A stretch of 57,756 nt of DNA from Escherichia phage vB_EcoS_PJ16, in the sequence record OQ955832.1, one strand, 5' to 3'. The translations under genes were made by a program, and so were the position numbers. The notes beneath the pieces were generated by a model. That model did not search any database. It saw nothing but the letters and a program-made list of their open reading frames with translations, and was not told the DNA's origin. This document shows positions 1-57,756 of this stretch, piece by piece. Within the stretch, counting starts at the first letter, position 1. The number at the start of each line of letters is the position of its first letter.

Positions 1-206
1 TATCTTTTTATAGATAACATAGAAAACATAGATATAAAGAAGAAGTAGTATAGAAAGATAGAGATAGTACATATAGTGTATTAGCTGTAAATAGAGCTAA
101 AATAAAAGTCTGGGGGATACCTATTGTAATCTATGTTTTTATGCAAGTCTTTGAAATCATTGTGATTATGTGTTACGTATTTATGTATGTGATCGAAAAT
201 TAGTGC
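1..206. repeat. AT-rich non-coding repeat region (right half of hub A, continuing from the window end)
   Basis: No RBS-preceded ORF; short direct repeats (catagat, GCAYGTTGTG); positions 1-80 are homologous to 17749-17830. Confidence 0.6.
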
Positions 207-323
207 ATGTTGTGCACTAACTGTAAACTTAATACTAACATTGTATTAACTGTAAAACAGGGCGTGTGGACAACCCGTGGGTATCTGTGGGAAACTAATT
301 TAAAATTTATGGGAGACAAATTT

Positions 324-959
324 ATGAAAATTTCAGACCGGGCTAAAAGGGCTGCTCTGGAGTTAACAACCGATCAACTCCGTTTTGCTAACCTGTGGTT
401 AGATCGTGTCAATAACGGCTTCAGCAACGCTCAGTGCGTCTTACACGCTTATCCGGGACATAAAGACCCTGACGCAGCTAAAGTCACCGCACACCGCCTC
501 CTGTCGAATACGAAGGTGTTGAACTATCTGGACGCGATGGGAAGTCATGCGCTTGAATCTGTCGGGGAATCGTTAACGAGTCGTGTCGAGTGGTGGAAGC
601 GCGCGGCAAGCACGGCTGAAGAATTACTGGAACCGTACTGTCAGCGCGTCATCGTCCCTGGTGAAGACGATACAGAAGCGAAACACCTGTGGGTGAACAG
701 TACCGACGATATCCCCAGCCATCTGCAACAGTACGTAGTTTGCTACAAACGTTACATGCTGGGTGGATACATTCTGGTGACACGTGAACTGTTCGACCCG
801 AAAACTCGTGCAAAAGCGTCTGAACAACTGGATAAGATCACCGGGAACAGTATCGACCGTGTGGAATTGTCTGGCGTGGTTGGTAACGTGGTTCAGAGTG
901 TCCCTGAAGGTGCAACCATCGACGACATTGCGCAACTGTACCAGAAGGCGCTCAAATAA
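324..959 (+). CDS. Terminase small subunit (putative)
   Basis: Track ORF 207-959 trimmed to ATG 324 (GGGAGA 7 nt upstream); N-terminal ELTTDQLRFANLWL resembles TerS DNA-binding segment; terminator follows. Confidence 0.5.
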   Translation: MKISDRAKRAALELTTDQLRFANLWLDRVNNGFSNAQCVLHAYPGHKDPDAAKVTAHRLLSNTKVLNYLDAMGSHALESVGESLTSRVEWWKRAASTAEELLEPYCQRVIVPGEDDTEAKHLWVNSTDDIPSHLQQYVVCYKRYMLGGYILVTRELFDPKTRAKASEQLDKITGNSIDRVELSGVVGNVVQSVPEGATIDDIAQLYQKALK

Positions 960-1050
960 CGCCGGAAACCGTTTGCTTTTTCGATAAACAGGGTGGGGTG
1001 GTGCAAGTGTACTGGTGAAGGTGTTAAGTTCGTCAGAGAGCGTTTTAGAA

Positions 1051-1077
1051 AGCCCGGTTAATTCCGGGCTTTTTTTA
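1051..1077 (+). terminator. Rho-independent terminator
   Basis: Stem agcccgg/ccgggct, loop ttaatt, then T7 run. Confidence 0.7.
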
Positions 1078-1311
1078 GTAGAATGTTTTAGGTGCGGGAA
1101 GATTTGTATTAATGAAACTTTTCGCGTCATCAAGAGTTCTAAAGAAGCCATAATCTTTGTGATTCATTGTCACGTTGTATGGGTAATCACAGTTAAAACT
1201 TAAAGTCATAAAATAGATCCTGCCAATTTCTTTACCATTCTCAAAAATCGCAAGGTCTTTCGTAAGCAGTGAACCTGTTCCTAAAGCATATGCTGGTTCA
1301 AAAGTTTTCAT
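1075..1311 (-). CDS. Hypothetical protein (78 aa)
   Basis: Track ORF; start overlaps stop of upstream small ORF in ATGA arrangement. Confidence 0.4.
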   Translation of the reverse strand: MKTFEPAYALGTGSLLTKDLAIFENGKEIGRIYFMTLSFNCDYPYNVTMNHKDYGFFRTLDDAKSFINTNLPAPKTFY

Positions 1312-1460
1312 TTGAATTCATACTCCACAATACCAAATTCGTTAATAATTTGTGCTTTATAAAAACAACCTTTCGATGCCAGTTTATAGGCTTGTTCCAT
1401 AGTCATTTCACGATATTCAGCCATTGAATTTTCTGTTTCTAATATCATCAGTGTAACCAT
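1308..1460 (-). CDS. Hypothetical small protein (50 aa)
   Basis: Not in track; ATG with GAGGA RBS about 8 nt upstream; stop overlaps next start (ATGA). Confidence 0.35.
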   Translation of the reverse strand: MVTLMILETENSMAEYREMTMEQAYKLASKGCFYKAQIINEFGIVEYEFK

Positions 1461-1493
1461 TTTCCGGTTCCTCACAATTCGTTGTCTATGTGA

Positions 1494-1540
1494 GTAATTT
1501 ACACTTCCCTGTGTAATCCGTCAAGAATTATTTTAAATTT
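1494..1540 (-). promoter_or_regulatory. sigma70-type promoter with UP element (conserved family)
   Basis: Minus strand: UP AT-tract, -35 TTGACG (1519-1524), 17-bp spacer, -10 TAAATT (1496-1501). Confidence 0.65.
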
Positions 1541-1860
1541 TGTTTCAGTAACTTGTACGTTTCAGGACATTTACCGGATCCGCGTTCACGTTCATAAGCG
1601 GCACTAATAACGTCCCAGTTTTCAATCACACCTTTAAACGCCGGACACTTTTCAGCAATCAATGGAAAACTGTTTCTGATTTCCGGTACAGCTTCAACCA
1701 GGAACCAGCAACGGCGAAAATCGGAAACGTCAAGGGGTGCTCTAAACTCCCAGTCGTAACCCATTTCATTACCCGTGTGAATACAGACCATCGTTTTAGA
1801 ACTTAGTCCGGTTTCACCAGAACATAACCACTGAATAATACGTTCCTGTTCTGTTTTCAT
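1528..1860 (-). CDS. Hypothetical protein (110 aa)
   Basis: Track ORF; ATGA-coupled to upstream gene. Confidence 0.5.
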   Translation of the reverse strand: MKTEQERIIQWLCSGETGLSSKTMVCIHTGNEMGYDWEFRAPLDVSDFRRCWFLVEAVPEIRNSFPLIAEKCPAFKGVIENWDVISAAYERERGSGKCPETYKLLKQNLK

Positions 1861-2024
1861 TTCGTATCACCTATCATGAGCAAACAATCTGGTGTGTTAA
1901 TCCAGAAACGATCACCAACATCCGGGGAAGCATCCCAGGGCATCTTTTCAGTTACTTCCAGTTCAAGATCACCACGGGTATTTTCAGCGATAATTTTTAC
2001 AGGTACACCGTCATAGGTACTCAT
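1857..2024 (-). CDS. Hypothetical small protein (55 aa)
   Basis: Not in track; ATG overlaps RdgC stop (ATGA) and its stop overlaps next start. Confidence 0.4.
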
Positions 2025-2935
2025 CGTTTTGCCTCCCCGCCGAGTGCCACCACAAGTTGTTTAATCAGCGCCTGAAGTTCACCTGTCATTAGTACAAAAT
2101 CAGCGTCAAATCGTGCCAGAACATCTTCAAGGTCAATATCGTCATTCTGTCCGATCAGTCCATCACAGAACTTCACACGGTTTAATGTCATGCTGTCAGT
2201 TAGCGTAAACGTTACCCGCTGCTGCCAGTCCAGAGCCAGCTTTGTAACGACTTTCCCTGCTTCAATATGTGTGGCTATTTCATCACTGGTTAAATCCTGT
2301 TTTTTAACGCGTGCAACACCGCCGTCAGTCAGGATTGCTTTCAGTTCAGCAGCGTCACCCATTGTAAAACCTGTTGGCGCGTTTCCTGAACGTACCCACT
2401 CCGTTGTTGTCAGTTCAACAGGGTTTTCAGTTGTCAGTGGGACTACAGGCAGACTACCCAGGGATTTACGCAACAGCGCTAACGCATCTTCAGCCCGTTT
2501 AGCACTGGACGCATCAACCACGATTAACCCGTTAGTGATGTCGATCCATAACTGTGTACGACTGTTTTTAACGAACACCCGTGGTAACAGACTGTGTAAC
2601 ACTTCGTCTTTCAGCGCGTCTTTCTCTGTTTTCTTCAGTTTACGCGCCTGTTCAGCTTCCAGTTTGGCGATTCGCGCGTTCAGATGTTGTTTAATGACCG
2701 GGCCAGGAATAATCTTTTCCTGTTTCTGAATAGTCAGCAGATATTGCCCATTAGCCTGGTGAACCAGTGTATGATGTTGTTCAGTTGCCGGAATCCATCC
2801 AGTACGCGCCATATCCTGTGAACCGCACGGATTGAATTGAAACGCACACAGGCTGTCTTCCAGCGTTGGTAAATGGGCCATTAATTGCATCGGGTTAGTC
2901 AGGCGATAAATGATTGCGTTTTTAAAGAAGTTCAT
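2021..2935 (-). CDS. rdgC: Recombination-associated protein RdgC
   Basis: 304 aa; N-terminus FKNxxxYRL and long blocks ([53 protein letters not shown]) match enterobacterial RdgC as recalled. Confidence 0.85.
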
Positions 2936-3129
2936 AGTTCAATGTCCTGTGGTTTGATAGTAACTTTTCCGTCAAGAACAACAGTGTTTACACCACTTAG
3001 TTTTTGTTCTTCGTATAAATCAAGTTCAACATTAATTCCGACGATTGAGGCTTCGTGTATCGTGCTGTTTAACTGTTTAATAAGATCTAAAATTCTACGC
3101 TGATAATCTTGTGCTTCTGTTAGTTTCAT
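2932..3129 (-). CDS. Hypothetical protein (65 aa)
   Basis: Track ORF; ATGA-coupled chain. Confidence 0.5.
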
Positions 3130-3323
3130 ACACCACCTTCATTTTTAATATAGTCAGCAACTAAATCTTTGACTTCTACAATTTTAACAGCACCATTATA
3201 ATCAACCTCAATATGACAGTGACCATAACGCGCCGCTGTTAACCTGGCGTCGTTCAGTATTTTTAAATCTTTCAATACTTGTTCAATTGCTTGTTGTTTA
3301 ATTACAGATTCGTGCACAGTCAT
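3126..3323 (-). CDS. Hypothetical protein (65 aa)
   Basis: Track ORF; ATGA-coupled chain. Confidence 0.5.
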   Translation of the reverse strand: MTVHESVIKQQAIEQVLKDLKILNDARLTAARYGHCHIEVDYNGAVKIVEVKDLVADYIKNEGGV

Positions 3324-3475
3324 TTCCTGTTCCTTCTTTTCTTCGCCTCGCGTCGGGCTTTTGCAATACCTGTTTTACGATGTGGTTGTTTACGGTCAGT
3401 AATAAGTCGTTGTGGTGGAATACCCCACAATGTGTTAGTGGAACTTAACAGTTTAATCGCGTAATCAAGAATCAT
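3320..3475 (-). CDS. Hypothetical small basic protein (51 aa)
   Basis: Not in track; ATG overlaps upstream stop; Lys/Arg-rich C-terminus. Confidence 0.4.
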   Translation of the reverse strand: MILDYAIKLLSSTNTLWGIPPQRLITDRKQPHRKTGIAKARREAKKRRNRK

Positions 3476-3765
3476 ACGTTCACCACTTTTAAATCAGGTG
3501 TCAGGCTACGATGGTCATGATGACCGTTCATCGTAAACGAGAAAGTGTAATCGCACTGCTCACCGTCGAACGTGAAGGGGATTTGAAACCCTGTATCGTC
3601 AGTGATGCGAACTTTAACCGGGTATTCAGCTTGCGGATCGACTGCTACAACAGTGCCGAACGGTTGAGATTTGCGACGTGCGAGAATTTCTAACAGTCGT
3701 GGACTGGTGATTTCTACGTGTTGACCAGTTTTAAACATGGTGATAACTCCAGTTGTTTTACACAA
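3472..3765 (-). CDS. Hypothetical protein (97 aa)
   Basis: Track ORF; first gene downstream of promoter at 3794. Confidence 0.5.
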   Translation of the reverse strand: MCKTTGVITMFKTGQHVEITSPRLLEILARRKSQPFGTVVAVDPQAEYPVKVRITDDTGFQIPFTFDGEQCDYTFSFTMNGHHDHRSLTPDLKVVNV

Positions 3766-3768
3766 ACT

Positions 3769-3815
3769 GAAGTCTATCTGATAATGTGTAAACCGTCAAG
3801 AATTATTTTAAACTG
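3769..3815 (-). promoter_or_regulatory. sigma70-type promoter with UP element (conserved family)
   Basis: -35 TTGACG (3794-3799), 17-bp spacer, -10 TAGACT (3771-3776), AT-rich UP element. Confidence 0.55.
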
Positions 3816-3980
3816 TCCATCACTGTCTGCAGCGTAACAAATACCGTGACTGTAGATTGTCGCAGTTCGTGTAATGCGTTGATAGTCTGAGCATTGGTTA
3901 CGAACACGCAGGTCATACCCGGACTGTATGATTAGCCAGGTTGCAATGATGGCGAGTAATTTTAAAACGTATCTGAACAT
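3774..3980 (-). CDS. Hypothetical small membrane/secreted protein
   Basis: Track ORF 3774-3989 trimmed to ATG with AGGAG RBS; hydrophobic N-terminus; 3' end overlaps promoter. Confidence 0.4.
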   Translation of the reverse strand: MFRYVLKLLAIIATWLIIQSGYDLRVRNQCSDYQRITRTATIYSHGICYAADSDGQFKIILDGLHIIR

Positions 3981-4051
3981 GTTCCACACTCCTGTTTGAT
4001 AGTTTCAGGGTAGTGTGGAACTGGCGAAGATGGTATAGGATTTACGATAAT

Positions 4052-4441
4052 TTAACAGGGGTTTCGACTGGCATAAAACTTTGTACCGACTGGCATACGT
4101 TCCATGTTGAGTTTTCCACGTAGGTGTTTGTATGTTTCACCGGGAGAACGTAGTTCTGCTTCACACGGTCTTTCAACAATTTCACCCACGGGATCACCTA
4201 ACGCGCCTTTCCATCCTTCCCACATTGCAGTCATAGTGATAAACCAGACACTACCTAAACTGGCTTTCTTGTTCTCCCAGAACCAGTCTATGAACTCTAT
4301 CGACATTCCGTGCTGTTTTGCAATTTCATAACGGTCATCCACTTTTTTAACCCTCCACCCATATTTAGCACGATTCATAGCAGTCCGTTCATCATTCGTT
4401 GTGAACAGTACACGCCCGGATTTATGACAAATGTTCCACAT
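4052..4441 (-). CDS. Hypothetical protein
   Basis: Track ORF 4052-4474 (alternative GTG start); trimmed to first ATG; no recognisable motif. Confidence 0.4.
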   Translation of the reverse strand: MWNICHKSGRVLFTTNDERTAMNRAKYGWRVKKVDDRYEIAKQHGMSIEFIDWFWENKKASLGSVWFITMTAMWEGWKGALGDPVGEIVERPCEAELRSPGETYKHLRGKLNMERMPVGTKFYASRNPC

Positions 4442-4741
4442 TATAACTACCGCCTGAATAGTGATGTTTACCACACAACGATCTACTTACACGTTTCACA
4501 CTTGGCCCCTTCAGCCTTGTCTATTCCACACTGCAAATATTCATTTTCTTTTTGTTCTAATGTTTTTCCACGACACAAACCAACAGTGGTACTTTCTGGT
4601 GTCATTTTATATTTCTGATAGTTTGCTTCCAGTTGTCGAACACGGTGATAGTGTGCCGGATACATTGTGCGTAACATGTGGATTTCACCACCTGTCACCC
4701 GTGGTAAACTGTATAGAACAGTTACAAACGGACCGATAACC

Positions 4742-6505
4742 ATGAATAAGTTTACTGGAAATATTCATAATTACCCGCGCTGGCGTGATGCCTACGCAAA
4801 TGACGAACGTATCTGGCGAAAAGGTCAGCCACGACCAGATTACAAACAGTGTTACATTGACCGCATCAACCTGTTAAACCGTATGCGCACGGATCGGGCA
4901 ATTGTCCCGGTATTGAAAAAGTATTACGAAACAAACCCGGTAGCATTCATTCTCGACTGGGCGTTTACTTATGACCCGCGTAACGTCGGTACTGAGTACC
5001 CGCCTAACATGCCTTTCTGCCTTTTCGAACGTCAGATTGACATGGTTCAGTTTGTTTATGAAGCGCTTGAAGACAAAGAGAAAGGGCTTTGGGAAAAATC
5101 GCGAGACTATGGTGCGACCTGGGTAGCCTGTGGTTTGTCCGTGTGGGCGTGGCTGTATCGTCCCGGTTCTTCAGTTGGCTGGGGATCACGTAAAGAGCAG
5201 CTTGTTGATAAACTGGGCGACCCGGATAGTATTTTTGAAAAGATTCGCCAGATTATCCGCGCATTACCACCGGAATTACGTCCTGTTGGTCTGCGTGAAA
5301 AAGACCATCTGGTTTACATGAAATGTATCAACCCTGAAAACGGTGCAACAATTACTGGTGAAGCTGGCGATAACATCGGTCGTGGTGGTCGTAAATCTGT
5401 TTACTTTCTCGATGAAGCGGCACACGTAGATCGTCCTGAACTGATCGAAGCGTCGTTGTCAGCTAACACCAACGTCCGTATTGACATCAGTTCAGTTAAT
5501 GGCGTTGGTAACGTTTTTTATCGTAACCGTAAAGCGGGTCTGGAATGGGAACCGGGTAAGAAATTACCCCGTGGTAAATTGCGTGTCATGGTTCTGGACT
5601 GGCGTGATCACCCGGCTAAAGACGACGAATGGTATAAACGAGAAAAACAATCGTTCGCTGAAAAAGGTTTACAGCATATTTTTGCACAGGAAGTTGACCG
5701 CGATTATGCCGCTGCTGTTCAGGGTGTACTGATTAAAGCTGAATGGGTACGCGCTGCTTTTGACGCGTTCCGTGACACAGAATGGCGCAAAGCTAATGGA
5801 CTACTTACACCAACAGGTCAACGTATCGCCGGACAGGATGCCGCAGACGGTGGTGAAGACGCAAGCGCACTGGTAATTGCTCACGGTGTATTCCTGACAC
5901 ATCTGCAACTTGACCACAGGGGCGCTGAACTGGCTGCACCAGGAATGTTGACGATGGCTAATATGCTGGGTGTTGATGAATACTGGTACGAAGTTAACGG
6001 TGTTGGTACAGGCGTTAAAGTAGCGGCAAATGACCGAAAAGATACTTTACGCTTCCGTGTGCGTCCGTGGTTACCGAATGGAAAAGTTGTGGATCCGGGC
6101 GGTGATATTATCGGTGGTACGAAACCAGGTGACAAAGACCGTAAATCAAACAAAGATTATTTCTCAAATTATAAAGCACAGGCATCGTGGGCGTTACGCT
6201 TGCGTTGTCAGCGAATTTATAAATGGTATGTGGAAGGTCAACCACAGGATCCAGACGAAATCATTCTGATTGATCCATCACTGGAAAATGCACAACGGTT
6301 AGAAGCTGAGTTAAGCCAGCCAACGTATACCAGTAACGGTGCCGGGAAGATTGTGATCGACAAGAAACCAAACGGTAGTAAGTCACCAAACTTTTTCGAT
6401 GCTGCGGTTATTGCACTATCACCAAAACGTACCGAATTCGTTGAAGAACCGTTTACTGGCGGTGTGAATCCTGTTGGTACTCCTGAATACGGTGACATTT
6501 TTTAA
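4742..6505 (+). CDS. Terminase large subunit
   Basis: Track ORF 4667-6505, likely start ATG 4742; size and ATPase/nuclease-like organisation (DEAAH-like FLDEAAH) typical of TerL. Confidence 0.8.
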   Translation: MNKFTGNIHNYPRWRDAYANDERIWRKGQPRPDYKQCYIDRINLLNRMRTDRAIVPVLKKYYETNPVAFILDWAFTYDPRNVGTEYPPNMPFCLFERQIDMVQFVYEALEDKEKGLWEKSRDYGATWVACGLSVWAWLYRPGSSVGWGSRKEQLVDKLGDPDSIFEKIRQIIRALPPELRPVGLREKDHLVYMKCINPENGATITGEAGDNIGRGGRKSVYFLDEAAHVDRPELIEASLSANTNVRIDISSVNGVGNVFYRNRKAGLEWEPGKKLPRGKLRVMVLDWRDHPAKDDEWYKREKQSFAEKGLQHIFAQEVDRDYAAAVQGVLIKAEWVRAAFDAFRDTEWRKANGLLTPTGQRIAGQDAADGGEDASALVIAHGVFLTHLQLDHRGAELAAPGMLTMANMLGVDEYWYEVNGVGTGVKVAANDRKDTLRFRVRPWLPNGKVVDPGGDIIGGTKPGDKDRKSNKDYFSNYKAQASWALRLRCQRIYKWYVEGQPQDPDEIILIDPSLENAQRLEAELSQPTYTSNGAGKIVIDKKPNGSKSPNFFDAAVIALSPKRTEFVEEPFTGGVNPVGTPEYGDIF

Positions 6506-6511
6506 ACAGTG

Positions 6512-6545
6512 TGGCGGGATTATTCCCGCCCGTTTTCTTTTTAAT
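6512..6545 (+). terminator. Rho-independent terminator
   Basis: Stem ggcggga/cccgcc followed by T-rich tract. Confidence 0.65.
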
Positions 6546-6576
6546 TCTTGACAAATTACATTATAAATGTTTGTAA
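6535..6576 (+). promoter_or_regulatory. sigma70-type promoter (conserved family, -10 uncertain)
   Basis: TAATTCTTGACAAATTACA matches family consensus; -35 TTGACA 6548-6553; -10 position ambiguous. Confidence 0.45.
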
Positions 6577-6666
6577 ATTATCTGTTAGATTAATGTAACA
6601 CGTCTATACTCCTGCAGGTAACCAATCGGTTACAGTTAATTAACATTCTCTCACAGGAGTTTCAAC

Positions 6667-7365
6667 ATGTCTGACATGACTTTAGTTCCCACTGGCGGTT
6701 TCGGCGGTGAAGCTGGCGCGGCTGCACTTGGTGGTGGTATCGGCGGTCTTATCGGTTCCTGGTTCGGTAATGGCTGGGGTGGTGCCGGTGGTTGGGGTGG
6801 TCGTGGTATTGGTGCTGCTGAAGGTGTTGTTGTTCAGAACTCTCTGGATACTAACGCTATTCTTCAGGCTATTAATGCGGCGTCACTGGCTAACATTCAG
6901 GGTCAGAATGGTACTAACCTGACTGTTGAACGCTCAGCAGCTTCTACCTATAACGGTCTGACCCAACAAAACACACAAAACCTGCTGGCAAACGTTCAAG
7001 GTTTTGCAGGTCTGAACACTCAGATTCAGCAGGGTACTAACACGGTGACCAATGCGATCTGTGCGTCTGAAACTGCTGCACTGACTCGTTCTTTCCAGGC
7101 ACAGTTAGCGGCTGAGAAGTGTTGCTGTGAAACCAACCTGAATATCGAACGTCAGGCAGAAGCAACTCGTGCACTGATCCGTGATCAGTTCGCACAGTCT
7201 CAGGCTGTTCTGATTTGTGACCTGAAATCTCAGATTCAAACCCGTGACTTCCAGTTGTCTCAATTGTCACAAACGTCTCAGTTGGCGTGCAAAATTAACC
7301 AGGTCGATCAGCTTATTAACTTCAAGCTGCCTACTCCGCAAACTCCACCGACTGGCTGCTGCTAA
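6667..7365 (+). CDS. Glycine-rich protein with Cys clusters (unknown function)
   Basis: 232 aa; N-terminal GGxGG/GxxxG-rich tract, Q/N-rich middle, CCC and C-terminal GCC; good RBS AGGAG. Confidence 0.6.
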   Translation: MSDMTLVPTGGFGGEAGAAALGGGIGGLIGSWFGNGWGGAGGWGGRGIGAAEGVVVQNSLDTNAILQAINAASLANIQGQNGTNLTVERSAASTYNGLTQQNTQNLLANVQGFAGLNTQIQQGTNTVTNAICASETAALTRSFQAQLAAEKCCCETNLNIERQAEATRALIRDQFAQSQAVLICDLKSQIQTRDFQLSQLSQTSQLACKINQVDQLINFKLPTPQTPPTGCC

Positions 7366-7415
7366 TTGGTCAACTAAGCGCCTCTGTACGGGGCGCTTTA
7401 ACAGGAGATAAGAGT

Positions 7416-7775
7416 ATGCATTACAAACCGTATTACGTTATCAAAAAAGACGATGATGACGATGAAGAGGAAGATATAGAAATTCATCACCATCATCATT
7501 ATCACCACGGGCATCACCCGGACACGATGGGAGTATTTCATCATGATAGCTATGCTGGCGAACATGGTTCAGTTATGGCCCATGTTAAAGCACGTATGGA
7601 TAACCCTCCTTCGACTTGGGCGTCGTACCACGATAAGCCCGGCGGGATGATGTCCATTGTTGAAATGGAATATCGCGAACTGATGGAAGAAAAAACCGAA
7701 GGTTCGACGTCTGGTATTAAAAAAGAGCTAACGGATCTGGCTGCAGCCTGTATCCATGCACTTAAAAAGATGTAA
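7416..7775 (+). CDS. Acidic/His-rich protein (unknown function)
   Basis: 119 aa; DDDDDEEED followed by HHHHHYHHGHH; helical E-rich C-terminus. Confidence 0.6.
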   Translation: MHYKPYYVIKKDDDDDEEEDIEIHHHHHYHHGHHPDTMGVFHHDSYAGEHGSVMAHVKARMDNPPSTWASYHDKPGGMMSIVEMEYRELMEEKTEGSTSGIKKELTDLAAACIHALKKM

Positions 7776-7791
7776 CTAACAGGAAACCGAC

Positions 7792-8295
7792 ATGCAGAAT
7801 ATTAACGCAGGTATGGGTGTCACCCAGTTTAACGGTATGAAACCGCGAAGCACTATTAACATTGGTGGTGTGGAGTGGTCATTACGTCGGGATGCCACTG
7901 ACTCAACAACAATGTTTCCTCACCCGAAGGTAAGCTGGCTTAACGCTGGTTGTGAACCGATGGGTGATGGTCGTTTTCATTACTGTTGGATTTTGGGTGT
8001 AATTCCCCCGACACCGGGGACAATCGAACGACCTGTTAATGTGATGTATGTTGGTTTCCATCAATTTAAAATTAATATCGCACCTAATTCAATTAGTCAG
8101 GCTGATTTAGACAGGATGCATGTTTATGTCAGCGATACTTCTCATTTTGCTGGTGAATTTGTCAGTAAGTTTTTAGGTACAGAACCTGAACCTGTGGAAA
8201 CTCGTGAAAATATCAGCCCGTGGCCCCCGATGAATGATCCTCGTGAGCAACCAAAAGTAGCCAAAAATAAGGTAAACGAAGATGACGAAGAATGA
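7792..8295 (+). CDS. Hypothetical protein (167 aa)
   Basis: Track ORF with RBS. Confidence 0.55.
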   Translation: MQNINAGMGVTQFNGMKPRSTINIGGVEWSLRRDATDSTTMFPHPKVSWLNAGCEPMGDGRFHYCWILGVIPPTPGTIERPVNVMYVGFHQFKINIAPNSISQADLDRMHVYVSDTSHFAGEFVSKFLGTEPEPVETRENISPWPPMNDPREQPKVAKNKVNEDDEE

Positions 8296-8536
8296 AGGGG
8301 TAGACAAAGTAGTCGAAAGTCTGGGGTTACGCGCACACGTAATCGTAGACGAAGGTCACAGTCAAGAAGCGATCATGAAGTCGGCATTTAACGATTTTAA
8401 AGCGTTGGGTTCAATGAGTGGGATCATGGCAGTGATGACTACCGGGAAATTGAGCCAGCAACAGTTAGATCTGGCGCAACGTATCGCTGTGAAAGTAATT
8501 GCAGTTTTAGGTCTTAAAGAGTCAGAAAAAGCGTAA
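8282..8536 (+). CDS. Hypothetical protein (84 aa)
   Basis: Track ORF overlapping upstream gene end. Confidence 0.45.
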   Translation: MTKNEGVDKVVESLGLRAHVIVDEGHSQEAIMKSAFNDFKALGSMSGIMAVMTTGKLSQQQLDLAQRIAVKVIAVLGLKESEKA

Positions 8537-8549
8537 AAAGGGGGTTACT

Positions 8550-8714
8550 ATGTGTTGTAGAACATCGTGTTGTCTGGGAAGTCCTGCTACGCAATTTGGT
8601 CTTCTTCAGTCACAGATTGCACATACTCAGGCCGTTTTCAGAGGGTTTACCAGTCCGTTCATAGTACCATTACAGTTTTCCGCGTTCACGTTTAGACCTT
8701 TTGTATTTTACTGA
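8550..8714 (+). CDS. Cys-rich small peptide (54 aa, putative)
   Basis: Not in track; ATG 5 nt after AAGGGGG; begins MCCRTSCC; terminator follows. Confidence 0.3.
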   Translation: MCCRTSCCLGSPATQFGLLQSQIAHTQAVFRGFTSPFIVPLQFSAFTFRPFVFY

Positions 8715-8722
8715 TTGACTTT

Positions 8723-8748
8723 GCCCCGGAACTGTCCGGGGCTTTTTT
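8723..8748 (+). terminator. Rho-independent terminator
   Basis: Stem gccccgga/tccggggc then T6. Confidence 0.7.
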
Positions 8749-9023
8749 CAACGTCTGAAAGATGAAAGAACAGCGAGACTAACAGAACCTAAACCGAATA
8801 TGACGGCGTATGTTAGCTGATGTTGAAGTTTCACAAAACCGTAATAATCACTTTGTAATTCCACGATGTCAAAAGCAATTGAAAAACTGGTTACCAGCAA
8901 CATGATTGAAAGAACACGAATCAGAGCAACTGCTAACCCTATCACCCCTTGTTCTTTTTTCTCAGTTGTAATAACGACAACAATCATTAACAGAAGTGAA
9001 AAAGCAATGTACATATATTCCAT
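8748..9023 (-). CDS. Hypothetical membrane protein (91 aa)
   Basis: Track ORF; two hydrophobic helices. Confidence 0.5.
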   Translation of the reverse strand: MEYMYIAFSLLLMIVVVITTEKKEQGVIGLAVALIRVLSIMLLVTSFSIAFDIVELQSDYYGFVKLQHQLTYAVIFGLGSVSLAVLSSFRR

Positions 9024-9162
9024 AATGATTAGTCCCGATAAACTTCAGCACACCCGTAAATTTTACCAGGGTTGTAAGCCTGACACTGTTCGAACGTCAT
9101 GATACATTCTGTCACAGGTTCAATAGCCACACCATGCAGAACAAGCACTAGTACATAACCAA

Positions 9163-9492
9163 TTAACATTTTCTTAGAGTCTCCCGCCAGTTCAGCCCGT
9201 GTAGGTTTACTTTACATACAAGAATAAACGGAATATCAGGATCATACCACGAGCTACCGCTAATGTATGGGTCGTGTTCCCACGCGTAAACTTCACCATC
9301 AGCATCAGTAGTAATAACTGTATAGTTTTCTGGTATAGTTACTGACAATCCAAAATACATTACAGTTTTATAAAGATTCATTTTAACCAGTGTCATTTTA
9401 CAATCTGGTGCTTCTTCGTGGATATCCCACGATTTACCACAATGCGAACAATGATATTCATCATTACAGCGAATAGCGTTTACATGATTCAT
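9163..9492 (-). CDS. Hypothetical Cys-rich protein (109 aa)
   Basis: Track ORF; CxxC and HC pairs near N-terminus. Confidence 0.5.
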   Translation of the reverse strand: MNHVNAIRCNDEYHCSHCGKSWDIHEEAPDCKMTLVKMNLYKTVMYFGLSVTIPENYTVITTDADGEVYAWEHDPYISGSSWYDPDIPFILVCKVNLHGLNWRETLRKC

Positions 9493-9509
9493 GATTATTC
9501 TCCTGTTAT

Positions 9510-9710
9510 TCAGTTGACTAAGTAATAAATGTTATCACGGGCCAATTCATCAGCGTCTTCCTGACATTCGATTAAGGTGTTATCGTTACGCCATTCTTTA
9601 GCACATTCACGCGCTTGTTTACGACGTTTTTTCTTACTGTTACGAAGGTCTAAAAATATTTTTAATTCTTTATCATAAGCTCTTACCATACGTTTCATTG
9701 TACTTTTCAT
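9510..9710 (-). CDS. Hypothetical basic protein (66 aa)
   Basis: Track ORF. Confidence 0.45.
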   Translation of the reverse strand: MKSTMKRMVRAYDKELKIFLDLRNSKKKRRKQARECAKEWRNDNTLIECQEDADELARDNIYYLVN

Positions 9711-9713
9711 AAT

Positions 9714-9860
9714 TCAAAACCCCTTACTTTTAGCAATTTGTTGTGCACGTTTTTTAGTGTGACCAGCAGCAATTAAGCGTTTAATTTCGGCTTTACGGCG
9801 TACAAAGTGATCACTGCGTGAATTTTCAACCCACGACTGACTAATGTTTCTTGGATTCAT
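9714..9860 (-). CDS. Hypothetical small protein (48 aa), paralog of 10425-10625 C-terminus
   Basis: Not in track; shares about 35-nt repeat encoding KRLIAAGHTKKR; ATGA-coupled. Confidence 0.4.
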   Translation of the reverse strand: MNPRNISQSWVENSRSDHFVRRKAEIKRLIAAGHTKKRAQQIAKSKGF

Positions 9861-10195
9861 AATTCTATAGCCTTTGTCAGATATGAATGTTTCAGAACTT
9901 CACAAATTGTGTCATAATATTCAAATGTAACAGCAATAGTGTCAGCCGTTCGCTGATAGAAAAGAAAACCCTGATCATCCAATTGTTCAAGTATTTCAAT
10001 TTCTTCACTTGAACAATTACCGGAAATTATTTTCCCACCATTCAATACACAGTGAAGAATGAAAGGTAATAAACGTAACTCATGTTTGGTTAACTCGCGT
10101 TTAGTTTTAAACTGATATAATTGTTTCAGTTCATCGGTAACCATTCCACGGTGTTCTGGTTTTACTGGTATTAACATGTTCATCACTCCTTTCAT
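9857..10195 (-). CDS. Hypothetical protein (112 aa)
   Basis: Track ORF. Confidence 0.5.
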   Translation of the reverse strand: MKGVMNMLIPVKPEHRGMVTDELKQLYQFKTKRELTKHELRLLPFILHCVLNGGKIISGNCSSEEIEILEQLDDQGFLFYQRTADTIAVTFEYYDTICEVLKHSYLTKAIEL

Positions 10196-10424
10196 TTATA
10201 ATAAAGTTCTTTTTCAAGCCTGATGATTTGTTCTTTCAACCACGAAAGTTCTAAAAGAGTTTGTTTACCCCACGCCATCACTTCGGCATACCGTTTACAC
10301 TCATAACTGTGTTTTTTACGCTCGTAACAAGTAAGATGTCGCTGATGGCATGTGCTATTTAAAAGGTGAAACCTTATATTTACACTAACGCTGTTTTCAA
10401 TTAAATCATCATTTATGCAATCGT

Positions 10425-10625
10425 TTACATTGCGCCAGTCTTGTCGCGTTTTTTAGTGTGACCAGCAGCAATTAAGCGTTTTTCTACTTGGTCATTATAA
10501 GTTTTTAAAAGTTCGTCGCGCATTACTCGACATGTTTCACACGGGCATTTCATAACAGGTTCAGTACAAGCATTAGGATCTAATGACGCAATACCAAAAC
10601 CACTACCGTTGCCGTACATACTCAC
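10425..10625 (-). CDS. Hypothetical Cys-containing protein (66 aa)
   Basis: Track ORF; CPCETC motif; first gene after promoter at 10673. Confidence 0.45.
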   Translation of the reverse strand: MSMYGNGSGFGIASLDPNACTEPVMKCPCETCRVMRDELLKTYNDQVEKRLIAAGHTKKRDKTGAM

Positions 10626-10647
10626 TACTCCTGTTCAGTTGATGGTG

Positions 10648-10695
10648 AAAGCATAACTGCGTATCTGTAATCAGTCAAGAATTATTTTAACACCG
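10648..10695 (-). promoter_or_regulatory. sigma70-type promoter with UP element (conserved family)
   Basis: -35 TTGACT (10673-10678), -10 TATGCT-like, UP AATTATTTTAA. Confidence 0.5.
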
Positions 10696-10712
10696 TGCAA
10701 AAAAACCATCAC

Positions 10713-10721
10713 TGATATAAC
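10713..10721 (+). promoter_or_regulatory. Extended -10 element TGATATAAC (putative late promoter)
   Basis: TGnTATAAY without recognisable -35, about 40 nt upstream of portal start. Confidence 0.35.
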
Positions 10722-10760
10722 ATACGTTAAGAACCGTAAACCGTATGGAGCCTGTAGAAC

Positions 10761-12116
10761 ATGGCTGACCAACAATTCGAACAACTAGCCGTTGCCGGGT
10801 ACAGTCGAACAGGCAACCAGGTAAACGACGATTTTCTTCCTAAACTGAATGGTAAACAAGGCCGTCGTATTCTTCGTCAGATGGCTGAGAACGACGAAAC
10901 GATCGGTGGTGTACTGTTTGCTATGAGTAGCGTTTATCGTTCTGTACAGTGGATTTTTGACCCGTCTGACAAAGATGATCCAGAAGCTATCCGTTATTCA
11001 GAATGGTTACAGGATGCTATTGAAAATAAAATGGGTGATCCGCGTGGTGCACTCCCGGATGATACCTGGTCCGCGTTCGTTCAGACATGGACAGACGTTG
11101 ATGTATTCGGCTGGGGTTGGTATGACATCTGGGTCAAAGATCTTGATGACGGTACAGTGGGTATTGCCCGTCTGGTTCCTGTAGCACCTGAAACGCTTGC
11201 TGGCTGGGATATTGAAGAACCGACAGGTTATGTTCGTGGTATTTATCAATGTTCACCTAATCAGGGTACAACGACGTTAATCACACGTGACCGTTCGCTT
11301 CATTTGATTTCAAGTCCGAATAAAGGTAACCCGGAAGGTTTATCACTGCTGCGCACAGCTTATCGCCCGTGGTACTACAAAAAAGTGAATATGGAAATCG
11401 AATCCATACTTGCCGAACGTGGTACAGGGTTCCCGGTAATTACTGTCAACGCAGATATTAAGAAAGCGGCTAATGATCCTAATGTTCCTGAACAACAGCG
11501 TCAGGCAGCACAGGCGATGATTGATGACTATGAAAACATCGTCGCTAATATCAAACGCAATGAACAATCAGGACTGGTGATTTATTCTAAACCGTATATC
11601 ACGGGTTATGATAACGAAACAGGTGTTACTACGTACGGTGGTGAACAACAGGTGAAACTGGAATTCGTTACACCTAACCAGACCAGTTCTGTGGATATTG
11701 ACCGGACGATTAAACGCCTGGATACCAGTATTGCCCGTGCGTTACTGGCTGATTTTTTATTTTTTGGCAGTTCGGGTAATACAAGTAATGGTGCTAACCT
11801 GGGTAATCGTACTGAACTGTGGATCCGCGCAATGCAATCACGTATTGACAGCATTGTAGAATGTGTTAATCGTCAGTTGATACCGCAGTTATGGTCATTA
11901 AACGCATTTCCTGATGAATACCGCCCGTCGATTCGCGCCGGGTCGATCAGTAAAGACAGTATCGAGACGTTGACCACTGCACTTGCACGACTTGCACAAG
12001 CTGGTGCGCCTGTATTCCCGGATCCAGACCTTCAGGAATACGTGTATAAAGAGGCTGGTCTACCTATTACGGGGATTGATAAAGCCGGGGACGGATTACC
12101 GTCTATTGACGACTGA
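10761..12116 (+). CDS. Portal protein (putative)
   Basis: 451 aa; position and size between terminase and head morphogenesis gene; no motif confirmed. Confidence 0.5.
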   Translation: MADQQFEQLAVAGYSRTGNQVNDDFLPKLNGKQGRRILRQMAENDETIGGVLFAMSSVYRSVQWIFDPSDKDDPEAIRYSEWLQDAIENKMGDPRGALPDDTWSAFVQTWTDVDVFGWGWYDIWVKDLDDGTVGIARLVPVAPETLAGWDIEEPTGYVRGIYQCSPNQGTTTLITRDRSLHLISSPNKGNPEGLSLLRTAYRPWYYKKVNMEIESILAERGTGFPVITVNADIKKAANDPNVPEQQRQAAQAMIDDYENIVANIKRNEQSGLVIYSKPYITGYDNETGVTTYGGEQQVKLEFVTPNQTSSVDIDRTIKRLDTSIARALLADFLFFGSSGNTSNGANLGNRTELWIRAMQSRIDSIVECVNRQLIPQLWSLNAFPDEYRPSIRAGSISKDSIETLTTALARLAQAGAPVFPDPDLQEYVYKEAGLPITGIDKAGDGLPSIDD

Positions 12117-12119
12117 ATG

Positions 12120-12150
12120 AAAAAGGGACCGTTACTGGTCCCTTAATTTT
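12120..12150. terminator. Bidirectional rho-independent terminator
   Basis: Stem agggacc/ggtccct flanked by A-run and T-run between convergent genes. Confidence 0.65.
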
Positions 12151-12481
12151 ACTTAGTTTCAGGCTGCACGATTGACAGTAACTTACTCGCTTCATCAACC
12201 GCAGTCTGAATACGAGTCTGTAACGGATAACTGTTGTTGATCGCACGTTCCAGCGTTTTATCAAGCAGTTGCAGTTTGACTTCATCATCGCCAGTGAACG
12301 CGTACATGTCAGCGACAACTTCCTTAAACTGTGATGCTTGCTCAACAATAGTCGTGGTTACAATGTATTTCCAGACTTTGTTAAGTAGTTTAAATTTCAC
12401 TTCGTTGTCAGCAACTGCATCAACCAGAATTTCAGCAGCAGTCTTGTCATATTTAACAAGCTCAAGAATTTCAAAACGCAT
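12149..12481 (-). CDS. Hypothetical protein (110 aa)
   Basis: Track ORF. Confidence 0.5.
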   Translation of the reverse strand: MRFEILELVKYDKTAAEILVDAVADNEVKFKLLNKVWKYIVTTTIVEQASQFKEVVADMYAFTGDDEVKLQLLDKTLERAINNSYPLQTRIQTAVDEASKLLSIVQPETK

Positions 12482-12496
12482 TTAAGTCTTCTCCTG

Positions 12497-12841
12497 TCAG
12501 TTAACATACTTCGCGATCAGTTTATCACAATCCTCGCGACAGGTAGCATACTTAAACAGGTCACTGGCTGCTTCTGCGCGGTAGTCAGTATCAATGGTGT
12601 AATGTTCATTAACATAATTATAGGCTGCAAGGTAATTGCTGAACATCCCCGTGGTTACCACTTTCGGTTGTTCCCTTACGACCTTACCGTTAAACAGATG
12701 TGCGATTAGCAGAATCAGACCACCGATCACAGGACTTGTGAGAAATGCGATAAAGAACCATACACCAGGGTTACGACCTGTTTGTTTGGCAACACCCGCG
12801 ACAACCAGAGAGAAAAGAATCCATAAAATAGCGAATAACAT
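12497..12841 (-). CDS. Hypothetical membrane protein (114 aa)
   Basis: Track ORF; two N-terminal TM helices; strong RBS AGGAGG. Confidence 0.5.
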   Translation of the reverse strand: MLFAILWILFSLVVAGVAKQTGRNPGVWFFIAFLTSPVIGGLILLIAHLFNGKVVREQPKVVTTGMFSNYLAAYNYVNEHYTIDTDYRAEAASDLFKYATCREDCDKLIAKYVN

Positions 12842-12869
12842 GATTGTGTCCTCCTTTGTTTTGATGTTT

Positions 12870-12916
12870 GTAGGTTACACATCCTTGTGCAATCCGTCAA
12901 GAATTATTTTAGATTA
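12870..12916 (-). promoter_or_regulatory. sigma70-type promoter with UP element (conserved family)
   Basis: -35 TTGACG (12895-12900), 17-bp spacer, -10 TAACCT; leader nearly identical to promoter at 27470. Confidence 0.55.
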
Positions 12917-13152
12917 TCATAGACAGGCGGTAAACCCATTGCGGCCTGTACAGACCGTTTTTCGTATTCCTCCCGAAGTTTCTGAAGCTGTTCAATACCG
13001 ATGTCACAACCACGCATTATATCAGCGCACAGGTCGTTGTAGGTCGCTTCAGATTGTTTGCTGTGTGGGTAATCAACACAGGATGGATCTGCAATAATGA
13101 CTTTCGGCAGATACGCGACAGTATCGCCCATTGCGTTTTTAAATATCGTCAT
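12904..13152 (-). CDS. Hypothetical protein (82 aa)
   Basis: Track ORF. Confidence 0.45.
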   Translation of the reverse strand: MTIFKNAMGDTVAYLPKVIIADPSCVDYPHSKQSEATYNDLCADIMRGCDIGIEQLQKLREEYEKRSVQAAMGLPPVYDNLK

Positions 13153-13478
13153 AAGTACGATCCCACAATTGCAGCACAGTTGACGATCGCTAAACGCGTT
13201 GCTTTTTCACGGTCTTCTCCGTGGCTAACTGGTTGCTTATAACTAACGCCAGTATCAGGGTTATTAACCGTCACTTCGTTGTCACGAACATCCAGATCCA
13301 TGTACATGTTAACCATCAGACTGAAAGCATCCTCATTACGTGTAAGAGGGTTCCACAGGCGACCATTACCTATATCAATACCTTCGTTTATGTAACGTTC
13401 GTCGTACGCGATGTAATATTTACCCTGGATTTCAGCAGCCCGTGCTGCGTTGACTAATAAATCACGATTGTTCATCAT
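13149..13478 (-). CDS. Hypothetical protein (109 aa)
   Basis: Track ORF, ATGA-coupled. Confidence 0.45.
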   Translation of the reverse strand: MMNNRDLLVNAARAAEIQGKYYIAYDERYINEGIDIGNGRLWNPLTRNEDAFSLMVNMYMDLDVRDNEVTVNNPDTGVSYKQPVSHGEDREKATRLAIVNCAAIVGSYL

Positions 13479-13978
13479 ACCCGTCCTGTTGATCCAAACC
13501 CGCCATTACGCTGACTATCAACATCTGGTAATTCTTCCACTTCAACCAGGTTAACAGGTTCGACACGTTCAACCATAAGCTGACAAACGCGTTCACCGTC
13601 TGCGATGGTCTGTAATTTCTGCCCGTGGTTAGTCAGCGTAACGTAGTATTCTTCTTTGTAATCACGATCACCGATACCCACACAGTTGATCAGTGACAAA
13701 CCGTGTTTAAGACTCATGCCGGAACGTGGATAGAATTTAATGCAATATCCGCTATCAACTGACATTTTCAAACCAGTGGGGATCATAGCGCGGTCGCCGG
13801 GCCATAATGCGATTGTTCCTGCAACAACCGGACGTTCCACTTTAGCGCCTGATTCTGTGAATATAGTTACCGATTCTTCCCACAGGCAAGCACGAACGTC
13901 TAACCCGGCGCTGTCCGGTGTTGCACGTGTCGGAAGTTCAGCGCGGGGTGTTAGTTTTTTGATATACAGGTTAGTCAT
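13475..13978 (-). CDS. dut: dUTP diphosphatase (dUTPase)
   Basis: All five dUTPase motifs: SAGLD, PRSG, GIGDRDYK, GERVCQL, RNGGFGSTGR. Confidence 0.85.
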   Translation of the reverse strand: MTNLYIKKLTPRAELPTRATPDSAGLDVRACLWEESVTIFTESGAKVERPVVAGTIALWPGDRAMIPTGLKMSVDSGYCIKFYPRSGMSLKHGLSLINCVGIGDRDYKEEYYVTLTNHGQKLQTIADGERVCQLMVERVEPVNLVEVEELPDVDSQRNGGFGSTGRV

Positions 13979-14010
13979 TGTTTGATTCCTCAGTGTGTTT
14001 CGTTCGTGAC

Positions 14011-14058
14011 AAATGTTAGTGTTACTGCTTGCAATGTGTCAAGAATTATTTTAAACTT
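14011..14058 (-). promoter_or_regulatory. sigma70-type promoter with UP element (conserved family)
   Basis: -35 TTGACA (14037-14042), 18-bp spacer, -10 TAACAT (14013-14018). Confidence 0.55.
14029..14057 (+). promoter_or_regulatory. Putative divergent plus-strand promoter overlapping the minus-strand element
   Basis: TTGCAA-17 bp-TAAACT on plus strand; same arrangement recurs at 44612. Confidence 0.35.
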
Positions 14059-14085
14059 CTGTCAACGTTAACCAATGAGGAATAA

Positions 14086-14745
14086 ATGATGCGTAACTTT
14101 AACTGGAGTGAAGCACCTAACTGGGCTACATGTGTTGTTAAACCGAAAATTAAAGAACTCAGTGATGATTATCACTGGTCAGAAGAACCCTGTGCATCTG
14201 CACGCGTGATGAGAATTGAAACAGGTATTGGATTTACAATGAACTGTGAAAATTTCTGGGAAATCGTTGAAAAACGCCCTGTAGGTTCACCACGGGATGT
14301 AACGGTTACTCGTGTTAACGACGACCAGTTAGTCAAATATGGTTATACTATTCATACCAATGATAAAATAGCAAAATATGAACAACCATCAACAGTAACC
14401 CGTGCGTCTAGACCAACACCACCGTCAAATTGTCGGTGTACATTCACCCCTGTTCAACAACCATCAACAGCGTCTGACTTGCTGAAACAGGCTGAACAGC
14501 TACTGACAGAACGTGGTAAGCAGTACGACACGTCTGGTCAGGAACGTTCGTCAGCTAAAATCGTTGCTGCGTTTAACGCAATTACCGGGCGCGACTTAAC
14601 ACCGGGTGAAGGGTGGTTGTTTCTGATGTTGTTAAAAGCGGTTCGTTTCTATTCCAATACTGAAACACCACATCGTGACAGTCTGGAAGACCTGATCAGC
14701 TATGCTGCATTACATGCAGAGGAATATCTTAACGATGAACGGTGA
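14086..14745 (+). CDS. Hypothetical protein (219 aa)
   Basis: Track ORF; Cys-containing N-terminal half, helical C-terminal half. Confidence 0.5.
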   Translation: MMRNFNWSEAPNWATCVVKPKIKELSDDYHWSEEPCASARVMRIETGIGFTMNCENFWEIVEKRPVGSPRDVTVTRVNDDQLVKYGYTIHTNDKIAKYEQPSTVTRASRPTPPSNCRCTFTPVQQPSTASDLLKQAEQLLTERGKQYDTSGQERSSAKIVAAFNAITGRDLTPGEGWLFLMLLKAVRFYSNTETPHRDSLEDLISYAALHAEEYLNDER

Positions 14746-14917
14746 ACAAGCATTCGACCTTCTGGTTAAATACGACATTATTGTTATTCACTGTGACCGT
14801 GAACAAATCGTTTTCACAGACGATCTTCGTTATGAAGAACCTTATGACGGTGATAAACGGTCTGCCACGATTCGGTTAATCGAACGTGTGGCACGTGACA
14901 GAGGGGAACTATTATAA
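14735..14917 (+). CDS. Hypothetical protein (60 aa)
   Basis: Track ORF 14702-14917 trimmed to ATG 14735. Confidence 0.4.
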   Translation: MNGEQAFDLLVKYDIIVIHCDREQIVFTDDLRYEEPYDGDKRSATIRLIERVARDRGELL

Positions 14918-15111
14918 TGGTTCAAACTATTTCTGAATTACTACCCACCGTTTATGGCAACGTGACAGAACTTGCCAGGCGGATTGGGTGTAACAAAGCG
15001 ACAGTTTATAAATATATGGATGACACCAACGGTGAATTTCACGCAGTGGTGAATGGTAAGTTGATGGTCAGACCCGGTTTTAAAGGACGTTATAATCGTG
15101 ACAAAAGATGA
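14917..15111 (+). CDS. Hypothetical protein (64 aa)
   Basis: Track ORF. Confidence 0.4.
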   Translation: MVQTISELLPTVYGNVTELARRIGCNKATVYKYMDDTNGEFHAVVNGKLMVRPGFKGRYNRDKR

Positions 15112-15245
15112 AAAATTATTACGTGAACTTGAAATAGACTACGAACGAGCACAAAAAGCGTTACAGTTTCTGGAAGAACAGATCCGCGAAGTTAAGAATC
15201 GCATTCAGGGAACTGAAAAACGTAATCTTCCACGCCCGTAACACG

Positions 15246-15254
15246 TGATATAAT
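15246..15254 (+). promoter_or_regulatory. Extended -10 element TGATATAAT (putative late promoter)
   Basis: TGnTATAAT with no clear -35, immediately upstream of hairpin and head gene. Confidence 0.4.
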
Positions 15255-15256
15255 CG

Positions 15257-15283
15257 GCCTCAGTGTGTTAACTGAGGCTTTTT
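15257..15283 (+). terminator. Hairpin plus T5 (terminator and/or RBS-sequestering leader)
   Basis: Stem gcctcag/ctgaggc; right arm contains the GAGG SD of the 15284 gene. Confidence 0.5.
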
Positions 15284-16243
15284 ATGGCTACTAAAGACCC
15301 ATACCCGGATATTTCAGACAAGTATGACGCTCGCATTCGCGAAGCACTTGACGTTGTGTGGGAAAACGTGCGTCGTAGTGAGTCGTTAGCCAACCTGGAA
15401 TACATCATTGAAACTCAGGGTATTGCCGGATTACTCCCCATTCTTGAAACACTCCCTGATGAACTTAGTGCACAGTTGCGCCCGGTTATTGAAGATGCGA
15501 TCGCCGAATCAGGTCGTGTAGTCGTTCAGGTTTTACCGAAAGCGGCTGTAACAGGTCCGGTTGTGTTTAGTCTGGTCACCCCACAGGTCAGCACATATAT
15601 CAACAACTATGTCGGACAACTGATCCGTGAAGTCAGTGACGAAACAGTCAAAGCTGTTCAGATTGCTGTTAACCAGGGTGTGGTAACCGGACGAAATCCG
15701 CGTCAGATAGCCCGTGATTTTCGATCGTCAATAGGGTTAACCACACGGCAGGAAATGACGGTTCAACGTCTGCGATCAGCACTGGAAAAAGGTGAAGCAG
15801 GTTATGTGAACAGTCTGACCACTGTTACAGACAGTGGGAAGAACGCTGTAAGTGCCGGGAAACTATCACAGGCGAAGATTGACCAGATAATCGAACAGAC
15901 ACGCTTGCGTTACGTAAAACAGCGTACAGAGACAATAGCGCGTACTGAATCACTTCGTGCTGTATCAGTTGGTCAGGATCAGGCAATACGTCAGGGACAG
16001 ATTACCGGGGCTATTAGTAATGAATTGCTGAAGCGCTGGTTATACAGAAAGGATGGTCGGACACGTGATGCGCATATTTCCACGGGTGAAACGAATGGCT
16101 GGATACCAATGAACAGACCGTTTTCAACGCCGTTAGGACCACTTATGTTTCCTCGTGATCCTAACGGTAGTGCAGCGAATGTGATTAATTGCCGTTGCCG
16201 GGTACAGTACAGTTTGCCGGAAGATATAGGTTCGTTGGGTTAA
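15284..16243 (+). CDS. Head morphogenesis protein (Mu F / SPP1 gp7-like, putative)
   Basis: 319 aa; position after portal; C-terminal region resembles minor head protein family. Confidence 0.55.
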   Translation: MATKDPYPDISDKYDARIREALDVVWENVRRSESLANLEYIIETQGIAGLLPILETLPDELSAQLRPVIEDAIAESGRVVVQVLPKAAVTGPVVFSLVTPQVSTYINNYVGQLIREVSDETVKAVQIAVNQGVVTGRNPRQIARDFRSSIGLTTRQEMTVQRLRSALEKGEAGYVNSLTTVTDSGKNAVSAGKLSQAKIDQIIEQTRLRYVKQRTETIARTESLRAVSVGQDQAIRQGQITGAISNELLKRWLYRKDGRTRDAHISTGETNGWIPMNRPFSTPLGPLMFPRDPNGSAANVINCRCRVQYSLPEDIGSLG

Positions 16244-16470
16244 TCAGGTTCACGCCAGTCAAGAGGTCGCACATCACATAACAGACGAACATTATCTTCA
16301 AATTTTATGTTTATCCTGTGATGTGCAGTATCATTTTCATAAACAGAAGGCCATATTTCATAACCCTGAACAGTTCGTGCCACCCACTTGTTAATGCTTG
16401 CCAGATGGATCAACACTTCACAACCAACTGGAGGGAGGTTTTTACCATCCCAAATCTGTTTCATTCCCAT
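16240..16470 (-). CDS. Hypothetical protein (76 aa)
   Basis: Track ORF. Confidence 0.45.
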   Translation of the reverse strand: MGMKQIWDGKNLPPVGCEVLIHLASINKWVARTVQGYEIWPSVYENDTAHHRINIKFEDNVRLLCDVRPLDWREPD

Positions 16471-16679
16471 TATTTGCGCAACTCCTGTTTAACTGCATTT
16501 TCAATATCATCTAATGCTTTAATCTCGTGATCCCAGTACAAACGGTCATCGGTTCCTTCTACTATATCTGGTGGGTTTGCGTGTTCACGAGCGATTTTCA
16601 AAGCATCACGCCAGTTTTCAATATGAGTACTGATCATATCAGCGAGATTTGAATGACCTTTGTAATCTACGTTTTTCAT
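16470..16679 (-). CDS. Hypothetical protein (69 aa)
   Basis: Track ORF 16470-16859 trimmed to internal ATG with AAGGA RBS. Confidence 0.4.
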   Translation of the reverse strand: MKNVDYKGHSNLADMISTHIENWRDALKIAREHANPPDIVEGTDDRLYWDHEIKALDDIENAVKQELRK

Positions 16680-16926
16680 TATTTTCAGAATCCTTAATTT
16701 CTTGTAAAAGTTTGAAACCGTAATCGCCCATTTTTCGATCAAACCACGGTTTCTGTGTTTTAGCATAGGTATATGCTTTTTTGCCGTATACGTAGTGTGC
16801 GCCATAACTACCGAACTGACATTTCGGACAACCAACACCCGTGTTAAAAATCCATTCACAGGAGGCGCACACTCTTAGTTTAGCTGTCATAGTGGTTACT
16901 CCTGTTTCTCCCCGCAGAACGGACAA
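16639..16926 (-). CDS. Hypothetical zinc-ribbon protein (95 aa)
   Basis: Track ORF; CxxC...CxxC pairs. Confidence 0.45.
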   Translation of the reverse strand: MSVLRGETGVTTMTAKLRVCASCEWIFNTGVGCPKCQFGSYGAHYVYGKKAYTYAKTQKPWFDRKMGDYGFKLLQEIKDSENNEKRRLQRSFKSR

Positions 16927-17171
16927 TAAGACATTTTGATGTTGGTTTCCAGGCGTGTGAAGTTCTTCGCCAATTCACCGTTTTTCTTTTTAGCACGGTA
17001 TGCAAGACGATATTTCAACATAACGTGAATTTTACCAGACGTCAGACCGAAACACTGATTATCCCAGCCAACTTTATCAAACAGGTTAGTGCTGACTTCC
17101 GAACCTACTGGTACTTTTTCCATCAGACGTTTTTGAAGTTCGTCACCAACTTTTTTCATACAGTCACACAT
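16896..17171 (-). CDS. Hypothetical Cys-containing protein (92 aa)
   Basis: Track ORF 16896-17180 trimmed to ATG; CDC and CPFC motifs. Confidence 0.45.
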   Translation of the reverse strand: MCDCMKKVGDELQKRLMEKVPVGSEVSTNLFDKVGWDNQCFGLTSGKIHVMLKYRLAYRAKKKNGELAKNFTRLETNIKMSYCPFCGEKQE

Positions 17172-17545
17172 TACGCGCACCTCGATAGTCGTCTTAATTT
17201 AACGATCAACCTTGTGACTTTACTCCAGTCAGATTCAGTAAAGTCGTCCACATCTTTAGCCCATAACTCATTAACATGTCGTGGGTTATATGGTTCTTTC
17301 TTAACTGGCTATTTCCGTTTCTTTTTACCCATAGGTTATAACCCAAGTAAAAGTTTAAGCGCACATTTACGAGCATCGTTGACCATTTTTAATAATTCTT
17401 GTGTATCAATGGTGCGATCAGCGTGTTTAATCAGTTCATTCATACTATTAACCTCTTACTATTCCTACGACCACAGGTGCTGCGAAAATCATGAAAGCCA
17501 GTATGTAGTAAATCATCGCATGTCTCCTTTTTCTTCCTGTTAACC

Positions 17546-17592
17546 ACAGGGTAGTTGTGTCGGTGTAATTTGTCAAGAATTATTTTAAAGAT
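17546..17592 (-). promoter_or_regulatory. sigma70-type promoter with UP element (conserved family), left arm of divergent pair
   Basis: -35 TTGACA (17571-17576), 17-bp spacer, TACCCT; inverted copy of promoter at 17898. Confidence 0.55.
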
Positions 17593-17880
17593 ACAGCTAA
17601 TACAGAACGTGTACTAACTGCACATATTTCTACATAGGTTTCATGATTTTGAGTTGCAGCTAATACAGAACGTGTATTAGTAGATCATAGATTCATAGAT
17701 TTCGTCATGTTTATTTTTTAACCAACCTCTCTCTATCTTATTCTTTTTATTATCTTTTTATAATAAAAAGATAATAAACATAATAAACATAGATAAATAG
17801 AAGAGTAGTATAAGTAGTATAAGTTGCTGCAAGTAGGAGAGGTTTAAAAGGTATAGGGAGTCGCATACTTCCCATGAATC
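17581..17880. repeat. AT-rich non-coding repeat hub B
   Basis: No ORFs; direct repeats cagctaatacagaacgtgta x2, catagat repeats; homologous to window-end/start region. Confidence 0.65.
17746..17778. repeat. Perfect palindrome (16-bp arms, 1-nt centre)
   Basis: tttttattatctttttat a ataaaaagataataaaa read directly; core TTATCT...AGATAA also present at window junction. Confidence 0.8.
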
Positions 17881-17928
17881 TATACGTAAAATAATTCTTG
17901 ACGGATTACACCGACACAAATACCCTGT
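17880..17928 (+). promoter_or_regulatory. sigma70-type promoter with UP element (conserved family), right arm of divergent pair
   Basis: TAAAATAATTCTTGACGGATTACACC; -35 17898-17903, TACCCT at 17921-17926. Confidence 0.55.
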
Positions 17929-17956
17929 GGTTAAGAAAACAAGAAGGGTTGAATGT

Positions 17957-18304
17957 ATGAATCCGAACATCAGAGTTGCTACAGACGAATTCATTCGTCG
18001 CGCCCGTAAAGTTCACGGTGATCGTTACGACTACTCATTCAGCATTGTTGAAGATAGTTCCAGCACAGTGGTTATTATTGACTGTGAAACTAACACAGTG
18101 TTTTTCCAGGTTGTCGCTGAACATCTGGACGGTGTTGAACCAGTAACGACTGCTGTTGAACCAGTAACGACTGCTGTTGAATCGATCAAGAATCTTTCTG
18201 AGACATTCGGTAACGTTGCAAACAGCGTGTATCACCAGTGCAATTATTCATCTGAAATGTTAGAATTTAGTCATGTTGAAACAATACGAGGACAATCCCC
18301 GTGA
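17957..18304 (+). CDS. Hypothetical protein with degenerate zinc-ribbon-like N-domain and VEPVTTA repeat
   Basis: Track ORF 17927-18304 trimmed to ATG 17957; DEFIRRARKVHGDRYDYS matches N-domain of 26624-27235 protein but lacks Cys ligands. Confidence 0.45.
   Translation: MNPNIRVATDEFIRRARKVHGDRYDYSFSIVEDSSSTVVIIDCETNTVFFQVVAEHLDGVEPVTTAVEPVTTAVESIKNLSETFGNVANSVYHQCNYSSEMLEFSHVETIRGQSP
18134..18175 (+). repeat. 21-bp tandem repeat x2 (in-frame, VEPVTTA)
   Basis: gttgaaccagtaacgactgct repeated exactly. Confidence 0.8.
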
Positions 18305-18711
18305 TTAACGTAAAAGTTAATAAGGTTGACAACTCACTACGTATGGTATTCGGTTGGGGTAGTATCTGTAAAAAACGTAATCAGGAGACAGGTCAGTTAG
18401 AAATTTACACAGACACGGACAACGAGCAATTTCCCGAGGATGTCACTCTGAAAGCATGGCTGGACTTTATGAATTCTGACCAGCGCATCATGGACAATAT
18501 GCACAATGAACAACCTGTTGGGAAAGTTGTGTTTGCGTTCCCGATGACTGAAGACATTGCGGCAAGTTTTGGGCTGGTTGATAAACTGGATCAGACAGGC
18601 GTCATTGTTGGTACGTTGATAACTGATGACGAAGTTTTGAAAAAGTTTCAGACTGGTGAATATACGGGATATAGTATCGGTGGAACTGCATATTATGAGG
18701 ATGTGGAATAA
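18301..18711 (+). CDS. Hypothetical protein (possible prohead protease)
   Basis: Track ORF with GTG start overlapping upstream stop; location before scaffold-like gene; no catalytic motif confirmed. Confidence 0.35.
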   Translation: MINVKVNKVDNSLRMVFGWGSICKKRNQETGQLEIYTDTDNEQFPEDVTLKAWLDFMNSDQRIMDNMHNEQPVGKVVFAFPMTEDIAASFGLVDKLDQTGVIVGTLITDDEVLKKFQTGEYTGYSIGGTAYYEDVE

Positions 18712-19970
18712 TGCGTACAGATGGTACTAATCATTTACGCCGCGCTAAATCGATGAAGATCGGTTTTCTGTCCGGCGTGACAAAACCTGCTCACGAGGGA
18801 GCAAATGCTCTTGTTCTTAAATCACATTCAGAACCGCCTGCCGTTGCTCTTTTAAAGTCAACATTCAGTGCAGCACTGGCTGAAAAAGAACTTGAACAGA
18901 AAGTTCGCGATTTCCTCTCTAATTCGTGGATGTTGAACGATGCGCTTTATGAAGCAGCAGAGGATATTGCAAAAGATGATTCTATTACCGATAAACAAGC
19001 AGCATTGCGTGACGCGGTAATAGAATATATTATAACGTTGCAACAGGCCGCTGGTATTTCGATGAATAAAGCGAAAGGTGGTAAAACTGAAGACGGTGAA
19101 GTTTTCCCGGCATCTGATTATGCATATGTACCAGATCCAGAAAAACCTTCAACCTGGAAACTTCGTTTAACAGCTACCCCTGGCGGTGAACCTGATGCGC
19201 GTATTGTAGGCGCTGCACTTGCTGCATTAGGTCCGGGTTATCGCGGTAACAAAGTTGAAATCCCTGACGCCGATTTAGCAGGTGTGAAAAACAAAGTCCG
19301 ATCCGCGTGGAAAAAATTACACCCGGACCAGGAAGTACCTCAAGTTTTAAAAACGGCAGAGGAAATCGAAATGTCCGAACTGGAAAAATACAAAGCCCTG
19401 GCTGAGATGAACGACGTCCATAAGGCGTATCATAATTCTCTGCCTGAATCTGATCAGGAAGCATTCCGTAAAATGGATGCGACTGCTCGCGATGCCCTCG
19501 TGACGATGGCTAAACAGGCTGATGAATCGTTTACCACGATTGCGGGTCAGGTTGTTCAGAAATCTGTAGCTGGTCCGATGTATGACGTTCTGAAATCTCA
19601 GGACGAACAACTTCGCAAAGCACAGACTGAAGCGGCACTAGCGAAAGCTAAAGAAACCGTGAACGCTGATTTCGCACATATTCCGGGTGAAATGGTACAG
19701 AAAACCCAGATGGTCATGACTCTTGAGCGTTTACCGGAAGCGGATCGTAACTTCCTGGTTGAAAAACTCAAACAGGCCGATGAACTCTGGAAAGCACGTA
19801 AAGAGCCAGCAGCGCCGAATGGCAGTGGTAAAGGTTCCAGTGCACTGGAAGACATGATCAACGAATGGCTGAAAGCAAATCCGGGTAAAACACGCACCCA
19901 GGCTATGCAGGCCGTTTCTGCAACTAAAAAAGGTCAGGAAGCAATCGAAGCGATGCGAGGTGACGAATAA
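18711..19970 (+). CDS. Capsid scaffolding protein (putative)
   Basis: 419 aa, helical and rich in A/E/K, immediately upstream of decoration-like and capsid genes. Confidence 0.45.
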   Translation: MRTDGTNHLRRAKSMKIGFLSGVTKPAHEGANALVLKSHSEPPAVALLKSTFSAALAEKELEQKVRDFLSNSWMLNDALYEAAEDIAKDDSITDKQAALRDAVIEYIITLQQAAGISMNKAKGGKTEDGEVFPASDYAYVPDPEKPSTWKLRLTATPGGEPDARIVGAALAALGPGYRGNKVEIPDADLAGVKNKVRSAWKKLHPDQEVPQVLKTAEEIEMSELEKYKALAEMNDVHKAYHNSLPESDQEAFRKMDATARDALVTMAKQADESFTTIAGQVVQKSVAGPMYDVLKSQDEQLRKAQTEAALAKAKETVNADFAHIPGEMVQKTQMVMTLERLPEADRNFLVEKLKQADELWKARKEPAAPNGSGKGSSALEDMINEWLKANPGKTRTQAMQAVSATKKGQEAIEAMRGDE

Positions 19971-20380
19971 TGGCTAAGAACAGCAAAATCTACTGGAACT
20001 ATGAGCGCCCGACCCGTGCCGTTGCATCCGTGGCTATTTCGGCAGGTGTTGGTCTTGTTCTGGATACCAGTTTAGGTGACACTAACCAATGTGTACCTAA
20101 ATACAAACTCCCAACGGCTGGCGGTCGTATTGACGGTGTGGCTGTTGATGATGTCGCAGCAGGTGTATTCTTTGATCTGGTGAATGAAAAAGAAAAATTC
20201 GTACCAGTAAAAGCCGCTGCAACGTTCGCCACAGGTGTTGAGCTTGCTGTTGGTGCTGACGGACGATTCCAGACCGCTACTGCTGAACAACTGGTTGTGG
20301 CTATTTCTCAAACTGGTGCCACTGCTGAAAACCAGGTAGTTACCGCATTACTTATTGCACCGTATTCTAAAGGAGCATAA
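19970..20380 (+). CDS. Head decoration-like protein (putative)
   Basis: 136 aa, Ala/Gly/Val-rich, directly upstream of major capsid gene. Confidence 0.35.
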   Translation: MAKNSKIYWNYERPTRAVASVAISAGVGLVLDTSLGDTNQCVPKYKLPTAGGRIDGVAVDDVAAGVFFDLVNEKEKFVPVKAAATFATGVELAVGADGRFQTATAEQLVVAISQTGATAENQVVTALLIAPYSKGA

Positions 20381-20383
20381 CCG

Positions 20384-21403
20384 ATGAGTTACAAACAGAA
20401 TTTTCGCGACGTTGGCGCACCAGATACATTCCTGTCTAACTTTTCTGTAAGTTACTGGCAGGATACATCACTGTTTGTTGGTACTCGTTATTTCCCGGTA
20501 GTTCCTGTTAATCAGGCTGCTGGTAAGTTTCTGACTTACCCGAAAGGTTATTTCGGTCGTCCGGTTAACTCCAAACGTGCCGAAGATGGTGTTGCTAACA
20601 CTATTGGTTACAAAACCAAAAACCAGGGTTACACCGTTGATGACGATGCGATCCGTATCTTCATTTCTGACAAAAAACGTGCAAACGTTCAGAACGGTCA
20701 GCAACTGGATATGGAAGCGTCTGCAGTAACCACAGATGCGTTACTGATCAATAAAGAAGTGGATTTTGCTGAAAAATTCCTGACCGCTGGTAAATGGGGT
20801 CTTGATTTCCAGGGTAAAGACACGTCTCCGTCCACGGGTCAATTCCTGAAATGGTCTAATGCGAATGCCGATCCGATTGGTGATATCCTGTCACGTCGTG
20901 TTGCGTTCTCTCTGGCATCCGGTGGTCGCCGCTGGAATAAAGCACTGATGACGCTGGACGTGTATGACGCACTGACCCGTAGCCCGGCTGTTATTGACCG
21001 CATTAACGGTGGTTCTACCACTCAGAATCCGGGGATCGTGACTAAACAGGCACTGGCTGCACTGCTGGAAGTTGACGAACTGGAAATCATGCAGTCCGTG
21101 GTTAACATGGCTGCTGATGGCGTTGAAGACGGTGACGGCAATCCGCTGTCAGACTTCCAGTTTGCTAAAACTGGTGTGCTGATGCTCAACTATGTCGAAC
21201 CGACTGTTGGTAATATGAAACCTGTTGCGGCTGCGGGCTTCGTGTGGAACGAGTTCATCGGTCTGGGTGTTAACAACGGTCCGTCTATCCGCACCTATCC
21301 GGGTGTTGAAGGTCGTCGTGGTAATTTCGTTGAAGCGGAATTTGCCATTGATGTTCAGATGGTTGCACCTGACCTGGGCGTTCTGTTCTACGACGCGGTT
21401 TAA
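20384..21403 (+). CDS. Major capsid protein (putative)
   Basis: 339 aa; strong RBS; position after scaffold; followed by terminator. Confidence 0.6.
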   Translation: MSYKQNFRDVGAPDTFLSNFSVSYWQDTSLFVGTRYFPVVPVNQAAGKFLTYPKGYFGRPVNSKRAEDGVANTIGYKTKNQGYTVDDDAIRIFISDKKRANVQNGQQLDMEASAVTTDALLINKEVDFAEKFLTAGKWGLDFQGKDTSPSTGQFLKWSNANADPIGDILSRRVAFSLASGGRRWNKALMTLDVYDALTRSPAVIDRINGGSTTQNPGIVTKQALAALLEVDELEIMQSVVNMAADGVEDGDGNPLSDFQFAKTGVLMLNYVEPTVGNMKPVAAAGFVWNEFIGLGVNNGPSIRTYPGVEGRRGNFVEAEFAIDVQMVAPDLGVLFYDAV

Positions 21404-21423
21404 TAACAACTGTGGTATTATTA

Positions 21424-21451
21424 AGGGGTGGCTTATGCTGCCCCTTTTTTT
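21424..21451 (+). terminator. Rho-independent terminator
   Basis: GC stem ggggtggc...gctgcccc then T7. Confidence 0.65.
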
Positions 21452-21466
21452 CATGAGGTTAAAATC

Positions 21467-21820
21467 ATGCGTAATTCATATGATCCGTCACTGAAATATG
21501 TTTTCACCCGTCCGATGCTGTGGAATGGTAAACAGATGTCCGCTGGCGATAAAGTATCAACATCAAAAGCTATCCCGGCTGTTTTAAATGCCCTTGTGCG
21601 TATGCGCCACATTGAACCAGCTACTGCGACCGTTGAAGAACCAGTGACTGTAGCAACCGAAGAATCGGTATCAACCACAGCTGCTGAAATCCGACGTGAC
21701 GCGCCAAAAACCTATAACGTTTATGTTATGGGTATGCCGATGAATTCAGAATCATTCAGCAGTAAAAGTGCCGCTGCTGAATGGTGTGAATCTCAAGGCT
21801 TGACATATAACTATTCTTGA
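21467..21820 (+). CDS. Hypothetical protein (117 aa)
   Basis: Track ORF 21428-21820 trimmed to ATG 21467 with GAGG RBS. Confidence 0.45.
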   Translation: MRNSYDPSLKYVFTRPMLWNGKQMSAGDKVSTSKAIPAVLNALVRMRHIEPATATVEEPVTVATEESVSTTAAEIRRDAPKTYNVYVMGMPMNSESFSSKSAAAEWCESQGLTYNYS

Positions 21821-22573
21821 CCTATTGTTAGTTGTAGATAGTTTTCGTGGCGACTTTGCGGACTTTTTAGAAACTGACCACAAAGATAAATGCAAACGAA
21901 GAACGTTTTCTGATGGCGGCGTAATAGCCTGTAAGTCAGCAAGGTCTTCCGATTCCTTGTAAATAAATTCGGCGCACTGGCCCGGTGTGATTAATAATGG
22001 GCACCCACGAATGAGAGTATTGTGATTGATCGTCGTTCTTGCGCGCAAAGTCTGCTCGAAGACAGTATTCTCATTCGTGGGTAACAACGGGCGTGTCGCC
22101 TTAGTAAATCCCTCAAGGGTGCAGCGAATAATCCGGTAATGTCGTTGCCGTAAGCCGCACGAAACGTGGCACACAACAGGTAAGAGCATTTGGTCAATGC
22201 GAAGTTATTCGCGCAGACGTAAGGCCTAATTGTCGGCAGTGCTCTTATCGTTGTGGTGAATTGCAGTTCTCAGAAACAACCAGAAGATAAGCGTCTGGCA
22301 CCACAACACAAACACTCGCTGATAAGGAGGTGATCCTTATCTTGCTGGCGGGAAAGCCGCAAATCGTGGGTAAAGCATGTTGTGAAACATCCTGAACTGC
22401 GTGTCGTTTTACATAACTGGTTATTCACGTGTCACGCATAGGGGTATGTTGGGACGTCAGGTGTGGATGACCAGTTATGTAAAACCCTCATTATCACCCA
22501 GAGCCATTTGCCGTCTGTTTAAGACGGCTTTTTTCGTGCTAATATAACGAAAACATTTCTCACAGGTGATCAC
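21821..22573. other. ORF-free structured intergenic region (about 750 bp)
   Basis: All plus frames closed; minus ORFs lack RBS; long hairpins, palindromes and a terminator at its 3' end. Confidence 0.6.
22510..22534 (+). terminator. Rho-independent terminator
   Basis: Stem gccgtct/agacggc then T6. Confidence 0.7.
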
Positions 22574-22984
22574 ATGGCTATTACAGTTGAAGGTATTCGT
22601 TATTTGATCAGTGTCCCTGATGTTACTGATGAACAAATTCAGTGGTACATTGACAACGGTTATACAAATCCTCTCAGTATTTGCGTTGCTCTCTGTGATT
22701 ATATGGCGTCTATCGCCAGCAACGATACTGATATTAAAGTAGGTCCGATCTCACTCAGCAGTAGTCAGTCAGCAGACGCCTGGAATAAACTTAAAAAAGA
22801 TTTTATTTTACGTATTAATACTGGCGCTGATTCAGGTGGTGGTTTGTTAGGTAGTTTTATGGGTGTTGGTGGAGCTACATTAACTGGCGCTGGTATGCAA
22901 CCTGCTATTCAACGTGGTCAGTTCGACAACCCACCTGTAACACTTGAAAGCGGTGGTCGTGCACTTAACGAGGGTGAACGGTGA
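22574..22984 (+). CDS. Head-tail connector protein (putative)
   Basis: 136 aa; first gene of tail-proximal block. Confidence 0.4.
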   Translation: MAITVEGIRYLISVPDVTDEQIQWYIDNGYTNPLSICVALCDYMASIASNDTDIKVGPISLSSSQSADAWNKLKKDFILRINTGADSGGGLLGSFMGVGGATLTGAGMQPAIQRGQFDNPPVTLESGGRALNEGER

Positions 22985-23358
22985 TGGCAGACAAACGTCA
23001 AAGTGTCCTGAAAGGTGTTACTCGTGCACTTGCTGAAGTAGGTGAGGATTTGACGGTAAAACGTGTGACAACAGTTCCCAACCCGTCTAATCCTACATTA
23101 CCGGGTACAACCGTTACTGAATCACACACCTGTCGTGGTTATATTTACCCATTAGAAAAATGGGATCCGACTACTATGACCAGGATAACTACGACGATGG
23201 TAATTATGGATAGTCAGAGTTTTGAACCACGATTCGTTCCCGATCGGGGGGATGTTGTGGTTGATGAACGTGGTAAAGAATATCGCCTTCTTGATCGTCA
23301 AAACCCACGATTGTTAGGTGATGATATGGCGTTTATTCACCCTGTTGGAGCTGCCTGA
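22981..23358 (+). CDS. Head-tail joining protein (putative)
   Basis: 125 aa, start overlapping upstream stop. Confidence 0.4.
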   Translation: MMADKRQSVLKGVTRALAEVGEDLTVKRVTTVPNPSNPTLPGTTVTESHTCRGYIYPLEKWDPTTMTRITTTMVIMDSQSFEPRFVPDRGDVVVDERGKEYRLLDRQNPRLLGDDMAFIHPVGAA

Positions 23359-23359
23359 T

Positions 23360-23791
23360 ATGGCTAAGGCTAACGTTAACGATATAAACCGGATAACAGG
23401 TGTCTTTAAAGACATTAAAGCTGACTTGCGAGATTTTACCGATCGTGAAGTCATCCGGTATGTCCTGACGTTACGTAATATTCTTGTCAGTGAACCACCT
23501 GACGGTACACCTGTGGATACAGGCTGGGCAAGTAACAACTGGTGGTTCGATCAGGGGCAACCCGCTAATAGTCCTGATACACCAACAGGTAATGTTGAAG
23601 CCAGTAAAGCACGTATCGAACAGGATACGGTCACTATCAGCAGTATTAAAGTTAATGGTCAGGAACTGCATATTACTAACAACGTTCCTTACATTGGGGT
23701 TCTCAATGGTGGTAGCAGTACACAGACACCTTCCGGGTTTGTCGAACGTGCTATATTAAAAGCCGGAATAATGGTGAGGTTTAATCAGTGA
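23360..23791 (+). CDS. Neck/tail completion protein (putative)
   Basis: Track ORF 23318-23791 trimmed to ATG 23360 (GGAG RBS). Confidence 0.4.
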   Translation: MAKANVNDINRITGVFKDIKADLRDFTDREVIRYVLTLRNILVSEPPDGTPVDTGWASNNWWFDQGQPANSPDTPTGNVEASKARIEQDTVTISSIKVNGQELHITNNVPYIGVLNGGSSTQTPSGFVERAILKAGIMVRFNQ

Positions 23792-24213
23792 TGACACTCT
23801 CAGATGTTTCAGGAATTGTTTATAATCGCGTTCTGGCGAATCTTCCCGTGGAAATTACACCTGACCGATTTACAATCGCTTCTGGTCAACTCCCTGATGA
23901 CACTACAGAAAAACCAGGTTTGATTCTGACACACAATCCCGGCCCGCGGACAATAACCACGCTGGGTGGGGAAGGTGTTTGTCGTCGTCGTTTAAGAACA
24001 GGAAACGTTTTTTTACAGGTACGCACACCTGCTCAGTATGGTATGGACACTTTGAGTATTGATATTGCGGATCGGCTTGCAAAATTATTTGAAGGTGTCT
24101 GGCAGGACCGCCCGTTAATTTACACGAGTGTTGATATTCGTCATCAGGGTCGTGATAACGCGTGGTTTTTAACGAACGTCGTACTTAGTTACGAATACGA
24201 AGAAATATATTAA
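23788..24213 (+). CDS. Tail terminator-like protein (putative)
   Basis: 141 aa, immediately upstream of major tail protein. Confidence 0.4.
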   Translation: MMTLSDVSGIVYNRVLANLPVEITPDRFTIASGQLPDDTTEKPGLILTHNPGPRTITTLGGEGVCRRRLRTGNVFLQVRTPAQYGMDTLSIDIADRLAKLFEGVWQDRPLIYTSVDIRHQGRDNAWFLTNVVLSYEYEEIY

Positions 24214-24249
24214 ACTACGAATGATTGCAATCAAACGAGGCTTAGAACA

Positions 24250-25707
24250 ATGGCTGAATCAATTTTTAAATGTTCGCAAACACCTGCGGCTGACGTAAAC
24301 GCAACACGACTCAGTGTGGCAAAAGTCTGTGAACCTGTTTCTGGTACACCCTGGACGGTTCAACAACCGAATGAAATCAGTTCTTACAGTGCTGATATTA
24401 CAAAGACTCAGCGTACACCGATCAGTACGGACCGATCTGCACGTAAAGGCACAGTAACTAACGTTGAAGTTGCACCGGGTTTTCAGACAGACCTGACACT
24501 TGATACGTTCCGCTACTGGGGTGACGGATTCCTTTACAGTAAATGGGTCGGTGCTGGTGCAATTGATATTGACGTTACCAGTGTTGGCGGTGACGCTTAT
24601 AACGTTACTACTCTTGATGCGGCATTACCTGAAGGTTCTCTTGTTTATGCGACAGGTTTTACACTGGCTGCAAACAACGGTTTGAAAACTGTAGGCGCTG
24701 ATAGTACCACTACAGCTATCAACGTGTCAGGGCTTACTGCCGAAGCGTCACCGCCTGCTGAAGCTCGTTTGTATCTCGTGGGCTATGCAGCAACGTCTGG
24801 TGATATCGCTGTTAACAGTAATGGTCAGTTGACGTCTACCACCCTGGATTTTTCCACACTGGGTTTAGTACCTGGTCAGTATATTTATATTGACGGTCTA
24901 ACACAGTCGGTTACCAGTAAAATGGCCCGCGTGACTATGGTTGGTGATCATGTTCTGACTCTCGCTAACAGTGAATTCACCACTGAAGAAGGTACGGGTA
25001 AAACTGTACGTTTATTTGTTTCCAGTTTTGTTCGAAACGTTCCTGTTGACTCTGCAGAGTTCGTTAAAACTGAATACACAATGGAAGCACGTTACAACAC
25101 GACACCTGTCATTTATGAATATGCGCGTGCTGTAGCTGCAAATCAGATGACGATCAACGCGCCGTTGACTGAAAAAATGACAATGGATCTGACGTTTGTC
25201 GCACAAGACTTGTCAGCACCGTCAGAAACCGCGTTACCGGGTTCCGGGTATATTGAATTCGTGGCTAACGAAGCGTACAACACCGTAACGAACCTGAACC
25301 GTGTACGACTGACCGGGATTGATGATAGTGGACTCAGTACGTTCCTGAAAGACGTTACTGTCTCCGTGAATAACAACGTGTCAGGTGAAAACGTGCTGGG
25401 CGTGATGGGTGCTGCGTTTACCAACATCGGTAACCTGGAAATCACGATGGAAACTGAAACGGTGATGACGGATGGTGCTGTATTGGCTGCGATCCGTAAC
25501 AACGCGACCGTTAACTTCGAACTTGCTGGGGTAAACGGTGATGGTGCAATCGTGGTTAACATTCCTGCGATGACACTGGGCGACGGTTCTAAGAACCTGG
25601 CAACTGGCGAAAAAGTGAAAGTTACTGTCAGTGGTAATGCTCACGAAGAAGAATCGATCGGCTTTATGATTGGTTTCAGCTTGTTCCCGTACTTGCCTAC
25701 AGCATGA
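24250..25707 (+). CDS. Major tail (tube) protein (putative)
   Basis: 485 aa, Thr/Val/Gly-rich; position before chaperone pair and tape measure; terminator follows. Confidence 0.55.
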   Translation: MAESIFKCSQTPAADVNATRLSVAKVCEPVSGTPWTVQQPNEISSYSADITKTQRTPISTDRSARKGTVTNVEVAPGFQTDLTLDTFRYWGDGFLYSKWVGAGAIDIDVTSVGGDAYNVTTLDAALPEGSLVYATGFTLAANNGLKTVGADSTTTAINVSGLTAEASPPAEARLYLVGYAATSGDIAVNSNGQLTSTTLDFSTLGLVPGQYIYIDGLTQSVTSKMARVTMVGDHVLTLANSEFTTEEGTGKTVRLFVSSFVRNVPVDSAEFVKTEYTMEARYNTTPVIYEYARAVAANQMTINAPLTEKMTMDLTFVAQDLSAPSETALPGSGYIEFVANEAYNTVTNLNRVRLTGIDDSGLSTFLKDVTVSVNNNVSGENVLGVMGAAFTNIGNLEITMETETVMTDGAVLAAIRNNATVNFELAGVNGDGAIVVNIPAMTLGDGSKNLATGEKVKVTVSGNAHEEESIGFMIGFSLFPYLPTA

Positions 25708-25727
25708 CATGGTGGATGGTAGTGATT

Positions 25728-25751
25728 GCCCGGTTAACGCCGGGCTTTTTT
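25728..25751 (+). terminator. Rho-independent terminator
   Basis: Stem gcccgg/ccgggc then T6. Confidence 0.7.
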
Positions 25752-25812
25752 GTTGCGTAATTTGTACAGAACTATTATTATCTAATCGTCTAATACATAA
25801 AAGGTAAAAACC

Positions 25813-26235
25813 ATGTCAAAGTTTGACCATCTGAAAAAAGCACTTTCCCCATTAGTGCTGAAGTCTTCTGCTGAACTGATTTTAAATGAAAATTTCAGTA
25901 TCACTGTGTTGAACCTGAACACCGCTAATCAGGTATATAACGTAACAGTCGCGGACTATGTAAAACAAAACGGTGTGTTGTCTGAAAACTTCTTTGAAAA
26001 ACTGTGGAATCAGGAATATACACCAGAAGGTGTTAAGTTCGTGGCTAACGTTCTTATGCTGGACTGGAAACTGATTGGTGAAGATGACAAACCGGAACCA
26101 TTCAGTGTTGAAGAAGCTATTGAACTGTTAAGTGATGAACGTTTTGGTCAGGTGATCTACAGTCGTGTTATTCAGTTCGCAATTAATTCCGCATTCTTCA
26201 AGGACGAATGGGAAAAACAGATTGAAAAAAACTGA
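25813..26235 (+). CDS. Tail assembly chaperone (G-like)
   Basis: 140 aa, acidic; ends with slippery heptamer A_AAA_AAC just before stop. Confidence 0.6.
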   Translation: MSKFDHLKKALSPLVLKSSAELILNENFSITVLNLNTANQVYNVTVADYVKQNGVLSENFFEKLWNQEYTPEGVKFVANVLMLDWKLIGEDDKPEPFSVEEAIELLSDERFGQVIYSRVIQFAINSAFFKDEWEKQIEKN

Positions 26236-26531
26236 TCGACTTCCTCTTGTGGAACGATAAGACAGACGGGGACGACCTGGACTGGGTTACACAAGGGGCG
26301 GCTGCACGTGGTATATCTGTTCCGGTTGTTGTACAGAAACGACCTAGATTGCGACCTGATGCTATATTTTTTTGGAATGCTTACGTGGATCTGATGGAAG
26401 CTGATTGGGTTGCTTGTGAGCGATATGCACGGGTGTATAACGTTGATGTACAATTCCTATGGAAATTATTGGTAGCGTTGCGGTCTGCACGTGTTGTCGA
26501 GATGAAGAAAAATAAACACAAGCCCGGTTAG
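26226..26531 (+). CDS. Tail assembly chaperone -1 frameshift extension (GT-like)
   Basis: -1 frame opens at 26226 within the heptamer and runs to 26531; track ORF 26247-26531 is the same frame. Confidence 0.5.
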   Translation, partial: KKLIDFLLWNDKTDGDDLDWVTQGAAARGISVPVVVQKRPRLRPDAIFFWNAYVDLMEADWVACERYARVYNVDVQFLWKLLVALRSARVVEMKKNKHKPG

Positions 26532-26544
26532 TTCCGGGCTTTTT
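26519..26544. terminator. Bidirectional rho-independent terminator
   Basis: Stem agcccgg/ccgggct with U-rich tracts on both strands between convergent genes. Confidence 0.65.
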
Positions 26545-26623
26545 CATTTATGTAGTCGAGGATTGCAGGAGAGTATTTAAACCACTCTGTAGCACCGTCA
26601 AAACCTTTAAGACGCGCGTTAAG

Positions 26624-27235
26624 TTAATGATAGACCTTGTGTACCTCTTGTTCCAGTTTATACGCGTCGGCGCCTTGTGGGAACGGATACGACACGAGTT
26701 TAACCACGGGGTGTGGAGTTCGTCGTTGTAGTTGTCGTAGTCGCTGTTTTAAGTCGTTTGTAATACCAACTTTAAGCAGAGTAGGACACTGTTTATCGTC
26801 AGTTAACACGTAGAGCGTTCCGTGTTCTGACGGGTTAAAACCTGTTTCAGCGCACTGGGGGCAACCTTGTTTCATTGAAGTGTGATTGTTCGGAGTCTGT
26901 TCAAACACACCGTGTTCTGAACAAATGATTTTCACAGGAGTACACCGATTAACATACTCCACCAACGAATAGTCGTAACGGTCCCCGTGAACTTCACGGG
27001 CGCGTGTAATAAACTCTTCTGTGGTTAAACGTTGTTGCTTAACTGCACATTGGGGACAACCTCTCCCGCGAACATGATTATTAGGAATCTGTTCAAACAC
27101 ACCATGTTCAGGACAGGTGATCTTCACAGGAGTACACCAATTCACATACACCACTAGCGAGTAATCGTATTTGTGCCCATGAACTTCACGGGCACGTGTG
27201 ATAAATTCTTCTGTGGTTAAACGTTTCCTACTCAT
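26624..27235 (-). CDS. T5orf172 (GIY-YIG-like) domain protein with duplicated zinc-ribbon domains
   Basis: Two tandem copies of EEFITRAREVHG-YDYS...GCPQCA; C-terminal GTLYVLTDD...KVGIT...EQEVH resembles T5orf172 domain. Confidence 0.55.
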   Translation of the reverse strand: MSRKRLTTEEFITRAREVHGHKYDYSLVVYVNWCTPVKITCPEHGVFEQIPNNHVRGRGCPQCAVKQQRLTTEEFITRAREVHGDRYDYSLVEYVNRCTPVKIICSEHGVFEQTPNNHTSMKQGCPQCAETGFNPSEHGTLYVLTDDKQCPTLLKVGITNDLKQRLRQLQRRTPHPVVKLVSYPFPQGADAYKLEQEVHKVYH

Positions 27236-27236
27236 C

Positions 27237-27416
27237 TTATTTGTCGCTTTTTAACACAGCCCAGATTAACGCACCTAACCAACCGACGAATGTCCAACCC
27301 GCAAAGATGTTAAGTAAAATAATTGCTGTTTGTTGTTTATGTTTAATGTTAATCGCGATGAGTGCTGGGATCAGATATACAGCAGCGATTAAGAAAAGAA
27401 TGATGAAAGTAGCCAT
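27237..27416 (-). CDS. Small membrane protein, superinfection-immunity-like (59 aa)
   Basis: Not in track; strong RBS GGAGGG; NIFAGWTFVGWLGALIWAV resembles Imm-type motif. Confidence 0.45.
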   Translation of the reverse strand: MATFIILFLIAAVYLIPALIAINIKHKQQTAIILLNIFAGWTFVGWLGALIWAVLKSDK

Positions 27417-27444
27417 TTTGTAACCCTCCGTTGTTTTGTTGATT

Positions 27445-27492
27445 GTAGGTTACACGTCTTTGTGTAATCCGTCAAGAATTATTTTAAACGTT
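27445..27492 (-). promoter_or_regulatory. sigma70-type promoter with UP element (conserved family)
   Basis: -35 TTGACG (27470-27475), 17-bp spacer, TAACCT; leader paralogous to 12895 promoter. Confidence 0.55.
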
Positions 27493-27550
27493 TGTCGCTT
27501 TTTAGACCCGTGTTAAACTGTGTACATGCTTCGTGAAAAGGTTAACCACA

Positions 27551-30118
27551 ATGGCACAGTATCCGATTGATATAAAAATAGACACTGGTAACGCTGACAG
27601 AAATCTTAACAGTCTTAATAACCAGTTAGACCAAACAGCTAATTCTGCAAAATCTGCTGCACAAGCGGCAAACACTTTATCAAAAAGTGAACAGCAAGCT
27701 GCAAAATCTGCACAAGTAATGGCGTCAAATACTGGTAACGCTACATCATCTTTAAAGACGATGGCATCTGGCGTAAATCTTGCAACAAACGCCGTTCGTG
27801 GTTTTATGGCAATAGGTGCGGTGTCTTCTGCTATTGAGTTAGGAAAAGCGTTTATTGTTGCGGGTGATGCAGCTAATCAACTCGAAGCTCGTATTGCAAG
27901 ATTGACCGGGAGTACATCATCAGCCAAACAAACATTTCAAACACTCGCGGATATTGCCTCTAAAACAGGTGGTGGTCTTGCTGATACTGAACGTTTATGG
28001 GAAACCTTATCATCATCATTAAAGGATAGCGGTGCAACAAACGATCAGATATTACGATTAACTGAAACACTTCAAAAAATAGGTCGTGTTGGTGGTTCAT
28101 CTGCTGAAGAAATGTCTAACGCATTACGTCAGTTTGGTCAGTCAATTTCATCTGGTGTAGTTCGTGCAGAAGAATTTAACAGCATTGTTGAACAGATGCC
28201 AGAACTGGCAAGACAGATGGCTGCTGGTTTAGGTATTTCAATGGGTGAGTTACGTCAGCAAATGCTGAATGGTGAACTTACAGCGGAACAAGCATTGAAC
28301 GCTATCATTCGTCAAACGCAAAATGTTGATGAAGAATTTAGCAAATTGCCACGGTCTTTAGATCAGGCCACAAATTCGTTATCTGTATCGTTAGCCACGT
28401 TTGTTGCAAGCATGAATGATGTGACTGGAGCATCAAATCTTGCTGTAGACGCTATTGATACACTTACAGGTTTCATCAATAAATTAGGCGATGATTCAAC
28501 AACAACTGCTGATAAATTGTGGTCAATAGCTGGCGTAATATCTAAGTTACAACCTGGTGCTATCGGAGCATCCCTTGCCGATCTGGTCTGGTCAAATGAT
28601 GATGTAAATAATGCAAAAGCGTACAATGACCAGGTTGATAGATTTGTTAAAGCATCTGCTGCTGGATACGAACAAGCTAAAAAAAACCGTGATGCTACAA
28701 AACCTATTTCTATAAAAGGGACAAATGCATCAGACGCGGAAGCACAAAAACAGATTAAAAACCTAAAAGAACAGATCACTTACACCCAGGCGCTTGCTGA
28801 CGGTAACTATGAACTGGCAGCAAGTCAGAAACTGGGTAACAAAGCAACAAAGGAACAGATTGCAGACTACGCCGCGTTGTTGAAACAACAGGCAGAATAT
28901 AAAGAAAATCAAAAAAACCAGAAGAAATCAGCGAGTGCTGAAGCATCTGCTGCTAAACGTGCACAGAAAGAACTGGAACGTAATCAGGCTGCTAACCAGA
29001 AATACCTGAAAACGCTTCAGGATAAAATCAATGCTGGTAATTATGATGTTCAGTTAGCCCGCGAACAGGTTCAGATTGCTTTAACACAGGGATCGTCTGT
29101 TGAGCAACTTACAGCAACGTATCAGAAAGAATATCAGGTACGTCAACAGTTAACGCTGGCATCACAACAGGCAGAAGCACAGTCACGACTGAATAAAGAC
29201 GCGACTGATGCTGAACGTGCTGCCGTTGATGCGCATGTGGCTGCGTTGCAACGTCAACAGCAGATAGCACAGTTAAGCGCAGATGTAAAACAAGTTGACA
29301 TTGATGTGAAAGCACAGTTGAACCCGTATCAATCACAAATTGATCAGGTTAATCAACAGGAAGCAACACGTCTTAGTATTACCCAAGCTGCCCGTGAACA
29401 AGATTTAATCAACGAGCAACAATACCAGGATATGAAAACGCAGATTCAACAGGCTGGTGAACAAGCCCGTACGAATCTTGCAAATGCTAACTACAGCTTG
29501 TTGCTACAATCCAGTGCTGATTTTTTGGGTCAAATGGCTGCTGGTCTGGCACAATCTAAAGGTGAGCAATCAAACGCGTATAAAGCGATGTTTGCACTGT
29601 CTAAAGCCTTTAGTATTGCACAGGCAAGCATTAACCTGTGGACAGCAGTTAGCCAGGCTATGGCGTTGCCGTTCCCGGCGAATATTCCATTCATTGCACA
29701 GGCTTTAGCATACGGAACAAGCGTGTTAGGTAATATTCAGTCTGTGGCTGCAACAGGTTTTGCAACGGGTGGTTATGTTAAAGGACCGGGTACAGGTCAG
29801 AGTGACAGTATAAACGCACGTTTGAGTAATGGTGAATTTGTCAGCACCAAACAGGCTACCAGTCGTTATCGTAGCACTCTGGAAGCAATGAATCGTGGGA
29901 CATACACCCCCGGGTCTGAAGGTGGTTCATCACCTAATATTCAGGTTCATAACTACGGTGGTGAACGTGTTCAGGTGAAACAAGGATTAACACGGGATGA
30001 TGTAGTGCTTATCATAGGTGAAGAATTCCCACGACAATCAGCGGCACAATGGAATGACCCGTACAGTCAGACGAATAAAGCATTCAGGTCTAACTATGAT
30101 GCGAACAGGAAAATATAA
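27551..30118 (+). CDS. Tail tape measure protein
   Basis: Track ORF 27533-30118; 856-861 aa, helical, Q/A-rich; position after chaperone pair. Confidence 0.8.
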   Translation: MAQYPIDIKIDTGNADRNLNSLNNQLDQTANSAKSAAQAANTLSKSEQQAAKSAQVMASNTGNATSSLKTMASGVNLATNAVRGFMAIGAVSSAIELGKAFIVAGDAANQLEARIARLTGSTSSAKQTFQTLADIASKTGGGLADTERLWETLSSSLKDSGATNDQILRLTETLQKIGRVGGSSAEEMSNALRQFGQSISSGVVRAEEFNSIVEQMPELARQMAAGLGISMGELRQQMLNGELTAEQALNAIIRQTQNVDEEFSKLPRSLDQATNSLSVSLATFVASMNDVTGASNLAVDAIDTLTGFINKLGDDSTTTADKLWSIAGVISKLQPGAIGASLADLVWSNDDVNNAKAYNDQVDRFVKASAAGYEQAKKNRDATKPISIKGTNASDAEAQKQIKNLKEQITYTQALADGNYELAASQKLGNKATKEQIADYAALLKQQAEYKENQKNQKKSASAEASAAKRAQKELERNQAANQKYLKTLQDKINAGNYDVQLAREQVQIALTQGSSVEQLTATYQKEYQVRQQLTLASQQAEAQSRLNKDATDAERAAVDAHVAALQRQQQIAQLSADVKQVDIDVKAQLNPYQSQIDQVNQQEATRLSITQAAREQDLINEQQYQDMKTQIQQAGEQARTNLANANYSLLLQSSADFLGQMAAGLAQSKGEQSNAYKAMFALSKAFSIAQASINLWTAVSQAMALPFPANIPFIAQALAYGTSVLGNIQSVAATGFATGGYVKGPGTGQSDSINARLSNGEFVSTKQATSRYRSTLEAMNRGTYTPGSEGGSSPNIQVHNYGGERVQVKQGLTRDDVVLIIGEEFPRQSAAQWNDPYSQTNKAFRSNYDANRKI

Positions 30119-30621
30119 TGAGCAATACAGATGATTTACCACGGCTTGAGTACGGCGCGAAAATGGTGTTACCTGAGCGTGATAATTACAGTTACAGTCC
30201 ACCGTGGGGCGTAACTAAATCTGATATTTCCGGTACGTTATCACGGTTGGGTCGTAGTGCCTTTGGTGGTCCTGCTCAGGTATCGTGTACAATTCAGTTA
30301 TATAGTCCTGCGATGCTTCAGTGGTGGGACGATTTTTATAATCTGGAAATCGCTGAAGGTAGTAAGCGGTTTGTGATGCAACTGTTTGTGAACGGTTTGA
30401 TTCAGGAACACGTTGTTCAGATTGTCAGTAACCCGTCATCCTCTGTTGTAGGATGGAAAGGATCTGTCGATCTACAGTTGCAAGCTGTTCCTGTAATCGA
30501 CCGTTGCGCAATGGCATCACGATTGTTAATCACTAAATGCCAGGGTGATTACGCTGCTTGTTACCTTAAAGAAATTATTGATACTGGCCTACTCTTAAAT
30601 AACGCGTGGACACCAGAATGA
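30118..30621 (+). CDS. Minor tail protein (M-like, putative)
   Basis: Position directly after tape measure. Confidence 0.4.
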   Translation: MSNTDDLPRLEYGAKMVLPERDNYSYSPPWGVTKSDISGTLSRLGRSAFGGPAQVSCTIQLYSPAMLQWWDDFYNLEIAEGSKRFVMQLFVNGLIQEHVVQIVSNPSSSVVGWKGSVDLQLQAVPVIDRCAMASRLLITKCQGDYAACYLKEIIDTGLLLNNAWTPE

Positions 30622-31124
30622 AAGACGAACTGCGTGAATTATTAACGGTCGCGACAACAGGTAAAGGTGTTGTTGACGGTGTGAAACTGAATCATAGTTC
30701 ATGGCCCAATCCGCTATACATCACCAGTGTTTATCCGGGATTTATCGCGGTGCATGAAGACGGTAAGGAATATGAGTACGAGTATGTTCCGATGTCCGTC
30801 AAGAAGGCGAATAAACAAAACGATTTATCACAGGATTATTCATTCACTATTCAGGATTTGAATGAAGTTGTTGGTGTGTATCTGGACTTAATTCCTCTTG
30901 ACAGTAATGAAAAACCATCTGTTGAGTTGCGAACGTTTGTTTACCGTGAAGATGGTTCCATGTCTGATATTCAGGATGGACCATATCTTCTGGAATCTGG
31001 CGATATTACTACTGAACCACAGGGTTGTACGTTTACAGCGTCACCACCTATTACAAACTTTGCCGGGACAGGTGAACTATATACGTTTGAACGTTTTCCC
31101 ACTCTACTGGCGTATGCAACATGA
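30606..31124 (+). CDS. Minor tail protein (L-like, putative)
   Basis: Position in lambda-like tip module. Confidence 0.4.
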   Translation: MDTRMKDELRELLTVATTGKGVVDGVKLNHSSWPNPLYITSVYPGFIAVHEDGKEYEYEYVPMSVKKANKQNDLSQDYSFTIQDLNEVVGVYLDLIPLDSNEKPSVELRTFVYREDGSMSDIQDGPYLLESGDITTEPQGCTFTASPPITNFAGTGELYTFERFPTLLAYAT

Positions 31125-31480
31125 TCGGTGATCGCTATGATATTGACAAATGGAATTGTACACACGAGGTTAGTCAGTGGTATCAGGTCCACAACTACCC
31201 ACACGTATTGAAAACTGTTTCAGGTGATGAATGGGATATTGCGTTTGTCAGATGGATGCGAAAACGTTTTTCATCAATTACCACACCGGAACAAGGCGCG
31301 CTTGTACTGATGAAGAACAGATATTCAGGCGGTTTTCACGTTGGTGTGTGGGATTGTGGAATGGTTCATCATTGTTATCAGCCACCTGGTGATTCACCAG
31401 GACAGACAATCAGATCACCTTTAAGTATAATCAAGACAGCACATAAAGAAATCACGTTCTGGAGAATGAAAAGTGTCTAA
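31121..31480 (+). CDS. Tail assembly protein with NlpC/P60-like features (K-like, putative)
   Basis: 119 aa; conserved Cys and His (NCTHEV, VHH) in a K-like position. Confidence 0.4.
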   Translation: MIGDRYDIDKWNCTHEVSQWYQVHNYPHVLKTVSGDEWDIAFVRWMRKRFSSITTPEQGALVLMKNRYSGGFHVGVWDCGMVHHCYQPPGDSPGQTIRSPLSIIKTAHKEITFWRMKSV

Positions 31481-34001
31481 AGTCATCTATCACACTAATC
31501 CTGTTGAACACGCTGATAACGTTGACTTTGGTGAATGGATGCTGAAACGCTGGCCCGTGGGTACTGTTCGCCCGCGTGGGTTACTGATTTATAAAAACGA
31601 CGAAAACATTACCCAGAAATGGGTCACTGACCCCAGCGTATTAACTGATCCTGATGCTGTTTATCACATTTATGAATTACCAAAAGGTGGGGTGATTAGT
31701 GCAATAACGAAAGTTATTAGCACAATTCTAAACCCCATTTTAAAATTGTTCATGCCGAATACCAGTGCGTCGGCTAATCTTAAGAACTCACGTTCAGCGT
31801 CGTCTAACAACGCGCTTCAGGGGCGTACCAACGCTTCACGACCGGGTGAACGTATTTCTGATATCCGTGGTCGTGTACTGGCATATCCTGATCTGTTAAT
31901 GGACTACCGAATCTTTATTGACCGAACAGAATATGAAGTTCAGTTCCTGTGTCTGGGCGCTGGTGAATACGAAGTCGAAGACGTTCGTGACGGTATTACA
32001 CCTGCGGTAAATATAAGTGGTGAAAAATTAGACTTTTATAAAAAAGGTAATGCACCAGGGTATGGTTCTCCATATATGAATATCGGTGGTGCAATTGATA
32101 TTAACACTTTTCCGATCATGGTTGCTAAGTCATCGAACGAAGCAGACGGATCTGAAGTTAAGCCACCAAACTATGCTGATATTAGTAAAGCAAGTTTTAA
32201 AATTTACAGCACAGGTGAAATTGATACTACGATTTCCAGCGATGATAACACTACTATTGACTGGTCGGAACGTGCACCAATCGGTAGTAAAATACGTTTA
32301 TCGCAATTTTACAGTTTTACACCTAATACTTTACCGTTAAACACGTATGTACGTAATGACCTGTCCGGTGATTACGATGTTATTTATGCAGGTGAGAATA
32401 CGTTAATCATTGATACTAATGGTCGTGATGGTTGGGATGCTCTGTCTGAAAGTGGTCAGGCTGCGTATACACAGGCTTACTTGCGAAATGACGGTTACTG
32501 GGAATTTGAAACCACTGAAGGAAGTGGAAGTTTTTTATACAAATTTTCACCATCTCTTGACAGCACTATGCCGTATATTGTCGGACCTTATCTGATCGAT
32601 AGTGCGGATAAGCTGATGATCAACCTTTATGCACAGAATGGTGTGTATAAAACTGATGGTGATATTTATCCGTTTACCTGTGACTTCCAGGTAGTCTTGT
32701 CAGACCCGAACGGTGTAAAAGCGAATGTGACACACTCTATGTCTGTCAGTGGTCGCTATACAGAAGCTGTAGGCAGTTCATTAATTGTGGATAATCCTTT
32801 TGACGGTCCTGTCAATGTGTCTGTAAGACGACTGTCAAACACAGATAAAGATTTCGAAGGGTCTGTTGTTGACAACATCAAGTGGCGCGATTTATACGCT
32901 ATAACGAACGTTTCTCCGCGTTCCTATGGTGATGTGACATTGATTCATACAGTGACAAAAGCAACAAACGCGGCACTGAAACAAAAAGAACGTAAATTAA
33001 ACATGATTGCAACACGCGTGTATAACGATGTTGCAAGTAGTAATTTTGCAGATGTTGTAATGTCAATGCACACAGATCCTTTATTTGGTCGTCGCACATT
33101 GGACACTATTGATCGCGATGCTTTATATGCTGTTCAGGAACAACTTCTTGAATATTTTGGTGACCAACGAGCAATTGAAGTTGGCTATACGTTTGATAAT
33201 AACAGTACGACGTACGAAGAAGGATTGGACACTATCTGTAACACGGTGAATGTTAAACCGTATCAGATCGGTAGTGTATTGTATTTCTGGCCTGAATTAC
33301 CGCAAGACCAGTCTGCAATGCAGTTTGGTCATGCGTTTAAAATTCCTGACAGTGATAAACGCACACGTTCTTTTGCACCACCTAAAGAATATACTGGTGT
33401 TCAGGTTAAATATTTCGACCACGATGAAAAATCATATTTATATGTTACTAAAGGCGAAGAAACAAACCTTAATAAAATAGACCTTGTTGCATGTCAGTCG
33501 CGATACCTTGCAAACATCCGTGCTAATCGTGAGATGAATAAATTACGTTACCAGCGTATTACTCACGAGTGCACAGCACTTAGTATCGGGTTACAGGCTA
33601 CCCCGGGTATGCGTGTGGATATGATTGACAATACCCGTATGAAACAACACGAAGGTGTTGTTGTCGATGTTGACGGTTTAACACTTATTCTCAGCGATCC
33701 TGTTACATTCACCACGGGTAATACATACAGCATAACGTTAACACACCGACTGGGAACACTTGAAAACATTCCTGTAACTGCCGGGGATGATGAATTTTCA
33801 GTGGTAATGGCTTATCAACCATCTGAAGAAATTTACACGGGGTGGTTGCGTGACCGTACCGCATACGTGATCCGTACTGATGATGAAAGAAGTAAATTAG
33901 CAATGCTTGTTCAGAACATGGAACCGTCAGGAAGGGATAATAACTATCAGGTAGGTTTAACGTGCATCAATTACGATGCACGTTATTATCAGGATGATTA
34001 A
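31473..34001 (+). CDS. Tail tip / host specificity protein (I/J-like)
   Basis: 842 aa; last gene of tail module. Confidence 0.55.
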   Translation: MSKVIYHTNPVEHADNVDFGEWMLKRWPVGTVRPRGLLIYKNDENITQKWVTDPSVLTDPDAVYHIYELPKGGVISAITKVISTILNPILKLFMPNTSASANLKNSRSASSNNALQGRTNASRPGERISDIRGRVLAYPDLLMDYRIFIDRTEYEVQFLCLGAGEYEVEDVRDGITPAVNISGEKLDFYKKGNAPGYGSPYMNIGGAIDINTFPIMVAKSSNEADGSEVKPPNYADISKASFKIYSTGEIDTTISSDDNTTIDWSERAPIGSKIRLSQFYSFTPNTLPLNTYVRNDLSGDYDVIYAGENTLIIDTNGRDGWDALSESGQAAYTQAYLRNDGYWEFETTEGSGSFLYKFSPSLDSTMPYIVGPYLIDSADKLMINLYAQNGVYKTDGDIYPFTCDFQVVLSDPNGVKANVTHSMSVSGRYTEAVGSSLIVDNPFDGPVNVSVRRLSNTDKDFEGSVVDNIKWRDLYAITNVSPRSYGDVTLIHTVTKATNAALKQKERKLNMIATRVYNDVASSNFADVVMSMHTDPLFGRRTLDTIDRDALYAVQEQLLEYFGDQRAIEVGYTFDNNSTTYEEGLDTICNTVNVKPYQIGSVLYFWPELPQDQSAMQFGHAFKIPDSDKRTRSFAPPKEYTGVQVKYFDHDEKSYLYVTKGEETNLNKIDLVACQSRYLANIRANREMNKLRYQRITHECTALSIGLQATPGMRVDMIDNTRMKQHEGVVVDVDGLTLILSDPVTFTTGNTYSITLTHRLGTLENIPVTAGDDEFSVVMAYQPSEEIYTGWLRDRTAYVIRTDDERSKLAMLVQNMEPSGRDNNYQVGLTCINYDARYYQDD

Positions 34002-36037
34002 ATCAATCCATAAATGGCATTGTGTATTACGACACCCCCAACAACAGAGGAAACATTGAAATTAATTTCAGCTTTGTAAGCTCCTGGTGGAACACAATCT
34101 ACCAAAGCATAAAAATTGAACGTGCCTCCTGCTGAGATGTTATATCCCATGGAGTCCGCGACAGCATTTCCTTGTTGGTCAAGGAACCTAAGTGACGCCA
34201 GGGTGGTTGTTGTATTTTTAGCCCAAAAACCAAGCTGAAAATAACGACCTGGCTCACAATCAATGATTGTTTGGGTGAAATTAGCTGCTGCGTCAGATGA
34301 TGGTACAGATAAAACAAAAGAAGTTGAAAACATTAAATCATTAGGAACATCGTTTGTTGTAGTAGCAGTGACAACTCCTGTTCCAGTTTGCGAGAGTGTC
34401 CAGTTAGATATGTTTAAAAACTGTCCTGAGCCATTACTGATGCTATTAATATAAGGGCTTACAATGCTCCCTAAATTCCAGTTACTTGTGATAAATCCTG
34501 CCCGTGGATAGCACCCTCTGGACATTACTTTTTTGCTCGCGCCACCTATCAACTGTCTTGTGGGAAATCCGGTAGCAATCGTTGTATTCCCATAGAGGGG
34601 TAACGAGCAATTATTTAGGCTAACAACCCCATCGCCGTTGCTAACAATAGGTACACTGGTATACCCGTCTGGGAGTAGTATCGTCGAATTACTGACGGTT
34701 AATCGTGAACTGCCATCCACAGTAAACCCAACGAAACTCTGACCAGGTTGGTACTCAATGTTACCGTTTGTGAAAACCACTGTTGCGTTATCTGATAACG
34801 CAACAGTAGGGTCAAAATATCCTGATTTTTTACCTGCCGGTAGAGAGCAGCTATCGAATATAAATTGACCATTAACAAACGTGAAAGGTCCACCGTTGTC
34901 AACCATCCAGCAGTGATTAAATTTTATAACCTCACCGGAATTCGCTGGTGAATTGAAAATAGCAGAATTTGTAAAACTTCTGGACAACGCGCATTTATCA
35001 AAAAGAATACGATATGCATTATCAAGAAACTCAATTCCGGCAGTTGAGATAAACCCACTATTAGATATTCTTAACTCTGATACTACACCACTGGTAGAGC
35101 CACCGATAGCCAATTTCCTGGAACCTTTTCCGACGAATGACACACCACTCATCAAAGCAGTTGCGTTAACTGCATCTCTGTTAATGTAATCCGCGCCTGT
35201 ATTAATAATGGTTAGGTAGTAGTCACCGGTTACAGATGCAGTTTCTGTTAAAGTACATTTATTTTTTCCAATAAGTGCGCCTTTTGCTATGTCGAAAATA
35301 ATCGGTGTTGTTATCTCACCAGAAACAGGAACCACACAGTCAAATCCGGCAGCGTTTATTTTGTTGATGAATACCGCCAAATCTTCGGTTCCAGTATAAC
35401 CAGCATCATACACGTCCACGGTGCCGTTGAAGAATTTTCTTTTCCATACCACACCGTTTCCGGGGAAGGTAACAATATTGTCTACAGTAGTAGTCGCGCT
35501 AACAGCTACCATAATACCACCACCAAAATTAAACCCGCTCACATACGAATCAAGAATTATGGAATCACCAATTGATCCTGATATCGATGATAACTCAGAA
35601 ACTGATGATACAGTCCCTATATAAGACAAACCATTTGATTTGTTTAAATCAGAACGTAACATTAAATCCGTCTGATTAACCCAGTGTGTAGCATCAATAC
35701 CACCCGTAGTTGCAGGTGTTGAACCAGGTGGAACAATTTTAGGCAACATACCCATCCACTGGTAATAATTACCTTCTGATTCATATAGTAGTGTTTCCCA
35801 ACGATGGTTAATAGTACTACCGCCTTCAAACGAACCGTCTGCAGGTTTAAAACCAACTGAACTAAAAAAACCATCCAGTGTTTTGTTAGTAACTGATTCG
35901 CCACGGATTGTATCGGTTGCTTCCAGTGCAGGTTTACCGGTAGCGTCACGACTTTTTGCAACGTGTTCAATATGTAAAATCGCTTGTTTGCCTGTTTTCA
36001 AATCATCAGCACTGATATAATCGTTACAGTTAGCCAT
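33998..36037 (-). CDS. Tailspike / receptor-binding protein with beta-helix-like repeats
   Basis: Track ORF 33998-36064 trimmed to ATG 36037 (GGAG RBS); Gly/Ser/Thr/Asn-rich repetitive beta-strand pattern. Confidence 0.6.
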   Translation of the reverse strand: MANCNDYISADDLKTGKQAILHIEHVAKSRDATGKPALEATDTIRGESVTNKTLDGFFSSVGFKPADGSFEGGSTINHRWETLLYESEGNYYQWMGMLPKIVPPGSTPATTGGIDATHWVNQTDLMLRSDLNKSNGLSYIGTVSSVSELSSISGSIGDSIILDSYVSGFNFGGGIMVAVSATTTVDNIVTFPGNGVVWKRKFFNGTVDVYDAGYTGTEDLAVFINKINAAGFDCVVPVSGEITTPIIFDIAKGALIGKNKCTLTETASVTGDYYLTIINTGADYINRDAVNATALMSGVSFVGKGSRKLAIGGSTSGVVSELRISNSGFISTAGIEFLDNAYRILFDKCALSRSFTNSAIFNSPANSGEVIKFNHCWMVDNGGPFTFVNGQFIFDSCSLPAGKKSGYFDPTVALSDNATVVFTNGNIEYQPGQSFVGFTVDGSSRLTVSNSTILLPDGYTSVPIVSNGDGVVSLNNCSLPLYGNTTIATGFPTRQLIGGASKKVMSRGCYPRAGFITSNWNLGSIVSPYINSISNGSGQFLNISNWTLSQTGTGVVTATTTNDVPNDLMFSTSFVLSVPSSDAAANFTQTIIDCEPGRYFQLGFWAKNTTTTLASLRFLDQQGNAVADSMGYNISAGGTFNFYALVDCVPPGAYKAEINFNVSSVVGGVVIHNAIYGLI
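36013..36021 (+). promoter_or_regulatory. Extended -10 element TGATATAAT (putative late promoter for lysis cassette)
   Basis: Third copy of TGATATAAY motif, 43 nt upstream of 36064 ATG, embedded in tailspike 5' end. Confidence 0.35.
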
Positions 36038-36063
36038 CTTTAAGTCTCCAGGAGTGTAGAACA

Positions 36064-36387
36064 ATGTCTGATAACCCAGTGTTGAGGTATTGGCCTATAA
36101 TAGCATTTGTTGCCACGGGGTTGGTAGGTTACGGGGTAACTCAAAACCAAATCAATTCTAATGAAAAAGATATTGCAGATGCAAAAACCTATGCGCATGA
36201 GGCGCTTAATCTGGCAAAGCGAGTGGAATCCCGAGTGGATGTCCACGACATCAAAATCGAATATCAGGCAACACAGAACGCTGAAATCCTCACCAGTGTT
36301 AAAGAGCTAACACAGTCAACAAATGACCTGAAAGTTGTTATTGAAGGTTTGAAAGCGGAACAACGTAAAACCGGGAGTAAGCAATGA
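36064..36387 (+). CDS. Membrane protein with N-terminal TM helix and coiled coil (lysis-associated, putative)
   Basis: 107 aa; AGGAG RBS; first gene of lysis cassette. Confidence 0.5.
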   Translation: MSDNPVLRYWPIIAFVATGLVGYGVTQNQINSNEKDIADAKTYAHEALNLAKRVESRVDVHDIKIEYQATQNAEILTSVKELTQSTNDLKVVIEGLKAEQRKTGSKQ

Positions 36388-36773
36388 GTAACTTTAAATT
36401 CAGTCAGAGAAGTGAAAATAATCTGAAAGGGGTTAACCCGGATCTTGTGAAAATCGTGCGTCGGGCACTTCAGTTATCACCCGTTGATTTCGGTATCACA
36501 GAAGGTTTACGAACTGTTGAACGACAACGACAACTGGTTGCTGCAGGTAAAAGTCAGACGATGAACAGTCGCCATATTTCAGGCCATGCCGTGGATGTAT
36601 TCGCATATCCTACACCTGCTGGGTCGTGGGAATGGAAATACTATGAACAAATTGCCACTGCATTTAAACAGGCTGCAAAAGAACTGAACATCCCTGTTGA
36701 ATGGGGTGGTGACTGGAAAACCCTGAAAGATGGTCCACACTTCCAGTTACCACATGCAAAATATCCGGCGTGA
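36384..36773 (+). CDS. Endolysin, peptidase M15 family
   Basis: SRHISGHAVDV and DGPHFQL zinc-binding motifs. Confidence 0.8.
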   Translation: MSNFKFSQRSENNLKGVNPDLVKIVRRALQLSPVDFGITEGLRTVERQRQLVAAGKSQTMNSRHISGHAVDVFAYPTPAGSWEWKYYEQIATAFKQAAKELNIPVEWGGDWKTLKDGPHFQLPHAKYPA

Positions 36774-36783
36774 GATAACTGTC

Positions 36784-37014
36784 ATGGACAAGTTCAGCAT
36801 ATTACGTAACACAACCGGGGGGATTTCTTTAAGCCGCGCACAAGCGGCTTTAGGCTTCCTCGTGGTAACAGGCATTCTGATTTACCAGGCCGTGGATCGT
36901 ACACTTGATGATACAGTGCTGTTAACCTATTTCGGTTTCTGTATAGGTCAGTATGTTGGTGCTAAAAAAATCGCTGTAGATAAACAACGAGGTACGCCAA
37001 ATGACAACCCGTAG
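36784..37014 (+). CDS. Holin (putative, two TM helices)
   Basis: Track ORF 36730-37014 trimmed to ATG 36784; two hydrophobic helices. Confidence 0.45.
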   Translation: MDKFSILRNTTGGISLSRAQAALGFLVVTGILIYQAVDRTLDDTVLLTYFGFCIGQYVGAKKIAVDKQRGTPNDNP

Positions 37015-37399
37015 TGTGTTAATCACCGTTGTTGCAACCGTTCTTGTGTTAAGCATAGGTGCGTATACGTGTTACCACGCTGGGTATAAAGCACGGGTAA
37101 ATGAAGAACATCAGGAACGTTTAGACGATGCACAACGGGAACAACAACGGTTAAAGGCACAACAGGAACTGGCAGATGATGTACTTCGTGGTTTAGCTGA
37201 CTGGTCGCAGAATACTAAAATCGTGGAAATACGACATGAAAAGACTAATACTGTTTTTCGTAACGAGTGTCTTACTTCTGAATATCAACGCTTGTACAAC
37301 GAACGAGTTACCGAAGCAGAAGCCCGTTTATCAGGCCGCATTAGTTCAGAAGTGTCAGACCGAAAACCTTCCACGGCTGAACGGTCTGACAGGAAGTGA
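37001..37399 (+). CDS. i-spanin (Rz-like)
   Basis: N-terminal TM helix then charged coiled coil. Confidence 0.55.
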   Translation: MTTRSVLITVVATVLVLSIGAYTCYHAGYKARVNEEHQERLDDAQREQQRLKAQQELADDVLRGLADWSQNTKIVEIRHEKTNTVFRNECLTSEYQRLYNERVTEAEARLSGRISSEVSDRKPSTAERSDRK

Positions 37400-37484
37400 T
37401 TCAACAGATGTTAATGACCAGTGGTTAGATATTTATTTCAAATGTGCAACTATTCACAACGCATTAGTAGACAGTCTTCAGTAA
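37236..37484 (+). CDS. o-spanin (Rz1-like lipoprotein)
   Basis: Out-of-frame overlap with i-spanin; signal peptide with lipobox-like INAC. Confidence 0.5.
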   Translation: MKRLILFFVTSVLLLNINACTTNELPKQKPVYQAALVQKCQTENLPRLNGLTGSDSTDVNDQWLDIYFKCATIHNALVDSLQ

Positions 37485-37697
37485 ATCTTCAACCGATACT
37501 TCAATCCACGATGCGGGAACCGGATATTCAGTCCGGTACATGAACAAGGATGTTCCTATCAACCCGTGTGGATCTGTTTTAATCCCTCGCATGTTCAACA
37601 ATGGAAAAAACTGTTCGCGTGTTTGTGGCAACCGTGCAAAGCGTCCTGTCGGGCGTTTAGCAGGATCCATAGGGTTGAATTCAACGATTGTGGACAT
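37464..37697 (-). CDS. Hypothetical protein (77 aa)
   Basis: Track ORF; last gene of leftward replication operon. Confidence 0.4.
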   Translation of the reverse strand: MSTIVEFNPMDPAKRPTGRFARLPQTREQFFPLLNMRGIKTDPHGLIGTSLFMYRTEYPVPASWIEVSVEDLLKTVY

Positions 37698-37703
37698 AGT
37701 GAG

Positions 37704-38144
37704 TTACTCCAGTGAATAGATTGTAATTTCGCAATCAATGTTGTTCAATTTTTCATAAATCAAAGGTCTGACTACTGACCATGATAAACCACCATTTGAA
37801 CAACCTAATCGTGGTAATGAAACTGAACGTATTTTAAAGTGTCTGATGACTTTTATAAGATCGTCCAAACCATATTCAATCCATTGTAATTGTGAAGGAT
37901 TACACCAATGCTCTTTAGTTGGAAAATTAATAATTATCTGATTGTTTTCAGATGTGACAAACATTTTTCCAACTTTTACATGGTGTTGTTCACACGCTTT
38001 TCGGTACTGTTTAAAATTGTCAGGAAAGGTTCTTTTAAACGCTAAAGCAATACCTTTACCCATTACACCAACGCAATTCACCGTGTTTACTAGAGCATGT
38101 GAATTGCTTTTAAGAAGGTCCCCCGTGACTTCTATTACTGACAT
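37704..38144 (-). CDS. Macrodomain protein, TARG1/DarG-like
   Basis: GDLLxxNSHALVNTVNCVGVMGKGIALAFK and PRLGCSNGGLSW resemble TARG1-type macrodomain signature. Confidence 0.7.
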   Translation of the reverse strand: MSVIEVTGDLLKSNSHALVNTVNCVGVMGKGIALAFKRTFPDNFKQYRKACEQHHVKVGKMFVTSENNQIIINFPTKEHWCNPSQLQWIEYGLDDLIKVIRHFKIRSVSLPRLGCSNGGLSWSVVRPLIYEKLNNIDCEITIYSLE

Positions 38145-38649
38145 AACAATAACTCCTGTACGCTTGTCGTTTTATTTTCTGATAGTCGGAAACTTTTACA
38201 GATCTCGTTTTACATTCACCGATACGATATGGGTCGAAAACAAACATCACCTGTGAACGGTCATTTCCTCCTGCTGGTAACCTGGTGTCAGGATCTACAA
38301 ACGCTATACGACCTTTAAACACCCATAGTTCCGAACAATGTGTCAGTGCTTTGTGAAACCAGTCTGCAGACGTCATAGCGTTCACGAGTAATAACGAACC
38401 AGTTCCTTGATGAACAGTGGTTATTATTTTATTAACCCATGGAGACGGATCGCTGTATGGTGGATTACACCAGACGAACCCACCACCATTACTTTGAACA
38501 ATCGAATTCCAGTCTTTATTCAGACTATCAGTGATAAACAACGAACATTTAGCGTTAGAACCATCGGTACACACATCAAGAACAAGTGGGAATTCACGAG
38601 AAACGTTATCAATAAAATCCCACGGTGTTTCCCAGTTGTCTTTAGCCAT
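38110..38649 (-). CDS. DNA N6-adenine methyltransferase (phage Dam type)
   Basis: Track ORF 38110-38766 trimmed to ATG 38649 (GGAGAG RBS); WETPWDF, VLDVCTD, NPPY motifs. Confidence 0.7.
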   Translation of the reverse strand: MAKDNWETPWDFIDNVSREFPLVLDVCTDGSNAKCSLFITDSLNKDWNSIVQSNGGGFVWCNPPYSDPSPWVNKIITTVHQGTGSLLLVNAMTSADWFHKALTHCSELWVFKGRIAFVDPDTRLPAGGNDRSQVMFVFDPYRIGECKTRSVKVSDYQKIKRQAYRSYCYVSNRSHGGPS

Positions 38650-38995
38650 GTTCCGGTACGCTCTCCACGCTGTAATAAACGGGGATACCCAGACGTTCAG
38701 CTTCTGCAATTTCCGCAATAGTCCCGGACGAACGACGATAATCAGGAAGCACCAGAACAGCGTCACAGCGGCGCATAATTTCTAACGTGCCTGACAGGTA
38801 GTATTCAGGTTGTATATTGCGTAAACCTCCGTCAAAGTCCCACAATTCGGTGTTCTTGTGAGGGATAACAGGGAACCACCCCGGACGTTGTAAAGCAAGT
38901 CGTTTACCTGCCTGTTCAGCGCGTGACACGTTACGGGATGTTTTAAGCGCACAGTCAGCACGATAAGGCCCGGCAATGTAACAGAGTTTAATCAT
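38642..38995 (-). CDS. Nucleoside 2-deoxyribosyltransferase-like protein
   Basis: Track ORF 38642-39085 trimmed to ATG 38995; IAGPY start and DAVLVLPDYRRSSGTIAEIAEAERLGIPV resemble the fold signature. Confidence 0.5.
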   Translation of the reverse strand: MIKLCYIAGPYRADCALKTSRNVSRAEQAGKRLALQRPGWFPVIPHKNTELWDFDGGLRNIQPEYYLSGTLEIMRRCDAVLVLPDYRRSSGTIAEIAEAERLGIPVYYSVESVPEHG

Positions 38996-39219
38996 GGTTG
39001 TTTTCCTGCATCTGTATAATGAGCTATGATTTCTTCCAAACAATTTATTGTGAAGAGAAATTTTAAACCAACCCGACATTCCCAAATATGTTCTCTCAGA
39101 TCTCTTGGGTCGGTGTACCCTCCGACAATAATAAAATTTTTAATCTCTTGTTTATATTTATCGGGAACGAAGTTGAAAAAGTCACGTTTAGTCTTAATTT
39201 CCCGACTGAATCTACTCAT
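38992..39219 (-). CDS. Hypothetical protein (75 aa)
   Basis: Track ORF, ATGA-coupled. Confidence 0.4.
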   Translation of the reverse strand: MSRFSREIKTKRDFFNFVPDKYKQEIKNFIIVGGYTDPRDLREHIWECRVGLKFLFTINCLEEIIAHYTDAGKQP

Positions 39220-39748
39220 GACGATTCATTCCTTCTAACATATCCCAGATAAGCGCAACACGACGCGGGTCAGTGCTGATAGTGTGTAAAGTTTCACATC
39301 CGTAATGCCATCCCCAGCGAACGGATAATTCTGACAGCAGATAACCACGGGAGTTAGCCAGTTCAGCCAGTTCACCAGGTTTGAACGTTGTTGTGTTAGG
39401 TTCTGTAAGAACACGAGTACCACAGATAGCGTCACTGATGCGCCACGGTTTCATCAGGTCATCAACTTTGTACCAGTTACTGATACTGATTTCAGACGTT
39501 CCCCAGCGTGCAGCCAGTTTCAGACGTTCCTGACGGGCCGGGAACATTGGCATTTGTGGTAAACGCAGTTGGGTCTGTTCTGCAGGTTCGAACATGTCAT
39601 CGTCTGTTAAACGAAATTCACCACGGTCATCAATATAAAAACCACGGGAACGACCATCACGGGTGAACCCGTCAACACGGTTGTAAATTTTACCGGGAGT
39701 AAAGACACCAATCGGTGAACCAGCTACAAATTTGTGTGAAGTATGCAT
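39212..39748 (-). CDS. Hypothetical protein (178 aa)
   Basis: Track ORF. Confidence 0.5.
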   Translation of the reverse strand: MHTSHKFVAGSPIGVFTPGKIYNRVDGFTRDGRSRGFYIDDRGEFRLTDDDMFEPAEQTQLRLPQMPMFPARQERLKLAARWGTSEISISNWYKVDDLMKPWRISDAICGTRVLTEPNTTTFKPGELAELANSRGYLLSELSVRWGWHYGCETLHTISTDPRRVALIWDMLEGMNRHE

Positions 39749-39787
39749 TGTTATCGCCTCAATAAGTTTTAAATAATTCTATACGGT

Positions 39788-41644
39788 TTACCGAAGTGGT
39801 GCAACGAGTTTTTCAGCTTCTTTGATGTAAAAATCATAATTGAGTGTTGCCCGGTTAAAACGTTTCATGTCGTTACATTCCGTGGTCAACCAACCTTTAC
39901 ACACGGACATGCGGCGTTCAGGCGCGTCAGGGTTCAGTTTCAGTGATTTTGCCAGCGGTGGCATGACTTTTGTCAACGGTGCACCATCTGTACTGACGTA
40001 ATAACGGGTAATGTTCTGAACCTGTTTATCACCCCATAATAACTTGCTGTTACGCGGTACTTTCGTCACCAACATAAAATCGTGAATGTCTTCGTGTGAT
40101 GTTATAAAATCACGAATGTCTTTATTGTGTACCAGTGCTGCTTCAGCCGCTTTTGCGACAACCTGCATACTGTGGTTTTGATGCCAACCAAGGTCAACAC
40201 TGTGGCAATAAGCACCTTTACGTTTAACTTTCTTACCACCTTCATAAACAGCGATGTAGTTATTTACATCGCGGATAAACATCACGTCATAAATCGCTTC
40301 TTCAAGCTGGAGTCTGGTTAATTTTTCCCACGCGTGACGAACCTGTTCTACTTGTCCGATAAATACTCGTGGTACGTAAACAGTAAGACCATCTGTGTTA
40401 GCCTGAATCATGGATAAACCAGGGATTTTCAGAAGTTCTTCAGCCAACATGCACAAAAGTAACTGTCCATTAATCGTAATAGCCATTGTATAAGCAGGAT
40501 CGTAGAATGGACTGTATACGTTATTACTGTCACCATACACACCGTTTAATGCCAGTTTTAACATTGCATTTTCTGGTGTACCTTTCGGGTAACTGGAACG
40601 CATGTCATAAACATTTTTATAAATGGTGCAAAATTGTTTTCCCAAATGTGCAGGGTAAAGTTCATTACTAATCGCAAGGTTTGGATAAAAACTGGCAACA
40701 TCCAAATCGATGATCACATAATTTTCAGTGGACCTTATAGTTTGAGATTCAATAGACCCGTGGATACCACCCGTACCAAAATCAAACGAGAACCCGTTAA
40801 TATCTGCGCTTAAATCAGTAAACACACCTTTTGTTTCAGTGATGACCTGTTGACGTAACCAGTTAAGAACACGATTAAATTCAGGCTGTTCAAAACGGAC
40901 ATAAGGGAAAATCACGCTGTTCAATGCGATTGATAGTCTGTGCGTCTGTCGTGGTTTTCTGCTACCCGGTTCGAAACATTGAATACCTGATTTTTCAAGT
41001 TCCATAATGAAATAGTCTTTACCGATTTTCGTGTCATTATGGTTCATGAAATTACGACCGTATTTAGCAGAAAGTTCACGACGAAAATCTATCAGCTTTT
41101 TACTGTGTTTATAAAACATCAAAGTCGCTTTCAAATCGTGTATCAGATATTGACGAAGCGTATCAATTTGAGAATTGGTTAAATAAGTCCCTGGTGTAAA
41201 CGGGAGGTCTTCAATGTTTTCCATTCTCATATTGAATTCAAGTGTTTTCAGACTTGTTCGTTTTGCCTGATTGTCGAAATGATGAATTTTATACAAATCA
41301 AGCTGGGGAACTATCCAGTCTTTTTCCCACACCATATGAGCAAAACGATTTTCATCACCAGCGTTAATTATCGAATCACCTTTTTTGTAAATGTCTGCGT
41401 TGGTGATATACATGATGTTGTTCAAAATAGAATGCTGAACAGGATAGTCGTAACCCAGATTGTTATAACCAACTTCTTCAGCACGATGTTCACGCAAATA
41501 TTCTGTGAACAGGTAAAAAGCCTGACGATCGTCGCGACGATGTGAAATCTCAAAAATATAAGGTGTTTCAGTTAATGCGTGAATAGCACCGAACAGGAAA
41601 ACATTAGGATAGTTTTCAATATCGTGAACGTAAGCATCTGACAT
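39788..41644 (-). CDS. DNA polymerase, family B-like (compact)
   Basis: 618 aa; motif A DLDVASFYPNL, motif B KLALNGVYG, motif C-like ANTDGL, exo I-like HDIEN. Confidence 0.75.
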   Translation of the reverse strand: MSDAYVHDIENYPNVFLFGAIHALTETPYIFEISHRRDDRQAFYLFTEYLREHRAEEVGYNNLGYDYPVQHSILNNIMYITNADIYKKGDSIINAGDENRFAHMVWEKDWIVPQLDLYKIHHFDNQAKRTSLKTLEFNMRMENIEDLPFTPGTYLTNSQIDTLRQYLIHDLKATLMFYKHSKKLIDFRRELSAKYGRNFMNHNDTKIGKDYFIMELEKSGIQCFEPGSRKPRQTHRLSIALNSVIFPYVRFEQPEFNRVLNWLRQQVITETKGVFTDLSADINGFSFDFGTGGIHGSIESQTIRSTENYVIIDLDVASFYPNLAISNELYPAHLGKQFCTIYKNVYDMRSSYPKGTPENAMLKLALNGVYGDSNNVYSPFYDPAYTMAITINGQLLLCMLAEELLKIPGLSMIQANTDGLTVYVPRVFIGQVEQVRHAWEKLTRLQLEEAIYDVMFIRDVNNYIAVYEGGKKVKRKGAYCHSVDLGWHQNHSMQVVAKAAEAALVHNKDIRDFITSHEDIHDFMLVTKVPRNSKLLWGDKQVQNITRYYVSTDGAPLTKVMPPLAKSLKLNPDAPERRMSVCKGWLTTECNDMKRFNRATLNYDFYIKEAEKLVAPLR

Positions 41645-41724
41645 AATAAAATCCTGATAAGTAAATGGGGCGCTATGGCCCCATGTCTGTTTAAAGCGGT
41701 ATGTCGTCCCAGTTCCAGTAACTA

Positions 41725-42588
41725 TCAGTAACCGTTACCGTTGAGAAAATTAGGGGCCGGGGTGGTCATTACCATATAACCGTTAGCGATCAGTTGTTCA
41801 TCGTTCCAACCTTGCGCAATAAACTGTTCGTAAGTTGCACCACCTGCTTTTTCAGTCATTACCTTCACAGGCGCTGCTACAGGTGCTGCCGCTGGTGTAG
41901 GCGCTGCTACAGGTGCTGCCGCTGGTATAGGCGCTGCTACAGGTGCTGCCGCTGGTGTAGGCGCTGCTACAGGTGCTGCCGCTGGTGTTACGCCGATCGG
42001 ACGTGCACCTTCAGGCATTGCAGGTGCAGCACCGAACACAGAGGCCGGAGCCGGACCGGAAATGATTTCTTCACCTGCATAAAGCAATTGCGCCATTTCC
42101 ATATTGATATACACACCAGCCTGATTACCTGTACGACCGTTTGCAACAGATGACCCGCTGATACGGTAGTAATACCCTTTTTTCGCCAGATTTTTATCAA
42201 TAACTGGCTGGTACGCTGCGTTATAAACAGGACACGCGTCAATAGCCACGTTGCGTGAGAAACCAATAACCCAGTGACCAGCATAACCCGTTTTACTCGC
42301 ATGTTTCGGATCGTCACCGTTAATAATTTTCCATGCGAAAGTTGGTTGTTGTGGTTCGCCGTTCACATAGTGTGAGTTAGCCGCTCGCATGATCGCCTGG
42401 AATACCGTACCCAGTTCACCTTGTTCTTCCCACCAGTTCGCCGCTGTTTTAGGAAACGCCAGACCAACCCACCAGTTATGTTTTTCAGGTGCTAACGGTT
42501 TATTTTCGTGGTCATGAGTGTTGATGTCGAAAAAAGAACCGCCAACCAGACGACCAACCGGAGTTACAAAAGATTCTTTCTGTGCCAT
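41725..42588 (-). CDS. ssDNA-binding-like protein (DUF2815-like, putative) with Pro/Ala repeat linker
   Basis: N-terminal VTPVGRLVGGSFF pattern; four PTPAAAPVAA repeats; sits between nuclease and polymerase. Confidence 0.4.
   Translation of the reverse strand: MAQKESFVTPVGRLVGGSFFDINTHDHENKPLAPEKHNWWVGLAFPKTAANWWEEQGELGTVFQAIMRAANSHYVNGEPQQPTFAWKIINGDDPKHASKTGYAGHWVIGFSRNVAIDACPVYNAAYQPVIDKNLAKKGYYYRISGSSVANGRTGNQAGVYINMEMAQLLYAGEEIISGPAPASVFGAAPAMPEGARPIGVTPAAAPVAAPTPAAAPVAAPIPAAAPVAAPTPAAAPVAAPVKVMTEKAGGATYEQFIAQGWNDEQLIANGYMVMTTPAPNFLNGNGY
41871..41990 (-). repeat. 30-bp tandem repeat x4 (in-frame, Pro/Ala-rich)
   Basis: gcgctgctacaggtgctgccgctggtgtag repeated with 1-2 substitutions. Confidence 0.85.
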
Positions 42589-42603
42589 GTTATTAACCTT
42601 CTT

Positions 42604-43749
42604 TTAAAGTGGACGTGCGCCAGTCGGCATCGTCACGGGTTTATTAAAAACAGATTCTGCCAGTGTGCTGTGACCTTTACGCGGGTCACTGTCAGGTACT
42701 AAAACTGGCTGACCTTCTGGTTTTGTAGTACACATGTCAACAAGTGCCGGGGGCAGTGATTTTTCCAGTGTTGACAACGGTTTTAATTTACGTTCGTACA
42801 ATGTTTCAGGGTTTACACCAAACATGGGTGCAGCACCGATCAGTTTTCCTTCGTCCGTAAGCTGACGTCGGGTTTGCTTTGTTGCGAGTTTAAAACCCGG
42901 TAAAGCCTTACCCATGCGAACAAAATGTAACCCCTGAGTATGTAACGCTGTTTTTGCTTCAGAAGAACGCGTATACAGTTCTTCAAGAAGTGCCAGACGA
43001 CGCGCTACTTCTTCTGGCGTAAGTGATGCTGGTGCATCAAGAACAGTAGCCAATTCTAAAACCCTCTCATACATCGCCGGACACATACCACGCGCCGGAC
43101 AGTAATGACAATGACTACCAACATTTAACGGTGCGTCTGGTTTATGTGCTTCGTTAAACCCGTGTTTAAATCGTTCAACCCAGTCCATCAATGTCACCCG
43201 GTTAAACTCCCATCGTCTTACAGGTCCGAGTGGGTGATAAGCCCGTGGCTGAACGATTGTGAACACAACACGCTTAACAGTATCAATACAACGTTGATCC
43301 AGTGCGTAATAGATCCCCTGTGAGTTATCAACTGCTTCAACTGCAACATGACCGTATTTATAATCCCATACGTAAAGCGTATCAGTATTAAAGTCATACC
43401 AGCGATAATCACAGGTTCCGTACTGACCGGGTAACAACCAGTCAATGTGAATGCGAACTTCTGAAAACAGCGGATCGAGTTTCGCACCAACTGAAAGAAC
43501 ATCTGCTATAAAGTCATCCGCGTAAATGTGCATGTCTTCAGTAACCTGAACACCGTTAGGAGCAAGACACGGCATTAATGGCGGTTTACCTTTAATCTTC
43601 TGTTCTAACACCCAGTGCCCGGCTGTACCTTCTTCAGCACTGGGTGACGATGGTTCTACATAGTCAATCCGCTGTGACAGTTGAACGCTACCCGGACAAG
43701 CTAACCAACGTTTTGATCCACTGGCACTAAAGGTAGCGTGACTTGTCAT
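42604..43749 (-). CDS. PD-(D/E)XK nuclease, DUF2800 (Cas4-like) family
   Basis: N-terminus HATFSASGSKRWLACPGS and C-terminal Cys cluster CHYCPARGMC. Confidence 0.65.
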   Translation of the reverse strand: MTSHATFSASGSKRWLACPGSVQLSQRIDYVEPSSPSAEEGTAGHWVLEQKIKGKPPLMPCLAPNGVQVTEDMHIYADDFIADVLSVGAKLDPLFSEVRIHIDWLLPGQYGTCDYRWYDFNTDTLYVWDYKYGHVAVEAVDNSQGIYYALDQRCIDTVKRVVFTIVQPRAYHPLGPVRRWEFNRVTLMDWVERFKHGFNEAHKPDAPLNVGSHCHYCPARGMCPAMYERVLELATVLDAPASLTPEEVARRLALLEELYTRSSEAKTALHTQGLHFVRMGKALPGFKLATKQTRRQLTDEGKLIGAAPMFGVNPETLYERKLKPLSTLEKSLPPALVDMCTTKPEGQPVLVPDSDPRKGHSTLAESVFNKPVTMPTGARPL

Positions 43750-44501
43750 CAGAATGCCCCACCCATTTGTTTAACAGACTCAGCCTGACCGACAATATTT
43801 TCAGCATCAGCAGGGGCAGCGTTGATACGTTCAATCAGTTCGATGATAGATTTCAGTTTCACCGGGTCATCAATTTGCATCACGTTCTGAGTTTCATACA
43901 GTCCCATGATTCGCTGACTTAACGGCGCAGCACGGTCACCCGTAATTTGTCCAAACATCTGCATCAGTGCTGACTGAAGAACCTGGGTGTTATAAACTTT
44001 AGCCGGATCCGTGGTTACAGGTTGCTCAGCAGGCGCGACTGGTGCTGCTGGTGCTGCTGGTACAACTGGAGCTACCGGAGCGGCAGGAACCGCTGGAGCA
44101 GGATCAACAGGTGCTACATAACCCGGTGCAAGTTCTGCAGGTCCAGTATAACGCCCTGCTTCAACTGCTTCAGCGATAAGTTCACGTTTAACACCGTCAA
44201 CAAACGCTTCATCCAGTTTTTTCTTCTGACGCCACAGACCGTCACCTTTGTTCAGGGATTTACTGTCAGTGTGGATACGCGGATCATGACGCAAACCCCA
44301 TTTGTCGAACTCTTCAGTGCTGGTTTCGTTATCGTCAACATCTTCAGTTGGTGCAGATACAACAGGTAGTGATTCAGCAACGACAGAAACGATTTCTTCT
44401 TTCGTAATCGGTGAGACACTTTTACCAGCAATCGCCGCTGCCAGATTGTTGATCGCAGTTTCCAGACCCGGAGCAGTTACAAGTAATTTAACTTCGAACA
44501 T
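43749..44501 (-). CDS. Hypothetical protein with Pro/Ala-rich linker (250 aa)
   Basis: Track ORF; first gene after promoters 44557/44620. Confidence 0.5.
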   Translation of the reverse strand: MFEVKLLVTAPGLETAINNLAAAIAGKSVSPITKEEIVSVVAESLPVVSAPTEDVDDNETSTEEFDKWGLRHDPRIHTDSKSLNKGDGLWRQKKKLDEAFVDGVKRELIAEAVEAGRYTGPAELAPGYVAPVDPAPAVPAAPVAPVVPAAPAAPVAPAEQPVTTDPAKVYNTQVLQSALMQMFGQITGDRAAPLSQRIMGLYETQNVMQIDDPVKLKSIIELIERINAAPADAENIVGQAESVKQMGGAF

Positions 44502-44531
44502 TACATTTTCCTCTTGTTGTTTGGTTGTCGC

Positions 44532-44578
44532 TAACTTTAAAAGGTGTTGTGTAATCTGTCAAGAATTATTTTACACTC
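44532..44578 (-). promoter_or_regulatory. sigma70-type promoter with UP element (conserved family)
   Basis: -35 TTGACA (44557-44562), 17-bp spacer, -10 TAAAGT (44534-44539). Confidence 0.6.
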
Positions 44579-44593
44579 ACCTTTCGTTGATGC

Positions 44594-44641
44594 AGATGTT
44601 AGAGGAATAAGTTGCAATGCGTCAAGAACTATTTTAAACTT
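44594..44641 (-). promoter_or_regulatory. sigma70-type promoter with UP element (conserved family), tandem second copy
   Basis: -35 TTGACG (44620-44625), 18-bp spacer, -10 TAACAT. Confidence 0.55.
44612..44640 (+). promoter_or_regulatory. Putative divergent plus-strand promoter
   Basis: TTGCAA-17 bp-TAAACT; 37 nt upstream of helicase GTG start. Confidence 0.4.
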
Positions 44642-44676
44642 TTTTCACGATTCGATATTAGCTGAAGGAAAGATAC

Positions 44677-47355
44677 GTGAGTCAACAACCACTTCGTTAT
44701 TACCAACAAGATGCAGTTAACAACGTGCGCCAGGCATGGTCGAACGGTGCTAATGACGTGATTCTTGTGCTTCCCACTGGCTGTCATGCTAAAGACAGTG
44801 AAATTCTTATGTACAACGGTGATGTTATAAAAGTACAGGATGTTTTACCTGGTGATTTATTGATGGGTCGTGATTCATTACCACGAACCGTGTTAGCGTT
44901 AGCTCGTGGCAGAGAAGAAATGTTTGAAATCATCCCAGTCAAAGGGTCACCTTTCCGTGTAAATAAAAATCACATATTACATTTGATACATACTGAATCA
45001 AAAGAAGAAATAGACATTTCTGTAAGTGATTACTTACAGAAATCAAATTATTTCAAACATTGCCACAAGTTGCTTCGTACGGGGGTTGATTTCGAATATC
45101 GCGAACCACCGACTTTAGACCCGTGGTTTGCCGGGATTATGATCGGTGATGGTAGTTACAAATCAGGTACACCACGTCTGACAAATGCAGACTCAAGTAT
45201 TTTAGAAAAGGCTACTTTTTACGCAAACCTTTTTGGATGTGTCTGCAAAGATGTAAAAGGTAACAACTGTGTTACACGTTATTTCGGTTATCCCGGGTCA
45301 TCGCGTTCGGTTAGTAACCCGTTGAGCGATGCGATGAAATCTGATGGATTGTGGGGGAAAATCGCACATGAAAAATCAATACCTGATGTGTATAAAAAAG
45401 GAAGCAGAAACACACGTTTAAACGTTCTGGCAGGATTAATTGATAGCGACGGATATATTTCACATAAGGGCGTTGATTTTGTGTCCAAATCACAGCAGTT
45501 AGCCGCTGATTTAGTGTTCGTTGCAAGAAGCCTGGGGAAAGCCGCGTATTACAAAGCCTGTGTTAAATCATGTCAAACGGGTAATGCAAACATTTACTAC
45601 AGAGTGAGTATTAGTGGCGATTTAAGCGATGTACCATTCGTTAGAAAACATGGTGATTTAACGAGAAAGCAGAAGAAAAATCATTTAGTAACGGGCTTTT
45701 CTGTTCGGTCTGTTGGTGAAGATAATTTTTATGGTTTTATGGTTAACGGTGACAATCTTTATCTTACGTCAGACTTCATCATCCATCATAACAGTGGTAA
45801 AACACGTACTATGGCTGAACTACTAAAATCCGACGGTGTAAAAGTCATCCAGGCACACCGCAAAGAACTAGTTAGTCAAATCGCAATGGCTGTTGCTCGC
45901 CAGGGGTTAGCACACAGATTTATAGCGCAAAAAGATACTGTTAAGTTTGCAACTAATCAGCAGATGAAAACGCTTGGTTACAGTACCTATTCCCCCGGTG
46001 CTGACATCGTTATTACCAGTTCACAAACGTTAAGAACAAAACAGTACGAACGATGGTACAACGACGTGTCTCTTGTATTCAGCGACGAAGCGCATCACCT
46101 GGTGCGTGGCACACAGTGGGGAGACTGCCGGGAAAAATTCCCTAACGCTAAAGGTCTGGGTGTTACAGCCACACCGATCCGTGCTGACGGTAAAGGCCTG
46201 GGTCGTCATGCATCAGGTTACGCAGATCAGATGATCATTGGTCCGTCAATGCGTGAATTAATCAGTCAACAACACCTGGCTGATTATCGTCTGATCATGG
46301 CTGAAACAGACCTGGAATTAACCGCAGAAATGATTTCTCATACGACGGGTGATTACAAACCATCTGCGTTAAAAAAAGCGATGGAAGATTCAAACATTGT
46401 TGGTGATACCGTTAGTACGTGGAAAACGTATGCAGATGGTTTACTCACTGTTGTGTTTACGTGTGATGTGGATTCTGCTGAAGCACTTGCAAAAGAATTT
46501 CGCGATGCTGGCATTCCTGCAGAGGCGATCAGTTCACGAAACAGTAATCAGGAACGAGCGGATATTCTGGAACGTTTTGAACGACGTAAAACACTCGTGC
46601 TATGTAACAACGATTTATTCGGTGAAGGATACGACTGTCCGGCAATGGAATGTGCAGTAATGGATCGCCCCACAGAATCTTACTCTTTGTTTGTACAACA
46701 AATGGGTCGACCATTGCGTTTCAAACCCGGTAAAAAAGCACTGATTATTGATAAAGTCGGTAATGTTCGTCGATTTCTGGCCCGTGGTTTTCCACTTCCT
46801 GATCAGCATTACAACTGGTCTTTAGATGACCGTGACCGTCGTTCATCTAACAGCAGTGGGAACAGTAATACAACATGTACAAACAAGGGTGATCCTGATA
46901 ATGGTATTCCACCGTGTCTGAAGCCTTATCCGTCTGGTCTTCCGTGCTGCCCGTATTGTGGTCATGTTCCTGAAAAAGCCGAACGCTCAGGCCCGGATCG
47001 TGTAGAAGGTAATTTACGTGAACTGACACCTGAAGAACTGGAAGAATTACGCCGGGCAGTGGTGATAATCGACCGTGACCCTGTTGCAGTAAAAGAACAA
47101 ATGTTAAACGCGGGTGCACCCCCTGTTGCAGCTTACAGTGCAATGAAAAACATTCAGGCAATGAACGATGCACAGCGTAAGTTACGCAGCATGATCACCA
47201 CATGGGCAGGTATTCAGCGTGATAAAGGTATACCCGTTGATGACGCTTACAAGATGTTTTACAGGGTGTTTGGTGTTGATGTACTTAGTGCACAGGGCTT
47301 ACGTACTCGTGAAGCTAATGAACTCGCCGCAAGGGTTGCAAGTTCATTAATCTGA
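44677..47355 (+). CDS. SF2 DEAH-type DNA helicase, intein-containing precursor
   Basis: GTG start with AAGGA RBS; Walker A split as LPTG / SGKT by intein; DEAHH, TATP, QQMGRPLR motifs; C-terminal CxxC zinc ribbon. Confidence 0.85.
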   Translation: MSQQPLRYYQQDAVNNVRQAWSNGANDVILVLPTGCHAKDSEILMYNGDVIKVQDVLPGDLLMGRDSLPRTVLALARGREEMFEIIPVKGSPFRVNKNHILHLIHTESKEEIDISVSDYLQKSNYFKHCHKLLRTGVDFEYREPPTLDPWFAGIMIGDGSYKSGTPRLTNADSSILEKATFYANLFGCVCKDVKGNNCVTRYFGYPGSSRSVSNPLSDAMKSDGLWGKIAHEKSIPDVYKKGSRNTRLNVLAGLIDSDGYISHKGVDFVSKSQQLAADLVFVARSLGKAAYYKACVKSCQTGNANIYYRVSISGDLSDVPFVRKHGDLTRKQKKNHLVTGFSVRSVGEDNFYGFMVNGDNLYLTSDFIIHHNSGKTRTMAELLKSDGVKVIQAHRKELVSQIAMAVARQGLAHRFIAQKDTVKFATNQQMKTLGYSTYSPGADIVITSSQTLRTKQYERWYNDVSLVFSDEAHHLVRGTQWGDCREKFPNAKGLGVTATPIRADGKGLGRHASGYADQMIIGPSMRELISQQHLADYRLIMAETDLELTAEMISHTTGDYKPSALKKAMEDSNIVGDTVSTWKTYADGLLTVVFTCDVDSAEALAKEFRDAGIPAEAISSRNSNQERADILERFERRKTLVLCNNDLFGEGYDCPAMECAVMDRPTESYSLFVQQMGRPLRFKPGKKALIIDKVGNVRRFLARGFPLPDQHYNWSLDDRDRRSSNSSGNSNTTCTNKGDPDNGIPPCLKPYPSGLPCCPYCGHVPEKAERSGPDRVEGNLRELTPEELEELRRAVVIIDRDPVAVKEQMLNAGAPPVAAYSAMKNIQAMNDAQRKLRSMITTWAGIQRDKGIPVDDAYKMFYRVFGVDVLSAQGLRTREANELAARVASSLI
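44782..45792 (+). mobile_element. Intein with double-LAGLIDADG homing endonuclease in helicase P-loop
   Basis: Begins with Cys after LPTG, ends HN before Ser; LAGLIDSDG and FAGIMIGDG motifs; 337 codons in frame. Confidence 0.8.
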
Positions 47356-47396
47356 TGGTAATCTGCATAGAAATATTTTAAACGTAAGGAACTGTA

Positions 47397-47888
47397 ATGA
47401 CAACGCTTGAACAATGGGCGATTCGTCACGGTATTAGTCAGATGGCGTTGTACGAGTTATACGCTCTTTATCAGCCTGACGGAACACCACACGAAGACGG
47501 TGTAAGTGAAAGCGCTACCAGTAAAGAGTGTGAACTGATTGCAGCACGTGCCGGGCAACGTATCTGGCGTAATAACTCAGGTGCTCTGAAAAACGAAAAA
47601 GGAATGATGGTTCGTTATGGTCTTGGTAACACCAGTGCGAAAATCAACGCTGTTATGAAGTCAAGCGACTACATCGGCATTAAAACCAAAATCGTTACAC
47701 CGGATATGATCGGTTCGAAAGTGGGCGTCTTTATTGCTGCCGAAATGAAACGCCCTGACTGGTACATGACCCCGAGTGACAGACATGCACAAGCACAGGC
47801 CACTTTCGGTGCGATTGTTGAAAACGCAGGTGGTGAATTTCGTTTCATCACTCATCCTTCACAATTTGAAAAATGGATTAAACAATGA
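47397..47888 (+). CDS. VRR-NUC domain nuclease
   Basis: RNNSG, D-Y-IG, E-K and QAQ elements in order. Confidence 0.6.
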   Translation: MTTLEQWAIRHGISQMALYELYALYQPDGTPHEDGVSESATSKECELIAARAGQRIWRNNSGALKNEKGMMVRYGLGNTSAKINAVMKSSDYIGIKTKIVTPDMIGSKVGVFIAAEMKRPDWYMTPSDRHAQAQATFGAIVENAGGEFRFITHPSQFEKWIKQ

Positions 47889-48160
47889 ATAAAAAATCTT
47901 TAATCGCAACAATTGTAAGTCCTGAATACAAACAAAAACGTGAATCAATAACGTCTGAAATTGTTTCTGAATTTGATGACGTTAAAAAAACAAACCAACG
48001 CGTATCACGTCTGCAAAAACTGATTGATAACCACGGTATTGAAGCTGTTGCTAAACGTCTGAACGTTACTGAAATTCATGTTAAACGTAATCTGCTTACC
48101 GGGCGATCTGCTATCAACCTGGTCAAACTGATGGCTGCTGAACGTCAGTTCGGAGCGTAA
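47885..48160 (+). CDS. Hypothetical protein (91 aa)
   Basis: Track ORF. Confidence 0.45.
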   Translation: MNKKSLIATIVSPEYKQKRESITSEIVSEFDDVKKTNQRVSRLQKLIDNHGIEAVAKRLNVTEIHVKRNLLTGRSAINLVKLMAAERQFGA

Positions 48161-48163
48161 ATT

Positions 48164-50518
48164 ATGAAAGGGTTACTGAACCGTAAACAGTGGGTCATGT
48201 GGCGGCTTGAGACAGTCGCCGATCGTCCAAAACCAACAAAAGTACCATATAGCCCGGTACACGGTTATAAAGCCAGTACCACTAACCCTAACGACTGGTC
48301 TGACTATCACACCGCGTTAGGTATGGCGCAAATGTACGGTATGTCCGGCGTTGGTTTTGTATTCACAGAAAATGACCCTTATTTCTTTATCGATGTTGAT
48401 AACTGTCTGGTAGATCAGGCAACAGCTACGTGGTCACCTCTGGCGCATGAATTCGTAAACCGTTTCCCAAATGCTTACACTGAAGTAAGTCAGTCAGGAA
48501 CAGGTTTACATATCATCTGTGCTTATACCAGCATGCCGGAAGGTTTTAACAGTCTGAACGACCAGAAAACCGGGTTGGAAATGTACTGGCGTGATCGTTT
48601 CGTCGCGATGACGCTCACGGGGAATGGTGATGTTGATATTGATTATACCCAGGGCATTCATGATTCTATTGCCCGGTATGGTCGTATCCGTTCAGACCGT
48701 TCCGCACGCTGGACAACAGCACCCTGTGATGACTGGTCAGGTCCGACAGACGACGATGAACTGATTAAAATGGCGTTAAATTCGTCCAGTGCTGCTTCAG
48801 TATTTGGCAATAAAGCGTCATTTGCGGATCTGTGGAATGCAAACGTTGAACGCCTGTCTGTGTCATATCCCAGCGACCAGGGAAAAGACTACAATGCATC
48901 TGCCGCTGATGCTGCCCTGTGTTCACACCTTGCATTCTGGACTGGGAAAGATTGCGAACGCATTGAACGGTTGTTTAACCGTTCCGGGCTGGTTCGTGGT
49001 AAATGGACAGATCGTCAGGATTACCGTGAAAACACAATTCTGGGCGCTGTGGAACGTTGTGATACTGTGTATCGTAGTCAACCGACACTGACACCAGAAC
49101 TGATGAAAGCAGTCACACCAGCGCCTACCATCGTTCCTAACGGTGGAACACCTGCGTACATGAGTGTGAAACCCGGTGAAGGTGCATATGGTTCAAACCA
49201 CACAGTTAACGCATCCACTTTCGTTAATAACTATTATCCGAACAACACATTGATTTTCGTCCAGCAACAGCCGTACCGGTTTAACGGTCGTGTATGGGAA
49301 CGTGTGAGTGAAGATGAACTGAAACATCAGATATCTATGGCAATGCTCGCCAGCGAACCAAAAGCTGACGTGATTAATGGTACGTACAAGGTATTGTCGT
49401 ATTTATTCACACGGGCTGATCGTGAGCTTGGAACATGGCCCGGCGTTGATGTGTCACACTACATTGTATGTCAGAATGGGATACTGGATGTACACACGGG
49501 TAAATGTGATGCACACAACCCGGATTTCTTTACAACCAGTATTTTACCGTATAGCTACGATCCGTTTGCCCGTGCACCAGCGTTTGAACAGTTTCTTAAT
49601 ACAACTCTGGAAGGTGATCAGGAACGTATCGCACTGTTGCAGGAATGGCTGGGTTACATGCTTGTCAACTCGTATGACTATCAGAAAGCGATGCTGTTGA
49701 TTGGTGCACCACGTTCCGGTAAAGGTACGATTGGTCGCATCATTCAGGCACTGGTAGGTGATGAAGCGTATGCAGGGATCACACTAGAGGGTTTAGCCAG
49801 TGATGCGGTACTTGAAACTGTGCTGGATAAATCTGTGCTGTTTATTGGTGATGCTCACAGTGTGTCCGGGCCTGATCGCAACCGAATTCTGGACCGTTTC
49901 AAATCTATTACAGGTTGTGATGCGATTCCGGTTAATCGTAAGTATAAAGGTGCATGGAACGGTCGTTTACCTGGACGTATGACACTGGCTGCTAACAACA
50001 TACCGGCATTTGCTGATGATTCAGGTGCAATGGCTAACCGTTTACTGATCCTACCATTCAACATTTCGTTCCTGGGTCGTGAAGATACCACTCTGGAAGC
50101 ACGACTGATGAAAGAACTACCTGGGATCTGTAACTGGGCGATTGAAGGTTTACAACGGTTACGTGCAAACGGACGGTTTACTGAACCAAAAGCAAGTCTG
50201 GAAGAACGTCAGGAAATTATGGACCAACAATCACCACTTAGAAGTTTTATCAGAGATTGTTGCGAATTGGTATCTGATGGTGAGGTGCACACTGAAGAAC
50301 TCTATGGTCGTTATCGTCTCTGGAAAACACAGGAAGGTGGTCCAGCAATGACTAAAACTGCATTTAGTCGGGCGTTTAAATCCACCCTTCGTGGTAAAGT
50401 GAAAAAAGACGTTGTTAATATAAATAACGTTCGACTAAACGGTTTCAGGGGTATTCGTCTTCTCCCTTTTCAGTCAACAGCTAATATAGTGCCTTTCCCA
50501 CCTGCGAGTAATGGTTAG
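48164..50518 (+). CDS. Primase-polymerase / P4-D5-type helicase
   Basis: 784 aa; N-terminal prim-pol-like region (FIDVD), C-terminal Walker A GAPRSGKGT. Confidence 0.75.
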   Translation: MKGLLNRKQWVMWRLETVADRPKPTKVPYSPVHGYKASTTNPNDWSDYHTALGMAQMYGMSGVGFVFTENDPYFFIDVDNCLVDQATATWSPLAHEFVNRFPNAYTEVSQSGTGLHIICAYTSMPEGFNSLNDQKTGLEMYWRDRFVAMTLTGNGDVDIDYTQGIHDSIARYGRIRSDRSARWTTAPCDDWSGPTDDDELIKMALNSSSAASVFGNKASFADLWNANVERLSVSYPSDQGKDYNASAADAALCSHLAFWTGKDCERIERLFNRSGLVRGKWTDRQDYRENTILGAVERCDTVYRSQPTLTPELMKAVTPAPTIVPNGGTPAYMSVKPGEGAYGSNHTVNASTFVNNYYPNNTLIFVQQQPYRFNGRVWERVSEDELKHQISMAMLASEPKADVINGTYKVLSYLFTRADRELGTWPGVDVSHYIVCQNGILDVHTGKCDAHNPDFFTTSILPYSYDPFARAPAFEQFLNTTLEGDQERIALLQEWLGYMLVNSYDYQKAMLLIGAPRSGKGTIGRIIQALVGDEAYAGITLEGLASDAVLETVLDKSVLFIGDAHSVSGPDRNRILDRFKSITGCDAIPVNRKYKGAWNGRLPGRMTLAANNIPAFADDSGAMANRLLILPFNISFLGREDTTLEARLMKELPGICNWAIEGLQRLRANGRFTEPKASLEERQEIMDQQSPLRSFIRDCCELVSDGEVHTEELYGRYRLWKTQEGGPAMTKTAFSRAFKSTLRGKVKKDVVNINNVRLNGFRGIRLLPFQSTANIVPFPPASNG

Positions 50519-50529
50519 TCGTTGCACAA

Positions 50530-50577
50530 GGACGTGTAAAATAATTCTTGACGAATTACAGATATGTGCGCTATAGT
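50530..50577 (+). promoter_or_regulatory. sigma70-type promoter with UP element (conserved family)
   Basis: TAAAATAATTCTTGACGAATTACA; -35 50548-50553, -10 TATAGT 50572-50577. Confidence 0.55.
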
Positions 50578-50608
50578 CTGTACATCAAGTGAACAAGGAG
50601 TGATTGTT

Positions 50609-50821
50609 ATGAAACCACGCTACCGATTAATGAGACTTTCACAGTGTCCTAACGGAACACGGTTTTATTTTTATCGTCTGAAGCAACTATTACCTTTCAC
50701 GTTAATTGCTAACAGCTTCAAGAAACACGAAAGTATTTATCACGAGGGTCATGATTTTAATATAACCGCGCGAAAATACAGAACGTCTATTTATAAACTT
50801 GTGTGGGCTAAGGTGAACTAA
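50609..50821 (+). CDS. Hypothetical protein (70 aa)
   Basis: Track ORF 50564-50821 trimmed to ATG 50609 (AAGGAG RBS), downstream of predicted TSS. Confidence 0.4.
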   Translation: MKPRYRLMRLSQCPNGTRFYFYRLKQLLPFTLIANSFKKHESIYHEGHDFNITARKYRTSIYKLVWAKVN

Positions 50822-50822
50822 A

Positions 50823-51020
50823 ATGAAAAACATATTTGACCGTTTAATTACTGCTATTATTTTCCTTGTATCCATAACACTCGCTTCTTGTATTGTCGGA
50901 CTAATGACCCGTGGTAATCATGCGGAAACACCGTGGTGGTTTCTGGCGGGTCTTGGATTATTAGCGGCTGCTGCATCAATTGGCGCGTGTATGTGGGGAG
51001 TGAAAAACGATCATGACTGA
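50823..51020 (+). CDS. Small membrane protein (65 aa)
   Basis: Two hydrophobic helices. Confidence 0.45.
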   Translation: MKNIFDRLITAIIFLVSITLASCIVGLMTRGNHAETPWWFLAGLGLLAAAASIGACMWGVKNDHD

Positions 51021-51228
51021 GTTCGGTGCTGTAATCAAAAAAGAAGACCGTTATGCACATATTGATACCCGGATTACCTGGGTTGATATCAGTGAAGCTA
51101 CTCTGTTCAGTTCAACTTACATGGCTGGTGTTGCACTTAAAGCACTTCGTGATCAAGGTTTCAATTGCAGAAAAGTAACAATCGCGCCTGTTAAAATCAC
51201 ACGAATTGTCGAGGAGACAGAAGGATGA
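51013..51228 (+). CDS. Hypothetical protein (71 aa)
   Basis: Track ORF. Confidence 0.4.
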   Translation: MTEFGAVIKKEDRYAHIDTRITWVDISEATLFSSTYMAGVALKALRDQGFNCRKVTIAPVKITRIVEETEG

Positions 51229-51905
51229 AAGTCGTCTGGTCGTTATTCGATGGTTCCGGGATTATGGGTTTACCGTGGGCTAAGGCTGGCTATCAGGTTT
51301 ATTGCTTTAATGCTGATTCCGGTAATCACGGGGAATATTTTATTAAAGCTGATCACCCCAATCTTCATTACGTTAATCAATGGATTGATCCACAGTTTGC
51401 AATTAAGCAGGAAATACTGGGAACACCTTTACCGTCAATTATTTTTGGTTTTCCGGATTGCACCCTGTTTGCTCAAAGCGGTTCGCAACATAACCGGGAT
51501 GACGCTGAACTACAGTATGCACTGGCAAACGCAAAACTGATCCGGGAACTCGGAGAACGTTATAACGTACCCTGGATGGTGGAAAACCCTGTCGGTGCTT
51601 TATCGCGTCCTGAAATGATGGGGACACCTGACGCTTATTTTCATCCGTGGGAATATGGCGGTTATATGACAACAGATGATAAACCTTTTCACCCTAAAAT
51701 GCCGATGTTTGACGGATACACGAAGAAAACATGTCTGTGGTTCGGTAACGGTTTCAGAATGCCTGAAAAACGTCCCGGACCGATTAATATTGGTTTCTTC
51801 TGGGGCTGGAAATATCTGGGTGGTAAATCTGAAACAACTAAACAGTTACGTTCATTAACCCCGCGTGGCTTTGCTCGCGCTGTATTTGAGGCTAATAAAC
51901 AATGA
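51225..51905 (+). CDS. C5-cytosine methyltransferase-like protein (short, atypical)
   Basis: Motif I-like LFDGSG, motif IV-like GFPDC, motif VI-like ENPVG; only 226 aa, no obvious target-recognition domain. Confidence 0.5.
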   Translation: MKVVWSLFDGSGIMGLPWAKAGYQVYCFNADSGNHGEYFIKADHPNLHYVNQWIDPQFAIKQEILGTPLPSIIFGFPDCTLFAQSGSQHNRDDAELQYALANAKLIRELGERYNVPWMVENPVGALSRPEMMGTPDAYFHPWEYGGYMTTDDKPFHPKMPMFDGYTKKTCLWFGNGFRMPEKRPGPINIGFFWGWKYLGGKSETTKQLRSLTPRGFARAVFEANKQ

Positions 51906-52297
51906 TAATAGTCGTTACAGGCGGTCGTGACTTCAACGACAGAACAGCGGTATTTTCAGCATTAGGGTTACTTCACAAACAATTCCCGGTTACCGAACTG
52001 ATTGAAGGCGGTGCATCAGGTGTTGATAACCTGTGTAAGCAATGGGCGCAATTACACGGTATTCCTGTACGTAGTTGCCCGGCAGCATGGGACGATCTGA
52101 CTGTACCAGGTGCGGTTGTAAAACAGGGTAAGCATGGGCCTTATAACGCTGTTGCAGGTCATCAACGTAATCAGGCAATGTTAGAGGGTGAACCACGCCC
52201 TACATACGGTGTTGTGTTCCCCGGTGGGCGTGGTACTGCCGACATGCATCGTCGTATGTTGAAAGCTGGTTTAACTGTGTGGGTTCCATATCCTTAA
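51902..52297 (+). CDS. SLOG/LOG-like Rossmann-fold protein (DUF2493-like)
   Basis: VVTGGRDF, GGASGVD and PGGRGTADM motifs. Confidence 0.5.
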   Translation: MIIVVTGGRDFNDRTAVFSALGLLHKQFPVTELIEGGASGVDNLCKQWAQLHGIPVRSCPAAWDDLTVPGAVVKQGKHGPYNAVAGHQRNQAMLEGEPRPTYGVVFPGGRGTADMHRRMLKAGLTVWVPYP

Positions 52298-52334
52298 AAT
52301 AATTCTTGACAGATTACCAACCTCCCCCGATAAT
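52290..52334 (+). promoter_or_regulatory. sigma70-type promoter with UP element (conserved family)
   Basis: TAAAATAATTCTTGACAGATTACC; -35 52306-52311, 17-bp spacer, -10 GATAAT 52329-52334. Confidence 0.6.
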
Positions 52335-52357
52335 TAGCCTCAGTTAACACACATGAG
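52335..52357 (+). promoter_or_regulatory. 5' leader hairpin overlapping SD (inverted version of hairpin at 15257)
   Basis: Stem gcctcag/gaggc; right arm contains GAGG SD of the 52369 gene. Confidence 0.45.
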
Positions 52358-52368
52358 GCTAAACACAA

Positions 52369-53136
52369 ATGGCTAACATTAACTCCCTTCGCAAGCTGTC
52401 TGATACCGATAAAACCAACGTAAAACGTGGTAATGCGTATCGTATTGATCCGCGTATTATCAAGATTCGTCCAGGACATAACCCACGCGGTGTGTTTACC
52501 GACAACTACTGGGAAACTGAAGCAGCACTGGCACACATTGAAAACTTTCGTCAGGCTTATACTAACGGCGATTTCGTTCCACCCATCGTGGTACAGGTTG
52601 TTGACGGTGTTCCGTATGTCCAGGATGGTGAGCATCGTTTACGTGGTGTATTGGCAGCTATTGACGCCGGGACGCCGATTCTGACAGTAGACGTTGTTGA
52701 ATCGTCCGGTGACGAACTACAACAGACCCTGACACTGTTAAAAGGTAATGAAGGTAAACCGTGGTCCCCTGTTGAACGTGCTGTTATTTACGGTCGTTTC
52801 CGTTCATATGGCATGAGTGTTGAGCAGATCGCTACACAGGTCGGTAAAACCGTTCAGCACGTTTACGAACAACTGAATATTCTTGATATGCCGCTGGAAC
52901 TTAAACGTCGTATTCAGAACGGCGAAATCAGCGCGTCAGCAGCCATTCGCCAGTTTAAAGCAGGTGATAAAGAACCAGTAGTAACGCGTCGTCCGCCTGC
53001 TAAACTGGTACGGTCTGCAGTGGAAGCAATCCGTGGTGAATGGTCTGTAACCCGTTCGGAAGGTGGTAAAGTCCTGGTTGAACTTACCGCTGAACAGTTT
53101 GAAGCGTTAAAAGCACTGAAGGAGCACCAGTTATGA
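52369..53136 (+). CDS. ParB-like nuclease domain protein
   Basis: KIRPGHNPRG and DGEHRLRGVLAA resemble ParB/sulfiredoxin N-domain motifs. Confidence 0.65.
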   Translation: MANINSLRKLSDTDKTNVKRGNAYRIDPRIIKIRPGHNPRGVFTDNYWETEAALAHIENFRQAYTNGDFVPPIVVQVVDGVPYVQDGEHRLRGVLAAIDAGTPILTVDVVESSGDELQQTLTLLKGNEGKPWSPVERAVIYGRFRSYGMSVEQIATQVGKTVQHVYEQLNILDMPLELKRRIQNGEISASAAIRQFKAGDKEPVVTRRPPAKLVRSAVEAIRGEWSVTRSEGGKVLVELTAEQFEALKALKEHQL

Positions 53137-53312
53137 AAAACCGTAAAGCAAAGATTCTGTTAGTTCGTAGAAACGCTCCTGGCGTCTGGCAGTGGGTGAG
53201 ACTCAGCAACCGACGGATGGGGTTGATGAAATATTACGGGATGATGGATTGCAGTTTTTGCAAAAAAACCCAGCGCGGCGCAAAACCGCTGGAAAAACCA
53301 CTTTCGCATTAA
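53133..53312 (+). CDS. Hypothetical small basic protein, tandem paralog 1 (59 aa)
   Basis: Not in track; ATGA-coupled to ParB-like gene; NRKAKILLVRR...WVRLSNRRM shared with next gene. Confidence 0.35.
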   Translation: MKNRKAKILLVRRNAPGVWQWVRLSNRRMGLMKYYGMMDCSFCKKTQRGAKPLEKPLSH

Positions 53313-53323
53313 AGGAGAGTGAT

Positions 53324-53521
53324 ATGGCAACCAACAATCGTAAAGCCAAGATGCTTATTTCCCGTGTATACAGCCGTTGCTATCCCAGCCAGTGGTTGAG
53401 AGTTAGCAATCGCCGTATGGTGTTGTACTTATATTCTGGAATTGCCAGAGATGGAATCAAAGATAAGCGTAGCGCGGCGCAAAACCGCTGGAAAAACCAC
53501 TTGCGTACTAAAGGAGAGTGA
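53324..53521 (+). CDS. Hypothetical small basic protein, tandem paralog 2 (65 aa)
   Basis: Track ORF 53192-53521 trimmed to ATG 53324 after AGGAGAG RBS. Confidence 0.4.
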   Translation: MATNNRKAKMLISRVYSRCYPSQWLRVSNRRMVLYLYSGIARDGIKDKRSAAQNRWKNHLRTKGE

Positions 53522-53522
53522 T

Positions 53523-53786
53523 ATGGCAACTTTAACAAAAAAAGAACGGGCATGGTTGAATGAATTACAGGACGTTCTTGATCGCTGCCCATCACCGAAA
53601 AAAATTGGTTTTTACACCATTGGCGATAAAAGCATTTACCTGTATGACCTACGCCGCATGGATGAAATCATGGAGGCTCTTGATAATCGTTCGTCGGTGG
53701 ATTGGTGTGTTGCTGTCCATGATATGAATGCCGGATTTGATGAAAAGATTTTGTTCCCCTCATCAGTTGAAAGCACTGCGGGTTAA
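53523..53786 (+). CDS. Hypothetical protein (87 aa)
   Basis: Track ORF 53442-53786 trimmed to ATG 53523 after repeated RBS element. Confidence 0.45.
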   Translation: MATLTKKERAWLNELQDVLDRCPSPKKIGFYTIGDKSIYLYDLRRMDEIMEALDNRSSVDWCVAVHDMNAGFDEKILFPSSVESTAG

Positions 53787-53796
53787 GGAGTAACAC

Positions 53797-54465
53797 ATGA
53801 CCACTATTACCAAAGAGCGACTGCTGACAATCAGGCAATGGCGCGAAACATACGGACCTGGTAGCAATGTTGTACTGCCAGCAGAAGAAGCGGAAGAACT
53901 GGCACGAATTGCTCTGGCATCGCTGGAAGCAGAACCAGTTGCTTATATTTTCAAACATCCGGCCGGGAAATTATTCTGGGCTTTAACGGATGAAAGCAAT
54001 AAAGAGCAACCGGACGTTATTCCTGTTTATGCTGACTCACCTGCGCCGGTTGTGCCGGATGAAATAGACGTAAACGATGTACCAAGGGCGGTGACATATT
54101 TCAAGACACACAGAGATTGTTACGCAGATGGCTGGAACGCCTGCCGCGCCGCCATGCTTCAGTCCGGAAACTTTCGGGAAAACAAGAATTCGTCAACCAA
54201 TAATTTTCGGGAAATCGCGGAAACGTCAACCAACTATCCGGTAATTCCTAGTGAGGTGTTGTCCGCAATCCTGAAGGTTGCCAAGATTCGTGCCGATTTC
54301 GATGATTTTGACGGTGACAGGCGAGGTATCGGTGATTGTCTGGATGAGGCTGAGCAAGAGCTTATCGTTACCATTAACAAATATGCCAGTCAGTTAGCAG
54401 CAGAACCGATAGCGACTAATGAAAATCGTTGGGTTGCCAAACTAACCGGGAGTAAAAAGAAATGA
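53797..54465 (+). CDS. Hypothetical protein (222 aa)
   Basis: Track ORF. Confidence 0.5.
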   Translation: MTTITKERLLTIRQWRETYGPGSNVVLPAEEAEELARIALASLEAEPVAYIFKHPAGKLFWALTDESNKEQPDVIPVYADSPAPVVPDEIDVNDVPRAVTYFKTHRDCYADGWNACRAAMLQSGNFRENKNSSTNNFREIAETSTNYPVIPSEVLSAILKVAKIRADFDDFDGDRRGIGDCLDEAEQELIVTINKYASQLAAEPIATNENRWVAKLTGSKKK

Positions 54466-54632
54466 CTAAAATCTACATTACAAAATATGCATTAACAACT
54501 GGTGTTTTCAGTGTAGATGCTAAAATAAAATCAGATGGTACAAGTGCAACTTTCTACGACAAAAGAAACATACGACAGTTTGTTTATGGTAAAGATTTTT
54601 GGTTGACACCGGAAGAGGCTTTTATTGATTGA
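54462..54632 (+). CDS. Hypothetical small protein (56 aa)
   Basis: Not in track; ATGA-coupled. Confidence 0.35.
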   Translation: MTKIYITKYALTTGVFSVDAKIKSDGTSATFYDKRNIRQFVYGKDFWLTPEEAFID

Positions 54633-54721
54633 GAGCGTCGTCGAATAAACAAATTAAAATCTCTGGAGAAACAGAAACAAAAAATCGAAAGTTTAAACTT
54701 TCAAATTATTAAGGAACATTT

Positions 54722-54946
54722 ATGACTATCCGACTGATGAATCCAACCGTTGCCCGTGATATTAAACCGGGTGACAAGATTGAAGTATTTAACGAATGGT
54801 ACTGGGTACGTTATATCAATTACCACGGGGCAACACTTACGCTTCGCTTACAACCGGAAGATGAACCGCTATCACCATTTTTCGAAAACGACCGCGTTGT
54901 GGTGACAGTACCAGAAGATCTAATGATTGATGTCGAGGTGCGTTAA
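54722..54946 (+). CDS. Hypothetical protein (74 aa)
   Basis: Track ORF with AAGGA RBS. Confidence 0.45.
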   Translation: MTIRLMNPTVARDIKPGDKIEVFNEWYWVRYINYHGATLTLRLQPEDEPLSPFFENDRVVVTVPEDLMIDVEVR

Positions 54947-55270
54947 ATGACTGTATATGAAATGGAAGGTTTTCTTCGTGGTAAATGTGTTCCGGGTGAT
55001 CTGAAAGTTAACGAAACAAACGCTGAATATCTTGTCCGTAAGTTCGGTGAACTTGAAAATAAATGTGCGGCGCTGGCTGAGGAGAATGTTCGACTTAAGT
55101 CAGGTATAGCTGGCCTGATACATCTCGGTATTCGATACGCAGATGTTGATGTAATGAAAATTGCTGGAGATGCACAGCTTTCTACCCCATGCACTGATGA
55201 CATCATAAACAGCATTATCCAAAAAGAAACCAGTGATAAACGTGCACAAGCACAAAATGTTCCCTCGTAA
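54947..55270 (+). CDS. Hypothetical protein (107 aa)
   Basis: Track ORF. Confidence 0.45.
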   Translation: MTVYEMEGFLRGKCVPGDLKVNETNAEYLVRKFGELENKCAALAEENVRLKSGIAGLIHLGIRYADVDVMKIAGDAQLSTPCTDDIINSIIQKETSDKRAQAQNVPS

Positions 55271-55499
55271 CGGTTTGAAGTGGTCCGCACGAGATCTGGC
55301 GTTATTAAAAATTAATGCAGGAAAGATCAGTGCGGATGAAATAGCGTATTACCTTCGCCGGGACGTTGAAGCGGTACACATTAAAGCGTCACGTCTCGGT
55401 ATATCACTGGTAACCAATAAATGTAAACGTGGTCATGCGCGAGTTTACAAAAAAGGTAGATGGCGCTGTCCTGAGTGTAGAAAATTAAAAGGGTATTAA
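55257..55499 (+). CDS. Hypothetical zinc-finger protein
   Basis: Track ORF 55233-55499 trimmed to ATG; C-terminal CKRGH...CPEC. Confidence 0.4.
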   Translation: MFPRNGLKWSARDLALLKINAGKISADEIAYYLRRDVEAVHIKASRLGISLVTNKCKRGHARVYKKGRWRCPECRKLKGY

Positions 55500-55501
55500 A
55501 T

Positions 55502-56071
55502 ATGACACCTGAACAATTCGCAACAGCAGCACACGGTGATCAACTTCGTAAGTATACCAACGACCCATATGTGAACCACTGCCGGAACGTTGCTGAACTG
55601 GTTAAACGCTATGGTGGTACGCCGGATATGGTTACCGCTGCCTGGCTGCATGACGTCGTTGAAGATACGCCCGTGACCGTGGGTGATGTGTGTTCGCAGT
55701 TCGGTGAGACTGTGGCACGTTATGTTGATCAGCTTACTGATGTGAGTCGTCCACACCACGGCAACCGTGTTAAGCGTAAAGCACGGGACATCGACCATTT
55801 ATCACGGGCTGAACCTGTGGTGAAAACTATAAAACTGTGTGATCTGCTGGATAACACATCTTCAATTGACCGACACGATCCGAAGTTTGCTGTAACATAC
55901 CTGGCTGAAAAACAACTCATGCTTGCTCACCTGTCAGACGCCAGTAATCAGGAGTTATACGCGCTTGTTGAGCGTGAATTGTTTAAAGCCAAATACAAAC
56001 TAACGAACGTCCAGTTAACCGCGTTTGACAAACACTACGACGCACTGGTTAAAGCGATGGGGGAGTTGTGA
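55502..56071 (+). CDS. HD-domain phosphohydrolase, SpoT/RelA-hydrolase-like
   Basis: AAHGDQLRK, H-x3-VA and AAWLHDVVEDT match the (p)ppGpp-hydrolase HD signature. Confidence 0.65.
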   Translation: MTPEQFATAAHGDQLRKYTNDPYVNHCRNVAELVKRYGGTPDMVTAAWLHDVVEDTPVTVGDVCSQFGETVARYVDQLTDVSRPHHGNRVKRKARDIDHLSRAEPVVKTIKLCDLLDNTSSIDRHDPKFAVTYLAEKQLMLAHLSDASNQELYALVERELFKAKYKLTNVQLTAFDKHYDALVKAMGEL

Positions 56072-56295
56072 TTATGATTGCAGATCAACTACTGTGTAAA
56101 CTACGCGCGGACCTGATTAATAAAAAGTTTTGTCGTGATATAAACAAACCACTGGCATTTGTAAAAGTGCTCAACGTCTACAGAGCAGGTCGTGGTTTTA
56201 AGGTCATGTTCAGATACGGTGATGACGGTCCTGTCGTATATTGTGGTTACACCAATTTTTTGAAACGTTACCCGGAGGAACTAACACATGAATAA
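56068..56295 (+). CDS. Hypothetical protein (75 aa)
   Basis: Track ORF. Confidence 0.45.
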   Translation: MIMIADQLLCKLRADLINKKFCRDINKPLAFVKVLNVYRAGRGFKVMFRYGDDGPVVYCGYTNFLKRYPEELTHE

Positions 56296-56542
56296 AGCAT
56301 CACCTGTAGAAATACGCAAATGTCTTGAAATGGCAAACAGTCTTGCACATGCAGGGATTAGATTTGTCCCTGTACCGGTAACCAGTGATGATGAATTTAA
56401 TTCGCTGGTTTCTCATTCTTACGGGATACTGGACAAAATAGCAGACGATTGTGATACGACTAACCGCCAGTTCGAAAGCCTCAGCAACCACAAACATCAC
56501 TTCATCAACGGCACTTGCGTAGAGTGCCTGAAAAGTGAATAA
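56288..56542 (+). CDS. Hypothetical protein (84 aa)
   Basis: Track ORF; terminator follows. Confidence 0.45.
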   Translation: MNKASPVEIRKCLEMANSLAHAGIRFVPVPVTSDDEFNSLVSHSYGILDKIADDCDTTNRQFESLSNHKHHFINGTCVECLKSE

Positions 56543-56565
56543 CTACCCGTTCATATTAATTATCA

Positions 56566-56590
56566 GTGCGCTCTATGTGGCGCACGTTTT
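56566..56590 (+). terminator. Rho-independent terminator
   Basis: Stem gtgcgc/gcgcac then GTTTT. Confidence 0.55.
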
Positions 56591-56640
56591 CTATGAGGTG
56601 TACCGATGACTATAAGACGTGTTGTGTGTGCAGAAACTGA

Positions 56641-56672
56641 CTAAAAAGCGGGGCTAATTACCCCGCTATCTT
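56641..56672. terminator. Bidirectional terminator hairpin
   Basis: Stem agcgggg/ccccgct; T-run on minus strand side after the 56672-57475 gene. Confidence 0.6.
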
Positions 56673-57475
56673 TATTGACCCATCATATCTTTATACATCA
56701 TCAAAACAACATCATCCGGCATATTATCTACATCGCAATGCGGGTTATGTGATAACGCATACAGTCTGATTTTCTCCTTCAAATCGCTGACATCGACTAC
56801 AGGTGCTTCCACTCGTGTTACAGGTGCTTCCACTCGTGATACAGATGCTTCCACTCGTGCTACAGGTGGTTCCACTCGTGCTACAGGTGGTTCCACTCGT
56901 GCTACAGGTGGTTCACAAACCATCACGTTAAACGGTGTTCCGGTGCCTTCGTATTTTTCAAGCAAATCGACCATTACGTTTACACATTCCGGGATCCAGC
57001 CCCGGCGCAAACCATTCTGAATCCAACTGTCAGTAATTGTGTGTTCGTTTAAATTCCTGCGTAACACGTATCTTGCACATTCAAAATTACCGCACATCGC
57101 CTCAAACCGTGTCCACACGTCGTGACCGTGAACAGCTTCCAGGATCTGTGAATCAACGTATCTGACACGTTGCCAGTAGTTATTAGCAAAACGCCTGTGT
57201 GGTAATTTCTGACGCAGTTCGGTAACCGGTATTGTGTGTTTAAGAACAATGTTTTCGTCAGAATGTTGTACTGTCAAGGGTGACAGTGTGAAGTCAGTAA
57301 TCTCTTCAAGAATAATACTGATCGTTTCATATTTAGGATGAAACCTACCGCTTAACCATTGATTGTAACGACCAACAGTTACCTTAACACCTCGACGATT
57401 AAGGTATTCAACAGCATTTTGTACCCCGCCTTTTAAATCTATCAATTCGTCTAAAAGGTTCTTTTTCATTATCAC
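56672..57475 (-). CDS. Hypothetical protein with VEPPVAR heptad tandem repeats (267 aa)
   Basis: Strong RBS AGGAGGGG; 21-bp in-frame repeats near C-terminus. Confidence 0.55.
   Translation of the reverse strand: MIMKKNLLDELIDLKGGVQNAVEYLNRRGVKVTVGRYNQWLSGRFHPKYETISIILEEITDFTLSPLTVQHSDENIVLKHTIPVTELRQKLPHRRFANNYWQRVRYVDSQILEAVHGHDVWTRFEAMCGNFECARYVLRRNLNEHTITDSWIQNGLRRGWIPECVNVMVDLLEKYEGTGTPFNVMVCEPPVARVEPPVARVEPPVARVEASVSRVEAPVTRVEAPVVDVSDLKEKIRLYALSHNPHCDVDNMPDDVVLMMYKDMMGQ
56799..56916 (-). repeat. 21-bp tandem repeat, about 5.5 copies (in-frame)
   Basis: acaggtgcttccactcgtgtt and variants, read directly. Confidence 0.85.
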
Positions 57476-57756
57476 CCCTCCTTATTCAACCACGGGTAAA
57501 GCATAACTCGTGTTGGCAGCTAGTGCAAGATGTGCTTTATATGTTAGTGTATTTACACCTAATGCATGTTGTGCTTTAGCAGCTAGTGCAAGATGCACGT
57601 TGTGTATTAGCTGTTAGTGCACGTTGTGTATCTATGTTGGTACAGCTAATGCACGTTGTGAATTATATAGTGCATATAGTGCATTAAAGTTATACTTAAC
57701 ATAGATTTCGTCATGTTTATTTTTTGATCAACCCCTCATTATCTTTTTATAGATAA
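57476..57756. repeat. AT-rich non-coding repeat region (left half of hub A)
   Basis: Direct repeats GCACGTTGTG x3 plus variants, agctagtgcaagatg x2; 57700-57756 homologous to 17690-17760. Confidence 0.65.
57498..57530 (-). promoter_or_regulatory. Putative sigma70 promoter for 56672-57475 gene
   Basis: Minus strand TTGCAC-17 bp-TATGCT followed by leader ACCCGTGGTT similar to hub B promoters. Confidence 0.4.

Follow-up and report, generated by a model that had tools for sequence, protein, structure and literature searches.

A PaSpo-like candidate small alarmone hydrolase encoded in the accessory region of a 9NA/Sasha-like siphophage

The hydrolase gene and its neighborhood

The DNA analyzed here, which we call the window, is the complete stretch of 57,756 nucleotides in record OQ955832.1, from Escherichia phage vB_EcoS_PJ16. 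The phage is a siphophage of the 9NA/Sasha type, from a group that infects E. coli and Salmonella and is described as lytic. Its genome is almost colinear with that of Escherichia phage AVIO78A, and members of Nonanavirus and Sashavirus intermingle within the group. Over the region of interest, the closest phages are 536P12, Bas82 (KarinMuster), AVIO78A, PDP46 and BDX09P1. A block of small rightward genes lies between the primase gene and a leftward repeat-containing gene. Close to its end, the open reading frame (ORF) listing and direct inspection of the sequence identify an ORF that runs from an ATG to a stop codon included in its coordinates (Table 1). A first-pass annotation had proposed that this ORF encodes an HD hydrolase of the (p)ppGpp type. 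Both the ORF and its two main motifs are confirmed: residues 11–17 read HGDQLRK and residues 46–56 read AAWLHDVVEDT. In a third motif, given as H..VA, the residues are present but the spacing is trivially off, the actual arrangement being H26-x3-V30-A31. The GC content of the gene is 48.7%, compared with 43.6% for the genome.

The upstream ORF ends with a TAA at 55497–55499, just before the ATG of the hydrolase gene, and the GTG of the downstream ORF overlaps the hydrolase stop codon in the sequence GTGA. The genes thus follow one another closely in the same orientation. A Shine-Dalgarno-like sequence, read directly, precedes the ATG and may serve in translation. Two ORFs lie antisense over the gene; support for either is absent, and we take both to be shadows of the hydrolase gene.

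A consensus scan places the best sigma-70-like site in front of the ParB-like gene, where a promoter is also annotated at the equivalent position in AVIO78A. The rightward unit with the hydrolase gene probably begins at this site. Promoter-like sites in the region are, taken together, no more numerous than in shuffled sequences, so that the timing of expression is a guess. Terminator-like sites, by comparison, number 13 against 7.0 ± 2.5 in shuffles, and two hairpins close the rightward unit at a place where terminators are annotated in both AVIO78A and Sasha. The placement of the unit between a putative promoter and these hairpins suggests transcription by the host RNA polymerase. We also considered phage-encoded tRNAs as an alternative strategy against toxins that target tRNA; no tRNA genes were found in the window.

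Table 1. Coordinates of the hydrolase gene and surrounding features in the window
Feature	Coordinates	Strand	Basis and remarks
Primase gene	48164..50518		left boundary of the small-gene block
Sigma-70-like site, TTGACA-17-GATAAT	52306..52334	+	11/12 matches, consensus scan; precedes ParB-like gene; putative promoter
Accessory block	53518..56230	+	about 2.7 kb, about nine small co-oriented ORFs including the hydrolase gene; no counterpart in Sasha by blastn
74-aa ORF	54722..54946		no informative Pfam match
Upstream ORF	55233..55499	+	
Shine-Dalgarno-like AAAGGG	55487..55493	+	8 nt before the hydrolase ATG
Antisense ORF	55496..55798	−	
Hydrolase gene	55502..56071	+	189 aa
Antisense ORF	55729..55920	−	
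Downstream ORF	GTG at 56068	+	
Terminator-like hairpin	56566–56585	+	scan; about 0.5 kb downstream of the hydrolase gene
Terminator-like hairpin	56647–56667	both	scan; about 0.5 kb downstream of the hydrolase gene
Repeat-containing gene	56672..57475	−	right boundary of the small-gene block

Domain content, active site and fold

The protein consists of a single domain, HD_4 (PF13328), which spans residues 5–135 and scores 57.7 bits in Pfam against a cut-off of 27.2 (E = 1.5e-15). The general HD model PF01966 matches weakly, at 22.9 bits. HD_4 and HD are the only Pfam matches; synthetase (RelA_SpoT), TGS and ACT domains are absent. The NCBIfam model spoT_relA (TIGR00691) also recognizes the protein (E = 5e-21), and the alignment is confined to positions 4–123 of the 687 in the model, indicating that the protein has the hydrolase part and lacks the synthetase, TGS and ACT parts. 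The earlier proposal that the protein carries no synthetase domain is therefore upheld, and the HMM comparison it called for returns HD_4 and spoT_relA as the best family matches. In PHROGs the protein is assigned to phrog_990 (2e-37), and in PADLOC it is unmatched. Together, these comparisons confirm that the gene product is a RelA/SpoT-type hydrolase of single-domain architecture, that is, a small alarmone hydrolase (SAH), which is predicted to be catalytically active.

A large protein database contains 1873 homologs at E ≤ 1e-3, most of them single-domain proteins of about 167 residues. In an alignment of 37 homologs that are 44–88% identical to the query, nine positions are invariant (H11, R16, K17, H26, H50, D51, E54, D114 and N118) and D55 is near-invariant. 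The active-site residues align with the MESH1 elements h..q.rk, py.nh, lhd.vedt and kl.d.l.n. The metal-binding and catalytic set would thus comprise H26, H50-D51, E54-D55, D114 and N118, with R16-K17 as the R-K substrate motif. Some of these roles are those of the corresponding residues in MESH1 and RelSeq. Other roles were taken from PDB mutant entries and from the literature, the aspartate of the HD pair from Jimmy 2020; in ATfaRel, replacement of the equivalent of D51 (D54A) abolishes antitoxin function (Jimmy 2020, PMC7229694). Nei-Gojobori estimates of dN/dS for the ten pairs among five orthologs range from 0.04 to 0.09, with dS up to 1.6, indicating that the gene is under strong purifying selection.

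The AlphaFold2 model, built from the homolog alignment, is all-helical and of high confidence (mean pLDDT 96.4, pTM 0.91), and predicts an all-alpha HD fold that can be superposed on solved SAHs and Rel hydrolase domains. In a Foldseek search of the PDB, human MESH1 ranks first (TM 0.76–0.81, rmsd 2.0–2.2 Å over 168–169 columns). Of the 50 matches listed, 49 are structures of SAHs, MESH1, Aph1, Rel or SpoT, and the one at rank 50 is a ribosome-bound RelA. By sequence, the top 22 of 25 matches in the PDB are all SAH, MESH1 or Rel/RelA/SpoT-family proteins, including Listeria Lmo0812, human and fly MESH1, Rel/RelA/SpoT hydrolase domains and several SAHs. The closest predicted viral structures carry HD/PDEase or '(p)ppGpp hydrolase' labels, and some come from Erwinia and Klebsiella phages.

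We considered whether the protein could instead be a generic HD enzyme from another phosphohydrolase class, or an inactive remnant, and regard both as very improbable. The orthologs in public databases are labeled 'polyphosphate hydrolase' or 'metal-dependent phosphohydrolase', which, like the weak PF01966 match, would fit a generic enzyme. The HD_4 model, however, scores far above the general HD model, the significant solved relatives almost all belong to the RSH family, and the RSH-specific ED pair and R-K motif are conserved. An inactive remnant is excluded by the strong purifying selection. The label 'polyphosphate hydrolase' itself looks like a shortened form of 'guanosine polyphosphate pyrophosphohydrolase', the label on the record of SSU5_099, a phage protein discussed below. 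These labels, together with '(p)ppGpp synthetase' on another ortholog, are vague or wrong and are corrected by annotation as an SAH.

Other HD classes were also compared directly. The Phn-HD model reaches E = 0.042, and a cAMP phosphodiesterase appears in the PDB sequence search at E = 0.96 with no segment that passes alone. For dNTPases, HD-GYP proteins, cyclic-nucleotide phosphodiesterases and polyphosphatases alike, the best similarity of the phage protein lies with the RSH family instead. An unrelated HD class as best homolog would have spoken against the first-pass annotation; the best solved relatives are SAHs, MESH1 and Rel/SpoT hydrolase domains.

Comparison with characterized alarmone hydrolases

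SAHs have been sorted into subfamilies, and many SAHs were noted in phages and prophages (Jimmy 2020, PMC7229694). Two stand-alone phage enzymes, from the Salmonella phages PVP-SE1 (PbcSpo) and SSU5 (PaSpo), were tested in that study, and each neutralized CapRel, PhRel, PhRel2, FaRel and FaRel2 upon co-expression. The same work proposed that incoming phages use SAHs to bypass alarmone-mediated defense. [quoted passage not shown] PaSpo(SSU5) is routinely co-expressed with CapRelSJ46 and FaRel2 to suppress their toxicity; according to the authors, it removes the tRNA modification (Kurata et al. 2021/2024; Zhang et al. 2022). In these papers, the evidence for PaSpo(SSU5) is neutralization of toxicity, whereas dephosphorylation of tRNA in vitro was observed with ATfaRel and MESH1 (Kurata et al.).

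PaSpo(SSU5), the product of SSU5_099, shares 51% identity and 65% similarity with the window hydrolase over 145 residues (E = 2e-44). Both proteins consist of HD_4, belong to PHROG 990 and have identical catalytic residues. Both are also encoded by orphan genes of enterobacterial phages, with no adjacent synthetase annotated. The identity to a relative tested by co-expression lends support to the earlier reading of the window protein as an alarmone hydrolase. The two proteins differ in their C-terminal 40–60 residues, and in the window hydrolase a lineage-specific helix is found at about residues 169–188. The phages differ as well: the SSU5 genome is 103 kb long and contains ParA, RepA and repressor-like genes, whereas the window phage is a 58-kb siphophage. 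We take SSU5 to be a temperate phage-plasmid.

The similarity to the second phage enzyme is lower. In PVP-SE1, gene 220 is the sole profile match within positions 1–50000 and 95001–145000 (two-thirds of the genome) and is presumably the tested PbcSpo SAH. It is 36% identical to the window hydrolase over 73 residues (E = 6e-6) and scores 39.5 bits with the family profile, compared with 190 bits for SSU5_099, which places the PVP-SE1 enzyme in a different subfamily. The PbcSpo SAHs, represented by PVP-SE1 and by ATfaRel of Cellulomonas marina, nevertheless share with the window hydrolase the domain and the core motifs H, HD, ED, D and N, and the phage use proposed for them in Jimmy 2020 is the same as that considered here. 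ATfaRel is part of a three-gene toxin-antitoxin locus, whereas the window hydrolase has no partner.

Metazoan MESH1 (3NR1, 5VXA, 9CHY) is the best structural match, with TM scores of 0.75–0.81 and rmsd values of 2.0–2.7 Å over 168–173 columns. MESH1 equals the window hydrolase in size and in its single-domain architecture, neutralizes toxSAS toxins and dephosphorylates pp-tRNA. It differs in being eukaryotic and reportedly active on NADPH in cells, and its identity to the window hydrolase is 27–28%. The solved orphan SAHs of bacteria, namely those of P. aeruginosa (6YVC) and Leptospira (7QOE), C. glutamicum RelH (7QOC/7QOD) and Listeria Lmo0812 (4YF1), have the same fold and catalytic motifs. 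They are 22–26% identical to the window hydrolase and are chromosomal housekeeping or interbacterial-defense enzymes rather than phage proteins. Orphan status without a cognate toxin is common to these bacterial SAHs, XccSAH and the window hydrolase.

Considering the 51% identity to PaSpo(SSU5) on the one hand, and the 36% over 73 residues to PVP-SE1 and 22–28% to MESH1, PaSAH, RelH and Lmo0812 on the other, we assign the window hydrolase as PaSpo-like in the classification of Atkinson 2011 and Jimmy 2020, a proxy assignment made by similarity to reference proteins rather than by subfamily HMMs or a tree.

The likeness to MESH1 raises the question whether the phage enzyme is a MESH1-like phosphatase acting on cofactors, that is, on NADPH (at the 2'-phosphate) or PAPS, and thereby alters the redox or sulfur metabolism of the host. 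The top-ranking structures are complexes of human MESH1 with NADPH and with PAPS, and XccSAH (Mesh1-L) hydrolyzes NADPH as well as alarmones. Nonetheless we consider this activity improbable: the phage protein is 27–28% identical to MESH1 but 51% identical to PaSpo(SSU5), for which the phenotype is neutralization of toxSAS toxins, and the characterized bacterial SAHs compared here hydrolyze alarmones, XccSAH adding NADPH to this range.

Aph1 (7SMG), from a Bacteroides prophage, is another phage-borne HD hydrolase that acts on 3'-pyrophosphorylated purine nucleotides. It is specific for (p)ppApp, does not hydrolyze (p)ppGpp and is encoded next to its toxin. Its similarity to the window hydrolase is marginal (E = 0.0076, TM 0.49, 19% identity), and on account of these weak values we rejected an Aph1-like, (p)ppApp-specific hydrolase as a candidate.

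Distribution, gene partners and proposed role

The distribution of the gene was analyzed in a group defined by at least 87% protein identity of the primase, of which the phage collection contains 19 distinct members. Presence was scored at 80% identity or above and absence as no match at E ≤ 1e-20. Seven of the 19 carry the hydrolase: 536P12, Bas82, PDP46, AVIO78A, BDX09P1, FSL SP-062 and SP069. It was not found at this threshold in Sasha, Sergei, Solent, 9NA or the group's eight Klebsiella phages. The carriers include all five group members that have E. coli as isolation host or are filed as unannotated Sashavirus, whereas the near-identical Salmonella phages Sasha, Sergei and Solent are without it. 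The primases of carriers and of these three Salmonella phages are 99.2–99.6% identical to the window primase, suggesting that the hydrolase was gained or lost recently. Its absence from Sasha, Sergei and Solent indicates that the gene is dispensable in some hosts.

Comparison with Sasha by local blastn (positions 50300–57756 of the window) defines the borders of the variable segment. The flanks are 87–97% identical at the nucleotide level; the matches end at 53517 and resume at 56230. Between ParB and gp81, Sasha has only three small genes, gp78–gp80. Two metagenomic relatives with 88% and 85% protein identity carry the hydrolase gene at the same general position among other neighbors. The gene is an accessory gene in a mosaic region.

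The genes around it vary accordingly among loci. The 74-aa ORF is the only gene that accompanies the hydrolase at all five loci compared. The upstream ORF is present in AVIO78A and Bas82 but not adjacent to the hydrolase gene there, and it was not found near the hydrolase at two other loci, L017 and L018.

Does the phage encode a synthetase that the hydrolase would counteract? In the window, the RelA_SpoT synthetase domain was found by Pfam in none of the 20 other ORFs, which include all of the larger unassigned ones, and a family-profile scan of the six-frame ORFs identified a single HD_4 ORF, the hydrolase itself. No synthetase partner is annotated in AVIO78A, Bas82 or Sasha. The label 'RelA/SpoT family (p)ppGpp synthetase' in PDP46 sits on the hydrolase ortholog and is a mis-annotation. 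We also inspected the gene contexts of seven homologs, at least five of them phage or prophage, and observed no synthetase neighbor; the homologs of 50–57% identity whose contexts were examined are orphans too. One homolog lies in a prophage region of Burkholderia pseudomallei, adjoining a phage lysozyme gene. Another lies on a phage contig with genes for a MazG-like PRA-PH protein, thymidylate synthase, dCMP deaminase and DNA polymerase nearby, and a third on a phage-like contig of 91 kb, where the second gene downstream encodes a DksA/TraR zinc-finger protein. Two further homologs are found in chromosomal regions of small unknown genes.

These contexts bear on the idea that the enzyme is a type IV antitoxin (ATfaRel-like) or an immunity protein (Aph1-like) directed against a toxic alarmone synthetase of the same phage. 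There is precedent for such a function: SAHs act as antitoxins of FaRel (Jimmy 2020, PMC7229694), and Aph1, encoded by a prophage, confers protection from a MuF-fused (p)ppApp synthetase whose gene lies next to its own. The PDP46 label would seem to point in the same direction, but it is erroneous and the match to Aph1 is weak. In addition, the synthetase domain is absent from the hydrolase, from the 20 other window ORFs scanned and from the annotations of the three phages, and the neighbors are shuffled among orthologous loci such that no partner is constantly adjacent. Of all the readings considered here, this is the least credible, and with no synthetase found in the scanned window ORFs, the annotated relatives and the seven homolog contexts, we did not place the protein with the antitoxin or immunity classes.

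Based on these observations, we propose with reasonable confidence that the gene product is a stand-alone, active 3'-pyrophosphohydrolase with a metal requirement, an SAH close to PaSpo, and that it cancels growth-arrest signals during infection. Its catalysis, substrate range, expression timing and benefit in infection are what we infer from the family and from the tested relative with 51% identity. The hydrolase would be expressed from a host-type promoter within the accessory-gene unit of a virulent 9NA/Sasha-like siphophage. It would cleave off, in a metal-dependent reaction, the pyrophosphate carried on the ribose 3'-OH of its substrates, which may include (p)ppGpp, (pp)pApp and pp-tRNA. 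In this way it could cancel the growth-arrest signals produced by RelA/SpoT in the stringent response as well as the growth arrest imposed by toxic small alarmone synthetases, for example the CapRel-type fused toxin-antitoxin defense proteins of enterobacteria, and release from growth arrest would in turn benefit the phage.

The extension of the substrate range to pyrophosphorylated tRNA and (pp)pApp is likely, given the toxins that PaSpo(SSU5) neutralizes. The first-pass annotation did not include tRNA whose 3' CCA end has been pyrophosphorylated by toxins of the CapRel/FaRel2 type, a substrate that is now considered important for SAHs. It had suggested that a phage alarmone hydrolase might blunt the stringent response or alarmone-based defense, an idea that is already published (Jimmy 2020, PMC7229694). 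The putative anti-defense and anti-stringent-response roles are mutually compatible and inseparable by sequence data.

The same enzyme could also serve a purely metabolic purpose, lowering host (p)ppGpp with no role against dedicated defense toxins. Synthesis of rRNA and tRNA, the translation GTPases, DnaG and purine synthesis would then stay active during infection. Most characterized SAHs hydrolyze (p)ppGpp, and reports cited in Jimmy 2020 (PMC7229694) tie phage infection to alarmone accumulation. No RNA polymerase gene is recognizable in the annotated relative, so that the phage would rely on host transcription, and the DksA/TraR-type gene near one homolog and the MazG-like PRA-PH gene beside another hint at general management of alarmones and nucleotides. 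Two observations argue against a restriction to metabolism. PaSpo(SSU5) neutralizes CapRel, PhRel2 and FaRel2, which modify tRNA rather than produce alarmones, indicating that its activity is not limited to ppGpp. Furthermore, the patchy distribution (7/19) resembles that of host-specific counter-defense genes more than that of a core metabolic need. We therefore think it unlikely that the role is metabolic only.

A bolder form of the proposed 3'-pyrophosphohydrolase function is broad counter-defense. The enzyme might erase both the pyrophosphorylation of the tRNA 3'-CCA end by CapRel-type toxins and the (pp)pApp made by FaRel-type toxins, allowing a virulent coliphage to escape abortive infection without mutating its capsid or other triggers; the patchy distribution would then reflect host-specific pressure from toxSAS systems. 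CapRel-type systems are found in enterobacteria and their prophages. We hold this scenario tentatively, as a possibility somewhat short of an even chance. In the literature searched, we found no demonstration of a phage SAH acting as counter-defense in a real infection; what is reported are hypotheses and co-expression data.

Much of the framework is thus in place: phage SAHs have been catalogued, two were tested by co-expression in 2020, the rationale is published and a relative with 51% identity has a phenotype. If the counter-defense role is true, an enzymatic 'eraser' joins the known counter-defense repertoire and helps to explain how phages escape abortive infection that targets tRNA.

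A near-identical protein exists in a phage of the BASEL collection. Bas82_0088 of KarinMuster (Bas82) shares 187 of 189 residues with the window hydrolase. The BASEL paper, which leaves the hydrolase gene unmentioned, describes Bas82 as unremarkable against its defense panel. According to the same paper, KarinMuster plates on an engineered E. coli K-12 with restored O-antigen.

Neighbours and public labels of the hydrolase homologues

Homologues of the small alarmone hydrolase, 53–55% identical to it, are present in two other phage contigs (L008 5469–6531; L014 6001–9360). One lies directly 3' of a gene for a MazG-like PRA-PH pyrophosphohydrolase. Another has a DksA/TraR-type zinc-finger gene two genes downstream, followed by a PfkB-GGDEF gene. 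The company of these genes hints that the homologues sit in modules for manipulating nucleotide signals.

Among the orthologous loci, the only compared neighbour found near the hydrolase in every case is a 74-aa ORF. Its placement varies: directly upstream of the hydrolase in the metagenomic relative L017, directly downstream in the metagenomic relative L018, and 0.5 kb upstream in the window. No match to this ORF was found in the compared right-end region of Salmonella phage Sasha.

Public records of the orthologues contain annotation problems. In the nearly colinear phage AVIO78A (55398–56197), a 234-nt upstream CDS carries the label 'polyphosphate hydrolase' and the hydrolase CDS is called 'hypothetical protein', as if the names along this stretch had been displaced by one gene. 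In phage PDP46 (54434–55000), the orthologue is misannotated as '(p)ppGpp synthetase'. In phage BDX09P1 (55836–56404), the match is in two pieces and spans 569 nt rather than 567, suggesting a frameshift or a sequencing error.

Accessory-gene turnover and the upstream genes

In AVIO78A the accessory region includes a further gene, AVIO78A_090 (L003 1760–2182), located between the SLOG-like and ParB-like genes; according to the record, its product resembles NADAR family proteins. The matching spot of Sasha is occupied by an HNH endonuclease gene, and the window contains neither that gene nor a counterpart of AVIO78A_090. These differences show that accessory genes turn over rapidly here. Two small ORFs that adjoin each other at the left margin of the accessory block both correspond to one Sasha region, gp78, with 87–92% nucleotide identity; the pair is a local tandem duplication.

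Further upstream lies the SLOG-family gene of the window, which is conserved in the same region of L017; SLOG domains are predicted nucleotide-ligand binders. Sasha gp75 ('GTP-binding domain', 396 nt) occupies the equivalent position. The similarity of the preceding ORF to type II C5 cytosine methyltransferases was detected by PADLOC (E ~1e-3) and is confined to the N-terminal part. The motifs LFDGSG and FPDC can be recognized by eye, a Pfam search of this ORF gave no match, and its counterpart in Sasha is annotated 'DNA methyltransferase'. At 226 aa, the ORF is shorter than expected of a full-length C5 methyltransferase.

Features of the window outside the hydrolase gene
Feature	Position in window	Strand	Basis or remark
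Small terminase gene	207..959		Left end of window; position and AVIO78A annotation
T5orf172/MUG113 and DUF723 zinc-finger ORF, 203 aa	26624..27235	-	Domain matches
Dam-type N6-adenine methyltransferase	38110..38766	-	Pfam Dam, 2.6e-31
Enc34-like ssDNA-binding protein	41725..42588		Beside nuclease gene
DUF2800/PD-(D/E)XK nuclease	42604..43749	-	Adjoins Enc34-like gene
C5-methyltransferase-like ORF, 226 aa	51225..51905	+	Weak N-terminal similarity
YAcAr (YspA/cpYpsA-related SLOG family) protein, 131 aa	51902..52297	+	Strong Pfam match, 1e-19
Two adjoining small ORFs	53133..53312; second within 53333..53521	+	Nucleotide match to Sasha gp78
74-aa ORF	54722..54946	+	No informative family match
Repeat-containing ORF, 267 aa	56672..57475	-	Tandem repeat at 56797..56914

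The right end and genes elsewhere in the window

In the leftward gene at the right end, a 21-bp unit is repeated 5.6 times in tandem (93% matches), and the copies code for (E/A)PPVARV-like heptads. A family search with this ORF returned no match. Because the repeat region gives several overlapping blastn matches to Sasha, we suggest that the repeat copy number may differ there; the equivalent Sasha gene is annotated with a 'direct tandem repeat region'.

Position and the AVIO78A annotation place the small terminase gene at the left end of the window and a non-coding stretch at its right end, so the window appears to be a whole genome or nearly so. Neither tRNA nor tmRNA genes were detected by ARAGORN anywhere in the window. 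The zinc-finger ORF, which looks like a homing-endonuclease-type gene, is encoded on the opposite strand, with the tail-tube gene on one side and the following tail genes on the other, and the corresponding place in AVIO78A holds only a 168-nt ORF. The AVIO78A ORFs that match the Dam-type methyltransferase and the DUF2800/PD-(D/E)XK nuclease in position are labelled hypothetical.

What the first reader, a model, noticed from the sequence alone, without database searches (positions are those of the whole stretch)
56799..56916. In-frame 21-bp tandem repeats encoding VEPPVAR heptads
About 5.5 copies of a 21-bp unit with point variants lie within the 56672-57475 gene, giving (V/A)EPPVAR repeats. 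A related VEPVTTA 21-bp duplication occurs at 18134-18175. Such repeats are prone to copy-number variation and could tune a linker, or mark a shared binding motif.
Basis: seen in the sequence. Interest (0 to 1): 0.45.

Follow-up and report, generated by a model that had tools for sequence, protein, structure and literature searches.

The report
Variable proline-rich linker in phage regulator
A 21-base repeat inside a phage gene encodes a floppy proline-rich tether whose length changes from 0 to 13 units between almost identical phages; it is a clear but fairly ordinary case of a slippage-prone linker, sitting in an uncharacterised DNA-binding protein next to the packaging gene.

Summary
Window 56798-56917 (minus strand) holds 5.7 head-to-tail copies of a 21-bp unit, in frame, inside gene 56672-57469. 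The window is the circular genome of Escherichia phage vB_EcoS_PJ16, a 9NA-like siphovirus.

Among about 40 homologues the number of full heptads is 0, 1, 2, 3, 4, 5, 7, 9 or 13. Sasha, Sergei and Solent have identical flanking coding DNA (0/678 differences) but 13, 9 and 2 copies. Arrays are homogenised within each phage. Distant homologues (9NA gp84, SP-062, Klebsiella phages) have only a 3-15 residue non-repeat connector at the same spot.

AlphaFold gives no structure for exactly residues 185-224. These lie between a conserved core and a 41-residue two-helix C-terminal domain. The N-terminal 60 residues have an XRE/Cro helix-turn-helix fold. The type of this domain co-varies with arrays of short operator-like motifs in the roughly 590-bp region shared with the divergent terS gene.

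Best reading: a slippage-driven, length-tolerant, extended linker in a DNA-binding regulator of unknown target. The "related" repeat at 18133-18181 is real and also polymorphic, but shows no significant DNA similarity to this one. GenBank records of Sasha and Sergei already mark the repeat, so novelty is low.

The parts
56798..56917 (-). In-frame 21-bp tandem array, 5.7 units. It encodes residues 185-224: CEPPVAR VEPPVAR VEPPVAR VEASVSR VEAPVTR VEAPV.
   Evidence: TRF; codon-phased units; coordinates; lag-21 self-match 91/97 against at most 45 in shuffles; AlphaFold pLDDT below 50 and no secondary structure for residues 185-224.
56672..57469 (-). Host gene, 265 aa plus stop. It is the homologue of 9NA gp84, Sasha gp81 and Sergei gp91, belongs to PHROG 25538 (function unknown), and equals WKV24601.1 of phage vB_EcoS_PJ16.
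   Evidence: ORF; PHROG E=2.9e-173; relatives; exact match to the PJ16 protein.
57290..57469 (-). N-terminal four-helix domain (residues 1-60) with an XRE/Cro-type helix-turn-helix fold. It exists in exchangeable sequence types: A (MKKNLLDELIDL, as here) and B (MKKNIFKEFADAM).
56921..57247 (-). Conserved central region (residues 75-183) with the invariant LPHRRF motif. Its second half may be a diverged second helix-turn-helix copy.
56675..56797 (-). C-terminal 41-residue two-helix domain (VDVSDLKEKIRLY...NPxCDxDxxPDDVV..YKDM), tethered by the repeat. Conserved in 9NA-type homologues and replaced by a different C-terminus in P0013 and P0014.
   Evidence: Alignment; helices 227-241 and 252-262 at pLDDT about 75; alternative C-termini.
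56647..56667 (.). Terminator-like G+C-rich hairpin found on both strands, directly after the stop codon. It would be shared with the convergent plus-strand operon.
   Evidence: Relatives annotate a terminator at the same place.
57521..57681 (+). Array of six type-A operator-like motifs (TARTGCAYGTTGTG), 50-210 bp upstream of the gene. Type-B phages carry TAATCCTATCATAGT-like motifs here instead.
   Evidence: 7 of the 17 genome-wide matches with up to 3 mismatches lie in this intergenic region, and no shuffle reached 17. Replacement in type-B phages.
200..220 (.). Palindrome TTAGTGCATGTTGTGCACTAA (8-5-8), about 100 bp upstream of terS. It has the same half-site as the gene-proximal array. In 4 of 5 type-B phages a B-like cassette replaces it.
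324..959 (+). terS (small terminase), transcribed divergently from the repeat gene across the junction of the circular assembly.
   Evidence: 17-nt terminal overlap; Bas82 annotation; same gene order in 9NA-type contigs.
18133..18181 (+). The second 21-bp repeat named in the finding: VEPVTTA x2.3 in a DUF723-like gene (17957-18304). It is polymorphic but not demonstrably related to the main repeat.
   Evidence: Three copies in BDX09P1. Plus 21 bp in PDP46 and 536P12. Unit similarity not significant.

Best explanation
The 21-bp array is an in-frame minisatellite. It expands and contracts by whole units, most likely through replication slippage or unequal recombination, much faster than point substitutions accumulate. 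Because 21 is 3 x 7, the reading frame is never lost.

The array encodes a proline-rich stretch with alternating charge, (V-E-[P/A]-P-V-[A/T/S]-R)n. This stretch does not fold. It acts as an extended flexible tether between the core of a DNA-binding protein and a small two-helix C-terminal domain.

The protein is the 9NA gp84-family protein. It has an N-terminal XRE/Cro-type helix-turn-helix domain, and the central region may be a second, diverged copy of it. The protein most likely binds the arrays of short palindrome-like motifs in the roughly 590-bp region between its own gene and terS. That would make it a regulator of its own gene and of terS.

Shown: the repeat, its frame, its polymorphism, its position at a connector, the lack of predicted structure, the fold of the N-terminal domain, and the co-variation of domain type with motif type.

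Inferred: the slippage mechanism, the extended conformation (up to about 0.3 nm per residue, about 2 nm per unit, from polyproline-II geometry), DNA binding to those motifs, and that the C-terminal domain is a partner-contact or self-association module whose reach depends on tether length. Length appears broadly tolerated rather than finely set.
For: 1. Reality and frame.
2. Copy number is 0, 1, 2, 3, 4, 5, 7, 9 or 13 in about 40 homologues, and both N-domain types span the range.
3. Sasha, Sergei and Solent have 0/678 nt differences in the flanks but 13, 9 and 2 copies.
4. Units are homogenised within each phage. This includes a synonymous GAA to GAG change present in every PDP46 unit, the signature of concerted evolution by slippage or recombination.
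5. Homologues at 39-46% identity, together with 9NA gp84, SP-062 and Klebsiella Carvaje, have a 3-15 residue non-repeat connector at the same position.
6. AlphaFold: pLDDT below 50 and no secondary structure for exactly residues 185-224, flanked by helical segments at pLDDT about 70-75.
7. P0013 and P0014 keep the core but carry a different C-terminal domain after a non-repeat Pro-rich stretch that contains EPPV or EPQPV. This indicates a modular, tethered C-terminus.
9. Motif arrays: type-A motifs cluster in the intergenic region. Type-B phages carry a different motif both next to the gene and, in 4 of 5 cases, at the terS-proximal site, with conserved sequence in between. 9NA-type and Klebsiella phages have their own motifs in 4-7 copies. 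TerS is 210/211 identical between the window and BDX09P1 although the gene-proximal array differs, so the array tracks this protein and not TerS.
10. The position divergent from terS is conserved across the group.
Against: - There is no experimental datum on the protein.
- Low pLDDT from a 9-sequence alignment is weak evidence of disorder.
- E2, V5 and R7 are invariant or nearly so, and P4 is 95% conserved, in 94 units. This could mean a sequence-specific role, such as a repeated docking motif, rather than a passive spacer. Recent common origin plus homogenisation would explain it equally well.
- The co-variation of domain type and motifs rests on very few independent exchange events. The gene-proximal array is physically linked to the N-terminal coding region. 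One type-B phage (BDX09P1) keeps the type-A site near terS.
- Pfam HTH_3 is only a sub-threshold hit (E=0.19).
- The function of the C-terminal domain is unknown.
- Long perfect arrays in short-read assemblies may be miscounted.
Confidence: 0.7

Rival explanations
1. Adaptive tuning knob. Tether length is under selection and sets how far the C-terminal domain can reach. One possibility is bridging protein bound at the gene-proximal array and at the terS-proximal site about 400 bp away. Another is contacting RNA polymerase, TerS or a replisome protein. Copy-number change would then rapidly adjust expression or packaging to the host.
For: - Copy number changes very fast relative to substitutions.
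- Binding-site-like motifs lie at both ends of the intergenic region.
- The charged and proline positions of the unit are conserved.
- The same genome carries two further polymorphic Pro-rich in-frame repeats.
Against: - Copy numbers from 0 to 13 all occur in apparently complete phage genomes.
- No association of number with anything else was tested or noticed.
- Distant homologues work with 3-15 residue connectors.
- No phenotype data exist.
Confidence: 0.17
2. Repeated peptide docking motif. Each VEPPVAR unit would be a short linear motif bound by a host or phage partner, for example a polyproline-binding module, so that copy number sets valency. The VEPVTTA repeat would share that partner.
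For: - E2, P4, V5 and R7 are nearly invariant in 94 units.
- Both repeats start with V-E-P and have a 7-residue period.
Against: - The two DNA units are not significantly similar.
- A natural variant with no full unit exists.
- The motif is absent from 9NA, SP-062 and Klebsiella homologues.
- Invariance is expected anyway from recent duplication and homogenisation.
Confidence: 0.07
3. DNA-level element. The 21-bp units (two helical turns) would be protein-binding iterons inside the gene, as the lambda origin iterons lie in the linker-coding part of gene O. Alternatively they would be part of a packaging or replication signal, and the peptide would be a by-product.
For: - The period of 21 bp resembles plasmid and phage iterons.
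- The array lies in a gene for a DNA-binding protein, in its linker-coding part.
Against: - The unit is the same in phages with type-A and type-B N-terminal domains.
- It has no match to the operator-like motif even at 3 mismatches.
- Copy number drops to 0 in some phages and the array is absent from all distant homologues.
- Single-strand folding is unremarkable (z=0.28).
- All observed length changes are whole units, which keep the frame.
Confidence: 0.03
4. Assembly artefact. The differences in copy number come from collapse or expansion of the repeat in short-read assemblies, not from biology.
For: Perfect arrays of 200-290 bp (Sergei, Sasha) exceed typical short-read lengths, and many counts come from metagenome contigs.
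Against: - Arrays of 1-5 units (21-105 bp, about 36-120 bp with the terminal partial unit) fit within single reads and still vary.
- Identical protein variants recur in several independent contigs: P0002 in 12, P0026 in 7, P0028 in 5, P0039 in 4.
- Variant units give distinct internal patterns that collapse cannot produce.
Confidence: 0.03

Closest known systems
TonB proline-rich spacer, (Glu-Pro)n-(Lys-Pro)m, of Gram-negative bacteria (from my own knowledge)
   Same: Proline-rich, charge-bearing, non-globular segment that connects two functional parts of a protein. It is thought to be extended and polyproline-II-like and is largely tolerant of shortening.
   Different: - TonB's segment is not a polymorphic DNA minisatellite of identical units.
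- Its charge is segregated into an acidic block followed by a basic block, whereas here E and R alternate within each heptad.
- It spans the periplasm, whereas this protein is a cytoplasmic DNA-binding protein.
Disordered linker of single-stranded DNA-binding proteins, including the (TPAAAPVAAP)4 repeat in this same genome's Gp2.5-like SSB (window 41869-41988)
   Same: - A Pro/Ala-rich low-complexity tether between a folded core and a short C-terminal interaction module.
- Here it is also encoded by an in-frame tandem repeat whose length differs among relatives.
   Different: Different unit (30 bp, uncharged), a different protein, and no detectable sequence relation to the 21-bp unit.
In-frame variable-number tandem repeats in bacterial genes (the loci used in MLVA typing; repeat-containing surface proteins such as the group B streptococcal alpha C protein) (from my own knowledge)
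   Same: - Unit length is a multiple of three.
- Copy number changes by whole units faster than point mutation.
- Arrays are homogenised.
   Different: Those loci are mostly surface or antigenic proteins under immune or phage selection. This one is in an intracellular phage DNA-binding protein, and no selective agent is known.
Lambdoid immunity-type modules: Cro/CI-type helix-turn-helix repressors with cognate operators that are exchanged together between phages (from my own knowledge)
   Same: An XRE/Cro-fold N-terminal domain. Several palindrome-like sites lie in a divergent intergenic region, and domain type and site type change together.
   Different: - The phage is virulent, and no integrase or lysogeny genes were seen in the parts of the window examined (not searched systematically).
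- The protein is much larger, with a conserved unique core and a tethered C-terminal domain.
- The partner gene across the region is terS.
- Binding has not been shown.
DnaA domain II and the lambda O inter-domain linker (from my own knowledge)
   Same: A variable-length flexible connector in a sequence-specific DNA-binding protein that recruits partners through a separate small domain.
   Different: There is no evidence that this protein is a replication initiator. The origin-in-gene analogy was tested and not met (see the iteron rows of the membership table).

Membership tests
PHROG 25538 / 9NA gp84-like proteins | Significant full-length profile match | tested here: met
   E=2.9e-173, residues 1-221 against profile positions 1-221 of 293. 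tblastn finds homologues in 22 phage records, all 9NA-like.
PHROG 25538 / 9NA gp84-like proteins | Conserved position, divergent from terS across a 550-600 bp intergenic region | tested here: met
   Window (circular junction), Bas82, L009-L011, L019 and L021-L023.
In-frame variable-number tandem repeat | Head-to-tail copies with a unit length that is a multiple of 3 | tested here: met
   Period 21, 5.6-5.7 copies, in frame.
In-frame variable-number tandem repeat | Copy number differs among close relatives while the flanks are conserved | tested here: met
   0-13 units. Flanks 0/678 different with 13, 9 and 2 copies.
In-frame variable-number tandem repeat | Measurable change of copy number within a lineage or during passage | not testable with these tools
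   Needs PCR or long reads on passaged lysates.
XRE/Cro-type helix-turn-helix DNA-binding domain (Pfam HTH_3 and relatives) | Sequence match to a curated family model above threshold | tested here: not met
   No Pfam or NCBIfam family for the full protein. For the isolated N-terminal domain, HTH_3 scores E=0.19 and 12.2 bits against a cut-off of 23.
XRE/Cro-type helix-turn-helix DNA-binding domain (Pfam HTH_3 and relatives) | Four- to five-helix lambda-repressor-like fold | tested here: met
XRE/Cro-type helix-turn-helix DNA-binding domain (Pfam HTH_3 and relatives) | Binds specific, usually palindromic, DNA sites | tested here: inconclusive
   Only indirect evidence: clustered motifs and co-variation of motif type with domain type, with one exception (BDX09P1).
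Proline-rich extended spacer (TonB-like, polyproline-II type) | High proline content with regularly spaced charges and no regular secondary structure | tested here: met
   8 P, 6 E and 5 R in 40 residues. No helix or strand and pLDDT below 50.
Proline-rich extended spacer (TonB-like, polyproline-II type) | Extended polyproline-II conformation in solution | not testable with these tools
   Needs CD, NMR or SAXS.
Coiled-coil heptad repeat | Hydrophobic a/d positions in a continuous alpha helix, without proline | tested here: not met
   One or two prolines in nearly every heptad (the window's VEASVSR unit has none) and no predicted helix. 'Heptad' here means only a 7-residue period.
Origin iterons inside an initiator gene (lambda O / ori type) | The repeat sequence matches the binding specificity of the protein's DNA-binding domain and changes with it | tested here: not met
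   The same unit occurs with type-A and type-B N-terminal domains. It shows no similarity to the operator-like motif at up to 3 mismatches.
Origin iterons inside an initiator gene (lambda O / ori type) | The repeat is retained in all functional homologues | tested here: not met
   Absent in 9NA, SP-062, Klebsiella and metagenomic homologues. Zero full units in P0039.

The most novel reading that the evidence does not exclude
The gp84-family protein would be the so far unrecognised master regulator, or organiser of the terS control region, of 9NA-like phages. It would carry exchangeable DNA-binding specificity cassettes and matching operator arrays at both ends of the terS control region. Its minisatellite tether would be a true evolvability device: slippage would rapidly reset how far the C-terminal effector domain reaches, for example to bridge the two operator clusters or to contact the transcription or packaging machinery. 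That would tune terS or late-gene expression to new hosts.
Probability: 0.1. Interest if true: 0.55.

Novelty: new member of a known kind. Interest (0 to 1): 0.3.

Why it matters
On its own the repeat is a textbook slippage-prone, in-frame minisatellite that encodes a disordered linker.

It has practical uses. It is a fast-evolving marker that can tell apart otherwise near-identical Sashavirus and Nonanavirus isolates. It is also a place where short-read assemblies of these therapeutic-candidate phages may be wrong.

It also draws attention to its host gene. This is a core, uncharacterised protein of the 9NA-like phages with an exchangeable helix-turn-helix domain and matching motif arrays next to terS. 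That gives a concrete starting point for studying regulation in a phage group whose molecular lifestyle is largely unstudied (PMC4153490).

The natural series of 0 to 13 units is a ready-made set of linker-length variants for experiments.

Tried and rejected
**Searches that found nothing useful**
- Pfam and NCBIfam scans of the protein, its parts and distant homologues: no family.
- Profile search of PDB sequences: only chance-level hits.
- Exhaustive profile search of 1.8 billion representative proteins: only 12 hits, all the same small family or stand-alone N-terminal domains, so no functional lead.
- Sigma-70 promoter scan of the intergenic region: no more sites than in shuffles, uninformative.
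- GC-skew profile: follows gene orientation and gives no origin signal.
- Rfam and tRNA scans of the window: nothing.
- Single-strand DNA folding of the array: no unusual structure (z=0.28).

**Literature**
- Zeng et al. 2019 (J Virol 93:e00848-19), the one paper that probably discusses these repeats, is not held.
- The papers read on Sergei (PMC8273493), Bas82 (PMC11990801), PDP46 (PMC12137930) and 9NA (PMC4153490) do not mention the gene or the repeat.
- A general search for in-frame phage repeats gave nothing relevant.

**Ideas rejected**
- Coiled-coil heptads (prolines in the unit).
- Iterons or another DNA-level element in the gene.
- Homology between the 21-bp units at 56.8 kb and 18.1 kb.
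- The 42-aa plus-strand ORF 56803-56931. It exists only because the repeat lacks stop codons in that frame.

**Idea tested and not supported**
- That the palindromes at 17.6 kb are further sites for this protein. They do not change in the type-B phage BDX09P1.

Full report
**What the window is.** The first and last 17 nt of the window are identical, so it is a circular assembly. The protein carrying the repeat is identical to WKV24601.1 of Escherichia phage vB_EcoS_PJ16, whose contig is 57,756 bp, the same length as the window. Its closest relatives are the 9NA-like siphoviruses PDP46, 536P12, AVIO78A, Sergei, Sasha, Bas82, Solent and BDX09P1. The group is virulent and, in 9NA, packages by a pac-site headful mechanism (PMC4153490).

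**The observation.**
- Tandem Repeats Finder reports 56797-56914: period 21, 5.6 copies, 93% matches, score 194.
- At lag 21, 91 of 97 positions self-match. The best 97-nt stretch in 20 shuffled genomes reached at most 45.
- The array lies in the minus-strand ORF 56672-57475.
- The probable start is ATG 57469, 7 nt after an AAGGAGG ribosome-binding site, and this is the start annotated in relatives.
- In codon phase the array is residues 185-224, window 56798-56917: CEPPVAR VEPPVAR VEPPVAR VEASVSR VEAPVTR VEAPV.

In this window position 1 is always V, or C in the first unit.

**Copy-number variation.** I extracted the homologous gene from eight phage records and from two 90%-identity protein clusters.
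- The number of full heptads before the terminal xExPV-VDVSD is 0 (P0039), 1 (seven sequences), 2, 3, 4, 5, 7, 9 (Sergei) and 13 (Sasha).
- Every length difference is a whole number of units.
- Sasha, Sergei and Solent have no nucleotide difference in the 678 nt of flanking coding sequence, yet carry 13, 9 and 2 units. Copy number therefore changes much faster than bases are substituted.
- Arrays are homogenised within a phage: all AEPPVAR in the three Salmonella phages, all VEAPVAR in PDP46, all VEPPVTR in 536P12, all VEPPVSR in AVIO78A.
- A synonymous GAA to GAG change is present in every PDP46 unit. This is the pattern expected from slippage or unequal exchange.
- Across 94 units, V1, E2, V5 and R7 are 98-100% conserved and P4 is 95% conserved. 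Positions 3 (P/A) and 6 (A/T/S) vary.
- Identical variants recur in several independent contigs, and short arrays also vary. Assembly error therefore cannot explain the pattern, though counts for long perfect arrays should be treated with caution.
- The GenBank records of Sasha and Sergei already mark this region as a 'direct tandem repeat region'.

**Where the repeat sits in the protein.**
- Homologues at 39-46% identity lack the repeat. These include 9NA gp84, FSL SP-062 and Klebsiella phage Carvaje. At the same place they have a 3-15 residue non-repeat connector between a conserved core ending in YEGTGTxF and a conserved C-terminal stretch of about 40 residues...IRxxVRQF..NPxCDxDxxPDDVV..YKDM.
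- Two metagenomic relatives, P0013 and P0014, keep the core. They have a non-repeat Pro-rich stretch containing EPQPV or EPPV, followed by a different C-terminal domain.
- AlphaFold (9-sequence alignment) gives a confident four-helix N-terminal domain (residues 1-60, pLDDT about 90) and a moderately confident helical region (114-183). Exactly residues 185-224 have no secondary structure and pLDDT below 50. Two C-terminal helices follow, at 227-241 and 252-262, pLDDT about 75.
- The repeat is thus an expansion of an inter-domain connector, specific to the Sashavirus-like clade.
- With two prolines per seven residues in most units it cannot be a coiled coil.
- With well-mixed E and R it is expected to be an expanded, polyproline-II-like chain. 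That corresponds to roughly 2 nm per unit if fully extended (inference from standard geometry, not measured).

**What the protein is.**
- Pfam, NCBIfam and PDB sequence searches find nothing. PHROGs places it in family 25538, function unknown.
- The family is tiny: 12 representatives among 1.8 billion proteins.
- A separate, moderate-confidence model of the central region (pLDDT 61) again gives weak hits to XRE and POU-specific domains.
- A profile-profile comparison aligns the N-terminal domain with central-region positions 43-93 (P=8e-4, probability 24%). A diverged second helix-turn-helix copy is possible but not established.
- Klebsiella homologues have this central region twice.

**Surroundings.**
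- The gene ends at a terminator-like hairpin found on both strands (56647-56667).
- Across the circular junction it is divergent from terS (324-959), with about 590 bp between them. This arrangement is conserved in Bas82 and in 9NA-type contigs.
- The intergenic region holds six copies of TARTGCAYGTTGTG at 57521-57681 and a palindrome with the same half-site, TTAGTGCATGTTGTGCACTAA, at 200-220.
- 7 of the 17 genome-wide matches with up to 3 mismatches fall in this region, and no shuffle reached 17 matches.

**Co-variation of domain type and motifs.** The N-terminal domain occurs in at least two sequence types among otherwise 90-99% identical proteins: type A (as here) and type B (BDX09P1, P0003 and others).
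- All type-B phages examined have TAATCCTATCATAGT-like motifs in the gene-proximal 200 bp instead of the type-A motifs.
- In 4 of 5 type-B phages the terS-proximal palindrome is also replaced by a B-like cassette, AACCATGATAGGTTA, although about 270 bp in between is shared with type A. BDX09P1 is the exception and keeps the type-A site near terS.
- 9NA-type phages have 6-7 copies of TAGTTTCGTxTAACACnnnGTGTTA, including one next to each start codon. Carvaje has TTTCAGCTTACCAG repeats.
- TerS of BDX09P1 is 210/211 identical to the window's TerS, so the gene-proximal array follows this protein's N-terminal domain and not TerS.

This supports a helix-turn-helix protein that binds arrays at its own promoter and near terS. 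However, the number of independent exchange events is small, the gene-proximal array is physically linked to the N-terminal coding region, and no binding data exist.

**Mechanism and rivals.** The best-supported account is a slippage-driven, frame-preserving minisatellite. It encodes a length-tolerant extended tether between the DNA-bound core and a small C-terminal module, which is probably a partner-contact or self-association domain.
- An adaptive tuning role is possible but not indicated. All lengths from 0 to 13 occur in apparently complete genomes, and distant homologues manage with short connectors.
- A repeated docking motif would explain the invariant E, P, V and R positions, but recent duplication explains them too.
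- A DNA-level role, with iterons inside the gene as in lambda O, fails its tests. The unit does not change with the DNA-binding domain type, does not resemble the operator-like motif, is absent from distant homologues, and drops to zero full units. The array has no unusual single-strand structure.

**The second repeat named in the finding.**
- 18133-18181 is a perfect 2.3-copy 21-bp repeat. It encodes VEPVTTA in a small DUF723-like gene, 17957-18304.
- It is polymorphic as well. BDX09P1 has three copies, and PDP46 and 536P12 are 21 bp longer.
- Its unit is not significantly similar to the main unit: 11 of 21 positions in the best rotation, reached by 15% of shuffles. 'Related' therefore holds only for the period and the first three codons.
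- A third in-frame Pro-rich repeat, 30 bp x 4 = (TPAAAPVAAP)4, lies in the Gp2.5-like single-stranded-DNA-binding protein gene at 41869-41988. The matched span there also differs in length among relatives, and Sasha and Sergei annotate the array as a tandem repeat.
- This phage group evidently tolerates slippage-prone Pro-rich linkers in several proteins.

**Verdict.** This is a new member of a known kind of feature, and it is already flagged in the annotation of two relatives. Interest is modest. The more interesting by-product is the host protein itself and its exchangeable domain-and-operator arrangement next to terS.

Noticed in passing
window 1-17 and 57740-57756: The first and last 17 nt are identical, so the window is a circular assembly of a whole phage genome. 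By exact protein match and contig length it is Escherichia phage vB_EcoS_PJ16.
   Followed up: yes
window 41869-41988 (minus-strand gene 41725-42588): A 30-bp in-frame tandem repeat, 4 copies at 97% identity, encodes (TPAAAPVAAP)4 between the core and the C-terminal part of the Gp2.5-like single-stranded-DNA-binding protein. The length of the matched span differs among relatives, and Sasha and Sergei annotate the array as a direct tandem repeat.
   Followed up: partly
window 17597-17617, 17660-17680 and 17688-17830; also 229-249: A second copy of the core of the terS-upstream region (CATAGATTTCGTCATGTTTATTTTTTAACCAACC... followed by an A/T-rich tract) lies in the divergent intergenic region upstream of the structural genes. 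It is preceded by two 8-5-8 palindromes, CTAATACAGAACGTGTAYTAR. A similar palindrome, TTAATACTAACATTGTATTAA, lies just upstream of terS. These sites do not change in the type-B phage BDX09P1, so they probably serve a different, shared factor.
   Followed up: partly
L008 (Sashavirus BDX09P1), locus 2258-2806: BDX09P1 is a hybrid. It has the type-B N-terminal domain and the type-B gene-proximal motif array, but keeps the type-A site near terS. Four other type-B phages have a B-like cassette there.
   Followed up: partly
L014 (FSL SP-062), locus 281-490: A stand-alone 69-residue copy of the N-terminal helix-turn-helix domain (SP062_00450) lies directly upstream of, and overlaps the start of, the full-length homologue. 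It looks like a remnant or spare specificity cassette. Free-standing N-domain homologues also exist in metagenomes (P0018, P0020).
   Followed up: no
L013 (Klebsiella phage Carvaje), locus 328-1263; P0012: Klebsiella-phage homologues (299-311 aa) carry the central conserved region twice and no proline-rich repeat.
   Followed up: no
P0001 (JGI metagenome protein, 316 aa): Its N-terminus is the translation of the sequence just upstream of terS (window 207-338, plus strand), fused at MKISD|ELIDL to the repeat protein, although the two lie on opposite strands here. It is probably a chimeric or inverted metagenome assembly.
   Followed up: no
window 56803-56931, plus strand: A 42-aa ORF (MLPLVLQVLPLV...) on the opposite strand exists only because the repeat has no stop codon in that frame. 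It is not a gene.
   Followed up: yes
window 55502-56071: A 189-aa HD-domain gene that relatives annotate variously as a RelA/SpoT-family (p)ppGpp synthetase, a metal-dependent phosphohydrolase, or a hypothetical protein (similar to the SP069 putative polyphosphate hydrolase) lies about 600 bp from the repeat gene in the convergent operon. Its homologues in related contigs hit Pfam HD_4.
   Followed up: no
window 57469-57500 and 17516-17555: The 5' leader of the repeat gene and that of a small minus-strand ORF at 17.5 kb (a 22-residue hydrophobic peptide starting at 17516) share a CTCCTT...AACCACrGGTA box. This hints at a common promoter or leader element.
   Followed up: no
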